From a virus, in IMG/VR virus record IMGVR_UViG_3300023178_001963: a stretch of DNA of 64,000 nucleotides. One strand, given 5' to 3'. Position numbers and translations under genes: made by a program. The first letter of the stretch is position 1. Each line of letters starts with the position of its first letter. Below are positions 1 to 64,000 of this stretch, one piece after another. The notes below the pieces were generated by a model. That model saw only the letters and a list, made by a program, of their open reading frames with translations, was not told where the DNA came from and made no database searches.

Positions 1-1187
1 ATAAGTTTAATTTCTAACCATAGATCATCATCAACATCATCATGGTGCTGCATGATTATTTTACAATTTTCGATAAATCTGTCTTCGTTTCCACGGTATA
101 AATCCATACTAGCAAAATGTGCGCTCATATTGACACTATTTATATACTGTGTTGCCTCACGCCAAAACTTAGTACTGCGACTACCATTTGTAGTTACCAG
201 CGTCCATTGATTTTTAGATTTCAAATGCTTTAAGATATCAATAAATTGAGGATGCATTGTAGGCTCTCCTCCACCAAAGTTCCATCTGATTTGATCTCCG
301 CCGCTCCAATGTTCAATAATCATATCTATCGTTTCGATAACTGATTCATATGTAGGAAATCTTTCTGTGTTACTATGAACTGCTGGCCAGCAATAATCAC
401 AAGCATAATTACATCTTCTACCAATATCCCATAATATCTGATATGGTATAGGAAAGTTCATTTCTACAGCGACTCCTTTGTCAATAGATTGTGCTGTGTA
501 ATCATCGCCACCTCGTTCCGTTCCAGAATAACCGTTATGAGTCACATCTAAAAACTTTATATGCTTTTTTGTTTTTGCTTTACTTAATATAACATCAGCA
601 CCGCAGCCACAATTATTAAATGGACATACTACATACTCTTCGGGTATATCTATACCTTCACGGATATTACCTAATAGACCCCAATTGTCTGGTATATCAT
701 CTAGTGTACTTTCCCATTTCCAAGCACTAGCAGTTGTATCTATTTTTTCTTTTATCATATTTCTACCTAAATTACTAAAGAATGCTTCTTCAGTTTCTTT
801 TAGGGTCTGCTGTAATTTTACGTGTTGTTCACAAGTTTCCCAGCCTATTTTTGGAAGAGGCCAACCCCCTTCTGTATTTTCATTATACCATTCAATATGA
901 GGATATGGACCAAAAACACGTTCACGTTCAAGTCTCCATTCTTCTACAACTGTATTATAATGTGCGCTACTATTTCTGTGGCTACTAGCACAGTTTGCAT
1001 TCCATATGTTACCGTCGTAATCAATATAAAGTCCTCGGACACCCGCACTACACTTCCATCCCTTCCAAGAGTTATGACCTCTAGCAATCGCTTCGTCTAC
1101 ACTCATTCTAATGAACTTGCCATCCGAACCATACAAACGCAATTGCTTATTGTCTAGTGGGATGCTTGGATCTTCTTTAATCGGCAT
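1..1187 (-). CDS. Radical SAM protein with N-terminal SPASM/Twitch-like domain (runs off window edge; absent from ORF track)
   Basis: Manual translation from ATG at 1187 (MPIKEDPSIP...) is open to the window edge; CxxxCxxC (RRCNYACDYC), GGGEPT, TTNGS; N-terminal WKGWKCSAG..IDYDGNIW..C and CPFNNCGCGAD. Confidence 0.85.
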   Translation of the reverse strand, partial: MPIKEDPSIPLDNKQLRLYGSDGKFIRMSVDEAIARGHNSWKGWKCSAGVRGLYIDYDGNIWNANCASSHRNSSAHYNTVVEEWRLERERVFGPYPHIEWYNENTEGGWPLPKIGWETCEQHVKLQQTLKETEEAFFSNLGRNMIKEKIDTTASAWKWESTLDDIPDNWGLLGNIREGIDIPEEYVVCPFNNCGCGADVILSKAKTKKHIKFLDVTHNGYSGTERGGDDYTAQSIDKGVAVEMNFPIPYQILWDIGRRCNYACDYCWPAVHSNTERFPTYESVIETIDMIIEHWSGGDQIRWNFGGGEPTMHPQFIDILKHLKSKNQWTLVTTNGSRSTKFWREATQYINSVNMSAHFASMDLYRGNEDRFIENCKIIMQHHDDVDDDLWLEIKL

Positions 1188-2184
1188 CTTCCAAAACCTC
1201 ATAACAATCAGCAGGTAATACTTTTTTACTCATAATGTCAAAGTTACAATGACACATACTTTTTGTACACATAGTAGGTTTTCTAGGCCACTTGATATTC
1301 TTAGGGTCTTTCATATTACCAAATGCACCACCAACTCTACACCAGCCGATCATAACACTTCCGTCAAAATCTACAACAATCTGTTCTATGCCACTCCAGC
1401 AATACCAGCCTTCCCAGTCATTTGTTTTATCGTTAATAAATCTATGTGCGCTGCTGTTCTGCTTTAAATCATTCACATCGTCACACATATCCATACTACC
1501 GCGGTATATCTTCCACTGCTTATCATACTTGATTTTACTACCCAACAGTTTCCATTGGTCATCGATATATTTGATTTGTTCTTCACTGTAAGAGTAAAGA
1601 GTTTCACCAAAATCAATAATCAACGGCTGTAGTGCTAATGAGATATTAGGTATTTCAATAACTTTTTCGGCAACGTCTACACAAGTAGGCCAGATTTCAG
1701 GATTGTAATGCATCATAATATTAACATGTGTTCTACACTGTTGACTCATAATTTTAACAACTTCTAAAAAGTGTTCTGGATTTCCTTCTTCTGGATGAAA
1801 ACTTAAACACACGTGGTCGAACTTTTCTTTATTCTTCTCCCACCATCTTATAGTTCTACTACTGTTACTGATAAATCCTATATCATGTCCTATTTCTTTA
1901 ATGTATTCAGCACACTTAACAAAGTCTTTCCATAGTGTAACTTCACCGCCTGTAAATTCAAAATATACAGTTCTAGGAGAGTAATGCTCAACAACTTCAT
2001 CGATAAAACCTTTAACTACGTCAAAATCATTCCATCCAAAGCTACCGTCGTTAAGAATACTAGGACAATAAGAACATGTAAAGTTACACATGTTGCCTAA
2101 ATTCCAATTAACTACGACCCAATCTTTACATTCTTCATGGTGATGATCTAGTCTATTATAAAAGTTCTGTGGTCCTAATGGCAT
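1177..2184 (-). CDS. Radical SAM protein with C-terminal SPASM/Twitch-like domain
   Basis: CNFTCSYC, TGGEVT, ISNSSR; C-terminal CWSG..VDFDGSV..WC..CTKSMCHC. Confidence 0.9.
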   Translation of the reverse strand: MPLGPQNFYNRLDHHHEECKDWVVVNWNLGNMCNFTCSYCPSILNDGSFGWNDFDVVKGFIDEVVEHYSPRTVYFEFTGGEVTLWKDFVKCAEYIKEIGHDIGFISNSSRTIRWWEKNKEKFDHVCLSFHPEEGNPEHFLEVVKIMSQQCRTHVNIMMHYNPEIWPTCVDVAEKVIEIPNISLALQPLIIDFGETLYSYSEEQIKYIDDQWKLLGSKIKYDKQWKIYRGSMDMCDDVNDLKQNSSAHRFINDKTNDWEGWYCWSGIEQIVVDFDGSVMIGWCRVGGAFGNMKDPKNIKWPRKPTMCTKSMCHCNFDIMSKKVLPADCYEVLEDAD

Positions 2185-2192
2185 AATAGCTC

Positions 2193-3170
2193 CTATCTAT
2201 CCCAACCAGTCGATTTTTCTGTTGCTAGTGGATTAGCAACACGTTTTGGATTTGTATATACCTTCTTAAAGAATTGAGCAACCTCTGGGGTTGGATCACA
2301 AATCTCCATACCGATATCGTCTGCTAGTGTATCGCCTACTCTTAATACATCTTCGTATAATGTATCATAGTCCCATGTTAATCTAGTTGAAGTGCAAATC
2401 TCATCTCCACCTTCATACTGTGGGAATATCTCATTATAAAAATAATCATTAAACCAATCATAGCTAGATATACATTCTAACACAAAGTCATCTTTAAAAC
2501 AAACATCATGACATCCCAATCTAGCACCATATAAAGCCCAAAGCCCGTTTTCAACATCGGCGCCTATATTACACCATGTCAAAAGACGTTCATAATTCTT
2601 TGGCCATAACCTGTCTTTGAACTCTTCTGGCTTTACACGATTACCTTCATCAAGTGACATTTTAACACCTTCACGGAAACCGGCACGAAATGCTTGGAAA
2701 GGTGAACCTGCGTTAAACACCATTGAATATACGTTGTTCATATGAACATAATCTAAGTCCCAACAGAAGTCAACTTTCTTTGTTTCGTCTTCTGCGTTTT
2801 CGTGGGTTTTCATTTCTAGTACCAAGTCTACTGGCCAACATTTGATTCCGCCGTTACCGTAAACTAAACCATTAACAACATTCTTCGCACCCCAAGAAAT
2901 AATAGAACGTGAAATATTTGTTTTTTCAGGAAAGACTAGTTCTAAATCAAAGAACTTTTTGTCAACTATATTATCACCATCAATTGTGATAAATCTATCG
3001 GTTTCGCTTGCCCTAGCACATGCTTTATGTGCGTTATCAAATCCTTTAACGCCATCTACTCTTTTTGCCCATGGGCATTTACGCAAAACATCTGCCCAAT
3101 GTTCTTCTTTGTTGGGTTCATCATAGCTTAGATAAAAAACATCTGTCTCAGCTACCCGCAAAATTGTCAT
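2193..3170 (-). CDS. Putative glycosyltransferase-like (GT-A) protein
   Basis: N-terminal FYLSYDEP..AHKACA..FITIDGDN (DxD motif). Confidence 0.6.
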   Translation of the reverse strand: MTILRVAETDVFYLSYDEPNKEEHWADVLRKCPWAKRVDGVKGFDNAHKACARASETDRFITIDGDNIVDKKFFDLELVFPEKTNISRSIISWGAKNVVNGLVYGNGGIKCWPVDLVLEMKTHENAEDETKKVDFCWDLDYVHMNNVYSMVFNAGSPFQAFRAGFREGVKMSLDEGNRVKPEEFKDRLWPKNYERLLTWCNIGADVENGLWALYGARLGCHDVCFKDDFVLECISSYDWFNDYFYNEIFPQYEGGDEICTSTRLTWDYDTLYEDVLRVGDTLADDIGMEICDPTPEVAQFFKKVYTNPKRVANPLATEKSTGWDR

Positions 3171-3171
3171 T

Positions 3172-3756
3172 TTAATCTCCTAATGAATATGTACTGAAAA
3201 CATAACGTGTATAAACACTTATGTCATATTTATGTTCGTAGTTAATGTGTATCTCTTTGCCTGTTAGAATCTCTGAAAACTTAATTTTCAAATCTTCTAC
3301 TATAAACTCAGGTTCGTCTTTTAATGTGATGTAAAAACGGTGATCTAATTTACCACCTATTTTTACTTTTTCAGAAGCGTCTGGTACAAAATAATCACGC
3401 AATAAATCTGTGGCACGTATTGTTATGCCGTCATCCACAATCTTTACGATTACTTCTGGATTGTCAGTACGTTCTATCTTCTTAACATATGTTGTCAAGT
3501 TATTAGACTTGTATTCTTCACTTGTTAATTTTTTTAGATGATGATTCAAAGTTTTACTATCGTAGAATACTTTATAGTCACGCAATCTTTCCGTGCCTAC
3601 AACTAACCCCATAATATCTTTAATTTCAAAATATGCGTGTTGTACACCAGGTTCTTCTGAAATTCTATTATCGATTGAAAGTATAACCCCTCGGTCATCA
3701 AAGTGGATGATTTTGAACTCAGTATTCCAATCTATTTCTTTAATACTCTTAATCAT
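3172..3756 (-). CDS. Hypothetical protein
   Basis: 194-aa ORF translationally coupled in the operon. Confidence 0.7.
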   Translation of the reverse strand: MIKSIKEIDWNTEFKIIHFDDRGVILSIDNRISEEPGVQHAYFEIKDIMGLVVGTERLRDYKVFYDSKTLNHHLKKLTSEEYKSNNLTTYVKKIERTDNPEVIVKIVDDGITIRATDLLRDYFVPDASEKVKIGGKLDHRFYITLKDEPEFIVEDLKIKFSEILTGKEIHINYEHKYDISVYTRYVFSTYSLGD

Positions 3757-4610
3757 AGTACCACACCTTCATACTTTTTTATGATACTATGTGTTAGCCA
3801 ATCTTTTTCAACATAATGAAATGGATAAATTTGTTCAAAATTTCCAACAGTTAATGTTAAATCGTCTGCTACGTTAGAAAATATATCAGTATTCCAAATG
3901 TTAGATATTTTATGCTTGGGTATATTTTGTATATGACTCTTCATATGCACAAATGTTGGGTATGATTTAATACTGTAGTCGCACACTAACTCTTCAATAT
4001 CCATAAACTTTACTGCTAACGCATATGCGATATCAGCACTCATCCAATCTTGTCCGCTTCCACGTAGATGCTGTTCATACACATCTTCCCAGTTTGTCAT
4101 AATTTTTTCTACAGTTTTGAAAAAATCATATGCAAACTCTGATTTATTGAAGTATGAGAAATTACTGTAAACATTTGGCAAATCAAGTGACGTAAACTTT
4201 TTTCTATAGAAGTCGCTTGTTACTTCTTCATTTCTAAATGTCTTTACATTTGTACACAACCAAACATCTTTTTGCGCTAGATAATCCCACCAATGATCAA
4301 CACTATGAGTGAATATCATATCACTATCTAGTATAATAGTTTCATCATATGGAGACATGTGAATATACTTCCACTTGTTTTCTATCTTCCAAGTAGATTC
4401 ATCTGCTTCATCTTCCCACGGAATATCTACAATATGGTCAAACACTTTTCTATGTTTATCAGTAATTAAAGTTTTTGTGTATTCATCTACACATACACAA
4501 ATAGAGTTTTCACGTTGTGTTGCTTTAAGACTTAATGCTAACGCATATGTCATTCTTAGATAGTCATGCTTTTTGTTATTTTGAACTATAACAATATACC
4601 CTCTACTCAT
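3753..4610 (-). CDS. Putative GT-A nucleotide-sugar transferase
   Basis: SPYDETIILDSD DxD motif, late FVHMK; paralogous to the adjacent gene. Confidence 0.65.
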   Translation of the reverse strand: MSRGYIVIVQNNKKHDYLRMTYALALSLKATQRENSICVCVDEYTKTLITDKHRKVFDHIVDIPWEDEADESTWKIENKWKYIHMSPYDETIILDSDMIFTHSVDHWWDYLAQKDVWLCTNVKTFRNEEVTSDFYRKKFTSLDLPNVYSNFSYFNKSEFAYDFFKTVEKIMTNWEDVYEQHLRGSGQDWMSADIAYALAVKFMDIEELVCDYSIKSYPTFVHMKSHIQNIPKHKISNIWNTDIFSNVADDLTLTVGNFEQIYPFHYVEKDWLTHSIIKKYEGVVL

Positions 4611-5476
4611 GCCAAGCCTCCAAATTCCAATAAGCTATCCATATGTCTTTCAATAGAACGCTTATTCATAATATGAAGGTCACAATTTTTAAATCTACTT
4701 AGTACACATTCTTTAGACTTCTTAAGAGTAGATGTTGTAAGAACCATTTCCTTTTCGCTGCTAACCTTGTATATGTCATTTGTATCATAGCTATTCATAA
4801 GATATTTTATAGGTAGTTCTGGAACTGTATACTTTACATTACCATTTAAAATATGAAGAGCAATTGAAAACGCATAATCATTTCTGAATAGTGCGCCTTC
4901 ACAATTGTATAAGTTGTAGTAATACATATAATGTTCTTTAACATTATGTATCATACTGAATAGACTTTCAGTAAATACTGTTTTTCTAAAATAGAACACA
5001 GTCGCCCAATACATATCAATTGAATAATCGTCTATTTTTACCACGTTATTATCTTTATCTTCTCCGCCGGATATATCCCTATAACTTTTTGTAATCATAA
5101 AATCATTATGACTATCCCAAACACCGTCTAGTGCGTTACTCATTACAAAATAATCACAATCTATTACTAGTGTTTGTGCGTATGGAGAGATATCAAAAAC
5201 AGAACTTCTACTTGCGTTTATAAATTTAGCATATTCTGTATCATCTGCTGTATCACGGTATAGTCTATTTGTATAAAACCCACGATTGTCTAATGTGATA
5301 ACTCTATCAAACGCACGACTTACCAATTCTTCATCATACTCAGAATGTACATCAGTGACTAAGCAAATTTCATCAAATCCAGACAAATTCTTTCTAGCAT
5401 AGCCAGCACTTGCGCAAGCTATCTTTACGTAGTCAACGTAATCATTGTTTTGTGCAAATAATAAAATACCCTTCAT
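4607..5476 (-). CDS. Putative GT-A nucleotide-sugar transferase
   Basis: SPYAQTLVIDCD DxD motif, FRNDYAFSIA, LHIMNK. Confidence 0.65.
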   Translation of the reverse strand: MKGILLFAQNNDYVDYVKIACASAGYARKNLSGFDEICLVTDVHSEYDEELVSRAFDRVITLDNRGFYTNRLYRDTADDTEYAKFINASRSSVFDISPYAQTLVIDCDYFVMSNALDGVWDSHNDFMITKSYRDISGGEDKDNNVVKIDDYSIDMYWATVFYFRKTVFTESLFSMIHNVKEHYMYYYNLYNCEGALFRNDYAFSIALHILNGNVKYTVPELPIKYLMNSYDTNDIYKVSSEKEMVLTTSTLKKSKECVLSRFKNCDLHIMNKRSIERHMDSLLEFGGLA

Positions 5477-5868
5477 TATAATTCTAGTGCCACATCAATC
5501 CTTCTGGAGCTTCTTAATTGCTCGTATTCCAAGTAATACTCATTTACAGCAAAAAAGTATACATCTGAAATTTTATCTAAAAATTCTTTTGTGTTATTAA
5601 TGATTATAGGTAGTCTATTCTTGTCAAGTATAATAGCCTCTTCTCTACCAGATGAAACTATAAAGTTAACAAAACCTATAAGTTCAGGCGATACTTCAAA
5701 TGTACCTCCATTCATACTGTATGACAATAAATTATCTACTTTAGCTTTGATGTTTTCTTTATTCAAGTTAAAGGTCTTCATAGCGTTTTTCATATGAAGA
5801 GCATTTTCGATTTTTTCTTTTTGTAAGTTTCTATTTAAATCATCATTCGATGGTTTTCTCTTAGCCAT
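5476..5868 (-). CDS. Hypothetical protein, first gene of the GT/radical-SAM operon
   Basis: 130-aa ORF, AGGAG RBS, directly below a sigma70 promoter. Confidence 0.75.
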   Translation of the reverse strand: MAKRKPSNDDLNRNLQKEKIENALHMKNAMKTFNLNKENIKAKVDNLLSYSMNGGTFEVSPELIGFVNFIVSSGREEAIILDKNRLPIIINNTKEFLDKISDVYFFAVNEYYLEYEQLRSSRRIDVALEL

Positions 5869-5894
5869 ACGTGTACTCCTGATATAATACTACA

Positions 5895-5923
5895 ATTATA
5901 CACTATATGATTTTTGTTGTCAA
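5895..5923 (-). promoter_or_regulatory. sigma70-type promoter TTGACA-17-TATAAT
   Basis: Reverse complement reads TTGACA acaaaaatcatatagtg TATAAT, perfect consensus. Confidence 0.85.
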
Positions 5924-5926
5924 CTA

Positions 5927-7957
5927 CTATATTACTTCATCGTAAATAGTATAGTCTGTTGTTGGAGAATATGATATAGATGAGTCAGTAACACCAGTGA
6001 TTTGGCCTATTGTACCATTTGCAAATGCTACGACCCCACCCACTAAACTTAATGTAGATATATCTAATCCATTATCACTAAAGTATGTTCCTGAACCGAC
6101 ATTGTTTGTATTGCTTGAATACGCACTAGTTGTGTTAAGAGTAGGAAGACCGTTTAGTAGATTTGTTTCTTCTATACCAGACTGGAATAGCCCTACTACT
6201 TGAACTCCGCTACCAGCACCTGTACCACCATTAACAGAATTTATGATAATGTTTTGTTCTTCGTTTAGTATTCTAGTAGCATTGAATGTTGCACCAACGG
6301 ATGTACCAAGATAAACAATTTCTGTTTCTTTAACAATAAATCTTTGTCCGTTCGCTGGATTTGTAACCTTTCTAGTGTAACCGATTTCGTCTTGTATTGT
6401 TCTGCCGCTATCAACCCAAGAAGACCCATTCCATTCATAAACGATACCAGTCTGTGCGTCAATAAGAATATTAGCATCAAGACCACCTGTAAAATTAATA
6501 TCAGCATATGTACTACCACCTTGAGAGTGGCTATAATACCCATATGGGGCTTCGCCTTTAAATACTGCCAATCGTGGATCGCTATCTAAATCTACAGTTA
6601 TCTCTGAAGAGATTTGATAGTTTTCCAGATCGTTCCAATGTGTTGTATAAAACTTAAATGTGTCACCTTGTCTTTGTACTTTTATTCGTGCTTGATCTGG
6701 ATACCAAGCATTAGAAACTGTTGAACCAGTTGTAAATGATATATTTGCTATTACATACTGAGGCAACCATGGTCCATTTTCAGTATAAAATACCCCCCAA
6801 TGCCCAGTTGGTTGTTGACCACCTTTTGTACGAGCAGCAACTAGTGCTTTGTTGGTCGTACCGTCTCTCACAAAAGCAGCAATAAGACCGATAGTATCGT
6901 CATCCCATGTAGCTACAGAATATACTGTACCTTCAAAAGTAAAATCGCTGTGAGTTGTTGGTGAAATGAACCCGCCACCCAGAGAAGTATTTGTAGGTTG
7001 AACAAAACTTTCAGTATTAGTATCATAATACCAATCAGCAGCTTGCCCTCCAGGAGTTGTACCGCCAGGATAATAATTTCCTCCATCAAATCTGTCCCAA
7101 CTGTTGAAAATGTCTTGTTGTGTTGGTGGAACAAGTGTTTGTGTAGCAGCAGTAGCATCACCGGAATCCCTATAGATATAAGACTCTTGTTCCGGTAGAG
7201 GGGTAATGTTTATATAAACATTTCCTGTTTGTGTTTCTGTTCCATTAGTAACAGTGTATTGAAATCCGGCTGGTTGACCAGAAAGCCCTGTCGAAACAAA
7301 CTCAATAGTAGTACCATTTAAACTTAATGTACCATTAGTTGGATTTTGAACAGATGATACACTTAGTGATAAACCCTGTCCATCAATATCGTTTGATACT
7401 AGGTCAGAAGAACTTAGTAAAAGAGTTTCAGCTTGTCTCAAATCATATGTATCAGATACAGCAATAATAGGCGGTATCGCTACAACATTCATTGTTACAG
7501 TGCCTTGTTTTGTAATATTAGATGAGTTTCTAGCTGTATATGTAAAACTTGCTGCTACACCAACTCCACCAGTACTTGTAAATTCAATGTTAGAACCACT
7601 AAGAACAACCGTACCATTAACTGCGTTAGAAACAGATATGATTGTCAAAGGGTCTTGATTATTACTATATTCATCAACTGCGCCATTTAAAATATCTGCG
7701 ATTGGTATAGTAGCAGTATATGTTGTGTATACTTCAAATGAATTAGTAGGAAGAATAATTTGATAATTAGATAAACCGTAAAAATCACTAAAAGACACAG
7801 GATCACCTGTATTCTTTCCTAATACATCACCGATAGATGCTAAAAATTGTGAAGACGCAATTGCGGTAGCAGAAGGCCTTGCAGCTTCCGGAAGTCGTGT
7901 ACTAAATTCTGTTCTGATGTCGGACATAGAAATAGGTCCGGTACTTTGTAGTGGCAA
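5927..7957 (-). CDS. Virion fibre/adhesin-like protein with two cadherin/Ig-like domains and a lectin-like domain
   Basis: TTG start after AGGAGAGAG; N-terminus MPLQSTGPISMSDIRTEF typical of fibre-associated proteins; two D..D.L.I.SV.N..NGT..F.YT modules. Confidence 0.6.
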   Translation of the reverse strand: MPLQSTGPISMSDIRTEFSTRLPEAARPSATAIASSQFLASIGDVLGKNTGDPVSFSDFYGLSNYQIILPTNSFEVYTTYTATIPIADILNGAVDEYSNNQDPLTIISVSNAVNGTVVLSGSNIEFTSTGGVGVAASFTYTARNSSNITKQGTVTMNVVAIPPIIAVSDTYDLRQAETLLLSSSDLVSNDIDGQGLSLSVSSVQNPTNGTLSLNGTTIEFVSTGLSGQPAGFQYTVTNGTETQTGNVYINITPLPEQESYIYRDSGDATAATQTLVPPTQQDIFNSWDRFDGGNYYPGGTTPGGQAADWYYDTNTESFVQPTNTSLGGGFISPTTHSDFTFEGTVYSVATWDDDTIGLIAAFVRDGTTNKALVAARTKGGQQPTGHWGVFYTENGPWLPQYVIANISFTTGSTVSNAWYPDQARIKVQRQGDTFKFYTTHWNDLENYQISSEITVDLDSDPRLAVFKGEAPYGYYSHSQGGSTYADINFTGGLDANILIDAQTGIVYEWNGSSWVDSGRTIQDEIGYTRKVTNPANGQRFIVKETEIVYLGTSVGATFNATRILNEEQNIIINSVNGGTGAGSGVQVVGLFQSGIEETNLLNGLPTLNTTSAYSSNTNNVGSGTYFSDNGLDISTLSLVGGVVAFANGTIGQITGVTDSSISYSPTTDYTIYDEVI

Positions 7958-7982
7958 AGCTCTCTCCTAATATTACTATTAG

Positions 7983-7989
7983 TATTTAT
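7983..7989 (-). promoter_or_regulatory. T4-type late promoter (ATAAATA)
   Basis: ATAAATA ~26 nt upstream of the 7957 start; gp55 is encoded in this window. Confidence 0.6.
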
Positions 7990-9062
7990 TAATTATTAGG
8001 ACTATTTGGATTATAAAGAGTGCCTTCCATATCGTGTAGAATTTGATATGTTGGAGAAGGTGAAATAACACCTAAGCGTGATGGATGAGGGTCGTCTGCT
8101 CTTTGCTGTGAAACGTTCATACTAAGAACACCTTGGATTTGACCTGTTATATAGTTACTGTATCCACCGTAGCCACCATAACCACTATAACCACTGTATC
8201 CTGTATAACCACAGTATCCACCATAAGTATTTAAATGTTCATTATTTAAGAAATATACTGCTACATCAATTTGATGATCTGAATGTAGTTTCGCCCATAC
8301 TTCATAAGCGTTATTAGGCAGACCTATATAATTGGCTCTTTTTGTGTAAACATTTTGATAGCTACCAATAAGACCGGTATATCCTAAACCAGGAGTACCT
8401 GCGCCCTTACTTGATACTGTTTCGCTGTGTTGAATTTTCACTACCCCAATATCAAACAATAGTCTATGCCATCCTTCAGATGTATCAAAGTGATAACCTT
8501 CAGGTATATCAGGAAGGTTAGGATCTAATTCTGATTCAATTCTAATTTCACCGCCGGCATTAAAGAAGTGTCTCATTGAGTCTGCGTCAACAAAATTAAC
8601 TCTAAATTCGTACCATTGATTTTCTTGTCCCCACTGTTCATCTGTGGGGTCTGGTTCGCATACGACAAATTCATTCATAGAACTTACTAGGTTACTTTGA
8701 ATGCTCATTTTAGATAAAGTATAATTTAGTTTGTTTGCTCTTAGCTCTTCTATGTCATCCATAATCTTTGCCATATGAGCAACAACTTCAGCTTTAGTTC
8801 TAAAGTCACCGTTAAGTAATGTCGTAGGAGTAGTTAACAAAGTTCCCTGATGAACTGCTGCAAACTTCATAGCATCAAATAATCTAAGCCAGTGTCTTCT
8901 ACTTATTCGTGTCCCACTTGTTATCAAATTCACAAACAATTGATCTTGTCCGTATCCAGCATCTCCTGATCCTAGCGCAACGACTTCGTTAATATCGTTA
9001 GCTAGTTGGTTATAATCTTTTGCTTTAAAGTAACTTACAATCGGATAACTTTGCGGCGACAT
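7989..9062 (-). CDS. Putative virion structural protein with Gly-Tyr repeat
   Basis: In the baseplate/fibre operon; GDAGYGQ, RHFFNAGGEIRI; YGGYCGYTGYSGYSGYGGYGGY tract. Confidence 0.6.
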   Translation of the reverse strand: MSPQSYPIVSYFKAKDYNQLANDINEVVALGSGDAGYGQDQLFVNLITSGTRISRRHWLRLFDAMKFAAVHQGTLLTTPTTLLNGDFRTKAEVVAHMAKIMDDIEELRANKLNYTLSKMSIQSNLVSSMNEFVVCEPDPTDEQWGQENQWYEFRVNFVDADSMRHFFNAGGEIRIESELDPNLPDIPEGYHFDTSEGWHRLLFDIGVVKIQHSETVSSKGAGTPGLGYTGLIGSYQNVYTKRANYIGLPNNAYEVWAKLHSDHQIDVAVYFLNNEHLNTYGGYCGYTGYSGYSGYGGYGGYSNYITGQIQGVLSMNVSQQRADDPHPSRLGVISPSPTYQILHDMEGTLYNPNSPNN

Positions 9063-9072
9063 TCACTCTTCC

Positions 9073-9747
9073 TTAGTTTACTTGTATTGTTATTGTATAA
9101 TCTATCACTATCGTTCTATTTGCTGAAAGTAAAACTGGATGGAATGTTACATGTGTCAGCATTATTGTCTTGTCTTCGTCAAGTTCATTGCCGTTCTTAA
9201 CACCACTTAATAGTCCAATCTCATCAAATGTAAATGCTCTAACACTATCCATATCAGGTGAACTATCCGATACAGGCAAAGAAAGATTAGGGTCTACTGC
9301 CTGTACAGCAGCCTCATAATCTGTATGAGATATTTCAACTGAACATAGTATCTTTGCTGTATTCGCTGGAACAACTTCACCATTTCCCATGTCTTGTCCA
9401 GCATGAAATACTGTATTTACAGTCTCTTGTTCATATGTTTTAGCATATAATGTTGAGTTACTAGAAGTTATAGGAAGTTGATCGTATGTACCAAATACTC
9501 TTGGCGCACGATAAGAAAGCGCAGTTGTTGAATTAGAGCCGCCGTTACCGAATGCTAACCAATTAACAACGGGTGGGGCACCATTACTATTAACGCTTGT
9601 TGGATGACCGCCTAAGGCAGAAGCAAGAGCATATGCCATATTACCAGGATGAATGGCATTCTTCTTTTGAAGAAGAACTTTTCCACTATCCTTGTCATAA
9701 ATTTTTATTGTCCCTATGATTTGGGACTTTACATCATCTTTAAACAT
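9073..9747 (-). CDS. Putative baseplate/tail-fibre attachment protein
   Basis: KKNAIH..AFGNGG..FTFDEIGL..LTHVTFHPV..IDYTITI pattern; late promoter upstream. Confidence 0.6.
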   Translation of the reverse strand: MFKDDVKSQIIGTIKIYDKDSGKVLLQKKNAIHPGNMAYALASALGGHPTSVNSNGAPPVVNWLAFGNGGSNSTTALSYRAPRVFGTYDQLPITSSNSTLYAKTYEQETVNTVFHAGQDMGNGEVVPANTAKILCSVEISHTDYEAAVQAVDPNLSLPVSDSSPDMDSVRAFTFDEIGLLSGVKNGNELDEDKTIMLTHVTFHPVLLSANRTIVIDYTITIQVN

Positions 9748-9779
9748 TCTAGTCTCTCTTAAAAAGTTTTTATTCTATA

Positions 9780-9786
9780 TATTTAT
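9780..9786 (-). promoter_or_regulatory. T4-type late promoter (ATAAATA)
   Basis: Intergenic ATAAATA upstream of the 9747 start. Confidence 0.6.
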
Positions 9787-9803
9787 CATTTTAACAAATT
9801 ATG

Positions 9804-12800
9804 CTATAATAACCTTTTGTCTGGTTCTTCTAACAAGAATACCATAGTCTCAGGAGATGAGAAAATATATATTTTATCTCCTTGTAGCCCGTTTACAGCT
9901 ATTCCATTAAACAACGCACGGTCTTTTATTCTAAGTTCAGCGCCTTCTTTTCTGTCATAATGTAAGAATTCAATGTTTCCATTTTGATCTTCTATACCTA
10001 TGATTTGTACACTTTCTGCTTTAGCATTTCTAAATTTAGTTTCATCGGTGACGGTCAAAATGTTATTATTCCACGAATCGATACTATCAGTTTCGACTAC
10101 ATGCATCATATGACCTCTACCAAGATTATCATACACTATAAATGATTTTTTATCAAGTGTTAATCTTGTTTCATCTGTAAAATTATCAAGTCTGATGATA
10201 GCAGAGTCTAGTATACGTGACTCAACTAGTCCAGTATCATATCCACCTTCATCTGCTGTTGTTTGATAAAAACGTCTTAGTAGACCACCTTGTTCATATG
10301 TACCATCTTCCATTTCAGGGAAATCTTCTGGCTCAACTGATGGGTGCATTTCTATTCCACCATCATATGTATTAATTTTGTATCTACTATTTCTACCAAA
10401 GTCAATATGTAAGTTCATGTAGTTTAATGCGTCAACATCTGCTTCCACAATCTCTTCTGGTTCATAAATTCTCTTTATGTCTCGTAACTTAACATGATAT
10501 GGTTTAGCTTCCATTAAGTATTCAATAGTATCATTGTATGAATCACGTTGATATATTGCGTGTTGTCTTAGTGGTTTATTATAAAGATTAACATCAATGT
10601 AACTTGTTTTAAACAACCAGTCTGGATATGTTTTTTCAGTATACATATAATCTAACATACCAAAGAATAATTCTTTGATGTATGACAAATCAGAATACTC
10701 ATATATCATATTAATAAATTCATGTAGTTGAACTTTAATAATGTTTTCATAATATTTTGGAACACCTGTTTCTAGTGTTTGACCAGGTAGTTCTATGTCG
10801 TTAAATGTTAGACTTAGTGCGCCTTTTACTTTGTTCACTAATCTAATTTCTTTTGGTTCACCAAAACCAAAGTAATACTCTTCGTAATTTTCATTTTTAA
10901 TTTTGAAACTACGTGTACCATTTTCAAACATTGTTATCATATCAATATTTCTAGTTCTGCTTAAGAATTCATAACTAGTAATATCCTTATAGTCTTCGTT
11001 TATATACCAATTAACTGCTTCAAAAATATAGTGATCCAATTCCACATAATCTTTATAGAATGGATATCTAGCTTCAATAAGAGTTTTATTAAAGTGGTCG
11101 TTGATTATAGATTTAAAGTTGTCTCTCGCCGAGTCTAAATCTGAGAACCAATTATTAGTGATCGCTCCTACTTGATAAACTCTAACAACATCACCAACTA
11201 TAACATCATAGTTGTTATTAATTCTAAGTGAAGTTCCGTCAATTGAGAAATCTTCTAAATCTATAAAATGATTATTAACTGATACTGCGATATCATCTTC
11301 AGTTAAATCTGTTAAGAAATCAACTTCTAATAGAATGCCTTCATCATCAATATCATATATACCAGCAGTTAGGTGAACACTATTTTCAATCTTACTGTCA
11401 GCAATACTATTTTGTAAATCACTTAAGTATTCAGGCATGATTGCTACTTTTGATTCACGTGACAACAGTTCCCAATCTGAGTGACGATACTGTTTATTTT
11501 CGTCGGAACTATATTGTGTTGTAACCCACCACCATCTGTTTTTAGCTTGTGTTTTATTAGAAACAACAATAGTATTTTCATCGATAGGTATGAACTTATC
11601 TTTGATATCGCCAGTTTCAATAATCATTTTTATTTCATCTGTGCTATACTCTTTGTTGTATCTTGGTAATGTACCTAAATCAGTCCAATAGTAATACTTC
11701 GTAACTTCTTTCTGTCTAGCTTCGTCCCAATATATTTCTTGGTTAAACCATGTAATACCATCTGGTAGAACTTCATTTTCAACCCATTGTTTTATGACAA
11801 TTTGAGAACCGTCGACTACTTTGCCCCAATGTCTTTTTACATAATCAATTTCGATGTTTCCGTTAGCATCCCCATAATCATTATATCTATAGAAACGAGC
11901 AAGATTAGTATCCCACCAAATCTCACCAAGATGCTCATCTAACCATAAGTCTTGTGAATAGTACTCATCATACTTTGCAGGGTCTTGCCAATCCACAAAG
12001 TCGATATCTTTCATAATTGTTCCTGGTAATTTTAGATTTAGTGGATCAAATAATTGGTGTTGAATATAATCTGTCCCATCACGTATAATCATTCGTTTAA
12101 CTAAATCTACATTTACTTCACGTGCTTTTCTATTTTTAACAGTTAGGTTTCCGACATTACTTCTGTCAAGTACTGCCCAACCTCTGTCATTATGTTCATC
12201 TGCCCAAATTGTTGTTTGATCGTTTAGTCCTAGATTTACATAGAAGCTATCAAAGTTATCACCGTTGTATCCAGGTGTGTATCTTACCGACTTCCAACGC
12301 ATAACTTTAAAGTTTGCGTTACTTTGAATACTTGTGTAGTCTCTATACAACCCTAATTTTTCAAGTAGCAGTTCACTTGTTCCGCTGAAACTTATAGCAA
12401 GTGTAGAACTAGATATAATAAATCTACCATCTGAAGTTATAGATGCTGTATATATAGAAGACTGATCATTTATTTGGTCTCTAAATTCAATCAGCGATGT
12501 ACTTAATGATTGTGTATTAACATATTCACCTGCTGCTATACCAAAGTCATCTAACGGATTACCTGTCAGGTTACTTATAGATACACTACTATCATTACCG
12601 CTTATAAGTAGTCTTCTGTCAACTTCTGTAGCTGTCATATCTGTATTAGATAGCACTGAGTTTATATCAGAAATGATATTATCTAATGACCTTGAAACTT
12701 CTGTAGTGTTTAAGAAACCTAATCTTCCCATAGCACCAGTAGTTACTTCTGTTACTGTGAGTGTAGGATTCAATGATCCTATTTTTAATCTACCAGACAC

Positions 12801-15800
12801 AGTTGTAGCACTGACACCTGAAATTCCAGCTTGGTTTATCTGTTGTGCTACACTAGAAGATGTAGGCTCTGTAGTAGAGTTATAAGTAGATCCTGGGAAT
12901 CCAAACGAGTTGAAACCGCTGCCACTTAAAATCATTTGTGAACCATTTGCTGCGATTACAAGTCTATTACTTGAATTAATGTAAGATGTAACATTAGTTT
13001 TTGTATTAACATCAGCAGCAAAATTACTTAACTTAGAATCTGAATATACAGATGATGTACTAATTCCTAAATCTTGTAGAACACCACCTCTCAATTCTAA
13101 TTCTGGCAGTGAAGATGTTAATCTTAGCGCACCGCCATTGTTTGAAGCCACAACATCAACTGTTCCATTATTGATTGTATCAATTATTTCTTGTAGACTT
13201 GGAGGTTGAGATACCGGTTGGGCTTCTAAATTAATTATAAATGATACTAAACCGTCTTGGTCAACATCTGGTGTTAGTGGATCTCCGTCATCATCAACTT
13301 GCCCATCTTGTATTGGACTAGTAAATGTTATAACACCATTAGAGTACGTATACGCAGTTGTAGTAAACGGAGCATCAACTCCATTATCAACTGTTATAGC
13401 TCCTGGTAAGAAATTTGTCATATCAGTGCTTAAAGTCAGACTTGTCACAGGAGTTGATACGTTTGTTTGTTGTTCTGTTGTATCAGATCCAGTAATCGAA
13501 GGAACTGTAAACTGAATATTTGTTCCATTGATTTGAATTGATTTAGTTTCTGATATCACAGGATTTACAGAACCATCAACAACAATATCTTCGATAACAT
13601 GTGTTGTTACATCACCATCTAGGTTAATTCCCAACTGTGTACCAGTAGCAATACTCGTAGATGTTGTTATACTAGATATAGCTTCTATGTTTTGTGTTGA
13701 ACTAAAGTCAACTGTAATATTAGTGCCATTGATAGAGAATACATCTCCCTGATTTGATGTAATACTGTTTACAGCTTCGATATTGTTTCCACCAAATGTC
13801 ACAACTGTATTTGCGTTTCTAATCAAACCTGCATCATCATAAACAACTAATCTTATCTGTTCACCCTCTGATACAATTGGATCAGGTGTTGCTGTTGTGC
13901 CACCTATGATAATACCAGAACTAGAACCACCTGTTCCTTCTTCGTACACAAAACTTGTACCATCAATTACAAGAGTTTCACCATCGATTAGTATTGGATT
14001 ACTGTTAGAACCGATTGCTTCAACACCAATGTTTTGCGATGTCGGTACATATATAGAATTTGTTGTTGTGCTATCAATCTCAACTGTTACCGGTTCATAG
14101 TCTGTATCAAAAACAAGATACTTGTGAACTGTAACATCATCGAATGCTTCTGTTCCATCATTGACTAGATAATAGTATCCATTAATTTCTGGATCAATGT
14201 CATCATTTGTAATTTTTAAGTAAACTGTATCTGCGATATCCACCTGATTTGTTAATGCCACATATAATTGACTATCACTTGTTTCTCCAACGTATGATAT
14301 TTCAGCAATTTCACTTAGTCTGCGAACATCCCAATCACGTTCACTATCGAACTGAATCCATGCTAAGTCACCTTCATAGTAACTATCACTAACTGTAGTT
14401 TCAAGTACAGCAGCATTTCTAACAATGTAATTAACATCCTTAGAATCAACATATCCTGTTGTTTTTATAGGTGTAGTTCTTGCTGTCTCTCTGTATTTGA
14501 ATGGTGTTTCACCAGTATATTCAACCGAGTATGGATCACTAAAGATTAATTTTGTATCAATACGTTTTGATGATGAAATATCTTTGTTAAAGTTACCATA
14601 CTCTCCTAACTTAAATGCCCACATGTCTTCGTGTTTGATATCTTTAAAGTTAGAATTTTTGTTTACAATTCTGTTTACACTTGAGTCTGTGCCTTTACCT
14701 GCTAGGAAGCCTTTGTAGAATTCTAGTTGTGACTCTCTTTCCATAAGGTGATTGTTTAGATATAGACGTTTTGTGTAACCTATTTGATTTGCTTTTAAGA
14801 TATTGACATTCTTAAGTGACTGATCTACAATAGTATCTCTGTGATATTTTGTATCAGCTACCATTGTTTCTAAGTTAGGTATCATCACGTTATCATACAT
14901 AATGTAACCATCAGCACTTAGTGTGCCGTCCCAATCACTAGTTCTATTACAGTCAATAATCATTCTTAGATTTCTATTATGGTGTAGTGGATCATAAATT
15001 ACGTCACCATATGAATCTACTCTATCAATCACATAAGCATGTTCTACATCAGTGATATCAATCTTCATTCCGTATACAGGTATCGTTGATTCCCATGTAA
15101 TAGCATCACCTTCTGAATAGAATTTGATTGCTGTGTTTGGTATTTGTCTACCTGATGAATCTACTACTCTGTAGAAGTTTTTATTTGTTTCTTTCTGAAC
15201 TGTAGCAACACCATATGGTGTAGAGAATCTACCCGATAGCAGGATAGGAGTTAGAGTTATAAACTCTCCTATATCATGTTTTTCAGCAGACCAATCTAAG
15301 AACTTGATTAGTAAACTTTCAAAGTCTATGTTTTCACCCTCACTGTTTATATCAGTAAAGTCCCATCCAACTGCTCTTAAGTAATCTTGGTAACCAATAA
15401 TTAAGTGAGCCACTTCGTCTAAACTATAAAGAACGTCACCGTAGTTATAGGATTTGATTTGGTCTTGTAGAGTCTTCTTATAACCATTTGCTCTGATTTG
15501 ATTAACACGTGGCCACTCTTTTAGTAATTTCCAGTTGTCTTGTAAATCATCGTTGAATAAACTAGACGCTGTGTGATCAGACAAAGAAATATATGGGCTA
15601 CCTTCATACATAACATATGTGTCATTCTTATAGAAAGTACCCGGCGTCCAAACGTTTAGTGTTGCTTCGTCGCCTCTTGTTGCCCAATCTTTTTCACCGC
15701 TAGTTCTATCCCAATCCATAGCAAAGAATGTAGGATTAAAATCATCATATCCATAAATTCTGTAACCAAAGTTTCTAATCTTAGGCTGTGATATTAATGT

Positions 15801-18800
15801 CCAAGCAGTATAGTCAAAGTTTATAGTTCCAGCAGTTTCACGTTCTGTTGGAGTTTCAACTTTTCTTCTATAATATTTTTCATCAGAAGGATTAAAGATA
15901 ACAGTTCCTTGAGTGTAATCAGATACGTTGTTTATCGAATATGTAGGATGCTTATCGTCAAGTGAAACTTTTTCTAGTACGATAGCACTGAAACTCTCAC
16001 TGCGATTAGGCTCACCTGTGTGAATGAACAAATCATAATTATCTGTTGGAATTTCAGTATATTGACTGTTAGCTAACGAACTATTTTCACTTGATAGTTT
16101 AAAGTTGTTAACAAAGCCACCTAACTTACTACCTAGCTTAAACTGATAACTATCTTTTTGTCTTCTAATTTCTGTAACATCTGAACTTTCACGCTTATGA
16201 TAGATAGAAATAATAGCATCAAGTTCATCTGACCAGTTATCAATAACTTCAAACGGTTTCATAATCATTGAACATAAGAATTCAATGAATGGGAATTCAC
16301 TACTACGTCTCCAAGCCATTTCGATAGGAGATCCGTCACCGAACTCCCAGTCTTGGTCTAAGAATTGAATGTCATCTGTTGATATTTGTGATCCAAAGAA
16401 TAGTTCTTCTACTGTTAACAGATTATTATCAGTGTCTAGTGGAATTGGCCAGTAAGCATTGTAATCTGTTTTTAGCTTCGACCAGAATTCATATGTAGTA
16501 TAACGCTGTTCATCTAGCTCAAACCCCTCAGGAGGTCTACTAAAGCCTACTGTTACCCAAGGTTCTTTTAATGGATTTTCAGTTCTGTAAACATAATGCA
16601 TCAATCCACGCCAATTACCCGGAGTATTATCGTTTACACCTCTATAGTTCCAAGTCTTCCAGTTATCAGGATCAAAATCAGTATTAAAAATATTGTCAAT
16701 ACTATTTCTTACCATCCACTTTTTAAAGAATGGGAACATTGTATATTTTTTCTCATTAAATGAATACTCAATAGTAGCATCACGGTAAATACCATACTTG
16801 ATATTTTTCATTGTTAGATTATCTGTAGTTTTGTCTATACGATTATAGATTAACTTTTCAAACATAAGCATGATACTATCTGTTCTGTCACCCCATATAG
16901 GCATTTTAGAACCATCGTGCCCAACTAAGAATGTTGTAGCGGTTTCAAACTCTGTATCTTCTTCGAATCTAGGATCATACAACGTATGTATACCTAACTT
17001 AGTAGCACTTGGAGGAATAAATGATTCTTTAATAAGTTTATAATATCTTACTTCGATTTCATCATCTGCTGTCATTTCACGTTCAAAACTTATTTCAACG
17101 CCGTTTAGAACTGTATAGTTTTTCTCAAGTACACCGTTAATGAATACGCTGATATTTTCATCGTAAACCACTTCAGTTGCGATACTATCTGGAATAAACT
17201 GAATTTTAGATCCAACTGATACTGGAGATACATTAGCTGTAATGTAGTGATTTGGTGTATCACCGATATTAATCATATCGCTTCCGCCAAACACATTGAT
17301 ACTTTCACGTTTCGCTAACGCAATCTCTGCTATTGCTTGTTCTAAAATTATTTCATCTGTTTTAGAATCAGAGTCTGGATCATTAAGAATTTCTCTAATG
17401 TTCGTTACAAGTTTGTTTTTATAACCGCCATACGCTAATGAAATATATTCTAATGATGCGAAAGGATCATAGTCATCACGTGTGATTGAAAAATATGCTT
17501 TAGTGATATCAATAGAATTCTTAACCATAACACTACCAAACTTGTTAAATCTTAACTTGTCTGTATTATCACCTATTTTTCTATAAGTGTTTGAAGCGTT
17601 AGGGTTACCTTCAATGCCTTCTGTTGTCTCAACAATTCTTAACAAGTGTTCGTACACTGTTGAGAATGACATTTCAACATTGTTATGGTCTAAATTATCT
17701 GGATTAAATTCAATAGATGGATCGATACGCTGCCAAGTTCCATCACCGTCAACGATAACGTTTTCACGTGTTGTGAAGTCAACGTACACATAGCCTTCTA
17801 CTGGCTTATTGAATGTAATGACGTTATCGTTGTAGGTATAATTTCCTATTTGTTTTATACCTTCCAGATAAACGTCAATGGTATAAAAGTTTTTAGGTTC
17901 TTGTAATAACTCTAATTTTTCATGTGTTCCGAAACCATACTCATGTCTTAAGTTTCTATAATCGAACTCAGAAAGAATATAAAGAGGTTGATATGTTTCG
18001 TCAATTTTATATGACATATTAATTGGCATATCAATGTTAAATAAGAATTCACTTACATAATCACCTGCTTGTAGTTTTGCTTTGATTCCAAGAAATGGAT
18101 CTTGTAAAACATCGTCATCTTCTACATAATGAAAAATTTTATAATCTGATTGATACTGTTCTTCATCATTATAAAGTCTAAATGTAGGCACAGCAAAATC
18201 TGTTGCTGTAGCACTTTCATCACTAAGTTCTAGTCTCTTATCAAATTCAATGATCGGTCTTTTTGCTTGTTCAATAAAGTTTTTATTTTGACTTGTGATA
18301 TATTTTCTAATATCATCATAATGATACCATGAGTTTCTATCACTCCACCAGTTAGTAATCGTGGAGTAGTCAGTATCTTTATCTATAGTAATATAATGTA
18401 TGTCTTCTGAATTACCAAGAATAAAAATATTTTCTAATAATAGATACTGTTCCCAATCCGGAGTTGTAAATTCTGAGTTTGTTTTGTATTCAATTACATG
18501 TAGTATACCTTCATCTGGTTTTACAAAACGTAAAGCATATGGGTTAACTTCTACATTATATGGATCAAATACTTTATCTGTTAACTGATATGTATTATTT
18601 CCTATATTAAGTGTAACACGTAATTCGTCTGTGTCAACAAATGTATCACCTACTAATGGATTTTTAGGTCTATCAGCTCCTTGTGAGAAATCCCTAGCTC
18701 TATATTTTCCATCTTCTATTCCCAAGTTAGAAAAACCTGTCAGATTTACAACTGAGTTGATGGAACCATCATTAAATATATTGACATATCCATCGTCTAG

Positions 18801-19913
18801 TGTTGCTGATATTCCAATAGAAGCACCTAGTAGATTTAATTCATCTACAAACTCTTGTAGGTTAGCATATTTTGAATTTCCAAGACCATCAACTGTAGAG
18901 AATTCTAGTTCGTCCTGTCTCTCTACAATACCGCCATCTTCATAAGCACTAAATGCCGTACCATCAACAGGAGATGACATTGCTGGATCATTATATAATT
19001 CATAAACATCTTTAGAAATTTCTTTTACATAAAACATTTGGTCATTAAGTTGTGTTAGCCCACGTGCTAATGTCAGTTTTATTTTATTTCCATCTAAAAT
19101 AATATGGTCATCATGTATATGCGTATCATCATTGTGAACATGCAATCTGACCGGAGATGTTTGTGTTAAATTTGAAATTCTAGCTGTTGCTTTATTACCC
19201 AATGTAAATTTAACATTACCGTCAGGTAATGATGGATTTTGAGTTGATGTTGCGACAGGCCAGTTTTTATGCCAGTCTGGAGAACCTAGAACAACCCATT
19301 CGTTTTCTAATCTTACCCAATATACGATTTCATTATTAGATATTACAACCGCATAATCACCAGTTGACCCATACGTATCAATAGGCTTTGCGTTAGCATC
19401 AAGTAGCCCCGTGCCCGGTTCATCTCTGATTATAGCAGGTAGTTCTCTTCTCCAATAAACACCATCAATATCCTGATAGAATGAATATAGTGCGAAATCT
19501 GTAGTGAAGCCTGGTTTAACCCAATAGTATAGTTCCCAGTTTATGAACTTATCATTATCTATAGGTAAGTTTACAGTGTAAGTGTCAGACTTGAATAGTC
19601 TTCTATGGTCATTAATTAACGCACCTTTATTATAAAGTGAGTTTAGTAAGTCATCATAAAATATATTGTCACCAATGTCTACATTAGAGAAAACAGGTTC
19701 TAGTCCATAGTTGTCTCGTTGAAAAAGATGTTCAGGGAAAGAAACATAAGCATCGTCTTCTTTATAGATACCTTTTTCTTTTCTACCAATAAACGCTCTT
19801 ACTTTATCAACTTGTCCTTTAGAAAATGCCCTGTCTAAAGTACTGTCGAACATAGTCTGCAGTTCTTTATTTCTTAAATGTACCGGTAAAAGGTCATATA
19901 TTTTATTCGCCAT
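9804..19913 (-). CDS. Giant (3369 aa) baseplate wedge/structural protein, probably gp7-equivalent
   Basis: Directly downstream of gp6; ends of wedge type (KPYHVKLR near C-terminus); internal beta-rich repeats and a W..G..Y..V.YEG..Y carbohydrate-binding-like module. Confidence 0.7.
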   Translation of the reverse strand: MANKIYDLLPVHLRNKELQTMFDSTLDRAFSKGQVDKVRAFIGRKEKGIYKEDDAYVSFPEHLFQRDNYGLEPVFSNVDIGDNIFYDDLLNSLYNKGALINDHRRLFKSDTYTVNLPIDNDKFINWELYYWVKPGFTTDFALYSFYQDIDGVYWRRELPAIIRDEPGTGLLDANAKPIDTYGSTGDYAVVISNNEIVYWVRLENEWVVLGSPDWHKNWPVATSTQNPSLPDGNVKFTLGNKATARISNLTQTSPVRLHVHNDDTHIHDDHIILDGNKIKLTLARGLTQLNDQMFYVKEISKDVYELYNDPAMSSPVDGTAFSAYEDGGIVERQDELEFSTVDGLGNSKYANLQEFVDELNLLGASIGISATLDDGYVNIFNDGSINSVVNLTGFSNLGIEDGKYRARDFSQGADRPKNPLVGDTFVDTDELRVTLNIGNNTYQLTDKVFDPYNVEVNPYALRFVKPDEGILHVIEYKTNSEFTTPDWEQYLLLENIFILGNSEDIHYITIDKDTDYSTITNWWSDRNSWYHYDDIRKYITSQNKNFIEQAKRPIIEFDKRLELSDESATATDFAVPTFRLYNDEEQYQSDYKIFHYVEDDDVLQDPFLGIKAKLQAGDYVSEFLFNIDMPINMSYKIDETYQPLYILSEFDYRNLRHEYGFGTHEKLELLQEPKNFYTIDVYLEGIKQIGNYTYNDNVITFNKPVEGYVYVDFTTRENVIVDGDGTWQRIDPSIEFNPDNLDHNNVEMSFSTVYEHLLRIVETTEGIEGNPNASNTYRKIGDNTDKLRFNKFGSVMVKNSIDITKAYFSITRDDYDPFASLEYISLAYGGYKNKLVTNIREILNDPDSDSKTDEIILEQAIAEIALAKRESINVFGGSDMINIGDTPNHYITANVSPVSVGSKIQFIPDSIATEVVYDENISVFINGVLEKNYTVLNGVEISFEREMTADDEIEVRYYKLIKESFIPPSATKLGIHTLYDPRFEEDTEFETATTFLVGHDGSKMPIWGDRTDSIMLMFEKLIYNRIDKTTDNLTMKNIKYGIYRDATIEYSFNEKKYTMFPFFKKWMVRNSIDNIFNTDFDPDNWKTWNYRGVNDNTPGNWRGLMHYVYRTENPLKEPWVTVGFSRPPEGFELDEQRYTTYEFWSKLKTDYNAYWPIPLDTDNNLLTVEELFFGSQISTDDIQFLDQDWEFGDGSPIEMAWRRSSEFPFIEFLCSMIMKPFEVIDNWSDELDAIISIYHKRESSDVTEIRRQKDSYQFKLGSKLGGFVNNFKLSSENSSLANSQYTEIPTDNYDLFIHTGEPNRSESFSAIVLEKVSLDDKHPTYSINNVSDYTQGTVIFNPSDEKYYRRKVETPTERETAGTINFDYTAWTLISQPKIRNFGYRIYGYDDFNPTFFAMDWDRTSGEKDWATRGDEATLNVWTPGTFYKNDTYVMYEGSPYISLSDHTASSLFNDDLQDNWKLLKEWPRVNQIRANGYKKTLQDQIKSYNYGDVLYSLDEVAHLIIGYQDYLRAVGWDFTDINSEGENIDFESLLIKFLDWSAEKHDIGEFITLTPILLSGRFSTPYGVATVQKETNKNFYRVVDSSGRQIPNTAIKFYSEGDAITWESTIPVYGMKIDITDVEHAYVIDRVDSYGDVIYDPLHHNRNLRMIIDCNRTSDWDGTLSADGYIMYDNVMIPNLETMVADTKYHRDTIVDQSLKNVNILKANQIGYTKRLYLNNHLMERESQLEFYKGFLAGKGTDSSVNRIVNKNSNFKDIKHEDMWAFKLGEYGNFNKDISSSKRIDTKLIFSDPYSVEYTGETPFKYRETARTTPIKTTGYVDSKDVNYIVRNAAVLETTVSDSYYEGDLAWIQFDSERDWDVRRLSEIAEISYVGETSDSQLYVALTNQVDIADTVYLKITNDDIDPEINGYYYLVNDGTEAFDDVTVHKYLVFDTDYEPVTVEIDSTTTNSIYVPTSQNIGVEAIGSNSNPILIDGETLVIDGTSFVYEEGTGGSSSGIIIGGTTATPDPIVSEGEQIRLVVYDDAGLIRNANTVVTFGGNNIEAVNSITSNQGDVFSINGTNITVDFSSTQNIEAISSITTSTSIATGTQLGINLDGDVTTHVIEDIVVDGSVNPVISETKSIQINGTNIQFTVPSITGSDTTEQQTNVSTPVTSLTLSTDMTNFLPGAITVDNGVDAPFTTTAYTYSNGVITFTSPIQDGQVDDDGDPLTPDVDQDGLVSFIINLEAQPVSQPPSLQEIIDTINNGTVDVVASNNGGALRLTSSLPELELRGGVLQDLGISTSSVYSDSKLSNFAADVNTKTNVTSYINSSNRLVIAANGSQMILSGSGFNSFGFPGSTYNSTTEPTSSSVAQQINQAGISGVSATTVSGRLKIGSLNPTLTVTEVTTGAMGRLGFLNTTEVSRSLDNIISDINSVLSNTDMTATEVDRRLLISGNDSSVSISNLTGNPLDDFGIAAGEYVNTQSLSTSLIEFRDQINDQSSIYTASITSDGRFIISSSTLAISFSGTSELLLEKLGLYRDYTSIQSNANFKVMRWKSVRYTPGYNGDNFDSFYVNLGLNDQTTIWADEHNDRGWAVLDRSNVGNLTVKNRKAREVNVDLVKRMIIRDGTDYIQHQLFDPLNLKLPGTIMKDIDFVDWQDPAKYDEYYSQDLWLDEHLGEIWWDTNLARFYRYNDYGDANGNIEIDYVKRHWGKVVDGSQIVIKQWVENEVLPDGITWFNQEIYWDEARQKEVTKYYYWTDLGTLPRYNKEYSTDEIKMIIETGDIKDKFIPIDENTIVVSNKTQAKNRWWWVTTQYSSDENKQYRHSDWELLSRESKVAIMPEYLSDLQNSIADSKIENSVHLTAGIYDIDDEGILLEVDFLTDLTEDDIAVSVNNHFIDLEDFSIDGTSLRINNNYDVIVGDVVRVYQVGAITNNWFSDLDSARDNFKSIINDHFNKTLIEARYPFYKDYVELDHYIFEAVNWYINEDYKDITSYEFLSRTRNIDMITMFENGTRSFKIKNENYEEYYFGFGEPKEIRLVNKVKGALSLTFNDIELPGQTLETGVPKYYENIIKVQLHEFINMIYEYSDLSYIKELFFGMLDYMYTEKTYPDWLFKTSYIDVNLYNKPLRQHAIYQRDSYNDTIEYLMEAKPYHVKLRDIKRIYEPEEIVEADVDALNYMNLHIDFGRNSRYKINTYDGGIEMHPSVEPEDFPEMEDGTYEQGGLLRRFYQTTADEGGYDTGLVESRILDSAIIRLDNFTDETRLTLDKKSFIVYDNLGRGHMMHVVETDSIDSWNNNILTVTDETKFRNAKAESVQIIGIEDQNGNIEFLHYDRKEGAELRIKDRALFNGIAVNGLQGDKIYIFSSPETMVFLLEEPDKRLL

Positions 19914-19915
19914 TA

Positions 19916-22900
19916 TTATTCACCTACTAGTTCGTCTGATACGATATTTGAAATGATTTTTACGTCTTCTGATGTTGTGACGCTTAAGAATATTTCTGTT
20001 GGTTCACTACTAATACTTAGTAAGTTTGTAAACTGTGTAGTTTCGTATTTAGGAGTGATAACAACTGAACTGATATGATTTGGTAGCTTATTATGAATAT
20101 AAGAAGCTAATTCTGAGTAGTAGAATGTTTCACCAAAGTCCCAGTTGTCAATATCAAAGAATTCGTTAACTGCTGCTGAAACTGCTGTTTTGATTTCACT
20201 ATCTGTGAACGCAGTTTCAGGTTTCTTAACTACTTTGAATACAGCTTGATTTTCTGGATGTGCGTACTTACCAAACAGATATTTAAATTTAACTGGTATG
20301 TAAGATATGTGATCAGAAATCATTGCTTTAGGTTCAATTGATTCCATCATTTTTCTTAGTTCGTAATTGTTTGGTGCTTGTGGTATAACTTCACTAAAGC
20401 CGTTAGAAATCCAAGTATTTACTCTGCGAACATAGTCAGCAGAAAGAACATAGATATCAACAATGTTACTTGTACTTGGATCAATTCTCTTGTCTTCGTC
20501 AGCAAAATGATCCCATCTGAAGCTCATAAATTTGTCTTCTACATATGAACGACCGTTAACTACTCTGTACTTGACACCATCATATTCAATTTTACCAGGT
20601 GCGATATCAACATAATCAAAGTTTGTTGTCCAAACACCTGCGACACGCTTCTGCCAAATACCATCTTCTAAGTCTGTAGCTGTTGGTTCAATTAAGAAAC
20701 GTATTAGTGCTGTTTTTGGTATTTCATCATTTGTATTTTCATCATATGCTATTACAGAATCAGAAACTCTTTCATATGTTTTACCATCGACCATATATGT
20801 TTCAAGTACAATATGTGTAAATTCTAGTATAGAAACATCACCTATGTCACTTAAAGAATTACTACTATCAACGTTAACAAATACTTGTAGAACACCATGA
20901 GGATCACGTGATGTGTCAGAAGCATATAGTTTTACTTTATGATAGTCCACATAACCTTCATTTGTTATGAACTCATCGTAGATATAGCTTTCAATCTCAT
21001 CATATGTCTCAACTGCTGTTTGTATTGTAGAAACTTCTTCAACTGTTCTTTCGACACGCACCGTGAATGTTGTTAAATCAGCATCACCAGAACCTGCTAT
21101 GAATATATCTAGCACTGATCCGATACCTGGATTAATAGTCCAGAATATAATTTTATGATCGTTACCATTTTTTCTAAATTCGGTATGAGCATTGTCTATA
21201 ATAGTACCGCTAGGATCTTTAATGATGATGTTATCTGCAGTTATTGATTGTGTACTAGAAAAGTTTGCTTCTCCATAAGCAAACTGTTTCCATCTAATAT
21301 CACCGTCTAGGTTGTCGATGGTCCAACCATCTTGTACCATATCTGGGAATGTAAATGTATATACGCCACCGTTGTTTTGAATGAAGTATTCGGTTTGTAC
21401 ACCAACCATTGGAGCAACTGCGGTGTCTAATGTTTCACCTGTTGGTAGATGGTTTTCATCAATCCAAACAAAATTATTAGATGATTGTGCTTGATTGAAA
21501 TACTGTGTACTAACTTTACCTTTGAAAGAGTTATCTGTTAGTTGTACTTCATTATATGTTGTTGTATAACTTTTGGCAGATGTACATGAATCGATTTCTT
21601 CACTTATTACTGCTGGATTTATAGAATAAACATATTCATTTGTAGTTTCTACAGCAGGATTCTCTCCGGTATCAATAACTGTTCCAACTATTTCAGAAGC
21701 ATTGTCTAACTCATAAGAAACCGTGTAAGATGGCGAGTTACCTATAACTGTAGTACTGCTTGGTGACGTAGGTGTTACTGGATATTCAAGGCCCACAGGT
21801 GACACTAATACATGTCGTGTAGATGTTGGGTTATAACAATTCATATTTTCAACAAAGTCATTTGTCAATTCAGCGCCTGTATTTTTGTATACGCCGTCGA
21901 ATGTTATAGTTCCATTATTATCTACAACATTTGTCACTGGTGCTGTACCGATATTAACTATCATATCTTCGCCGGTAGTTTGTGCTTGACCACCAGATGT
22001 TATAGTATTATAATAGTTAAAAAGTATAATGTCACGTTCTATTAGATTAGTTTCGTTGTCAACAATAAACTTGTTGTTACTATAGAAGAACTTAACTTGG
22101 TCTTCACTCTCAAATACAACTTTCTTACCTGTAAACTTAGCAACATACTCTGCTTCATTCTGTCTTGCGCCTGCTTTATATGTGAATGTTATAAAAACAT
22201 CTTCACCATCAATTAATTCAGGTTCTGTAACATCATCATGTACATACCATGCCCATTTATTTGTATCTGGTTCTGGGATGTATTTAATTTTGAAAGAGTC
22301 AACTGATAAGTCTTCAATTTTTTCTTGTTTGATATTCTGAATTTCAATATCTTCAAAGCGTGTTCTGTAACCACGTACAACTTTAGATATACTACCAGAC
22401 ATTTCTGGGATAATATCATTAATAATAAATGTGTCAATACTATCACCAGTTTCTGAAACTGTAGTTCCATATATTGTTGTCCAAGTTTCTTCTAGTTCTT
22501 CAGTACCAACTGTAAGAATATGATCTCCAGGATACAATACAGTCTGAGATTCAGTATCAGTTGATATTACTTCGATAACTTTTTTATTTGTTGGACTTAC
22601 GTTAAAGTTTAATTTAGGTGTTGTGATAACACTATCAACATTAAACATATAATTGTAAAAGTAAAGATTAATCAAACTAGGATGTTTGATAACTTCTGAC
22701 ATGACATTACGAATAAAGTCATCACTGTTACCGTTTGCTCTGTTGAACGGTAAGTTCATTGTAATGATATCATCATCAATATAAACTGATCCATCTGTAC
22801 CAGTTACAGAAACATTTGAATGATGTCCTGTTGGATCATCCATTTCAAAGAAACGTGAATTACCTGCAAAACTTGTGTTAATTGCTTTTGCTTTTTCTAC

Positions 22901-24241
22901 AACATTTGTACCAAGTGTTAGTGGGAAAATATTATAGTCTTGTGCGTTTACCATTCTGTCTTGTGAATAATAAGCACGTGGAGCAATACGTCTTACACTT
23001 TCAAAAGTTTCGCCGGCATAGTTTTCGGAGAAATCTCTTGTAGTTGTTAGCGTAACTGTAAGTGCATAATTTCTACCATCTGCTCCAATATACGGGATAG
23101 TAACACTTGCTTCGGGTACATCATTTCCGTTTACAGTAAAGTTTTCATTGTCTGTTTTACGATACCAAACACGATAGTTACCAAAAGGAGCATTACCAAA
23201 GATGCCGTCAGGCCAGTTGATTTGAATAGAGTTATCTATGTTAGTTGTGACACTAGCTAGATCACCATTTCCGTTTCTTAGAGAATTATAAATTGCTGTT
23301 TCTCTACTGTCATTATCTACAACAGATACACTAGAAACATAATTATTTTCATTATCTAATCTTTGAATCCAAACATCTGAGTTACTAATATTCGTATCGT
23401 TTAAAATCTGAACACGATTAGATAGTCTTTTTGTATAACTTAAATTTTCAAAAGCAAGTTCGCCTAGTTTTGTGAAGATAAAGAAACCTGTTCTATCAGA
23501 AGCTGGACCAAGATTGTCATCTCTATTAACAATTGTAAAGTTTTTAGTAGGAATAGGTTCTGCTTCTATTACGTTGTCTCCGTCAAATTCAGCACGTACG
23601 GATTCAAATCTTCTACTCGCACCTGCTACATTTGCTGAGAATGGGTAAGTAATACTCTTAGCTATTCTGTTTTCATTAATTTCGTATAGACTATTCTCTA
23701 TACCAAACGCTGTCATATTCGCAATAGGGTCTTGAATTTTTGAATTCTTTGTGAAAGAAGCGTCTAAAATTGTAATAAAGTTTTCATACCAGTTAACGTC
23801 ATTAGCATCATTCCAGTTAACAGTAGTATTAGCAAGAGAATTCCCTTCATTATCAGTAACATCTTGTGATGTAGTAACACTTGTGATTTTCATATAACCA
23901 CGAGCATTGATAGGTCTTGTTTTAATATAGCCAAGATTTTTTGCTAGTCTTAGTACAGACTCACGGCGTTCTGCTAAATCTAAGAAGTTTTCACGGGTAT
24001 TCATATCAAGTCTAAATGATAGTGAATGTCCTAAATACGCAACAATATCTAAGATAGCAATAAATTCTGAACTAGCAATGTAGTCATTATATTTGTCAGG
24101 ATATGTTTCCTGTACATATAATAGTAATGCTTCTCTGATAGTATCAAAGTCATATGCTTTTAAACTAATGTTTGTAAATGCTGTATAAACAGCACTCCAA
24201 CTCTCGCCCGCAAATAAATTGTCAACTCTTTCCTGACCCAT
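19916..24241 (-). CDS. gp6: Baseplate wedge subunit, T4 gp6-like
   Basis: YDFDTIREAL..SEFIAILD..ENFLDLAERRESVLRLAKNLGY; QDRMVNAQDY; follows gp25. Confidence 0.85.
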   Translation of the reverse strand: MGQERVDNLFAGESWSAVYTAFTNISLKAYDFDTIREALLLYVQETYPDKYNDYIASSEFIAILDIVAYLGHSLSFRLDMNTRENFLDLAERRESVLRLAKNLGYIKTRPINARGYMKITSVTTSQDVTDNEGNSLANTTVNWNDANDVNWYENFITILDASFTKNSKIQDPIANMTAFGIENSLYEINENRIAKSITYPFSANVAGASRRFESVRAEFDGDNVIEAEPIPTKNFTIVNRDDNLGPASDRTGFFIFTKLGELAFENLSYTKRLSNRVQILNDTNISNSDVWIQRLDNENNYVSSVSVVDNDSRETAIYNSLRNGNGDLASVTTNIDNSIQINWPDGIFGNAPFGNYRVWYRKTDNENFTVNGNDVPEASVTIPYIGADGRNYALTVTLTTTRDFSENYAGETFESVRRIAPRAYYSQDRMVNAQDYNIFPLTLGTNVVEKAKAINTSFAGNSRFFEMDDPTGHHSNVSVTGTDGSVYIDDDIITMNLPFNRANGNSDDFIRNVMSEVIKHPSLINLYFYNYMFNVDSVITTPKLNFNVSPTNKKVIEVISTDTESQTVLYPGDHILTVGTEELEETWTTIYGTTVSETGDSIDTFIINDIIPEMSGSISKVVRGYRTRFEDIEIQNIKQEKIEDLSVDSFKIKYIPEPDTNKWAWYVHDDVTEPELIDGEDVFITFTYKAGARQNEAEYVAKFTGKKVVFESEDQVKFFYSNNKFIVDNETNLIERDIILFNYYNTITSGGQAQTTGEDMIVNIGTAPVTNVVDNNGTITFDGVYKNTGAELTNDFVENMNCYNPTSTRHVLVSPVGLEYPVTPTSPSSTTVIGNSPSYTVSYELDNASEIVGTVIDTGENPAVETTNEYVYSINPAVISEEIDSCTSAKSYTTTYNEVQLTDNSFKGKVSTQYFNQAQSSNNFVWIDENHLPTGETLDTAVAPMVGVQTEYFIQNNGGVYTFTFPDMVQDGWTIDNLDGDIRWKQFAYGEANFSSTQSITADNIIIKDPSGTIIDNAHTEFRKNGNDHKIIFWTINPGIGSVLDIFIAGSGDADLTTFTVRVERTVEEVSTIQTAVETYDEIESYIYDEFITNEGYVDYHKVKLYASDTSRDPHGVLQVFVNVDSSNSLSDIGDVSILEFTHIVLETYMVDGKTYERVSDSVIAYDENTNDEIPKTALIRFLIEPTATDLEDGIWQKRVAGVWTTNFDYVDIAPGKIEYDGVKYRVVNGRSYVEDKFMSFRWDHFADEDKRIDPSTSNIVDIYVLSADYVRRVNTWISNGFSEVIPQAPNNYELRKMMESIEPKAMISDHISYIPVKFKYLFGKYAHPENQAVFKVVKKPETAFTDSEIKTAVSAAVNEFFDIDNWDFGETFYYSELASYIHNKLPNHISSVVITPKYETTQFTNLLSISSEPTEIFLSVTTSEDVKIISNIVSDELVGE

Positions 24242-24242
24242 A

Positions 24243-24602
24243 TTATTCTCTTTCTAAATTAACTGTTAATTCAACTTTTTCACTTGTTGGAATGATTGAA
24301 ACAAGTATTTGAATGTTTAATGTATGTTCTGATTCATCTATGATAATACTTTCTAAATTCACTCTAGGATCTTCATTTATAATTTCAGTCAAATCTTGTC
24401 TTATTATACCCTTAACATCTGGTGTTAATGGTTCAAAAATCATATCATGTACAATACTTCCATAAGTAGGCATCATCACACGTTCACCCTTACGAGTCAT
24501 AATATGATTCATTAAGTCTTCGATCACCAAGTCTTTATCAAAAAGACGGTGGTTGATTGCCTTTTTATTTTTTGTACTAAATCCTGTGAATCTAATTGCC
24601 AT
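24243..24602 (-). CDS. gp25: Baseplate wedge subunit, gp25-like
   Basis: TRKGERVMMPTYGS..FEPL..DPRV. Confidence 0.9.
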   Translation of the reverse strand: MAIRFTGFSTKNKKAINHRLFDKDLVIEDLMNHIMTRKGERVMMPTYGSIVHDMIFEPLTPDVKGIIRQDLTEIINEDPRVNLESIIIDESEHTLNIQILVSIIPTSEKVELTVNLERE

Positions 24603-24627
24603 AGTTTTCTCTCTATTTTTGATTAAG

Positions 24628-24657
24628 AGTATTTATCTGCATATAAACTACGAACTT
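24628..24657 (-). promoter_or_regulatory. Extended late promoter AAGTTCGTA-n-GCAGATAAATACT (copy 1)
   Basis: Contains ATAAATA; 27/30 identical to 33568-33597. Confidence 0.75.
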
Positions 24658-24671
24658 TTTGAAAAAAGATA

Positions 24672-24700
24672 TTGACAACAAAAGTTTTTTAGTATAGACT
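24672..24700 (+). promoter_or_regulatory. sigma70-type promoter TTGACA-17-TAGACT for the clpP pair
   Basis: TTGACA at 24672, TAGACT at 24695. Confidence 0.65.
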
Positions 24701-24727
24701 AAATATATCATCGTGAAGGAGATGAAC

Positions 24728-25069
24728 ATGCATCATAAACAACTTGAACTAGAATTTTTAGAAGAACTAGACTATTCAAACTATGAAGTAGATGTACAGT
24801 ACGAATTTGACTATGACGATTACCCGTCAATATCATTGGAAGAATTCGAATCTAATCTAATAAACTTCGACAAGTATGGAGTTGAGGTTAGTAGTAATGT
24901 TCTTTGGGAACCTTTTGAGGATACATCATCTGAAAAGATCAAAATTCTTGAAAATGAAGTATTCACATTACAGGGTCAGCTACAAACAGCATATAAAAGA
25001 ATAGCAGAACTTAACCAAGAACTAGATACTTTTAAAAGTATGGTAAAACCAAACTCAAGGACTTTTTAA
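24728..25069 (+). CDS. Hypothetical acidic protein with C-terminal coiled coil
   Basis: AAGGAG RBS favours ATG at 24728; [22 protein letters not shown] heptads; coupled to clpP. Confidence 0.65.
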
Positions 25070-25668
25070 TGCCCAATCTTGTACCAATGGTCGTTGACCA
25101 AACTGCGAACGGTGAACGCAGTTATGATATCTTTTCCCGATTGTTAAAAGAACGTGTCATTTTTTTGACAGGCGAAGTTAATGATTACCAAGCAGATTTA
25201 CTATGCGCACAAATGCTATTCTTAGAAAGTGAAAACCCAGATAAGGATATACATTTTTACATCAACTCTCCCGGTGGCGTAGTAACTGCGGGAATGGCGA
25301 TCTATGACACTATGCAGTTTGTCAAACCAGATGTGTCAACTACTGTTATGGGGCAAGCATGTTCTATGGGATCGTTACTAGCACAAGCTGGTGCTGCTGG
25401 TAAAAGATATATTTTACCACACGCAAGACATATGATCCATCAACCGAGCGGTGGTGCAGGTGGTCAAGCGACTGACATGGAAATTCAAGTTAGAGAAATT
25501 CTGAAAATGAAACAAAGTTTAACTGAAATCTATGTCAAACATAACAGCACACATAAACAATACCAACAAATATTAGCTGATATGGAACGTGATAACTTTA
25601 TGAGCGCACATGAAGCAGTAGCTTATGGACTAGCAGATAAGGTTATTGACGAAAGACCGACTGATTAA
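25069..25668 (+). CDS. clpP: ATP-dependent Clp protease proteolytic subunit
   Basis: [22 protein letters not shown], catalytic Ser (ACSMG), His (MIHQP), Asp (ERDNF). Confidence 0.97.
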
Positions 25669-26297
25669 AATCCAGGAACATAACTCCACATTTTAGCAGT
25701 TTCAATCCTTAGGGCGGCAAGACGTTCATCCGTTTTGTCGCCTCTTTTTATGTTTGTTTGTATTTCATCTGTTATTTCAAACCACTTCTCTCTATTGATT
25801 AATTTTATAATATTGTGATTTTCTATTTTGTCAACCCCCTCGTAGTAGAAGTAATGTATCAAAGCATCGAATTGCGGTTGACCTAACGGTTGTGTTACGA
25901 ACTTTTCAAGTACATTTCCAATAGCACGTAATTGTTTTTCTAATATAAATTTTGCGGCATCAATTGTTACTTTTTGTTCTGAAATGTCTACACGCTGTGA
26001 AGCAACTGTGATATATCCATACTTAAATTCAACATCAGGTATTTCATAATTGTAACCTATCATACCATTTCTTATTTCAAGTGAAGGTATAACATCGTTA
26101 ACAATAGCATCTTTGCTCATGTTACTGAATACTAGTTCATTTGCTGGGAATGTTTTAACACGTGTATACGAAAGTGTATACGAAGGTTGTTCATTGATAT
26201 CATAACCAGTACCTAGATATGTACCGTAAGGTGTTATAACATTCAACGGAAGCTGAATGTAATTTAACAATGATCCTTTTCGTTTATCATAAATCAT
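25665..26297 (-). CDS. Baseplate-associated lysozyme-fold (GH24-like) protein, apparently degenerate
   Basis: [16 protein letters not shown] and terminal [12 protein letters not shown] resemble phage lysozyme QxQFDALVSF..RRxxE; follows gp5. Confidence 0.5.
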
Positions 26298-26298
26298 A

Positions 26299-28335
26299 TT
26301 ACGCTGTCCTTATTTGTCTTAACCAACTTGGCGCTGTTGCTGAAGTATGTGATGATCCCCAAATTGCTGCTGGCGATGATGGAGCGATATCAACATGAAT
26401 ACCTACATTACCCATATAACCTGGACCTACACCAATACTTGTTGCTCCTGCACTGAAACATGCTTGGCAGAATTTTTTCATAATAGGCAAATCAGAGTTA
26501 CTAGTACAACTTAGTTTTTTACCATTACTATAAATCCAAACATCAGCAGCAAAGCCATTATCATGTCTTATACTACCAGTTCTACGTCCACCTGGCGTGC
26601 CTTTTGGATCTTGTCCTCCAGAGAAAATATCAACATCGACACCTGCAGATTCTGCTGCTCTTTCTAGTATACTAAACAGTCTATTTTGAATTGGTTTGTT
26701 TCTTGTTTGATTGGAGAAACCACTGATATATTTAACAGAACCAGAACCGTTACCTGTTTGCTCTTCTATAGATGTATCAGTAGTAAGTTGCTCTGCTGGC
26801 GGTTCAGATTCATCATTTCTAATTTTACTTAGTGGATCTTCTTTTACTGGAGGGATGCTACCAGAGTTTACCGTCGAACCACCATCACTCGAACTACTGG
26901 TATTAGCAGGAGCAGGTTTCTTTCTAAGCATAGGTTCATGTGATACCATTGTAGATAATACAGATTCGTCTATTTTTGTTGTTTCTAAGTTTTGAATATC
27001 AGCATGTGATACAGTAGATATACCAGGAGATATTGCTGCTTTTGGACCATTCAAATGTAAGATACCACCTGTTGTGACATACATATTTGTTTTTACATTT
27101 GTATGATTTGCACCACCACTAGTGAAGAATTGTGTTCCACCGCTTTTTACATGAAACTGGTCATCAGCATTAATGTGATAATCATTGCCTGCTTTCATGT
27201 TAATATTATTTCCTGCTTCAATGTTTATATTTTGGTCAGCACGTAAGTTGAAATCTTTTTCTGCTCTCATAGATATAGAGCCTTGCCCATATACCATTAC
27301 TTCACCTGCGGCGCCAATTTCAACCCAACCTGAACCAGTGGAATTAATCATATAAATCATATCGTTTGTACCATCTAAGATGACACTTGCGCCGCTGCCT
27401 GTTTGTATTCTAATCTGATTTGGATGTACAAAACCGTCATCACCTACACTACCGTCATCAATAGTAATAGCATTTGAACCAGGTGTTTTCCAACCATACA
27501 CAGAGTTTGGTTTAGGTTCTTTATAACTTGCGTTACGAGTTGGACTCGCTGTAGTTTGACCTCTTATTGAATCAGCATATATACCTTGAGTAGCAGTGTT
27601 TATATTTCTTGGATGATTTTCTGCTTCTTCGTTTCTCTTTGTTTTTGTGTTCTTATTGTTAGAAGTATTCTTTTGATTTCTACCAGTAGTAACCTCGTCT
27701 TCTGGTTTTTCTTTTCCTTCTTTAACACGAAATAATCCGTCTTTTCCATCTAGCTTATCAGAAAGACCAATATCTTTTGAATCTGTACCTACATTACGTC
27801 TTGCCGCTCTGGAGTCAGAGTCCATCTTCTTATCTATTACAGTAGTATCTTTACCTTGTGCTTTAGATAATTCAATGTGGTTCGATTTAGCAGCAGGTTG
27901 ATTTTTAAAACTTCCTTCACCCTGACCGGTACCGTCAGCTTTTGCTTTGCCAGCTGCACCACCAGCAGCAACGTCAGGTACTTCTTGCGCCACAGCAAAG
28001 TAATAACCTTCACTTAGTTCACCATCGTCAGCAAAGAATACCATAATAGTTACACCAGCATCGGGCGGCGTAGAAAAGAAACCATATGAACCGTTAGCAT
28101 TAGCTCCAGCAAATGGCGAAGCATACTGAAAAAATAACGGGTTATCAGGATCACCTCCTAATTTAGGAATATAAGCTGCGACTCTACCACGTCCCTCGGG
28201 ATCAGGCTTGCCACCAACAGTTATAGCATGATATATACCACTACTAACAGCATTAAGAGCCGGGTTCTCACCACGTTTTCTCTCTCTTTTTACACTTTTA
28301 GCAAAGTTGTTTGTATTTTCATTCTGTAAACTCAT
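26299..28335 (-). CDS. gp5: Baseplate central spike gp5-like with C-terminal M15-type peptidase domain
   Basis: DPEGRGRV..YASPF..PPD.G OB-fold; beta-helix repeats (NINIEAGNNINMKAG); C-terminal RHDNGFAAD...IHVD. Confidence 0.75.
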   Translation of the reverse strand: MSLQNENTNNFAKSVKRERKRGENPALNAVSSGIYHAITVGGKPDPEGRGRVAAYIPKLGGDPDNPLFFQYASPFAGANANGSYGFFSTPPDAGVTIMVFFADDGELSEGYYFAVAQEVPDVAAGGAAGKAKADGTGQGEGSFKNQPAAKSNHIELSKAQGKDTTVIDKKMDSDSRAARRNVGTDSKDIGLSDKLDGKDGLFRVKEGKEKPEDEVTTGRNQKNTSNNKNTKTKRNEEAENHPRNINTATQGIYADSIRGQTTASPTRNASYKEPKPNSVYGWKTPGSNAITIDDGSVGDDGFVHPNQIRIQTGSGASVILDGTNDMIYMINSTGSGWVEIGAAGEVMVYGQGSISMRAEKDFNLRADQNINIEAGNNINMKAGNDYHINADDQFHVKSGGTQFFTSGGANHTNVKTNMYVTTGGILHLNGPKAAISPGISTVSHADIQNLETTKIDESVLSTMVSHEPMLRKKPAPANTSSSSDGGSTVNSGSIPPVKEDPLSKIRNDESEPPAEQLTTDTSIEEQTGNGSGSVKYISGFSNQTRNKPIQNRLFSILERAAESAGVDVDIFSGGQDPKGTPGGRRTGSIRHDNGFAADVWIYSNGKKLSCTSNSDLPIMKKFCQACFSAGATSIGVGPGYMGNVGIHVDIAPSSPAAIWGSSHTSATAPSWLRQIRTA

Positions 28336-28336
28336 A

Positions 28337-31300
28337 TCATTCAGCCTCTTCTATTGGTGTAAATACGTCAAGTGAGCCTATCTCTGTTCTCAATGGCCCA
28401 CCTGCATTTTCAGGATCTAATTGTTTTCTTCTCGCTGTTGTTATGTTCGGAAATATATTTCCTATACGACTTATAAAATTGTTCATTACAGCTGGTGTTA
28501 GACCATGATTATCAGAAAATGAAGTTATTCCTAAATCTTCTGCTGTTAATACTTGTGTATTACCGTTTGCGTCTGTATATGGTATATCTGGAAATTCATC
28601 CCAAACTAGATACAATTCAGTAAACGTTTCTACATTTCCATCTCCAAAATCAAAAGTTTCCTGTACTTCTTTACGAGGTAAGTTTTCTATAGCTTTTCTT
28701 ACATCAGCCCATATATCATTTGCAGCTCTTAGCTCTTTAGAAACTTCTTCACTAACTGTTATTATATCACCAGTTGCTGTTGTAATTGGTACTGTTATTG
28801 TACCGTCTCCATTGTCTATAGCAGGCGAAGGTAACGCACCAGGAGGTTTAGGTATAATAACAGGTTGATCTATCAATGAAGGTTTGACTTGCACTCTTGT
28901 TTCCGTTTCACCTGTTTCTGGATTAGTCAGAACTGTCACAGTATCTAAAACAAACGGAGAAGTGTTGTTTTCTTCGATTAGTTTTTCTTCTTCTAATCTT
29001 TCTTTTTCTTTAATTCTTTCTTTTTCTACTTCTGGGTCTAATTCAAATACATCTAGTTCTTCTGTTACAGTTTCTAACTCTTCAGTTAAAGTTTCAACTT
29101 TTTTTACATTGTCAGTGTTATCTGTTATACTATCTAACTCTGGCGTAGAGTTTGATTCGGTAAATCCTAAATCAGTTATTGGAATTCCTGCTGAACCTGC
29201 TGCAGTTGTCATAAGTTCGGTGTATATAGAACGCAATTCGGGATCATCGGGTAATCCATCAACACCTTCTCCAAATTCAGCAACCATTGAATTAAGAAGA
29301 TATTGTGCATCTTCTGTGTTGATATTTGTTCCACCTAATGTACTAAGTAAGCCGCTAAGGTTACCAACAGTTGGATTTGACACCGCGGTATCTACCCCTT
29401 CCTGAAATGCTATAGAATCAAAACCATTACCATCACCACCACCGACGTTTGCATTGCCTCCAGCACCTTGTATGTTTCCATCTTCGTCAACAGCAAATAT
29501 ACCATTTCCACCTGTAACCCCATCAACTCCTATAGAAGTATCGCCAAATCCTCCGAAAGCATCCAACTCTTCTTCTATGTCTATTGCTTCCAGTCTAGGT
29601 ATATCCTTAAAGAATCTAGGTACAGGTATTCTTATAGCATCAAATGTTTGTGTAAACATTCCACCACTAAATGAACTTATAGTAGAACGAACTAGATATA
29701 TGAATATTTCTAATTCTTCTACCATAATGTTATCATGTTCATCGACCCCATCTGCTTTATTCACAACAAGAACAAAATAATTGTTACCATTTATATTAGT
29801 AAAAAATCCTTTATTATTATCATTTGTATTGTTTTGACCGAAATGCGTTCTCTGTTGTTCTTTAGTTAAATAATATTCCAACCAAAACGGATCGCCTTTA
29901 ATAGTCATACTAAGTTGATGCATACTTGTATCACCATCTAAAGATTCATAAAACTTCTGTCTTGCTAGTTCCATTTCTTCTTGATCTGGAACTTTGAATA
30001 CTCTGGGTTTCTTCTCCTCCATAAGTGATGGAATAATAGCACGTTTAAAGATTAAAGGGTTCAAAATCAAAGTATCAAGTAACGCACCAAAGGATTTACT
30101 ATCCATCTTACTAGATATCAAATCATCACCTAACTCTTCTGCTAGTATAAATCCACCATTTGAAAACTGTGAAAGTGTAGCAGATTGTTTAGCTGCCTGT
30201 GCTTGGAGTGCATCACCTAACTGTATACCTAATTGTTCCTCAAAACGTCTTTTTATGTTTGAGTCTATTTTATTTTGATTTGCCTGCTCTGTATTTCTTT
30301 GATTATTAATTTCTTTAAGTTGTTTGTCTAACTGTTGTAATCTGTTAAAACCTTCATTGTTTTTTAATTCAGCAAATTCTTCTGGAAATTCTCTTTGTAG
30401 TGCTGCTAAAGATACAGAGTCTCCATTATCTAATGCTTCTTGTAAAGTTTGGAATCTCTTTTCAAATTCATCTCGTGCACCAGGTGGTGCATTGGCAACC
30501 GTAGAACGTTTTTGACTTGCCATAATTGACAATAACTTAGATTTTTCACCAGCAATTTCCTCTTGTAACTTTGCGGCTTCTCCGTCTTTTTGGTCTATTA
30601 ATTTTTGTATGTCATTAGCTTGTTGCTGTAGTTCGTCCACCTTTTGCTGTTGTTTTTCACTTAACGCAATATGCAAATTAGAATTTGCTTTCAAAAAAGT
30701 AAACGCTGTAAATGAATCTTTGGGTGTATTATATGTTTTTATTAGTTGTCTATCTAATGAAACAGTCAAATCTAAAATCTGATCGTTCAAGCCAGTGTAG
30801 TGATAATAATAAACTTTTCTACATCTACCAGTGCCAAATATCTCATCTAGAGTTTTCCTAACTTCCTGCATTTTAGACAATTGGTTAGCAGCATTTTGGT
30901 CTATAAATTCACGTTTCATAATAATGTTATAGATTACAGTAGAACCTGTTTCACCTGTTATAACATTATACCCGCCGGGTTTAGGTATAACATCCGGTTC
31001 AATTCGTATAACATTATTAAATGTTTCAGATTCAACCAATATCTCTTTTTTAATTTCAGCAGATTGAATACATATGTCATGTAGAACGTCAATGACACTC
31101 AACCCAGGGGTTATATTACCAACTGTCTCACCGCTATTAATAGAGTTAGTTCTTTTTGAAACAGTATTATTACCTGCACTTGTATTAACATTTGTACTCG
31201 ATATCATTGAACTTGATTTAAATCTGTCCATAGATGAATCAAATCTTACTTCATATTCAGTTAAAAATCTTAACTGTTCAGCGGTATATGATGTATTTTC

Positions 31301-32665
31301 TGGAGAACTAACAACATCATTCAAATCATCTATAAAACTATTGATAGTTTCTTCAAGTGTGTCTTTGATCGTAAATTCGAATGGATACTCTGTTATATTA
31401 ACATTTGCCAAAGTTGCCATTTGTTGAATTATTGTACCTTCTAAGGTTATAATAGTTCCAGTTTCGTTAGTTGTAGTTGTGATATCTTTTAACTTGTTAA
31501 GTTTGAATGGTATAACTTTTGTAGTTGGTAATTGTGGGGCGTCAGTTGGATCATCTAAATTGTAACCATTAAAATTAATTTTCATATAATATGTAGCATC
31601 CGCAATAGATGCATAGCCCATAAGCATTACGATACCTATAAGTGTGTCATTTATACTAGTATTACCAACTTGTCTTAAGTCAAATGAAAGTGATACACCA
31701 GTACCTACCATTTTGTTTACATCACCTGACCCTGTTCCCATTGATCTTATTTGTAGATTATCTACTGTAAATTCTGTTGTTAACCCAGTTTTAGCAATAG
31801 TAACATAGTTAGAATTCTCTGCTGGCCACTGATTATTAATTATTTGTTCGAATGATACTGATTTAAAATTTAAAAAACTTTCTGACTCACCAACTGGAAC
31901 TACAAGAAATTCTAAATCATAACTATAGTTTTCATAAAAATCTAACTCATTTTCCCAAAATTGGTCTTCATCTTCTAACCAATTCAAAACTGATGTCATA
32001 TTTTCAAATGTAGTAGAATTAAATGTTGATACGTTATCTGTAGATCCTCTACGACCACCTCTTGATGTAGGTCCAGCGGTACTTGTTTGGATATCAGATC
32101 CTCTACGACCACCTCTTGATGTAGGTCCAGCGGTACTTGTTTGACTATCAGTACCCACTCCTTCTGGAAGTTCAGGTGCGATTTCCGATAATATATCAGG
32201 GTTACCTAATCCAGGTAATGTGTTATTTCCTAATTTAGAGGTTGGTGTGCTAACTTCACCATTTGCCATCTTTATACCATTTGAAACATGAGGTTTAAAA
32301 TAGTTTACAGCACTATTACCGCCCTCCATTCTAATCATAGCATTGATTACACGCTCTGTTGTTTTTGGATTGTTACGTAAATCTATAGGCTGATCTGGAT
32401 TAATACCAGTTTCTTTAGAAACAATACTAATGTAAGTTGCTGTACTGTTTTCATTAGGTGGCGCCCAACGACCAATAATATCTCGTAATGTTCTTTTGCC
32501 ATGCTTCTCTTGGTAAGTATAAAGAGTTTTTGTCATAGCACGAACACCGTGTTCAGGTGTAGCAAAGGTGACGAAAGAGCCGTCGTCGCCGACTTTTCCT
32601 TCCCATGCTGTTGAATTAGTCCTTATATTACCAGGATTATTATTACGTTGTGACCTTACCGCCAT
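28337..32665 (-). CDS. Large baseplate hub protein with N-terminal lysozyme-like NNPGNIR domain
   Basis: RNNNPGNIR..F.TPEHGVRA..RWAPPNEN; later IKGDPFW and FSGGMFTQT hub-type motifs; upstream of gp5. Confidence 0.65.
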   Translation of the reverse strand: MAVRSQRNNNPGNIRTNSTAWEGKVGDDGSFVTFATPEHGVRAMTKTLYTYQEKHGKRTLRDIIGRWAPPNENSTATYISIVSKETGINPDQPIDLRNNPKTTERVINAMIRMEGGNSAVNYFKPHVSNGIKMANGEVSTPTSKLGNNTLPGLGNPDILSEIAPELPEGVGTDSQTSTAGPTSRGGRRGSDIQTSTAGPTSRGGRRGSTDNVSTFNSTTFENMTSVLNWLEDEDQFWENELDFYENYSYDLEFLVVPVGESESFLNFKSVSFEQIINNQWPAENSNYVTIAKTGLTTEFTVDNLQIRSMGTGSGDVNKMVGTGVSLSFDLRQVGNTSINDTLIGIVMLMGYASIADATYYMKINFNGYNLDDPTDAPQLPTTKVIPFKLNKLKDITTTTNETGTIITLEGTIIQQMATLANVNITEYPFEFTIKDTLEETINSFIDDLNDVVSSPENTSYTAEQLRFLTEYEVRFDSSMDRFKSSSMISSTNVNTSAGNNTVSKRTNSINSGETVGNITPGLSVIDVLHDICIQSAEIKKEILVESETFNNVIRIEPDVIPKPGGYNVITGETGSTVIYNIIMKREFIDQNAANQLSKMQEVRKTLDEIFGTGRCRKVYYYHYTGLNDQILDLTVSLDRQLIKTYNTPKDSFTAFTFLKANSNLHIALSEKQQQKVDELQQQANDIQKLIDQKDGEAAKLQEEIAGEKSKLLSIMASQKRSTVANAPPGARDEFEKRFQTLQEALDNGDSVSLAALQREFPEEFAELKNNEGFNRLQQLDKQLKEINNQRNTEQANQNKIDSNIKRRFEEQLGIQLGDALQAQAAKQSATLSQFSNGGFILAEELGDDLISSKMDSKSFGALLDTLILNPLIFKRAIIPSLMEEKKPRVFKVPDQEEMELARQKFYESLDGDTSMHQLSMTIKGDPFWLEYYLTKEQQRTHFGQNNTNDNNKGFFTNINGNNYFVLVVNKADGVDEHDNIMVEELEIFIYLVRSTISSFSGGMFTQTFDAIRIPVPRFFKDIPRLEAIDIEEELDAFGGFGDTSIGVDGVTGGNGIFAVDEDGNIQGAGGNANVGGGDGNGFDSIAFQEGVDTAVSNPTVGNLSGLLSTLGGTNINTEDAQYLLNSMVAEFGEGVDGLPDDPELRSIYTELMTTAAGSAGIPITDLGFTESNSTPELDSITDNTDNVKKVETLTEELETVTEELDVFELDPEVEKERIKEKERLEEEKLIEENNTSPFVLDTVTVLTNPETGETETRVQVKPSLIDQPVIIPKPPGALPSPAIDNGDGTITVPITTATGDIITVSEEVSKELRAANDIWADVRKAIENLPRKEVQETFDFGDGNVETFTELYLVWDEFPDIPYTDANGNTQVLTAEDLGITSFSDNHGLTPAVMNNFISRIGNIFPNITTARRKQLDPENAGGPLRTEIGSLDVFTPIEEAE
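32042..32143. repeat. In-frame 54-bp tandem duplication (QTSTAGPTSRGGRRGS x2)
   Basis: 48 identical nt at 32042-32089 and 32096-32143. Confidence 0.95.
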
Positions 32666-32668
32666 TCT

Positions 32669-32959
32669 TTATCCCATTCGCTCAATATTCTTCTTTTGTG
32701 GAACTCTTATCATTGTACCAGCCTTAAAATCATTTATAGGATCTTGTATCGTATCTGGATTTCTTGCTGAAAAAATCCACCAATATTTCGATGTACCATA
32801 TTTTTCATAGCTGAACAAATCAGGCCTACCATCATATTGCTGAGGTATAAGAATTTCTTCATCTAGTGGATCTTTTTTAATATATCTTCTTTTTTGAATA
32901 TCTAAAATTCTATCATATAGAATAGTAGTATTACTCCATGGAGAATGTTTCTTATACAT
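32669..32959 (-). CDS. gp53: Baseplate wedge gp53-like (LysM-like) protein
   Basis: RPDLFSYEKYGTSKYWWIF..N..DPI.DF.AG..I.VP. Confidence 0.8.
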   Translation of the reverse strand: MYKKHSPWSNTTILYDRILDIQKRRYIKKDPLDEEILIPQQYDGRPDLFSYEKYGTSKYWWIFSARNPDTIQDPINDFKAGTMIRVPQKKNIERMG

Positions 32960-33545
32960 AACCTCTTCCTTTCAGTTGCCCACTAAGATAAGCATCTAGT
33001 GTGAAGTTTTCTCTTACATTTTTAGGAGAATATGTAGTTTGTAATGTCATAACAAATGTACTACTTACTGGAAGTCTGACAGGTTCTCCATTATCTAAAT
33101 TATCTACATCAATATAAGACATATCAGAATCTAAGTTATATGTAAAATCTGTTATAATAACAGGAACATTTACATACACGCCATGACCAGTAAAACGTAA
33201 TACAGGTGGTGGGAGACCTCTTTCTTTATCATTTAATCCAAATCTCATTTTCATGGAGCCTCTAAAAAAGTTCAATGCTTTTATGATATGTCTACCTTGC
33301 TCTTCGTTTTCAATTATGATTGGAGCAGCAATAGAAAAACTAGCATTAGCAGCACTTTCAAAAAATGCTTGTTGATAATTTGAATGTGTTGTGGCTGCCA
33401 CGTTATAGTTTGTATTGATTATACTACTAATAGTAGGCGTATAAGGAAAGTAAAAGGTATTTTCTTTCAAACCCGCCTCTTTCAATCTATTACTTGGGTC
33501 CTTTATAAAAACTGGTTGTTCTTCTATATATGGATTGTAAGCCAT
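32952..33545 (-). CDS. Tail tube initiator / baseplate-tube junction protein (gp48/gp54-like)
   Basis: FPYTPTI, GLPPPVLRF..VPVIITDFTY motifs; upstream of gp53. Confidence 0.65.
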   Translation of the reverse strand: MAYNPYIEEQPVFIKDPSNRLKEAGLKENTFYFPYTPTISSIINTNYNVAATTHSNYQQAFFESAANASFSIAAPIIIENEEQGRHIIKALNFFRGSMKMRFGLNDKERGLPPPVLRFTGHGVYVNVPVIITDFTYNLDSDMSYIDVDNLDNGEPVRLPVSSTFVMTLQTTYSPKNVRENFTLDAYLSGQLKGRGYV

Positions 33546-33567
33546 ACTGGTTCTCCTAAATCTTAGC

Positions 33568-33597
33568 AGTATTTATCTGCGTATAATGTACGAACTT
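33568..33597 (-). promoter_or_regulatory. Extended late promoter (copy 2)
   Basis: Reverse complement AAGTTCGTACATTATACGCAGATAAATACT; near-identical to 24628-24657. Confidence 0.75.
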
Positions 33598-33602
33598 AAC
33601 GC

Positions 33603-33631
33603 TTGACAACTGCTTTCTCTGGTTGTATAAT
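33603..33631 (+). promoter_or_regulatory. sigma70 promoter TTGACA-17-TATAAT for gp55-47-46
   Basis: Perfect consensus with 17-nt spacer. Confidence 0.9.
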
Positions 33632-33654
33632 TAATGTAATATTAGGAGTATACC

Positions 33655-34548
33655 ATGGCTAGACGAGGTCAAAATTATTTAAACAACAAAGATATGTTAA
33701 AACAAATCCACATATCTAAGTCAAACTTTTGTTGGTTTGAAGACAGAGATTTGTATCATAAATTTGATATTATTATTGATAATATATCAGGCGAATTAAA
33801 CATAAAAGAAGAAATTAACGGTCTAATGGATATGGCAAGACAAAATCGTGCTGACCGTTTACAGAAAGAAGCATGGGATCTAAACACAGACAAAAAGAAA
33901 AAACAAGCAGATTTTTCTGTGGATCCAACTTCATTCAATGAAGAAGAAATTGTATTTCGAGTAATGACTTATGAACACATTCCAGATGAACCCGGACGTA
34001 AACAAAACCCAAAGACAGTAGCAGATCATAAAGTGAAACTAAACTTCCCACCTTATAAGCATTACATTCTTAGAAATGATGAGGTCACTGAAGTTGGTAT
34101 TTCACATTTTAACAAAAATAAAGAGTTTGATTTAGAGTCTGGTCGTATCACGGCAACACTAGCAAACATGTATATCAAGTTAGTTGAGCGTTATTCGCAA
34201 CGTGCTAACTGGCGTGGTTATACATACATTGACGAAATGCGTGGACAAGCTCTACTACAGTTGACACAGATTGGTCTACAGTTTAATGAAGCGAAATCAG
34301 ATAACCCGTTTGCTTATTACACTGCCGCAGTGAACAACTCATTCACCCGTGTTCTTAATATTGAAAAGAAAAATCAAGGTATTCGTGATGACTTGTTAGA
34401 GAAGTCAGGACAAGCACCAAGTTGGACAAGGCAACTTGAACACGAAATGAAATCACAAGAACGTTGGAAAAAAGTTACCAGTACTAAGATTACAGACGAA
34501 CAAATCCCTACTGAAACTATTAAAGAGATTTACGCAGACGATGACTAA
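33655..34548 (+). CDS. gp55: Late-transcription sigma factor, gp55-like
   Basis: NYLNNKDML, RYSQRANWRGYTYIDEM, FNEAKSDNPFAYYT; T4 synteny 55-47-46. Confidence 0.88.
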   Translation: MARRGQNYLNNKDMLKQIHISKSNFCWFEDRDLYHKFDIIIDNISGELNIKEEINGLMDMARQNRADRLQKEAWDLNTDKKKKQADFSVDPTSFNEEEIVFRVMTYEHIPDEPGRKQNPKTVADHKVKLNFPPYKHYILRNDEVTEVGISHFNKNKEFDLESGRITATLANMYIKLVERYSQRANWRGYTYIDEMRGQALLQLTQIGLQFNEAKSDNPFAYYTAAVNNSFTRVLNIEKKNQGIRDDLLEKSGQAPSWTRQLEHEMKSQERWKKVTSTKITDEQIPTETIKEIYADDD

Positions 34549-35551
34549 ACTATTCGACAAATTAGCATTCTTTACAGACATTCACTATGGTATGCGAAAT
34601 AATGCAAGACAGCATAATGAAGACTGTGACGCATTTGTAGACTGGTTCATTGAACAAGCACACGCTAAAGGATGTGAGACTTGTATCTTTGGTGGAGACT
34701 GGCACCACAATCGTGCTAGTCTTAATATCTCTACTATGAAGTGGAGTATTCAAGGATTAAGAAAGCTAAGTGAAGCATTTGACAATGTTTATATGATTTT
34801 AGGTAACCACGATTTGTTTTATCGGGAAAGCCGTGATATAAACTCTGTTGAATTTGTAGAAGAATTAGAAAATGTTCATCTAATCAGAGATACACATGTA
34901 GAAGGTGACGTTGCGCTAGTTAGTTGGTTAGTTGGAGATGAATGGAAAAAAGTACCGAAAGTAAAATCAAAATATATGTTTGGTCACTTTGAACTTCCGT
35001 ACTTTATGTTGAATGCTATGGTTGAAATGCCAGATCACGGCGGACTAAAATCTGAAATGTTTCAGAACCAAGATTATGTTTTCACGGGTCACTTTCATAA
35101 GCGACAAGTAAAAGGTAATGTTATCTATACCGGTAATGCATTCCCGCATAATTTTTCTGATGCGTGGGATGATGAACGTGGGTGGATGTACTTAGAATGG
35201 GATAAAGAGCCAGAGTTTTTTGCTTGGTCAGATGCTCCTAAATATAAGACTATCAAACTATCTCAACTCTTAGATAGCCCAGATAAGTATTTGTTACCCA
35301 AATCATCCATACGTATCTCTTTAGATATCGATATTTCATATGAAGAAGCAAACTTCATCAAAGATACATTTGTAGAAACCTATGACTTAAGAGATATCAC
35401 ACTTGTACCTATCAAGTTATCAGAACACACTGAAGATGTAGGTGCTGAGATACATTTTGAAACAATAGACCAAATTGTTGTTTCGCAGCTATCTGCACTT
35501 GATGGTAGTTACAATACAAATACTCTTATAGAGATATATAACGGACTATAA
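34541..35551 (+). CDS. gp47: Recombination endonuclease subunit (Mre11/SbcD-like)
   Basis: TDIHYG, GGDWHH, GNHD, GHFE, TGHFH phosphoesterase motifs. Confidence 0.92.
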   Translation: MTKLFDKLAFFTDIHYGMRNNARQHNEDCDAFVDWFIEQAHAKGCETCIFGGDWHHNRASLNISTMKWSIQGLRKLSEAFDNVYMILGNHDLFYRESRDINSVEFVEELENVHLIRDTHVEGDVALVSWLVGDEWKKVPKVKSKYMFGHFELPYFMLNAMVEMPDHGGLKSEMFQNQDYVFTGHFHKRQVKGNVIYTGNAFPHNFSDAWDDERGWMYLEWDKEPEFFAWSDAPKYKTIKLSQLLDSPDKYLLPKSSIRISLDIDISYEEANFIKDTFVETYDLRDITLVPIKLSEHTEDVGAEIHFETIDQIVVSQLSALDGSYNTNTLIEIYNGL

Positions 35552-35552
35552 C

Positions 35553-36149
35553 ATGGAAAACAAACGTGTACTAATAACAGGAAATAGAGACTATGGACTT
35601 TGTAAAGCGATATGCGATCTTTTTGATACTGTGGGTGGTATTGATTATAGTGCTTGTAGTAGGAGCACTGGCTGGCAGCTAGACAAATCTGACGAACAGG
35701 ATAGACTAGCACAAAAATTTATTGACGATGATTTCAATGTATTCATCAATAATGCAGCACTTTGGAAGTACCAACAAACTCTTATCTTAGAAACGTTTTA
35801 TACAAAGTTACTAGAAGAAAAACGAACGGCGCACATTATAAGTATGGGTTCGACAGCAGATACTGGTGTTAAGGGTAGAACATGGCGATACCCAACTGAA
35901 AAGAAATCACTAAAGGTATACAACAGAGACTTAACTTATATGACTATCGGCGGTTCAAATGTCAAAACAACACTTTTATCTCCGGGTAGCTTAACAACAC
36001 CAAGTGTAGTTAAGAAGCATCCGGATAGAAAACTAATAGATGTTGAATACATAGCTGAAGTTATTTTATGGTTGATTCAACAACCAGATTATGTTAATAT
36101 CAATGAGATTAGTTTAGATCCAATTCAATCTGGACATTTCGCAAGATAA
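35553..36149 (+). CDS. Short-chain dehydrogenase/reductase
   Basis: VLITG..YGL, FINNA, SMGS, YxxxK (YPTEK), SPG. Confidence 0.8.
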   Translation: MENKRVLITGNRDYGLCKAICDLFDTVGGIDYSACSRSTGWQLDKSDEQDRLAQKFIDDDFNVFINNAALWKYQQTLILETFYTKLLEEKRTAHIISMGSTADTGVKGRTWRYPTEKKSLKVYNRDLTYMTIGGSNVKTTLLSPGSLTTPSVVKKHPDRKLIDVEYIAEVILWLIQQPDYVNINEISLDPIQSGHFAR

Positions 36150-36159
36150 AGGTGAACAT

Positions 36160-37956
36160 TTGTTAAAAATTAAGAATATTACTATACGTAATTTTATGAG
36201 CGTAGGTAATGTAACACAGGCTATTGACTTACAACGTGATAATCTAACTCTTGTTCTAGGTAATAACTTAGATTTGGGAGGTGATGGATCACGTAATGGT
36301 ACAGGTAAGACAACACTTATCAATGCTTTATCGTATGGATTGTACGGTAACGCACTAACAAACATCAAAAAAGATAATCTAATTAACAAAACTAATAGTA
36401 AAGGTATGTTAGTAACTGTTGATTTTGAATATAATGGAAGTGAATTTAGAATTGAACGTGGTCGTAGACCTAACGTTTTTAGATTAATACGTGATGGAGT
36501 AGATGTAAATGAATCACAAGATGAAGCACAAGGTGAAATGCGTCAAACACAGGTGGAAGTTGACTCTATTATTGGTATTTCACATGGTATGTTTAAACAT
36601 ATTGTTGCGCTGAATACGTATACAGAACCTTTCTTGTCAATGAGAGCTGGTGATCAACGTGAAATTATTGAAGAATTATTAGGTATTACTGAGTTATCTC
36701 GCAAAGCAGATAAACTAAAAGACGATATCAAAGACACGAAAGAACAAATGAAAGAAGAAGAATATCGATTAAAATCTATCGAAGAGGCTAATCAACGTAT
36801 TCTTAAATCTATCAAGGATATTGAACGTAGACAACGTATCTGGTCAGAGAAACATGAAAAAGAATTATCAGATTTAGAGTCTGGTTTAGATTCTTTATCT
36901 CACATTGATATTGATACTGAAATAAAAAATCAATCATTGTTATCAGAATACAACGAAAAGAAAACACGTTTAGACGAAGCAGTAAAATGGATTAACAGTA
37001 TTGATACTGAGAATATCAAACAACACAAAGTAATAGAAAAACTAGATGCTGAAATTTTAATGCTGAAAGAACACAAGTGTTATGCTTGTGGTCAGGAAAT
37101 GCATGACAGTAAACAAGAAAGTATACTTGCTTCTAAAGAAGAACAAAAACTAGAAGCAGCTAAAACACTGGAAGAAAATAATGTAAGATATAAAGAGTAT
37201 ACTAGTGTAATAGATGATATCGGTGATTTAGGAGATAAACCTGAAGTATTCTACAATTCTTTACAAGATGCGTATGAACATCAAAATTCTGTAAGAATGT
37301 TACAAGAACAAATCGATAGTAAAAGAAAAACAGAAGACCCTTATTCAGAACAAATCAAAGATATGCGTGACAGTTCACTAGAAGAACTAGACTACACAAC
37401 TATGAATAGTCTATCGTCTTATAAAGACCATCAGGAGTTCTTACTAAAGTTACTTACAAATAAAGATAGTTTCATACGTAAGAAAATTATCGATCAAAAC
37501 TTATCTTATTTGAACAACCGTTTAGATTTCTACTTAGAAAAGTTAGGTCTACCACACGAAGTCAAATTCCAATCTGATTTGTCAGTTGAAATTACCGAAC
37601 TTGGACGTGACTTAGACTTTGATAACTTATCACGTGGAGAACGTAACAGACTTATTCTTGGACTTTCATGGGCATTCCGTGATATTTTTGAATCACTTTA
37701 TTCGACAATCAATGTTATGTTTGTTGACGAACTTATTGACAGCGGTATGGATTCAAATGGAGTTGAAGCATCACTAGCAGTTCTTAAGAAGATGGTACGT
37801 GATAGAGGACGTTCACTGTTCTTGGTATCACACCGTGAAGAACTTCAAGGTCGAGTAAGTGATGTGCTAAATGTTATAAAAGAAAACGGCTTTACTACTT
37901 TCACACAAGAAGAAGAAATGGTAGAACCTGGTGTAGAACTGGAAACTGTAATATGA
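36160..37956 (+). CDS. gp46: Recombination endonuclease ATPase (Rad50/SbcC-like)
   Basis: Walker A NGTGKT, zinc hook CYAC, signature LSRGE, Walker B FVDE, VSH; TTG start. Confidence 0.93.
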   Translation: MLKIKNITIRNFMSVGNVTQAIDLQRDNLTLVLGNNLDLGGDGSRNGTGKTTLINALSYGLYGNALTNIKKDNLINKTNSKGMLVTVDFEYNGSEFRIERGRRPNVFRLIRDGVDVNESQDEAQGEMRQTQVEVDSIIGISHGMFKHIVALNTYTEPFLSMRAGDQREIIEELLGITELSRKADKLKDDIKDTKEQMKEEEYRLKSIEEANQRILKSIKDIERRQRIWSEKHEKELSDLESGLDSLSHIDIDTEIKNQSLLSEYNEKKTRLDEAVKWINSIDTENIKQHKVIEKLDAEILMLKEHKCYACGQEMHDSKQESILASKEEQKLEAAKTLEENNVRYKEYTSVIDDIGDLGDKPEVFYNSLQDAYEHQNSVRMLQEQIDSKRKTEDPYSEQIKDMRDSSLEELDYTTMNSLSSYKDHQEFLLKLLTNKDSFIRKKIIDQNLSYLNNRLDFYLEKLGLPHEVKFQSDLSVEITELGRDLDFDNLSRGERNRLILGLSWAFRDIFESLYSTINVMFVDELIDSGMDSNGVEASLAVLKKMVRDRGRSLFLVSHREELQGRVSDVLNVIKENGFTTFTQEEEMVEPGVELETVI

Positions 37957-38273
37957 CAAAAGAAATTTATACATTAAAAAAATGGAAAACTAAGTGGTGG
38001 GACGCAGAAGAAGCGTACATTGAATGGTGTTCTGATTTTGATAGAGCAGATGAAAATGACGAAGTAAAAGAACTTATGGAAGACTTCATAGCAGATAAAG
38101 CGTTTATAGAAACATGCAGTTTAGATAAAAATGATAATCTTGTTGTTATCCGTGAATGGAACGATGACAGTGATTATATGAGATATGATATGTTATCAGA
38201 GTTTCCAATGATGACCATTAAAGATGAACTAGAAACACTAGGTTGGGAAATAGAAAAAGAAAAAGACGATTAG
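37953..38273 (+). CDS. Hypothetical acidic protein
   Basis: 106-aa ORF overlapping the gp46 stop. Confidence 0.65.
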   Translation: MTKEIYTLKKWKTKWWDAEEAYIEWCSDFDRADENDEVKELMEDFIADKAFIETCSLDKNDNLVVIREWNDDSDYMRYDMLSEFPMMTIKDELETLGWEIEKEKDD

Positions 38274-38276
38274 TAC

Positions 38277-38305
38277 TTGACATTATTAACGAATCGTACT
38301 ATATA
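38277..38305 (+). promoter_or_regulatory. sigma70-type early promoter with CGAATCG in the spacer
   Basis: TTGACA 38277, CGAATCG 38290-38296, TATATA 38300. Confidence 0.65.
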
Positions 38306-38335
38306 TAAGATATCAGAAACATTAAGGAAAGTAAA

Positions 38336-38590
38336 ATGTCAGAAGAACCATTTAAAGTATATAAAGCACACAAGATGCTAGACTGGATTGAGGGTCATGT
38401 CACGGAATGGGCATATGGTTTGATCCAAGAACATTTTGGTGTAGAAAGCCCAAGCGAACTTAGCCGGGAACAACTAGACGAAGTTATCTCAGAGTGGGAA
38501 GAAATGTGCGATTATGACGGCATGCTTGCTCTAGGTTTCCGTAATGCTATTGGTGAATGGGAAAACGAAAATGATGAATATTTAATTTAA
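38336..38590 (+). CDS. Hypothetical early protein
   Basis: TAAGGA RBS, own promoter, 84 aa. Confidence 0.75.
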   Translation: MSEEPFKVYKAHKMLDWIEGHVTEWAYGLIQEHFGVESPSELSREQLDEVISEWEEMCDYDGMLALGFRNAIGEWENENDEYLI

Positions 38591-38597
38591 AAAAGTG

Positions 38598-38626
38598 TTG
38601 ACAAGCGAATCATAATATGCTATAGT
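38598..38626 (+). promoter_or_regulatory. sigma70-type promoter TTGACA-17-(TGc)TATAGT with CGAATCA in the spacer
   Basis: TTGACA 38598, CGAATCA 38606-38612, extended -10 TGCTATAGT. Confidence 0.8.
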
Positions 38627-38632
38627 AATATT

Positions 38633-38745
38633 ATATAAGGAAGTTAGTGTCTCCTCTCACCTCTCTCATCACTACTAGCTTCTTTATAGTTTCAACACAG
38701 AGCATGAAACTAACCCGGTGCAGTCATGCATCGGGTTTTTCTTTT
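38633..38745 (+). ncRNA. Candidate small RNA (~110 nt) with CU-rich anti-SD loop
   Basis: Lies between a promoter and an intrinsic terminator; 12-bp stem 38637-48/38674-85 enclosing CUCCUCUCACCUCUCUC; 8-bp stem 38687-94/38705-12. Confidence 0.65.
38713..38745 (+). terminator. Intrinsic terminator
   Basis: ACCCGGTGCA-GTCA-TGCATCGGGT then TTTTCTTTT. Confidence 0.85.
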
Positions 38746-38760
38746 AAATGGAGTTTAATA

Positions 38761-38937
38761 ATGAGCATTACACGGGCACAATCACCAAAGTTAGAAAAAG
38801 AACGTGAGGAAGCAGATAAAGCTATAAAAGAATTTCTAAAAAAAGGTGGTAAAATTAAAAAGATACCAGACGGTGTACACACCGAAGCGAAAGATATGAA
38901 GTACAAATATCGTAGAGGTGCTAAAAAGAAAGAATAA
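38761..38937 (+). CDS. Small basic protein resembling the SutA RNA-polymerase-binding domain
   Basis: GGAG RBS before ATG 38761; KEREEADKAIKEFLKKGGKIKKIP resembles recalled SutA KERDALAKAMEEFLSRGGKVQEIE. Confidence 0.6.
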   Translation: MSITRAQSPKLEKEREEADKAIKEFLKKGGKIKKIPDGVHTEAKDMKYKYRRGAKKKE

Positions 38938-38948
38938 TAAATACTTGT

Positions 38949-39185
38949 ATGACAACAAGTAAATTCTTAGAATGGGCGCAATTATTCACAGGATGTACTG
39001 CGGCACTTATAGTGTCCGCTAATTTAGGAGACACATGGGTTTTTTGGGCTATGTGTCTTTTCTTTATTAAAGACAGTATGATGGGAGTGTTTGCATATAT
39101 CAACAGCTATCCAGGTATTGTAATGTCTAGTGCGATATATGTACCTATAGATGCTCTAGGCATCTACAGATGGTGGTTATTTTAA
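38949..39185 (+). CDS. Small membrane protein
   Basis: Three hydrophobic segments, C-terminal GIYRWW. Confidence 0.65.
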   Translation: MTTSKFLEWAQLFTGCTAALIVSANLGDTWVFWAMCLFFIKDSMMGVFAYINSYPGIVMSSAIYVPIDALGIYRWWLF

Positions 39186-39712
39186 TTAGTACCTTTAATT
39201 GATTTACTTTCTACTTCCTCAGAACACTTATTCCAAAACAATTCAGCTCCCAGGAACCACCACTTACCGTGATGTCTACTTTGATACTCAACACCCGGTT
39301 GTACAAACATGCCGCTGTGAAACTCTTTATCCTGTATCATTACATATTCACCCTTGCGTGTGATTTTAATGAACAAAATGTTCAAATCCTTTTCTTCGGC
39401 AACTTCCATTGTTTGGTCTATCCAAGACTCTAGTTGTGCTACAGGGTTACCAGTAATAATTTGATGAAATGGTAGGTCCGCATAATTCTTGCATTCACAG
39501 TTAAAGTAAGTCCAGTTATCAGGTGGAATAATATCACCTTTAAAACTTCTCACTTGTCCCTCACTTAGCGTTATAGTTCGGTAGTTATTACTTCCTCCGA
39601 TATATGCTCCGCTATTAGGTACTCGTACAAAAGAACCGCCATATTTCTCACTAAGGAACTTAGCCATTTGTCTTTCATAACTACTTCCTTTTGTTTTACT
39701 TTTACTTGCCAT
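39182..39712 (-). CDS. Holliday junction resolvase-like PD-(D/E)xK nuclease
   Basis: SKTKGSSYER..RVPNSGA..GDI..ECKNY (Hjc-type). Confidence 0.75.
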   Translation of the reverse strand: MASKSKTKGSSYERQMAKFLSEKYGGSFVRVPNSGAYIGGSNNYRTITLSEGQVRSFKGDIIPPDNWTYFNCECKNYADLPFHQIITGNPVAQLESWIDQTMEVAEEKDLNILFIKITRKGEYVMIQDKEFHSGMFVQPGVEYQSRHHGKWWFLGAELFWNKCSEEVESKSIKGTN

Positions 39713-48517: not shown

Positions 48518-49681
48518 ATGGAAAATCTTTTTGAAGGAAACAACTGGGACACAACACGTGAAGCACTACTAGAAGGTCTAGAAGGCACAAAGCGTGATGT
48601 TATGTCATCAGTACTAGAAAACACAAAAGTAGCACTAAACGAAAATGCTACAGCAGGTGCAACACAAGCAGGTAACATTGCAACACTAAACAAAGTGATT
48701 CTACCAGTTATCCGTCGTGTTATGCCAACAGTTATCGCAAACGAAATCATCGGCGTTCAGCCAATGACTGGCCCAGTTGGTCAGATCCACACACTACGTG
48801 TTCGTTACGCAGACAACGCAGGTACAACAACTGCAGGTTCAGAAGCACTATCACCATTTGATATCGCAAAGAACTACTCAGGTGACGGCTCAGCTGCACC
48901 TCTATCAACAGCAGCAATGGAAGGCGCAGCGGGTAACCGTATGTCAATCCAAGTTCTAAAGCAAACTGTTGAAGCGAAAACACGTAAGCTATCAGCACGT
49001 TGGACTTTTGAAGCGGCACAAGACGCTAACGCAATGCACGGTCTAGACATCGAAGCAGAAATCATGGCAGCACTAGCTATGGAAATCACTGCAGAGATCG
49101 ACCAAGAGATCCTAGGTTCATTAGAAAATCTAGCAACATCAGGTGCAACATTCGACATGACACAAACCTTTACAGGTACTCCAACATTCGTTGGTGACAA
49201 GCATGCCGTACTAGCGACACTAATCAACCAACAAGCAAACCTAGTAGCACAGCGTACACGCCGTGGCGCAGCTAACTGGGCTGTTGTTTCACCAGCAGCA
49301 CTAACAGTTCTACAATCTGCGACTACATCAGCATTCGCACGTACAACTGAAGGTACATTCGAAGCACCAACAAACACAAAATTCGTTGGTACACTAAATG
49401 GCACAATGCGCATTTACGTAAACACATACGCAGCAGACGATGCTCCAGTTCTACTAGGCTACAAAGGCCAAGGCGAAATCGACGCAGCAGCATTCTACTG
49501 CCCATACGTACCGCTAATGTCATCAGGTGTTGTGATTGATCCAGGCACATTCGAACCAGTAGTATCATTCATGACTCGTTACGGTTACGTTGAGCTAACA
49601 AACACTGCGTCATCACTAGGTAACGCAGCGGATTATGTTTCAAAAATCACAATCCCAGCAAACTCACTATCTTTCCTATAA
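48518..49681 (+). CDS. gp23: Major capsid protein
   Basis: GVQPMTGPVGQI, VEAKTRKLSARWTFEAAQD, FYCPYVPL, FMTRYG. Confidence 0.97.
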   Translation: MENLFEGNNWDTTREALLEGLEGTKRDVMSSVLENTKVALNENATAGATQAGNIATLNKVILPVIRRVMPTVIANEIIGVQPMTGPVGQIHTLRVRYADNAGTTTAGSEALSPFDIAKNYSGDGSAAPLSTAAMEGAAGNRMSIQVLKQTVEAKTRKLSARWTFEAAQDANAMHGLDIEAEIMAALAMEITAEIDQEILGSLENLATSGATFDMTQTFTGTPTFVGDKHAVLATLINQQANLVAQRTRRGAANWAVVSPAALTVLQSATTSAFARTTEGTFEAPTNTKFVGTLNGTMRIYVNTYAADDAPVLLGYKGQGEIDAAAFYCPYVPLMSSGVVIDPGTFEPVVSFMTRYGYVELTNTASSLGNAADYVSKITIPANSLSFL

Positions 49682-49706
49682 TATTAGGATTAATAGTTAT
49701 TATAAG

Positions 49707-49734
49707 AAACCCGGGATTTATCCCGGGTTTTTTT
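49707..49734 (+). terminator. Intrinsic terminator after the capsid gene
   Basis: AAACCCGGGA-TTTA-TCCCGGGTTT-TTTT. Confidence 0.9.
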
Positions 49735-49750
49735 ATTGCTTGTAATAAAG

Positions 49751-49757
49751 ATAAATA
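49751..49757 (+). promoter_or_regulatory. Late promoter (ATAAATA)
   Basis: GATAAATAG between the terminator and the fibre gene. Confidence 0.6.
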
Positions 49758-49791
49758 GACATATAATAAATTCTAAATGTGAGATTAAACT

Positions 49792-52700
49792 ATGGCAGAA
49801 CAAATTAAATTTGGTGATAGACTATTTCTTAGCGGAGATAAGGTTGTCGCACAACAAGACGTTCTTATTAATAGAGACCTTGTTGTTGAAGGCAACTTGG
49901 ATGTTAATGGTAGTATAACAACTATTGACACTACAAATACATATATTTCAGATCCTATTGTTGAAATGAACCATCAATTCGAAGGTAGTCCAACAGATGA
50001 TGTTGGATTTGAAGTTAATCGTGGAGATGAATTAAATGTATTTTGGTTGTGGGATGAAAGTATTGATAGCTGGAGTTCAAGAGGAACAGACCTAAAAGTA
50101 CATAATTTTCACGCCACTGGAAATACCCAAATTAATGGAACTTTAGATGTTGATGGGCAGAGTACATTAGCAAGCGCCAATATAGAAGACCTCACAAATG
50201 ATAGAATTGTACTTGCTGGTGTTGATGGCGAATTAGAAGATGACGCTAATTTTACAATGGATGGGACAACATTCAATATTGGATTAGGAAATTTTACAGT
50301 AGATATAGCTACAGGTGACACTTCAATCTCTGGTAACGTTGCTATCGGTGGCGATTTAGATATTGATGGTCAACTTACAGCAGCTTCATTGAATGTAGAA
50401 GATTTAACAAACAATAGAGTTGTGATAGTAGGTGTTGATGGTGAATTAGAGGATGATGCTAACTTTGTTTATGATGGTACTGGGCTAAACATTGGTTCAA
50501 GTAATTTCCTTGTACAAGCATCAAGCGGCGATATCTATAGCCGAGGCACCATACACACTGATGGGCAAGCAACATTTGCGAGTGCAAACGTAGAAGACTT
50601 AACAGATAATAGAATTGTAATCTCAGGAACACTAGGTGAACTAGAAGATGATGCTAACTTTACATTTGACGGAACGACATTTAATATAGGCCAAGGAAAC
50701 TTCACAGTAGATGTAGCAACTGGAAATACAAACTCATCAGGTCAAAGTACATTGGCAAGTTTAAATGTTGAAGATTTAACAGACGATAGAATTGTAATTG
50801 CTGGTGCACTTGGTGAATTAGAGGATGATGCTAATTTTACGTTTAATGGTTCAAAATTTAATATAGGCTTAGGAAACTTCACAGTAGGGGTAGCAACTGG
50901 TAACACACAAGTTATTGGTGCACTAGACGTAGATTCACAATCTACATTAGCAAGTGTAAATGTTGAAGACTTAACAGATAATAGAATTGTAATAGTAGGC
51001 ACTAACGGTGAGTTAGAAGATGATCCTAACTTTACAATGGATGGTGCACTATTCAATATTGGTCAGGGTAATATGACTGTTGATGTTCTATCTGGTAGAA
51101 TTACATCACTTGGTCAAAGTACATTAGCGAGTGTAAATGTAGAAGACTTAACAGATAATAGAGTACTAATCGCAGGAACAAATGGCGAAATAGAAGATGA
51201 CGCTAATTTAACATTTGATGGTAATACGTTACATGTAGGTCCGTTGATACCTGCTATGTCAGTTAATATCGGAACCTATGTAACAACTGTATTCGGAGAA
51301 TTAGATGTAGATGGTCAAGCAAACCTAGCGAGTGCAGCAGTAGAAGATTTAACAGATAACAGAGTTGTTGTATCAGGTGTAGGCGGTGAACTAGAAGATG
51401 ATGCCAACTTTACATTTGATGGTACTGCGCTAGATATCGGGCAAGGTAATTTTACAATTGATGTGGCTACAGGAAATACTGATATCTCAGGTAATCTTAA
51501 CGTTCAAGGTACTCTAACAACATTGAATACTGAAACCATATTATTAGCTGATAACATAGTAACATTGAATAGTAATTATGTAGGATCATCACCTAACGAA
51601 AACGCAGGTATAGAAGTTAACAGAGGTACAGAAAGTAAAGTAGATGTACGTTGGAATGAAACAACTGATATATGGGAATTTACAAACGATGGTACAATTT
51701 ATAGACCTATACCTCATACAACTGATGACTTGTTAGAAGGGGCAACCAACCTTTACTACTTAGATAGTAGAGCTAGACTTGCTATGAGTGTCACAGATAC
51801 AGGCGGAGATGGATCGTTGACATATGATAACACAACAGGTGTTATTACATATACTGGTCCATCAGCAATAGAAGTAAGAGCGCACATTTCACATGTGGAT
51901 ACAGGTGGTGATGGATCATTTACATATGATAGTAATACAGGTGTTATGACTTACACAGGCGCAAGCCACGCTGAAGCAATTGCACACTTTACTGATGGTA
52001 AAGGAATACAAATTACTGATGATGGTTCTGTTTCTACATTTGCGTTGGACTTTACAGAATTTAGTACAAGTGATGTAGTTGAAGATCCAGCTGCAACAAC
52101 AACTTCTGGAACAATGTACTTTACAGAATCACGTTCACGTGAATCTATTTCGCATGTTGATGGCGGTGGTGATGGATCATTTACATATGACAATGTTACT
52201 GGTGTTATGACATACACAGGCCCGAGTGCTAATGAAACTAGGGCACACTTCTCAGCAACAACTGCGGCCGCGTCAACAACAACTTCATTAACATATGATA
52301 GTAATACTGGTACGTTTACCTATACACCATTAGATATAGCATCAGTAGAAACTACAACAAGTATATCTTTCAACAACGCAACAAATACTCTTTCATACAT
52401 AGATGAAGACGGTGTTCAGACTGATATTGACTTGACTCTGTATTTGGATGATACTAATTTAGCAAGACTTACACAAGGTGTTTTAGATTCTAATACTGGT
52501 ATTGCTACATTCACCCGTGATGATAATACTACGTTTACAGTAGATTTCAGTTCTTTATTGAATACAGATACATTTGTAGTTAGTGGTTCATTTGATACTA
52601 CTACTGGAAATTTAACACTAACTAGAAATGATTCATCTACTGTTGTCACAAGTTTAGATGGAAGATATCTACAATCATTTACAGAAACAGATCCAATATT

Positions 52701-53937
52701 CTCAGCAAGTGATGCCGCAGGTATTACATCTACTGATATATCTAATTGGAATACAGCACATGGATGGGGAGATCATAGCACTGCTGGTTATCTAACGAGT
52801 TATACAGAAACAGATCCAATATTCTCAGCAAGTGAAGCGGCTAGTATTACATCTACTGATATATCTAATTGGAATACAGCACATGGATGGGGAGATCATA
52901 GCACTGCTGGTTATCTAACGAGTTATACAGAAACAGATCCAATATTCTCAGCAAGTGAAGCGGCTAGTATTACAGCAACAGATACTACTAATTGGGATAC
53001 AGCACATGGATGGGGAGATCATAGCACTGCTGGATATCTATCATCCACTATAACTACATCAGGTGAAGGTATTACTTGGAGTATGAATACAGATGGTGCG
53101 AGTATCAAATTCTATAATACAAGTGATGGTGATACAGACAGTAGATTAGAATTTAGTACAAATGACAACAATGACGAATACTTCCGTTGGACACACGCAC
53201 CAAGCGGAGGAACAGTATATGAAAGTATGCGATTAGTTCCAAATAGTGACGGTGATGCAAGACTTACACTAAGCGGTGATTTAGTAGTAAATGCATCACA
53301 GTCAGTAGATCCAGTAGCAACATTTACGGGTACATCATCAACTACCGATAATCCAATTATAGTAGCTGCTACAAATTCAGATAACAGAGACCCTTGGATT
53401 AAACTAGTAAGACCAACTACAACAAGCGGTGCAGACTTAGTAATCCGAGGTGGCGTAGGCAGTGATTGGTTATCTATACATCATATTTCTTCTGGTGCAG
53501 ATAGCCAACTTGTAGTACATAGTAATGGAAATGTTGGTGTGGGTACTGGTACAACTACCGTACCAGCAGAAAAACTACATGTTGGTGGTAATATAGTTGC
53601 AACTGGTGATATTACTGCATTCTATTCAGATGAAAGACTAAAAGATTTTAGTGGAAAAATAGATAACGCACTTGAAAAGGTAAGCATGTTAAATGGTTAT
53701 TACTATACAGGTAATGAGGTAGCCGCTGAGTTAGGTTATGATACAGAAACTAGACAAGTAGGTGTTAGCGCACAAGAAGTAGAATCAGTACTACCTGAGG
53801 TTGTTAAAACTGCACCTATAAGTTTAGATGGTGAAACTGATTATAAAACTGTTCAATATGAAAAACTAGTTCCTCTGTTAATTGAATCAATAAAAGAATT
53901 GAAAGCAGAAATTGAAGAACTAAAAAGAAAAAGTTAA
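49792..53937 (+). CDS. Repeat-rich fibre protein with C-terminal peptidase S74 intramolecular chaperone
   Basis: GDITAFYSDERLK..GVSAQEV..VLPEVV..V.YEKLVPLLIESIKEL; multiple internal repeats. Confidence 0.85.
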   Translation: MAEQIKFGDRLFLSGDKVVAQQDVLINRDLVVEGNLDVNGSITTIDTTNTYISDPIVEMNHQFEGSPTDDVGFEVNRGDELNVFWLWDESIDSWSSRGTDLKVHNFHATGNTQINGTLDVDGQSTLASANIEDLTNDRIVLAGVDGELEDDANFTMDGTTFNIGLGNFTVDIATGDTSISGNVAIGGDLDIDGQLTAASLNVEDLTNNRVVIVGVDGELEDDANFVYDGTGLNIGSSNFLVQASSGDIYSRGTIHTDGQATFASANVEDLTDNRIVISGTLGELEDDANFTFDGTTFNIGQGNFTVDVATGNTNSSGQSTLASLNVEDLTDDRIVIAGALGELEDDANFTFNGSKFNIGLGNFTVGVATGNTQVIGALDVDSQSTLASVNVEDLTDNRIVIVGTNGELEDDPNFTMDGALFNIGQGNMTVDVLSGRITSLGQSTLASVNVEDLTDNRVLIAGTNGEIEDDANLTFDGNTLHVGPLIPAMSVNIGTYVTTVFGELDVDGQANLASAAVEDLTDNRVVVSGVGGELEDDANFTFDGTALDIGQGNFTIDVATGNTDISGNLNVQGTLTTLNTETILLADNIVTLNSNYVGSSPNENAGIEVNRGTESKVDVRWNETTDIWEFTNDGTIYRPIPHTTDDLLEGATNLYYLDSRARLAMSVTDTGGDGSLTYDNTTGVITYTGPSAIEVRAHISHVDTGGDGSFTYDSNTGVMTYTGASHAEAIAHFTDGKGIQITDDGSVSTFALDFTEFSTSDVVEDPAATTTSGTMYFTESRSRESISHVDGGGDGSFTYDNVTGVMTYTGPSANETRAHFSATTAAASTTTSLTYDSNTGTFTYTPLDIASVETTTSISFNNATNTLSYIDEDGVQTDIDLTLYLDDTNLARLTQGVLDSNTGIATFTRDDNTTFTVDFSSLLNTDTFVVSGSFDTTTGNLTLTRNDSSTVVTSLDGRYLQSFTETDPIFSASDAAGITSTDISNWNTAHGWGDHSTAGYLTSYTETDPIFSASEAASITSTDISNWNTAHGWGDHSTAGYLTSYTETDPIFSASEAASITATDTTNWDTAHGWGDHSTAGYLSSTITTSGEGITWSMNTDGASIKFYNTSDGDTDSRLEFSTNDNNDEYFRWTHAPSGGTVYESMRLVPNSDGDARLTLSGDLVVNASQSVDPVATFTGTSSTTDNPIIVAATNSDNRDPWIKLVRPTTTSGADLVIRGGVGSDWLSIHHISSGADSQLVVHSNGNVGVGTGTTTVPAEKLHVGGNIVATGDITAFYSDERLKDFSGKIDNALEKVSMLNGYYYTGNEVAAELGYDTETRQVGVSAQEVESVLPEVVKTAPISLDGETDYKTVQYEKLVPLLIESIKELKAEIEELKRKS
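50155..51500 (+). repeat. Seven degenerate ~60-70 aa protein repeats (GQSTLASxNVEDLTDNRIV..GELEDDANF)
   Basis: Counted in the translation. Confidence 0.9.
52681..53040 (+). repeat. Three near-identical 123-bp (41-aa) tandem repeats
   Basis: ACAGAAACAGATCCAATATTCTCAGCAAGTGA at 52681, 52804, 52927. Confidence 0.95.
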
Positions 53938-54620
53938 TCGTAGAAAAAGTTTTTAAGAGTATTCAACAAGGAGGGTTCGCTCTCCTTGTTTTCGTTTACC
54001 CAGTCTGGAAATCTTTGAAATAACTTTTTCCATTGATGTAGTTGTTCATAAGTATCAAATACTCTTCTAGCATATTCACTGCTGTTTGGTATTGATTGCC
54101 CACTTGTTATTCGTTTAAGTTGTTCTTTACATTTTTCTAAGTCTTCAATATCTTTGTCAATAGCAAGTATGATGTTTTCAAAATCTGAAACATTAGAAAA
54201 CTTATTCATTAAAAACTTATGATGTTCTTTTTTAGTTTTACCATCATATAGAAACATAATCTCTTGTAAATCATAATATAATGCTTTTACAGGATTTATA
54301 CTTTCACGGTATCTTTCCATAACTTCTGGTATTATAAATGACTTGTCTAGTGTGCTTAAATTTTCTAAAACACTTGAAGCAACTATATTAGATTTTTGTC
54401 TTTGTGATGTTATACTTTTTCTGAATTTAGATTTGATTTTTTTAACAACCGCATCTATAACAACTTTTTCATCATGTGTTAGATTTGTTTTTAAAAACTC
54501 AATATGTCCTGGAGTTGTGTTATTGATAGCCATACTTAGACTGTCTGAGACTTTACCAGTCTTCAAGTATTCTTTACATTCCTTGAGAAATTTCTGTTTC
54601 TTAAAATCAATTATATGCAA
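53934..54620 (-). CDS. Hypothetical protein
   Basis: TTG start, GGAG RBS, TATAAATA at 54640-54647 on the minus strand. Confidence 0.7.
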   Translation of the reverse strand: MHIIDFKKQKFLKECKEYLKTGKVSDSLSMAINNTTPGHIEFLKTNLTHDEKVVIDAVVKKIKSKFRKSITSQRQKSNIVASSVLENLSTLDKSFIIPEVMERYRESINPVKALYYDLQEIMFLYDGKTKKEHHKFLMNKFSNVSDFENIILAIDKDIEDLEKCKEQLKRITSGQSIPNSSEYARRVFDTYEQLHQWKKLFQRFPDWVNENKESEPSLLNTLKNFFYD

Positions 54621-54642
54621 TAACTTCTCCCACTATAATTAT

Positions 54643-55068
54643 TTATAGTGAGGATAGTATGGATTTAAGCAGAGTTAACTTTTTCTTTTTGAATAATGTT
54701 CTCTTTGCTCCAGGATGTAATGGTTTTGGAAAGTAGTTACAATCAAGCCAAGCATAACCTCCACTTTCTTCATTTATTATAGGAACAAATTCTTCTTCTA
54801 CTACCACTATGAATGTGTAATAACTAAACGATTTATCTCTTGCGTGGTATTGGTCCAATGGAAAAACTTTAATAACATCTTTTTCTACATCTAGTTTTAT
54901 TTCTTCTTCTAGTTCTCTTAGTAAACCCTGAGAAACATTTTCATTTGGTTCTATTTTACCTCCCCAAAAACTCCAGTTTCTAGGATACGAACTATTTAAA
55001 GAGCGATGTTGTAATAAAATTCGTTTTGTATTTTTTGCTATTATACAAGCGCCTGCGGCTTTAATCAT
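54643..55068 (-). CDS. NUDIX hydrolase
   Basis: GGKIEPNENVSQGLLRELEEEI Nudix box. Confidence 0.9.
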   Translation of the reverse strand: MIKAAGACIIAKNTKRILLQHRSLNSSYPRNWSFWGGKIEPNENVSQGLLRELEEEIKLDVEKDVIKVFPLDQYHARDKSFSYYTFIVVVEEEFVPIINEESGGYAWLDCNYFPKPLHPGAKRTLFKKKKLTLLKSILSSL

Positions 55069-55070
55069 TT

Positions 55071-56450
55071 TTAACCTATTAGTTCTAGTCGCCAGTATCC
55101 ACTTTCATAGATACCTTGGAATGTGTCTTCCCATTCATTATCGACAAGTTTGAATTGCTGTGATGTGAATGCGTTTGTTACATAATGCGTCACTCCAGTG
55201 ACACTCGCATCTAAACTAACAACCCAGTTACTTCCATTATACTCTATAATATCATTTTTAGCAATATCAATTCCCCATACTGAACTTGAATCAGCATCAT
55301 TTAGACATAGATATCTTTGCCCAACCGCTGGGAACGGAACGCCGCTAAATCCAGGTTTTGCTGCAGCAGGATCAATTATTCTGTCTACTGCTGGAAGTGT
55401 GTTGTTGGGTAAAGTATCAACATCTACTGCTAAAATTAATTTACCTGGATCACTAGACCTTGATAATGTCCCAACAACATCTTCATCTAAGTTATCCAGT
55501 TCACCGTGATATTTTAATCTCATACGAGAAATGCCTTCGTGTAACTCTCCGTAGTTTTCTAGTACTTCATCCCAAGTCGTGTTATTATCCCAGTTTCCAT
55601 TTTCTAAAACTTTTACTGTAAATGTTCCATTTTCATTTTCTACATTCACAGCATAGTTACCAGGAGTGACAACTATACTAGTTTGTTTTTCTAAATCTCT
55701 AAAGAATTCAAATGCGTCTGGATCATAATCTAGCGTATCTAAATCATTGTATTGATATAAATTATGAATTATGTTTCTAATAACATTCTGTCTTGTTACT
55801 TGCGCCGGCGGGTTGATCCAAATTGGTATTTGAAAGAACATACTTGCTATGTCAATTTGATCCTCGATACCTGCTGGAATTGCTCTACTAGTCCATTGAA
55901 TATCAGTTAGTTCGACTGTGGTAATAGTTGTCCAGTCAATAGGGTTATCGTTTTGTTGGATTTCCAGTGCTGGATTGAACAGAACTAATATCTGTTCAAG
56001 TAGTTGTAGTTTTTGATCTGTGTTACTTGTCCAAACATCAACCTGCATATTCAAAAGATACGGTACTGGCATAAGTCTGCCTACGTTATATCTGTTGCCG
56101 CCTTCGTCTGTATATGCGTTTATTTCCTCATTCCACTTTCTTTCATTTACTTTCACTTTATCAGTAAAGAATGGTTCTTGTACTCTGGCTCTATCTGGTT
56201 GTAGACTTTGTACATAACATGCGATAAATGGTGCTGAGTTAACAATGTTCTCAGAGTTACCTTTAAGAATTGTAGCAGCCATACGAGATACATCACCGTA
56301 ACGTGCTGGGACTTTTATGTAATAGTCACTAGTTCCATCACTTAACTTTTTTCCAGTCTTTACGTTGAAACCACTGAATATACGAATGAACTGAAGAATG
56401 TATCTTCTTACTTGTTCATCATAGAAGTGTAACTGTCTTAAGTCTGCCAT
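55071..56450 (-). CDS. gp15: Tail terminator / sheath stabiliser, gp15-like with C-terminal extension
   Basis: FYDEQVRRY..F.RIFS, VPARYG, MPVPY, QLLEQILVLFNP. Confidence 0.8.
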   Translation of the reverse strand: MADLRQLHFYDEQVRRYILQFIRIFSGFNVKTGKKLSDGTSDYYIKVPARYGDVSRMAATILKGNSENIVNSAPFIACYVQSLQPDRARVQEPFFTDKVKVNERKWNEEINAYTDEGGNRYNVGRLMPVPYLLNMQVDVWTSNTDQKLQLLEQILVLFNPALEIQQNDNPIDWTTITTVELTDIQWTSRAIPAGIEDQIDIASMFFQIPIWINPPAQVTRQNVIRNIIHNLYQYNDLDTLDYDPDAFEFFRDLEKQTSIVVTPGNYAVNVENENGTFTVKVLENGNWDNNTTWDEVLENYGELHEGISRMRLKYHGELDNLDEDVVGTLSRSSDPGKLILAVDVDTLPNNTLPAVDRIIDPAAAKPGFSGVPFPAVGQRYLCLNDADSSSVWGIDIAKNDIIEYNGSNWVVSLDASVTGVTHYVTNAFTSQQFKLVDNEWEDTFQGIYESGYWRLELIG

Positions 56451-56452
56451 TA

Positions 56453-57451
56453 TTAATCTACCTTAGGTTTTATTGCTTTTGACAAGTTTATTCTTGAGGT
56501 TAATTCTGTTCCATCATCTAGTGTTACTATACCATCATTGTTGATAAATTGATGATGTAGATAGTTACCAACTTGCCATGAACCATCGTCATCTTCAATC
56601 TTGTACCATTTGTTATCACGGTATTGGAATAGTCTGTTTGGTGAATAGTCTGTTCTTAAGAAGTAAGCATTATCGTCTGGTGTTTGTGGAAACTGTGTTC
56701 CATTCTCAACTGTTGAGAAATCAACATCAGATGGATGTTCAGAATTTTCTACAGCATATACTAAGTTATTTTTTCTATAATCATAATATCTGCCTGGTAC
56801 ATTCTCTTGTGCTTCTTCTACAACTGCTTCATTGATTTGAAGTTCTTTATTATATGTAGAAAGTAAGTTTTTCAAATCATCAGCAGCTTCGCCAGTACCA
56901 AAGATATCTGAATACTCCTGTGTATCTTGTAGTTGCTTACAACGAACACGCCAGATATGAGGCCACCAACCTGGATCAAAACCTTCACTTGCTTTTGTTC
57001 CCTCTTGTACAACCCAATATTGATTTACTGCTGGAGCATCTTCATCAAGTAATAAATCTTCCCTCATATGAGGAAGCTCAATAACATCACCTGTCATAAG
57101 TTTGCGACCAATACGTTCTACCATATCATTTAAATGCATTGTAAAAATAGTTTGGTCTGTGCCAAGAAACATACCAAATTGAGACAAATCAAAATCTTGG
57201 TCTGTCACTGTATAAGCACCACGTAATTCATAAACTACAGTATCATAACGTCTATCACGGTTTTCCATAAACAGCAAGTCCTGAATAGGCGGGTTCGCTG
57301 GATCATAGTTTTCGTCATTTTCATCTACTGAGCCTATATATTTGTGAACTAACAAGGCAGTACCACCATGCTCATAGTGAGCTTTTACCATCTTATCGAT
57401 GAATTTGTAGTCATTACCTTTACGTGGGTTCCATAAACTTAATCTTGGCAT
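56453..57451 (-). CDS. gp14: Neck protein, gp14-like
   Basis: FDLSQFG, GRKLMTGDVIELP; upstream of gp15; late promoter at 57477-57483. Confidence 0.7.
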   Translation of the reverse strand: MPRLSLWNPRKGNDYKFIDKMVKAHYEHGGTALLVHKYIGSVDENDENYDPANPPIQDLLFMENRDRRYDTVVYELRGAYTVTDQDFDLSQFGMFLGTDQTIFTMHLNDMVERIGRKLMTGDVIELPHMREDLLLDEDAPAVNQYWVVQEGTKASEGFDPGWWPHIWRVRCKQLQDTQEYSDIFGTGEAADDLKNLLSTYNKELQINEAVVEEAQENVPGRYYDYRKNNLVYAVENSEHPSDVDFSTVENGTQFPQTPDDNAYFLRTDYSPNRLFQYRDNKWYKIEDDDGSWQVGNYLHHQFINNDGIVTLDDGTELTSRINLSKAIKPKVD

Positions 57452-57514
57452 AATCTTTTTCCTTGACTTATAACTGTATTTATCTTATATTTAGGTAATG
57501 AACGGAGCGAATCA

Positions 57515-58207
57515 ATGATATCAATTATTAGCGACGGTGTAATACAACATAGAAAAGTATTAGACAGTTTAACAGTAGCACAATTTAAATTATGGGCAAC
57601 AAACCCAGAAAGATACCATAGAGGCAATGCCACTGATGGTAAGTATTATGGAGAACATGATGGTGAACGTGAATATGACGTATGGTGGACTACTCAACCA
57701 CCAAAAGAAATGTGGGTACCAATTGTCTGGAAATTGAGTGAATCTATTGACAGATTTTTTAATGATAGATGGGATATTCATGTTGTAGATTGTATAACAA
57801 CTCGTCCAAACTCCAGTAAAATTTATGCTCACATTGATACACCGTATCGTTTTGAAGAGTTTGCAGATAGGGATGAAACACTTGGTGTACAGATAATCGT
57901 TCCATTGGATAAGTTTACCTTAGAAAATGGTGGAACAGCATTTTTGCGTGGCTCTCATAAAGAAAAGATTAATTTTAGAGATTTAGAAGAAAATAGAGAA
58001 TATTATAACAACAGATTGATTACAGAGGGCGAACAATTATTAGGTGATCCTGGTGATGTATTGATGTATGATGGTCGTACTTTACACTCTACTATGCCAA
58101 ATAAATCTACAGAATTTAGAAGTGCGCTATTGATTAATGTATTGAAAGCTGATATAATACCACGTGTTCAGGAACTTGATTCTAATACAGATTTTGTAAA
58201 AACTTGA
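57515..58207 (+). CDS. PhyH-like Fe(II)/2-oxoglutarate dioxygenase
   Basis: HID, ENGGT..GSH, GDVLMYDGRTLHS..N..R triad. Confidence 0.85.
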   Translation: MISIISDGVIQHRKVLDSLTVAQFKLWATNPERYHRGNATDGKYYGEHDGEREYDVWWTTQPPKEMWVPIVWKLSESIDRFFNDRWDIHVVDCITTRPNSSKIYAHIDTPYRFEEFADRDETLGVQIIVPLDKFTLENGGTAFLRGSHKEKINFRDLEENREYYNNRLITEGEQLLGDPGDVLMYDGRTLHSTMPNKSTEFRSALLINVLKADIIPRVQELDSNTDFVKT

Positions 58208-58231
58208 CATTTTCGCTATTAAATGTATACT
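58204..58231 (+). promoter_or_regulatory. sigma70-type promoter TTGACA-16-TATACT
   Basis: Near consensus upstream of 58262. Confidence 0.6.
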
Positions 58232-58261
58232 TAATTGTAAATAGCGAAAGAAGGAGTAGTA

Positions 58262-59509
58262 ATGGCAGTGTTAAAGAAAAGAAAAAAAGCAGGTAAACCT
58301 AGACTACCAAAGTTTGCTGATGAAAAGTATACAGGTCCAGAACCAGACTGGACTAATGCGGATCGTATGTCTGCTCAACTGTATTACACTGAACGTAATA
58401 GAACTACATATTATTACAACTATTATTTTACTCCAAAAGAAGGTAAGCCTTGGGTTATTGATTGGATGAAAAATAATGGGTATTCTAAAGAACATATATC
58501 TGCTGTTAGAAATGTACCTGATGCATACATAGAAATGTCACTATGTTCTTATTGTAGAGCATTGACACGTGGCATGCCTGTAAATCATAAAGGTGTGAGC
58601 GACTATATCAAAACTCTTGCTGGTGTTAGTAGTAAGGCATTGGTGGATGCTGATGTCTATGTAAAAAATAAACTAGAAACTATTATTGAAATGGGGTTAG
58701 CAAAAAAAGAAGAGAAGAAGGAAGCTGAGGAACAAAAGAATGTTTTTCGTCCCAACATTCAACAGTTGCTACGTGAAAAAGCAGTTGAAATGGCAGAAGA
58801 GATTGACCAGTTTGTTGAAGACTTTGACTACAAACCAGCAACTCTTAAAAAGTTTGACCCTCTGAAACTTCTTCGTAAAGTAGAAGCCAAAGGAAATCAT
58901 GCCAAACACATCAAATCATTCTATCAGTCTGTGTTTGAAGAGTATGACGAACTACTCAATCCTCCTAAGCGTATGTCCGACGAAAAGAAAGAAGATTACG
59001 AACAACTTAAAGAAGGCTATAATCACTTAAAGAAAGCAGATATCAAAGCAGCACATCAAATGTACCAAAGCATTTTGGATGCTTGTGATATGCTAGTACA
59101 AGAAAGTAAAGTAAATCGTACACCACGCAAAAAGAAACCAGTCAGTAAAGAAAAAATAGTTGCTAAAGTAAAGTACTGTCAACAGGATGCAGCTACAAAA
59201 AGCGTTTCACAAAAACCAATCGAGGTGCTTGATGCTTCGGCAGTTATGGTATATAATGTAAAAACAAGAAAACTTGGAATATACTATCCCGCTGAATATC
59301 AAACTTTAAGTTTTAAAGGTACAACTTTGATTGGATTTGATGAAAAGAAAAGTGTACAAAAAACAATGCGCAAACCAGCAGAACAGGTTTCACATTTTAA
59401 AAAGTTAGGTAAACGCTCTATTCAAAAAGAGTTTGACACAGTTAAAAGTGTTGAAACAAAAATGAATGGACGCTTCAATGAGCAAACATTGATATTAAGG
59501 ATTTTATAG
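58262..59509 (+). CDS. Lys-rich hypothetical phage protein
   Basis: 415 aa, AAGGAG RBS; C-terminal KGTTLIGFD..KTMRKP..GRFN. Confidence 0.75.
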   Translation: MAVLKKRKKAGKPRLPKFADEKYTGPEPDWTNADRMSAQLYYTERNRTTYYYNYYFTPKEGKPWVIDWMKNNGYSKEHISAVRNVPDAYIEMSLCSYCRALTRGMPVNHKGVSDYIKTLAGVSSKALVDADVYVKNKLETIIEMGLAKKEEKKEAEEQKNVFRPNIQQLLREKAVEMAEEIDQFVEDFDYKPATLKKFDPLKLLRKVEAKGNHAKHIKSFYQSVFEEYDELLNPPKRMSDEKKEDYEQLKEGYNHLKKADIKAAHQMYQSILDACDMLVQESKVNRTPRKKKPVSKEKIVAKVKYCQQDAATKSVSQKPIEVLDASAVMVYNVKTRKLGIYYPAEYQTLSFKGTTLIGFDEKKSVQKTMRKPAEQVSHFKKLGKRSIQKEFDTVKSVETKMNGRFNEQTLILRIL

Positions 59510-59515
59510 TTTCTG

Positions 59516-59522
59516 ATAAATA
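59516..59522 (+). promoter_or_regulatory. Late promoter (ATAAATA)
   Basis: GATAAATAC upstream of gp13. Confidence 0.65.
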
Positions 59523-59542
59523 CTGTATATCGGAGACTACCA

Positions 59543-60289
59543 ATGGCAACAAATAAAGTAAGAAATGACGTAATCAAAGAAATCAGACTGTTACTAGGTG
59601 ACGGTATGATTGATATTGAACTTGATCCAGAACATTATGACGTAGCACTTGATGTTGCTATATCTAAAGTTCGTCAGCGTTCAGAAAACGCAACTGAAGA
59701 AGACTTCTATGCTATGGAATTCAAAGAAGACGTAGCAGAGTATACACTTCCTGATGAAATTATAGAAGTAAAACAGATTTGGCATCGTTCATTCGGACAT
59801 GGTATTTCTGGTGGTGTTGATATGGATCCATTTGAATTAGCATATGCTAACTCGTACTTCTTTCTAAATAATCATATTGGTGGTATCGCAACATATGATT
59901 TCTTTGCTCAATACCGTGAATCATTAAATCGTGTAGCAGCAACAGAAATAAACTTTATTTGGAATCCTGTAACAAAGAAACTAAAACTTCTACGTAAAAT
60001 GAGAGCAGACGAAACTGTTCTTATCCATGTACATTTAAATCGCAATGAAGATCAACTTATGCAGGACCCATATCTAAAGTCTTGGATTCGTGATTATTCA
60101 TTAGCATACTGTAAGCGTATGTTAGGTGAAGCACGTGGTAAGTTCTCAGCACTACCTGGCGCACAAGGTGGTGTAACACTTAACGGTGCTGAAATGAAAG
60201 CAGAAGCAGACGCAATGATTGAAAAGCTAGAATTTGATCTACAGAACTTCACAGACGGTTCTGCTCCATTAGGATTTATTATAGGATAA
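59543..60289 (+). CDS. gp13: Neck protein, gp13-like
   Basis: LLLGDGMIDIEL, WIRDYSLA..K..LG..RGKF..LPG..GGVTLNG. Confidence 0.85.
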   Translation: MATNKVRNDVIKEIRLLLGDGMIDIELDPEHYDVALDVAISKVRQRSENATEEDFYAMEFKEDVAEYTLPDEIIEVKQIWHRSFGHGISGGVDMDPFELAYANSYFFLNNHIGGIATYDFFAQYRESLNRVAATEINFIWNPVTKKLKLLRKMRADETVLIHVHLNRNEDQLMQDPYLKSWIRDYSLAYCKRMLGEARGKFSALPGAQGGVTLNGAEMKAEADAMIEKLEFDLQNFTDGSAPLGFIIG

Positions 60290-60612
60290 TGGAATTTGTA
60301 CTAAAAGTAATTGTTAGTGGATTTCTTGTAGCTACTGTTAGTATGGTTGCCCAACGTAGTGCTACAATGGCTGCTTTGCTTATGGGTATACCTTTTACAG
60401 CATTACTAGCAATGTTTTTTATGTGGCATTCTGGAGTAGATGCTGAAACATTCTCTAAATTTTCTTTTGAAACTGTATATTTTGTCTTGACATCCCTCAT
60501 ATTTTTTGTTATATTCGGATTGACGATAGGATACTTGGGTTTCTGGTATTCAATGATACTAGGAGCTGGTGTTACTATCTTTATGTATAACATACTATTG
60601 AGGATTTTATGA
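60289..60612 (+). CDS. Four-helix membrane protein (DUF3147/GlpM-like)
   Basis: LKVIVSG..A.VS..A..S..AALL..IP pattern, hydrophobic. Confidence 0.55.
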   Translation: MEFVLKVIVSGFLVATVSMVAQRSATMAALLMGIPFTALLAMFFMWHSGVDAETFSKFSFETVYFVLTSLIFFVIFGLTIGYLGFWYSMILGAGVTIFMYNILLRIL

Positions 60613-61223
60613 TAATTGGTATATGTGGACTAATAGGTTCTGGTAAAGGAACAGTAGCAGACATACTCGTAGACTATCACAACTTTCAAAAAATTAGTTT
60701 TGCTGATAAACTTAAAGACGGTGTAGCACAAGTCTTTGGTTGGGATCGTGCCTTGCTTGAAGGTGATACTGACCGTAGTAGATTGTGGCGTGAAAAAGTA
60801 GACGAATATTGGACTAAAGAAACTGGGCGTGAAATAACGCCTAGACTAGTTCTACAAGAGTTTGGTACTGACTGTATGCGTATGGGTTTCTACGACGGTA
60901 TATGGGTCAGTCTAGTCAAGAAGCATATGCTAGATAATCCTCACGTCAACTATGTAATACCCGATGTTCGCTTTCCTAATGAAATGAAAATGATACGAGA
61001 ACTTGAAGGAGAAGTTTGGCAAGTTCGTAGAGGAGAAAATCCTGAATGGTTCAGTTCAGCTATACTTGATAATACGACTGGATCAAAACTAATGTCAGGT
61101 TATGATGTACACGCCTCAGAATGGAAATGGGTTGATACAAATGATAAATTTGATAATATGTTGTACAATGACTCAACATTAGAAGCACTATATAGTCAAG
61201 TTGAACAAACATTGTCTATGTAG
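60609..61223 (+). CDS. gp1: Deoxynucleoside monophosphate kinase
   Basis: GLIGSGKGT, SFADKLKD, PRLVLQEFGT, DVRFPNE. Confidence 0.9.
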   Translation: MIIGICGLIGSGKGTVADILVDYHNFQKISFADKLKDGVAQVFGWDRALLEGDTDRSRLWREKVDEYWTKETGREITPRLVLQEFGTDCMRMGFYDGIWVSLVKKHMLDNPHVNYVIPDVRFPNEMKMIRELEGEVWQVRRGENPEWFSSAILDNTTGSKLMSGYDVHASEWKWVDTNDKFDNMLYNDSTLEALYSQVEQTLSM

Positions 61224-61257
61224 TTAATTCAAAACTGCTGTTTTTTCTGTTTTTTGC

Positions 61258-61264
61258 ATAAATA
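61258..61264 (+). promoter_or_regulatory. Late promoter (ATAAATA) for the tail sheath
   Basis: CATAAATAC upstream of AAGGAG RBS. Confidence 0.7.
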
Positions 61265-61307
61265 CTACTAATAAAAAGAAAATGTTTTTATAATAAGGAG
61301 AAACAGA

Positions 61308-63986
61308 ATGGCGACATTAGTATCCCCAGGCGTATCGGTAATTGTCACTGATGAATCACAGTATGTATCAGCGTCACAAGGTACCCTACCGCTAGTTGTA
61401 GTAGCAACAGCGTCAAATAAAACAGATGCCTCAGGATCAGCAATAGCACCAGGTACAAAACCTGAAAACGCAGGAGTTGCTTATCTTGTTTCTTCACAGC
61501 GTGAACTAGTTGAAACTTTCGGAGAACCGAAGTTTTATGAAGTAGGTGGTTCGGTTGTGCAAGGGGCAGAGACAAGTGAATATGGTCTTCTAGCAGCATA
61601 TCAATATCTAGGTGTTTCAAACAACGCTTATGTTATTCGTGCAGATATTGACTTATCACAATTAGAAGCATCTACAGAAGAGCCAGGTGGCGTCCTGGTT
61701 GACGGTACATACTGGCATGAGACAAGCGAAACAAAATTTGGTATGTTTGAATTTGATGGTAACGATTGGGTTGCTGTAACACCAGACGTTTTAGTTGACG
61801 CACCTGGCACAGGTCTAGTCGAATCTATGAACAGTTCAGGTTACGCAGCACCAGTTAACACGTATGGTTCAACAGGTGATTTCGCAGTAGTAACATCAAC
61901 CGCAAAAGTTACATATTGGAAAAAAGTAGGAACATCTTGGGTTCTACTAGGTGACACTGGCGCATCGAACTTCCAGTTCAGTACATTTGCTCCAGGATCA
62001 GCATCCGCAGGTGATGTATATGTAAGATTGGCAAAACAAGGTGGTGGTTTAGATGTTAAACTATCAACATATAATGCTGTAGCAGGTGCATTCCAAGTGG
62101 TACAAGTTCCAGTTTACACAACAGACGATGAAGCAAGTAATGCGTCATTGGATAAAGTTGGGGACGTTTACCTAAGAAGAAATGCTTCTCTGGGTGTTAT
62201 CGAACTACGTAGACACACAGGTGCTACAACAGTAGAATTAACAAGTGAAGTTGCTATCGCAGACACGACAAGCATCACATCAGTATTTTCTGTTAGTGGA
62301 CATTCTTTAGCAGCAACATTTAACTTTTCAACGGCTACATTAGATTCTGTAATCGTTTCAATGCAGTCAAACGCAGCATTGAACGCAGCTAACGTGAAAG
62401 TTGAAAAAGTTGGTACAAACAAAATCAGATTTACACGAACAGACGGCAAATCAATCAGTGTTAATTTCACATCTGGTGCGGCAGACTTAGGATTTACATC
62501 ATCTAATAGTCAATATGTATCAGCGTGGGAAGAACTATCATATGAGGCGGGCTCATCAGAACCAAAAGGTGAAGTAGCAGAAGGCACACTATGGTATAAT
62601 GCTGATTTAGCAATGGAAATCATGCGCTGTGAATATGATGGCGTTGAACAAAAATGGGTATCATACGCATGGTCAGAAGACACAGATGGTCTATATGCTA
62701 ATGAACTACAACTACGTTCAGCAAAACCAACATATCGTAAAAATGGCACATCATCATTAGTAGTTGGTGATATCTGGGTAGACTCAGATGCGATGCCATA
62801 CCCAACAATTCATCGTTGGAACGGTGCTGAGTGGATCAAACTAGATAACGCAGACCAATCATCAACAAACGGTGTAGTATTTGGTAACTATTCAAATACA
62901 GCTCCATATGATGAATTCGGTAACGCACTATCACGCACAGAACACGAAAATACACCAAACGCAGAACTACACCCAGAAAATATCTTAATGGTAAATATGG
63001 ACTATTCAACATATAACGTAAAACGTTATACAGATGGTGCTTGGGAATGGGTATCAGGTACAGAGTTGGACGGTGCCGGTAAGTTCGGTCCAAACGCACA
63101 ACGTCATATGGTTGTAGAAGCAATGCAGGGTGCACTAGCATCTAACGAAGGAATTCGTGCTGAAGCAGTATTCTTCAATCTAATCGCAGCTCCAGGTTAT
63201 CCTGAAATGATGGATGAAATGCTAGGACTAAACAAAGACAAAAAAGAAATCGCATTTGTCGTTGGTGATACACCACTAAGACTAGAAGGTACAACCACAG
63301 CAATCAAAGCATGGGCAGACGATAATACAGTTGCAGATGCTTATGCGGGTGTTTATTACCCACATGGTCTATCAACAGACTTATCAGGTAACGATGTTGT
63401 TATGCCAGCGTCATCAATTGCTCTACGCACAATCGCATTCTCAGACCAAGTATCATTCCCATGGTTTGCACCAGCGGGTCTGACACGTGGTGTTGTTTCA
63501 AACGCATCACAAGTTGGTTATGTAAATGACGAAGATGAATTTGTAAGAGTTAGACTAACAGAAGGTCAGCGTGATATTATGTATATGAACCGTATGAACC
63601 CAATCGCAGATATGCCTGGCACGGGCTTAGTAGTATTTGGTCAGAAAACAATGCAGTCATTTGCTTCAGCAATGGATCGTATCAACGTAGCAAGACTAGT
63701 AAACTACATGCGCTACAATCTGGATCAACTATCACGTGGTTTCTTATTCGAACAGAATGACAAAATCACACGTGACAACATCCGTGACGCAGTAGAGCGT
63801 TTCTGTGGTGGTCTAGTTTCAGAACGTGGTCTATATGACTTCTTGGTAGTTTGTGATGAATCAAACAACACACCAGCACGTATCGACAGAAACGAACTAT
63901 GGGTAGATATCGCAATTCAGCCAGTTAAATCAGTTGAATTTATCTACATCCCACTACGTATTCGTAACACAGGAGAAGAACTATAA
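61308..63986 (+). CDS. gp18: Tail sheath protein with large insertion domains
   Basis: LVSPGVSV, PWFAPAG..RG, FGQKT, DRINVARL, VCDESNNTP..IDRNEL..I.PVKSVEFIYI. Confidence 0.95.
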   Translation: MATLVSPGVSVIVTDESQYVSASQGTLPLVVVATASNKTDASGSAIAPGTKPENAGVAYLVSSQRELVETFGEPKFYEVGGSVVQGAETSEYGLLAAYQYLGVSNNAYVIRADIDLSQLEASTEEPGGVLVDGTYWHETSETKFGMFEFDGNDWVAVTPDVLVDAPGTGLVESMNSSGYAAPVNTYGSTGDFAVVTSTAKVTYWKKVGTSWVLLGDTGASNFQFSTFAPGSASAGDVYVRLAKQGGGLDVKLSTYNAVAGAFQVVQVPVYTTDDEASNASLDKVGDVYLRRNASLGVIELRRHTGATTVELTSEVAIADTTSITSVFSVSGHSLAATFNFSTATLDSVIVSMQSNAALNAANVKVEKVGTNKIRFTRTDGKSISVNFTSGAADLGFTSSNSQYVSAWEELSYEAGSSEPKGEVAEGTLWYNADLAMEIMRCEYDGVEQKWVSYAWSEDTDGLYANELQLRSAKPTYRKNGTSSLVVGDIWVDSDAMPYPTIHRWNGAEWIKLDNADQSSTNGVVFGNYSNTAPYDEFGNALSRTEHENTPNAELHPENILMVNMDYSTYNVKRYTDGAWEWVSGTELDGAGKFGPNAQRHMVVEAMQGALASNEGIRAEAVFFNLIAAPGYPEMMDEMLGLNKDKKEIAFVVGDTPLRLEGTTTAIKAWADDNTVADAYAGVYYPHGLSTDLSGNDVVMPASSIALRTIAFSDQVSFPWFAPAGLTRGVVSNASQVGYVNDEDEFVRVRLTEGQRDIMYMNRMNPIADMPGTGLVVFGQKTMQSFASAMDRINVARLVNYMRYNLDQLSRGFLFEQNDKITRDNIRDAVERFCGGLVSERGLYDFLVVCDESNNTPARIDRNELWVDIAIQPVKSVEFIYIPLRIRNTGEEL

Positions 63987-64000
63987 TTTAGTTCAAAGAC

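Follow-up and report, generated by a model that had tools for sequence, protein, structure and literature searches.

A conserved small RNA family with a C/U-rich loop in uncultured T4-like jumbo phages, and its possible anti-Shine-Dalgarno role

What is made from a gap of 170 bases between two small phage genes, and on what might the product act? The gap extends from the stop codon of an 84-aa gene (38590) to the ATG of a SutA-like gene of 58 aa (38761), in the DNA of an uncultured virus. It holds a complete small transcription unit, read in a first-pass annotation as a phage small RNA (sRNA) that displays an anti-Shine-Dalgarno loop. The window, meaning the whole stretch of 64 kb that was analysed, belongs to a 65-kb fragment whose completeness is estimated at 18%. 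T4-type genes are present in it, for a gp46/SbcC-like nuclease subunit, a PDDEXK resolvase and baseplate hub proteins. The closest cultured phages, as judged by gp46, are the Pseudomonas jumbo phage PA5oct (52%), Agrobacterium and Sinorhizobium jumbo phages (45%) and Yersinia and Vibrio jumbo phages (∼44%). Two related contigs of ∼342 kb are complete or nearly so, one of them with terminal repeats, and DNA of the window's virus is present in runs labelled as salt-marsh metagenome. The 64-kb window contains no tRNA or tmRNA genes.

A compact transcription unit downstream of gp46

The unit consists of a promoter, a stem-loop, a second stem and an intrinsic terminator (Table 1). A promoter scan and a predicted fold recovered all of these elements where the first-pass annotation had placed them. 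Both of the stems that it described exist, with corrected lengths: in the predicted fold the one given as 12 bp has 15 bp, and the one given as 8 bp has 7 bp. The promoter agrees with the consensus at 11 of 12 positions and is the top-ranked promoter-like site of the 6 kb scanned; from it, transcription is predicted to start near 38633. A GANTC site (CGAATCA, 38606-38612) is located in the promoter spacer; it is kept in 2 of 19 promoter variants and is therefore no family feature of this promoter.

Table 1. Coordinates of the sRNA unit, the adjacent gene and the start regions discussed in the text
Feature	Position	Strand	Description
gp46 start region, best conserved candidate target	36135..36162	+	UUG start; GAGAGAGGU or a close variant in 10 relatives
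Sigma-70-type promoter, extended -10	38598..38626	+	TTGACA 38598-38603, 17-nt spacer ending in TG, TATAGT 38621-38626
Predicted sRNA, ∼113 nt	38633..38745	+	From the fold; match of covariance model R1 at 38626-38742, 82.9 bits
Stem-loop 1	38635..38687	+	15-bp stem including G-U pairs, 38635-38649 with 38673-38687 (predicted fold)
Apical loop, candidate seed	38650..38672	+	23 nt, solely C, U and A; UCUCCU tract in the 5′ half, ACCUCUCUC tract in the 3′ half
Hairpin 2	38688..38711	+	7 bp, 38688-38694 with 38705-38711; 10-nt loop with CAGAG
Intrinsic terminator	38712..38747	+	11-bp G+C-rich stem 38712-38737, then U-tract to 38747
SutA-like gene, 58 aa, K/E-rich	38761..38937	+	Pfam SutA-RBD, 28.9 bits against a cutoff of 29.3
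Candidate target site (inferred), 749-aa gene beside the baseplate hub genes	41440..41447	+	AGAGAGGU, 4 nt before the ATG at 41452; 8-nt complement to the loop 3′ half
AGGAGAC, start region of the 286-aa gene at 45857	45844..45850	+	Complement of the loop 5′ half; conserved in 8 contigs

The fold of this locus is more than chance. The minimum free energy (MFE) of positions 38633-38750 is -37.2 kcal/mol, compared with -17.9 ± 3.0 in 200 shuffled sequences (z = -6.46), none of which folds as well. The loop sequence occurs once in the window, where model R1 likewise has one match. No conserved open reading frame runs through the sRNA, the frames ending after 8-40 codons in most variants. A coding reading was considered for a GTG-initiated frame that reaches the SutA-like gene. 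It was rejected because this frame, open solely in the window and in variant L002, closes after 11-40 codons elsewhere.

In four metatranscriptome runs, the assembled contigs span the neighbouring genes with a depth of 3-6. No discrete sRNA is found among these low-depth assemblies, which carry no ends, strand or level; since such contigs cannot display ends or strand, they argue neither for nor against the sRNA. One of them, X17 (depth 4.6, positions 38331-38674), spans the sRNA promoter and links the 84-aa gene to loop 1, which suggests read-through from an upstream promoter at 38277. The sRNA may therefore double as the 3′ end of the upstream mRNA, DNA carry-over being the other possibility for X17.

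An sRNA family confined to one phage clade

Relatives of the element were collected through four samples, two based on DNA patterns and two on gp46 similarity, with two of the samples independent of the loop sequence. Together they define a family in ∼49 uncultured viral contigs, with one copy per genome in the identical place after the gp46 recombination-nuclease gene. A search with the loop pattern returned 35 contigs, each with the full architecture. A 16-nt pattern from hairpin 2, in which the loop did not serve as bait, returned three variants in 12 viral contigs, all with an equal promoter, stem, loop and terminator. The samples chosen by gp46 added variants in which the loop is one CU longer (L067/L068) or one CU shorter (L069-L072). 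They also added divergent members (L160-L164, L168/L169) with different loops, in which two C/U tracts are split by A residues and a CUCUC core is kept. Members score 23-126 bits with covariance model R1, again with one copy per genome, the complete genome included. In G003 a second, weak R1 match (29.6 bits) proved to be merely a terminator. The complete genome G001, the contig of locus L045, belongs to the window's clade and has 342,607 bases with direct terminal repeats; it is well suited as a reference for predicting targets genome-wide, and its single sRNA copy is located at 183859-183976.

The surroundings of the sRNA are equally regular. A promoter of the type TTGAC[A/T], 17-18 nt, TG-n-TAnnnT lies directly 5′ of it in all 28 distinct variants, and in most relatives the predicted transcript measures 106-127 nt. 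In locus L169 (3717-3878), an insertion of ∼45 nt between stem-loop 1 and the terminator adds a further hairpin and brings the sRNA to ∼157 nt. Synteny is fixed, with gp46, an optional 84-aa gene, the sRNA, the SutA-like gene and an optional gene for a small membrane protein in that order, and with the resolvase, a large structured RNA and the hub genes on the opposite strand. Homologues of the SutA-like protein are encoded 3′ of the sRNA in most contigs (33-74% identity). In G007, the contig of the divergent locus L163, the gp46 reading frame (C1:16149-17942) contains one in-frame TAA, which may be a sequencing error, a pseudogene or a case of recoding.

Beyond this clade the searches came back empty. 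Model R1 had no match among the 74 sister-clade loci of the first gp46 sample (gp46 55-60% identical), nor in the sister-clade loci of the second (gp46 54-62% identical). In 18 sister-clade loci of that second sample, checked by eye or by pattern, no unit of promoter and C/U loop follows gp46. A full R1 search of the cultured relatives PA5oct, Vibrio phage 2.275.O, Atu_ph07, Phosso and fHe-Yen9-03 gave terminator-like noise alone, with E values above 0.18. The window variant and the majority variant had no blastn match in 50,697 GenBank phage records. In a collection of bacterial and archaeal genomes, the loop pattern found 12 chance matches in unrelated contexts, with no host copy, prophage copy or long target. 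By these sequence comparisons, the predicted sRNA is a real, conserved and uncatalogued family of a clade of uncultured T4-like jumbo phages with genomes of ∼340 kb.

The covariation test used a model-guided alignment of 23 distinct sequences. Standard pairs occupy 88.4% of the pair cells, against 35-50% when the partners are slid by one to three columns. Double-sided changes occur in 17 of 26 pairs, and the observed values were reached by none of 500 column shuffles. In helix 1, both sides change in 9 of 15 pairs, with one position seen as U-A, A-U and C-G, and in helix 3, the terminator, compensatory changes affect six of seven pairs and 98.8% of the cells are paired. These figures come from an alignment fitted to the model, which favours structure, so separate checks of the structure were needed. 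Independent single-sequence folds give the identical architecture in 19 variants and in divergent ones. Compensation in stem 1 can be followed by eye, GAUG/CAUC, GACG/CGUC and GAAG/CUUC being interchanged. In relatives, hairpin 2 is shorter, of a UCUC/GAGA type, and covaries as well (UCUCUG/CAGAGA, CCCUAU/AUAGGG, UCUCUAU/AUAGAGA).

The loop itself is predicted to be open, with a probability of being unpaired of 0.94 in the window and of 0.86-0.99 across the 23 variants. Its size varies from 17 to 26 nt in the family, always with a C/U-rich composition. In the main clade it is identical over ∼20 nt among contigs whose gp46 proteins are 68-85% identical and whose SutA-like proteins are 33-74% identical, and it is near-invariant also in members that were found without the loop as bait. 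Judged from these alignments, selection acts on the structure and, more strongly still, on the sequence of the loop. A self-contained non-coding unit with a single-stranded, conserved C/U loop, as the first-pass annotation had proposed, is thus borne out by ∼49 contigs, by covarying stems and by a loop that is near-invariant in the main clade and reduced to its CUCUC core in divergent members.

C/U-loop RNAs and the ribosome-binding sites of the phage

RNAs with exposed C/U-rich loops form a known functional class. In RsaE/RoxS, CcsR/cuckoo and AbcR, such loops pair with AG-rich ribosome-binding sites (RBSs), and the same is documented for the CU-rich regions of LhrC (PMC4132741). The phage sRNA shares this principle, whereas LhrC, RsaE/RoxS, CcsR/cuckoo and AbcR are host-encoded, use motifs of the UCCC or CCUCC type and often have several loops or gene copies. 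AbcR and cuckoo had been cited in the first-pass annotation, and no link to either emerged: an Rfam scan of positions 38550-38800 in evalue mode yielded six matches at E values up to 10, with neither of these families among them and with LhrC, RsaE and CcsR absent too. Across all 64 kb of the window, no family of Rfam 15, which includes AbcR, cuckoo, c4 and Yfr, reaches its gathering threshold, and relaxed Rfam scans of the present element and five relatives gave inconsistent sub-threshold matches alone.

The best of the relaxed matches is to RF02278, the Betaproteobacteria toxic small RNA, with 23.1 bits in the window and 25.1 bits in L034, against a gathering value of 50. The original report on these toxic sRNAs, from 2012, is said to have described an action against ribosome-binding sites. 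Both RNAs are short, end in an intrinsic terminator and contain the 8-nt motif UGUCUCCU. The setting of the motif differs, since in RF02278 it forms the free 5′ end of an RNA of ∼60 nt, whereas in the phage sRNA, of ∼113 nt and with an extra hairpin, it is located in the loop of a 15-bp stem. The RF02278 architecture, a single-stranded 5′ UGUCUCCU followed by a terminator hairpin within ∼60 nt, is not that of the phage element, and the alignment skips 53 nt. RF02278 is also multicopy and chromosomal in Burkholderia and Herbaspirillum, while the phage sRNA is single-copy and phage-borne. With a score under half of the gathering value and a likeness limited to the 8-nt motif and the terminator, membership in RF02278 was rejected. 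Members of that family are toxic when cloned in E. coli, and their native function is not known (PMC4603805, PMC7011215).

Phages themselves provide examples of RNAs acting on initiation regions. SprX (RsaOR), encoded by converting phages of Staphylococcus aureus, blocks the translation of spoVG through a CU-rich loop that pairs with the Shine-Dalgarno and start region of this target (PMC4005690). SprX and the present sRNA are alike in being phage-encoded and in having a CU-rich loop; they have no sequence or structural homology and no relation at the level of Rfam. SprX is carried by a temperate phage and regulates genes of the Gram-positive host, whereas the present sRNA comes from T4-like jumbo phages and fits the phage's own RBSs. 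The c4 antisense RNA of P1/P7 (RF01695) has loops that pair around the RBS of a phage mRNA and block its translation (PMC12197685). It is processed from a longer transcript, has one neighbouring target (icd/ant) and controls immunity; the phage sRNA has no Rfam match to RF01695. Four ncRNAs without an assigned function have been reported for PA5oct (PMC7318152); as possible relatives they were rejected, being located at other loci of the PA5oct genome and unrelated. The class of C/U-loop sRNAs of anti-Shine-Dalgarno type is therefore already known, and the phage family itself is new. The word 'jumbo' does not occur in a review of phage regulatory RNAs (PMC12197685), and regulatory RNAs of large phages that have no prophage record are barely charted. 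A well-bounded family of this kind, supported by covariation and spread over dozens of uncultured giant-phage genomes, merits an Rfam entry.

What the loop could pair with was approached through the RBSs of the phage, surveyed with a crude gene set of 52 ORFs that covers 96% of the window. The most enriched RBS hexamer is AGGAGA, found 50-fold enriched in eight start regions and often extended to AGGAGAC, and a second RBS class, 16-fold enriched, contains GAGAG. The loop complements both of these RBS types, AGGAGA(C) and GAGAGAGG, the two classes being exact complements of its 5′ tract (UGUCUCCU) and of its 3′ tract (ACCUCUCUC), respectively.

The complementarity was then counted across genomes. 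Orthologous starts were aligned over the syntenic 64 kb of five relatives, to which five more contigs were later added, and contiguous Watson-Crick complements to each genome's own loop were counted in 212 orthologous start regions of six genomes, with 2000 composition-matched shuffles of the loop as control. Complements of at least 6 nt are found in 78 of the 212 start regions (37.7 ± 7.7 with shuffled loops, a value reached by 0 of 2000 shuffles), of at least 7 nt in 25 (10.8; 4 of 2000) and of at least 8 nt in 11 (2.9; 2 of 2000), figures that overstate significance because orthologous start regions are not independent. For the window alone the excess is modest, with 6-mers in 17 of 49 start regions against 8.3 expected from shuffles (p ∼0.017), and 7-mers and 8-mers are not significant. 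That the loop is complementary to the GA-rich RBSs of the phage, another claim of the first-pass annotation, thus holds above shuffled controls. The complementarity is nevertheless unspecific, because any C/U loop fits GA-rich Shine-Dalgarno sites. A free-energy duplex scan of the window was uninformative, returning mainly long, bulged pairings rich in G-U, and neither the window nor 596 Gb of bacterial genomes contains a long complement to the loop.

Individual sites deserve attention with the same reserve. The GA-rich sites quoted at the outset are present, namely AGAGAGGU at the 749-aa gene, GGAGAGAG before the 7957 gene and AGAGAG before the 9747 gene; being mostly ordinary Shine-Dalgarno matches, they identify no specific targets. 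As the 749-aa gene has no PHROG match, the label 'tape measure' that had been attached to it is a tentative one. GA-repeat sites are kept across contigs at gp46, at 41452, at 24241 (a baseplate wedge gene) and at 9747, where they overlap ordinary Shine-Dalgarno sites. Orthologues of the 749-aa gene in six other contigs keep sites of the AGAGAG or AGAGG type. The AGGAGAC before the 286-aa gene is instructive in another way. In G006 and G007 the loop is without the GUCUCCU tract, yet AGGAGAC is unchanged at the orthologous start; there is thus no co-variation at this site, which is probably a plain Shine-Dalgarno site as far as the compared sequences go. No compensatory change between sRNA and target was seen in any of the start regions compared.

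The start region of gp46 is the best conserved candidate. Its site could form up to 9 contiguous pairs with the loop (-19 kcal/mol). Ten of the 11 sRNA-bearing genomes compared combine GAGAGAGG with a UUG start. The sister-clade loci checked, which do not have the sRNA, all lack this combination: there gp46 begins with AUG and the motif is absent. The one exception is the window, whose gp46 keeps the UUG start and lacks the GAGAGAGG motif, AGGUGA alone remaining. On the basis of this distribution, the co-occurrence of the gp46 motif and the sRNA is a single clade-level trait, and the sRNA marks the clade alongside this unusual start region. A further reservation about this candidate is that GCAAGAGAGAGGUA, which precedes the gp46 UUG in all sRNA-bearing contigs but the window, doubles as code for the ...FARER C-terminus of the upstream gene product (L159-L169, G001-G010).

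Possible modes of action

Because the complementarity of the loop to the RBSs exceeds that of shuffled loops, an anti-Shine-Dalgarno reading is the best supported one. The strong promoter, of early sigma-70 type, leads directly into the long 5′ stem that holds out the C/U loop, and the small hairpin and the intrinsic terminator close the unit. In trans, the loop tracts UCUCCU and CCUCUCUC, with CUCUC common to all members, would pair with GA-rich initiation regions and keep the 30S subunit off. Fitting sites would be chiefly the phage's GAGAGAG(G)-type RBSs at the genes for the gp46 nuclease, the 749-aa hub-adjacent protein and the baseplate wedge and at the 9747 gene, host messages being possible further targets. 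As the sRNA would be made early, translation of the fitting messages could be held back or tuned, and in the window the sRNA terminator would also limit transcription into the SutA-like gene. We give about an even chance to an early, trans-acting sRNA whose exposed loop hinders 30S binding at GA-rich start regions.

A more far-reaching version, which must be regarded as tentative and rather doubtful, sees in the sRNA an early anti-Shine-Dalgarno mimic of ∼340-kb marine and salt-marsh jumbo phages, with a loop that would have co-evolved with the AGGAGAC and GAGAGAGG RBS classes. In the role of a timer, or of a global re-programmer of translation, it would mask the GA-repeat sites of gp46, baseplate and tail messages, and perhaps numerous messages of the host, until it becomes outnumbered at a later stage of infection. 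If an anti-Shine-Dalgarno action is real, giant phages would tune translation initiation with an RNA of their own, and the sRNA would represent a compact and portable translational repressor module. The timer reading, if true, would mean that an RNA controls the timing of translation, a level of regulation that has not been described in virulent jumbo phages.

The question of whether the element is a free-standing gene or a leader depends on what follows the terminator. The first-pass annotation had offered, as another reading, an attenuating leader for the SutA-like gene. On this view the terminator would be a regulated attenuator of a cis-acting element, with a loop that would either detect a factor or cover the gene's GGAG. 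The element and the SutA-like gene are kept together in most contigs, and in 21 of the 28 variants, the window among them, the stretch from the terminator to this gene contains no promoter, so that transcription must reach the gene by read-through of the sRNA terminator. The remaining 7 of the 28 variants speak against a leader, as a second, full sigma-70 promoter (TTGACA-17-TATGAT/TATAAT) begins 0-2 nt after the U-tail. Five divergent variants (L160-L164) thereby have a SutA-like gene with a promoter of its own, and in L069-L072 the sRNA is kept and is followed by a promoter and a ligase-like gene in place of the SutA-like gene. The element is therefore not always a 5′ untranslated region, and it is kept independently of the downstream gene. 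Its terminator is strong, and compensatory changes maintain the helix (98.8% of cells paired). Neither the MFE nor the centroid fold contains a competing anti-terminator, and the match of the loop to GGAG is merely 4-5 nt long. A leader function is thus quite unlikely. The predicted short non-coding transcript is bounded by its own promoter and a Rho-independent terminator, as read from sequence alone, and has a predicted accessible and conserved single-stranded seed. Its own promoter and its persistence independently of the downstream gene argue for an autonomous gene, whose terminator would incidentally throttle the next gene in most genomes.

If the sRNA acts in trans, its partner could also be a protein or one particular RNA. 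In the former case the invariant pyrimidine loop would be a decoy or sponge that titrates or recruits a protein such as S1, Hfq, a factor of the 16S rRNA 3′ tail or a phage protein. Identity of the loop over ∼20 nt, while phage proteins differ by 15-65%, exceeds what a short seed needs and fits a fixed partner, and the window loop contains UCACCUC, which is identical to a stretch of the 16S rRNA 3′ tail. The lack of sRNA-target co-variation among the start regions compared, and of a long complement in the window or in the 596 Gb of bacterial genomes, points in the same direction. Against a protein partner, divergent loops change much and keep their CUCUC tracts alone, a pattern more typical of seeds for base pairing than of a defined protein site, and the loop fits the RBS repertoire of the phage better than shuffles of the same composition. 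Such a decoy is accordingly considered unlikely, yet it is not as improbable as a sponge or antisense RNA directed at one GA-rich RNA, either a host sRNA or the large structured RNA of the same locus, in place of a general Shine-Dalgarno mask. Two tandem C/U tracts could grip a bipartite GA-rich partner, and the conserved large non-coding RNA is only 1.1 kb away. Positions 39720-40300 hold complements of 6-7 nt at chance level only, on both strands, and in the collection of bacterial genomes none of the exact matches to the loop pattern has a related context, which leaves very little room for a single-RNA partner. The large structured non-coding RNA itself extends from 39826 to 40235, between the resolvase and the hub genes, and metatranscriptome contigs cover positions 39861-40326.
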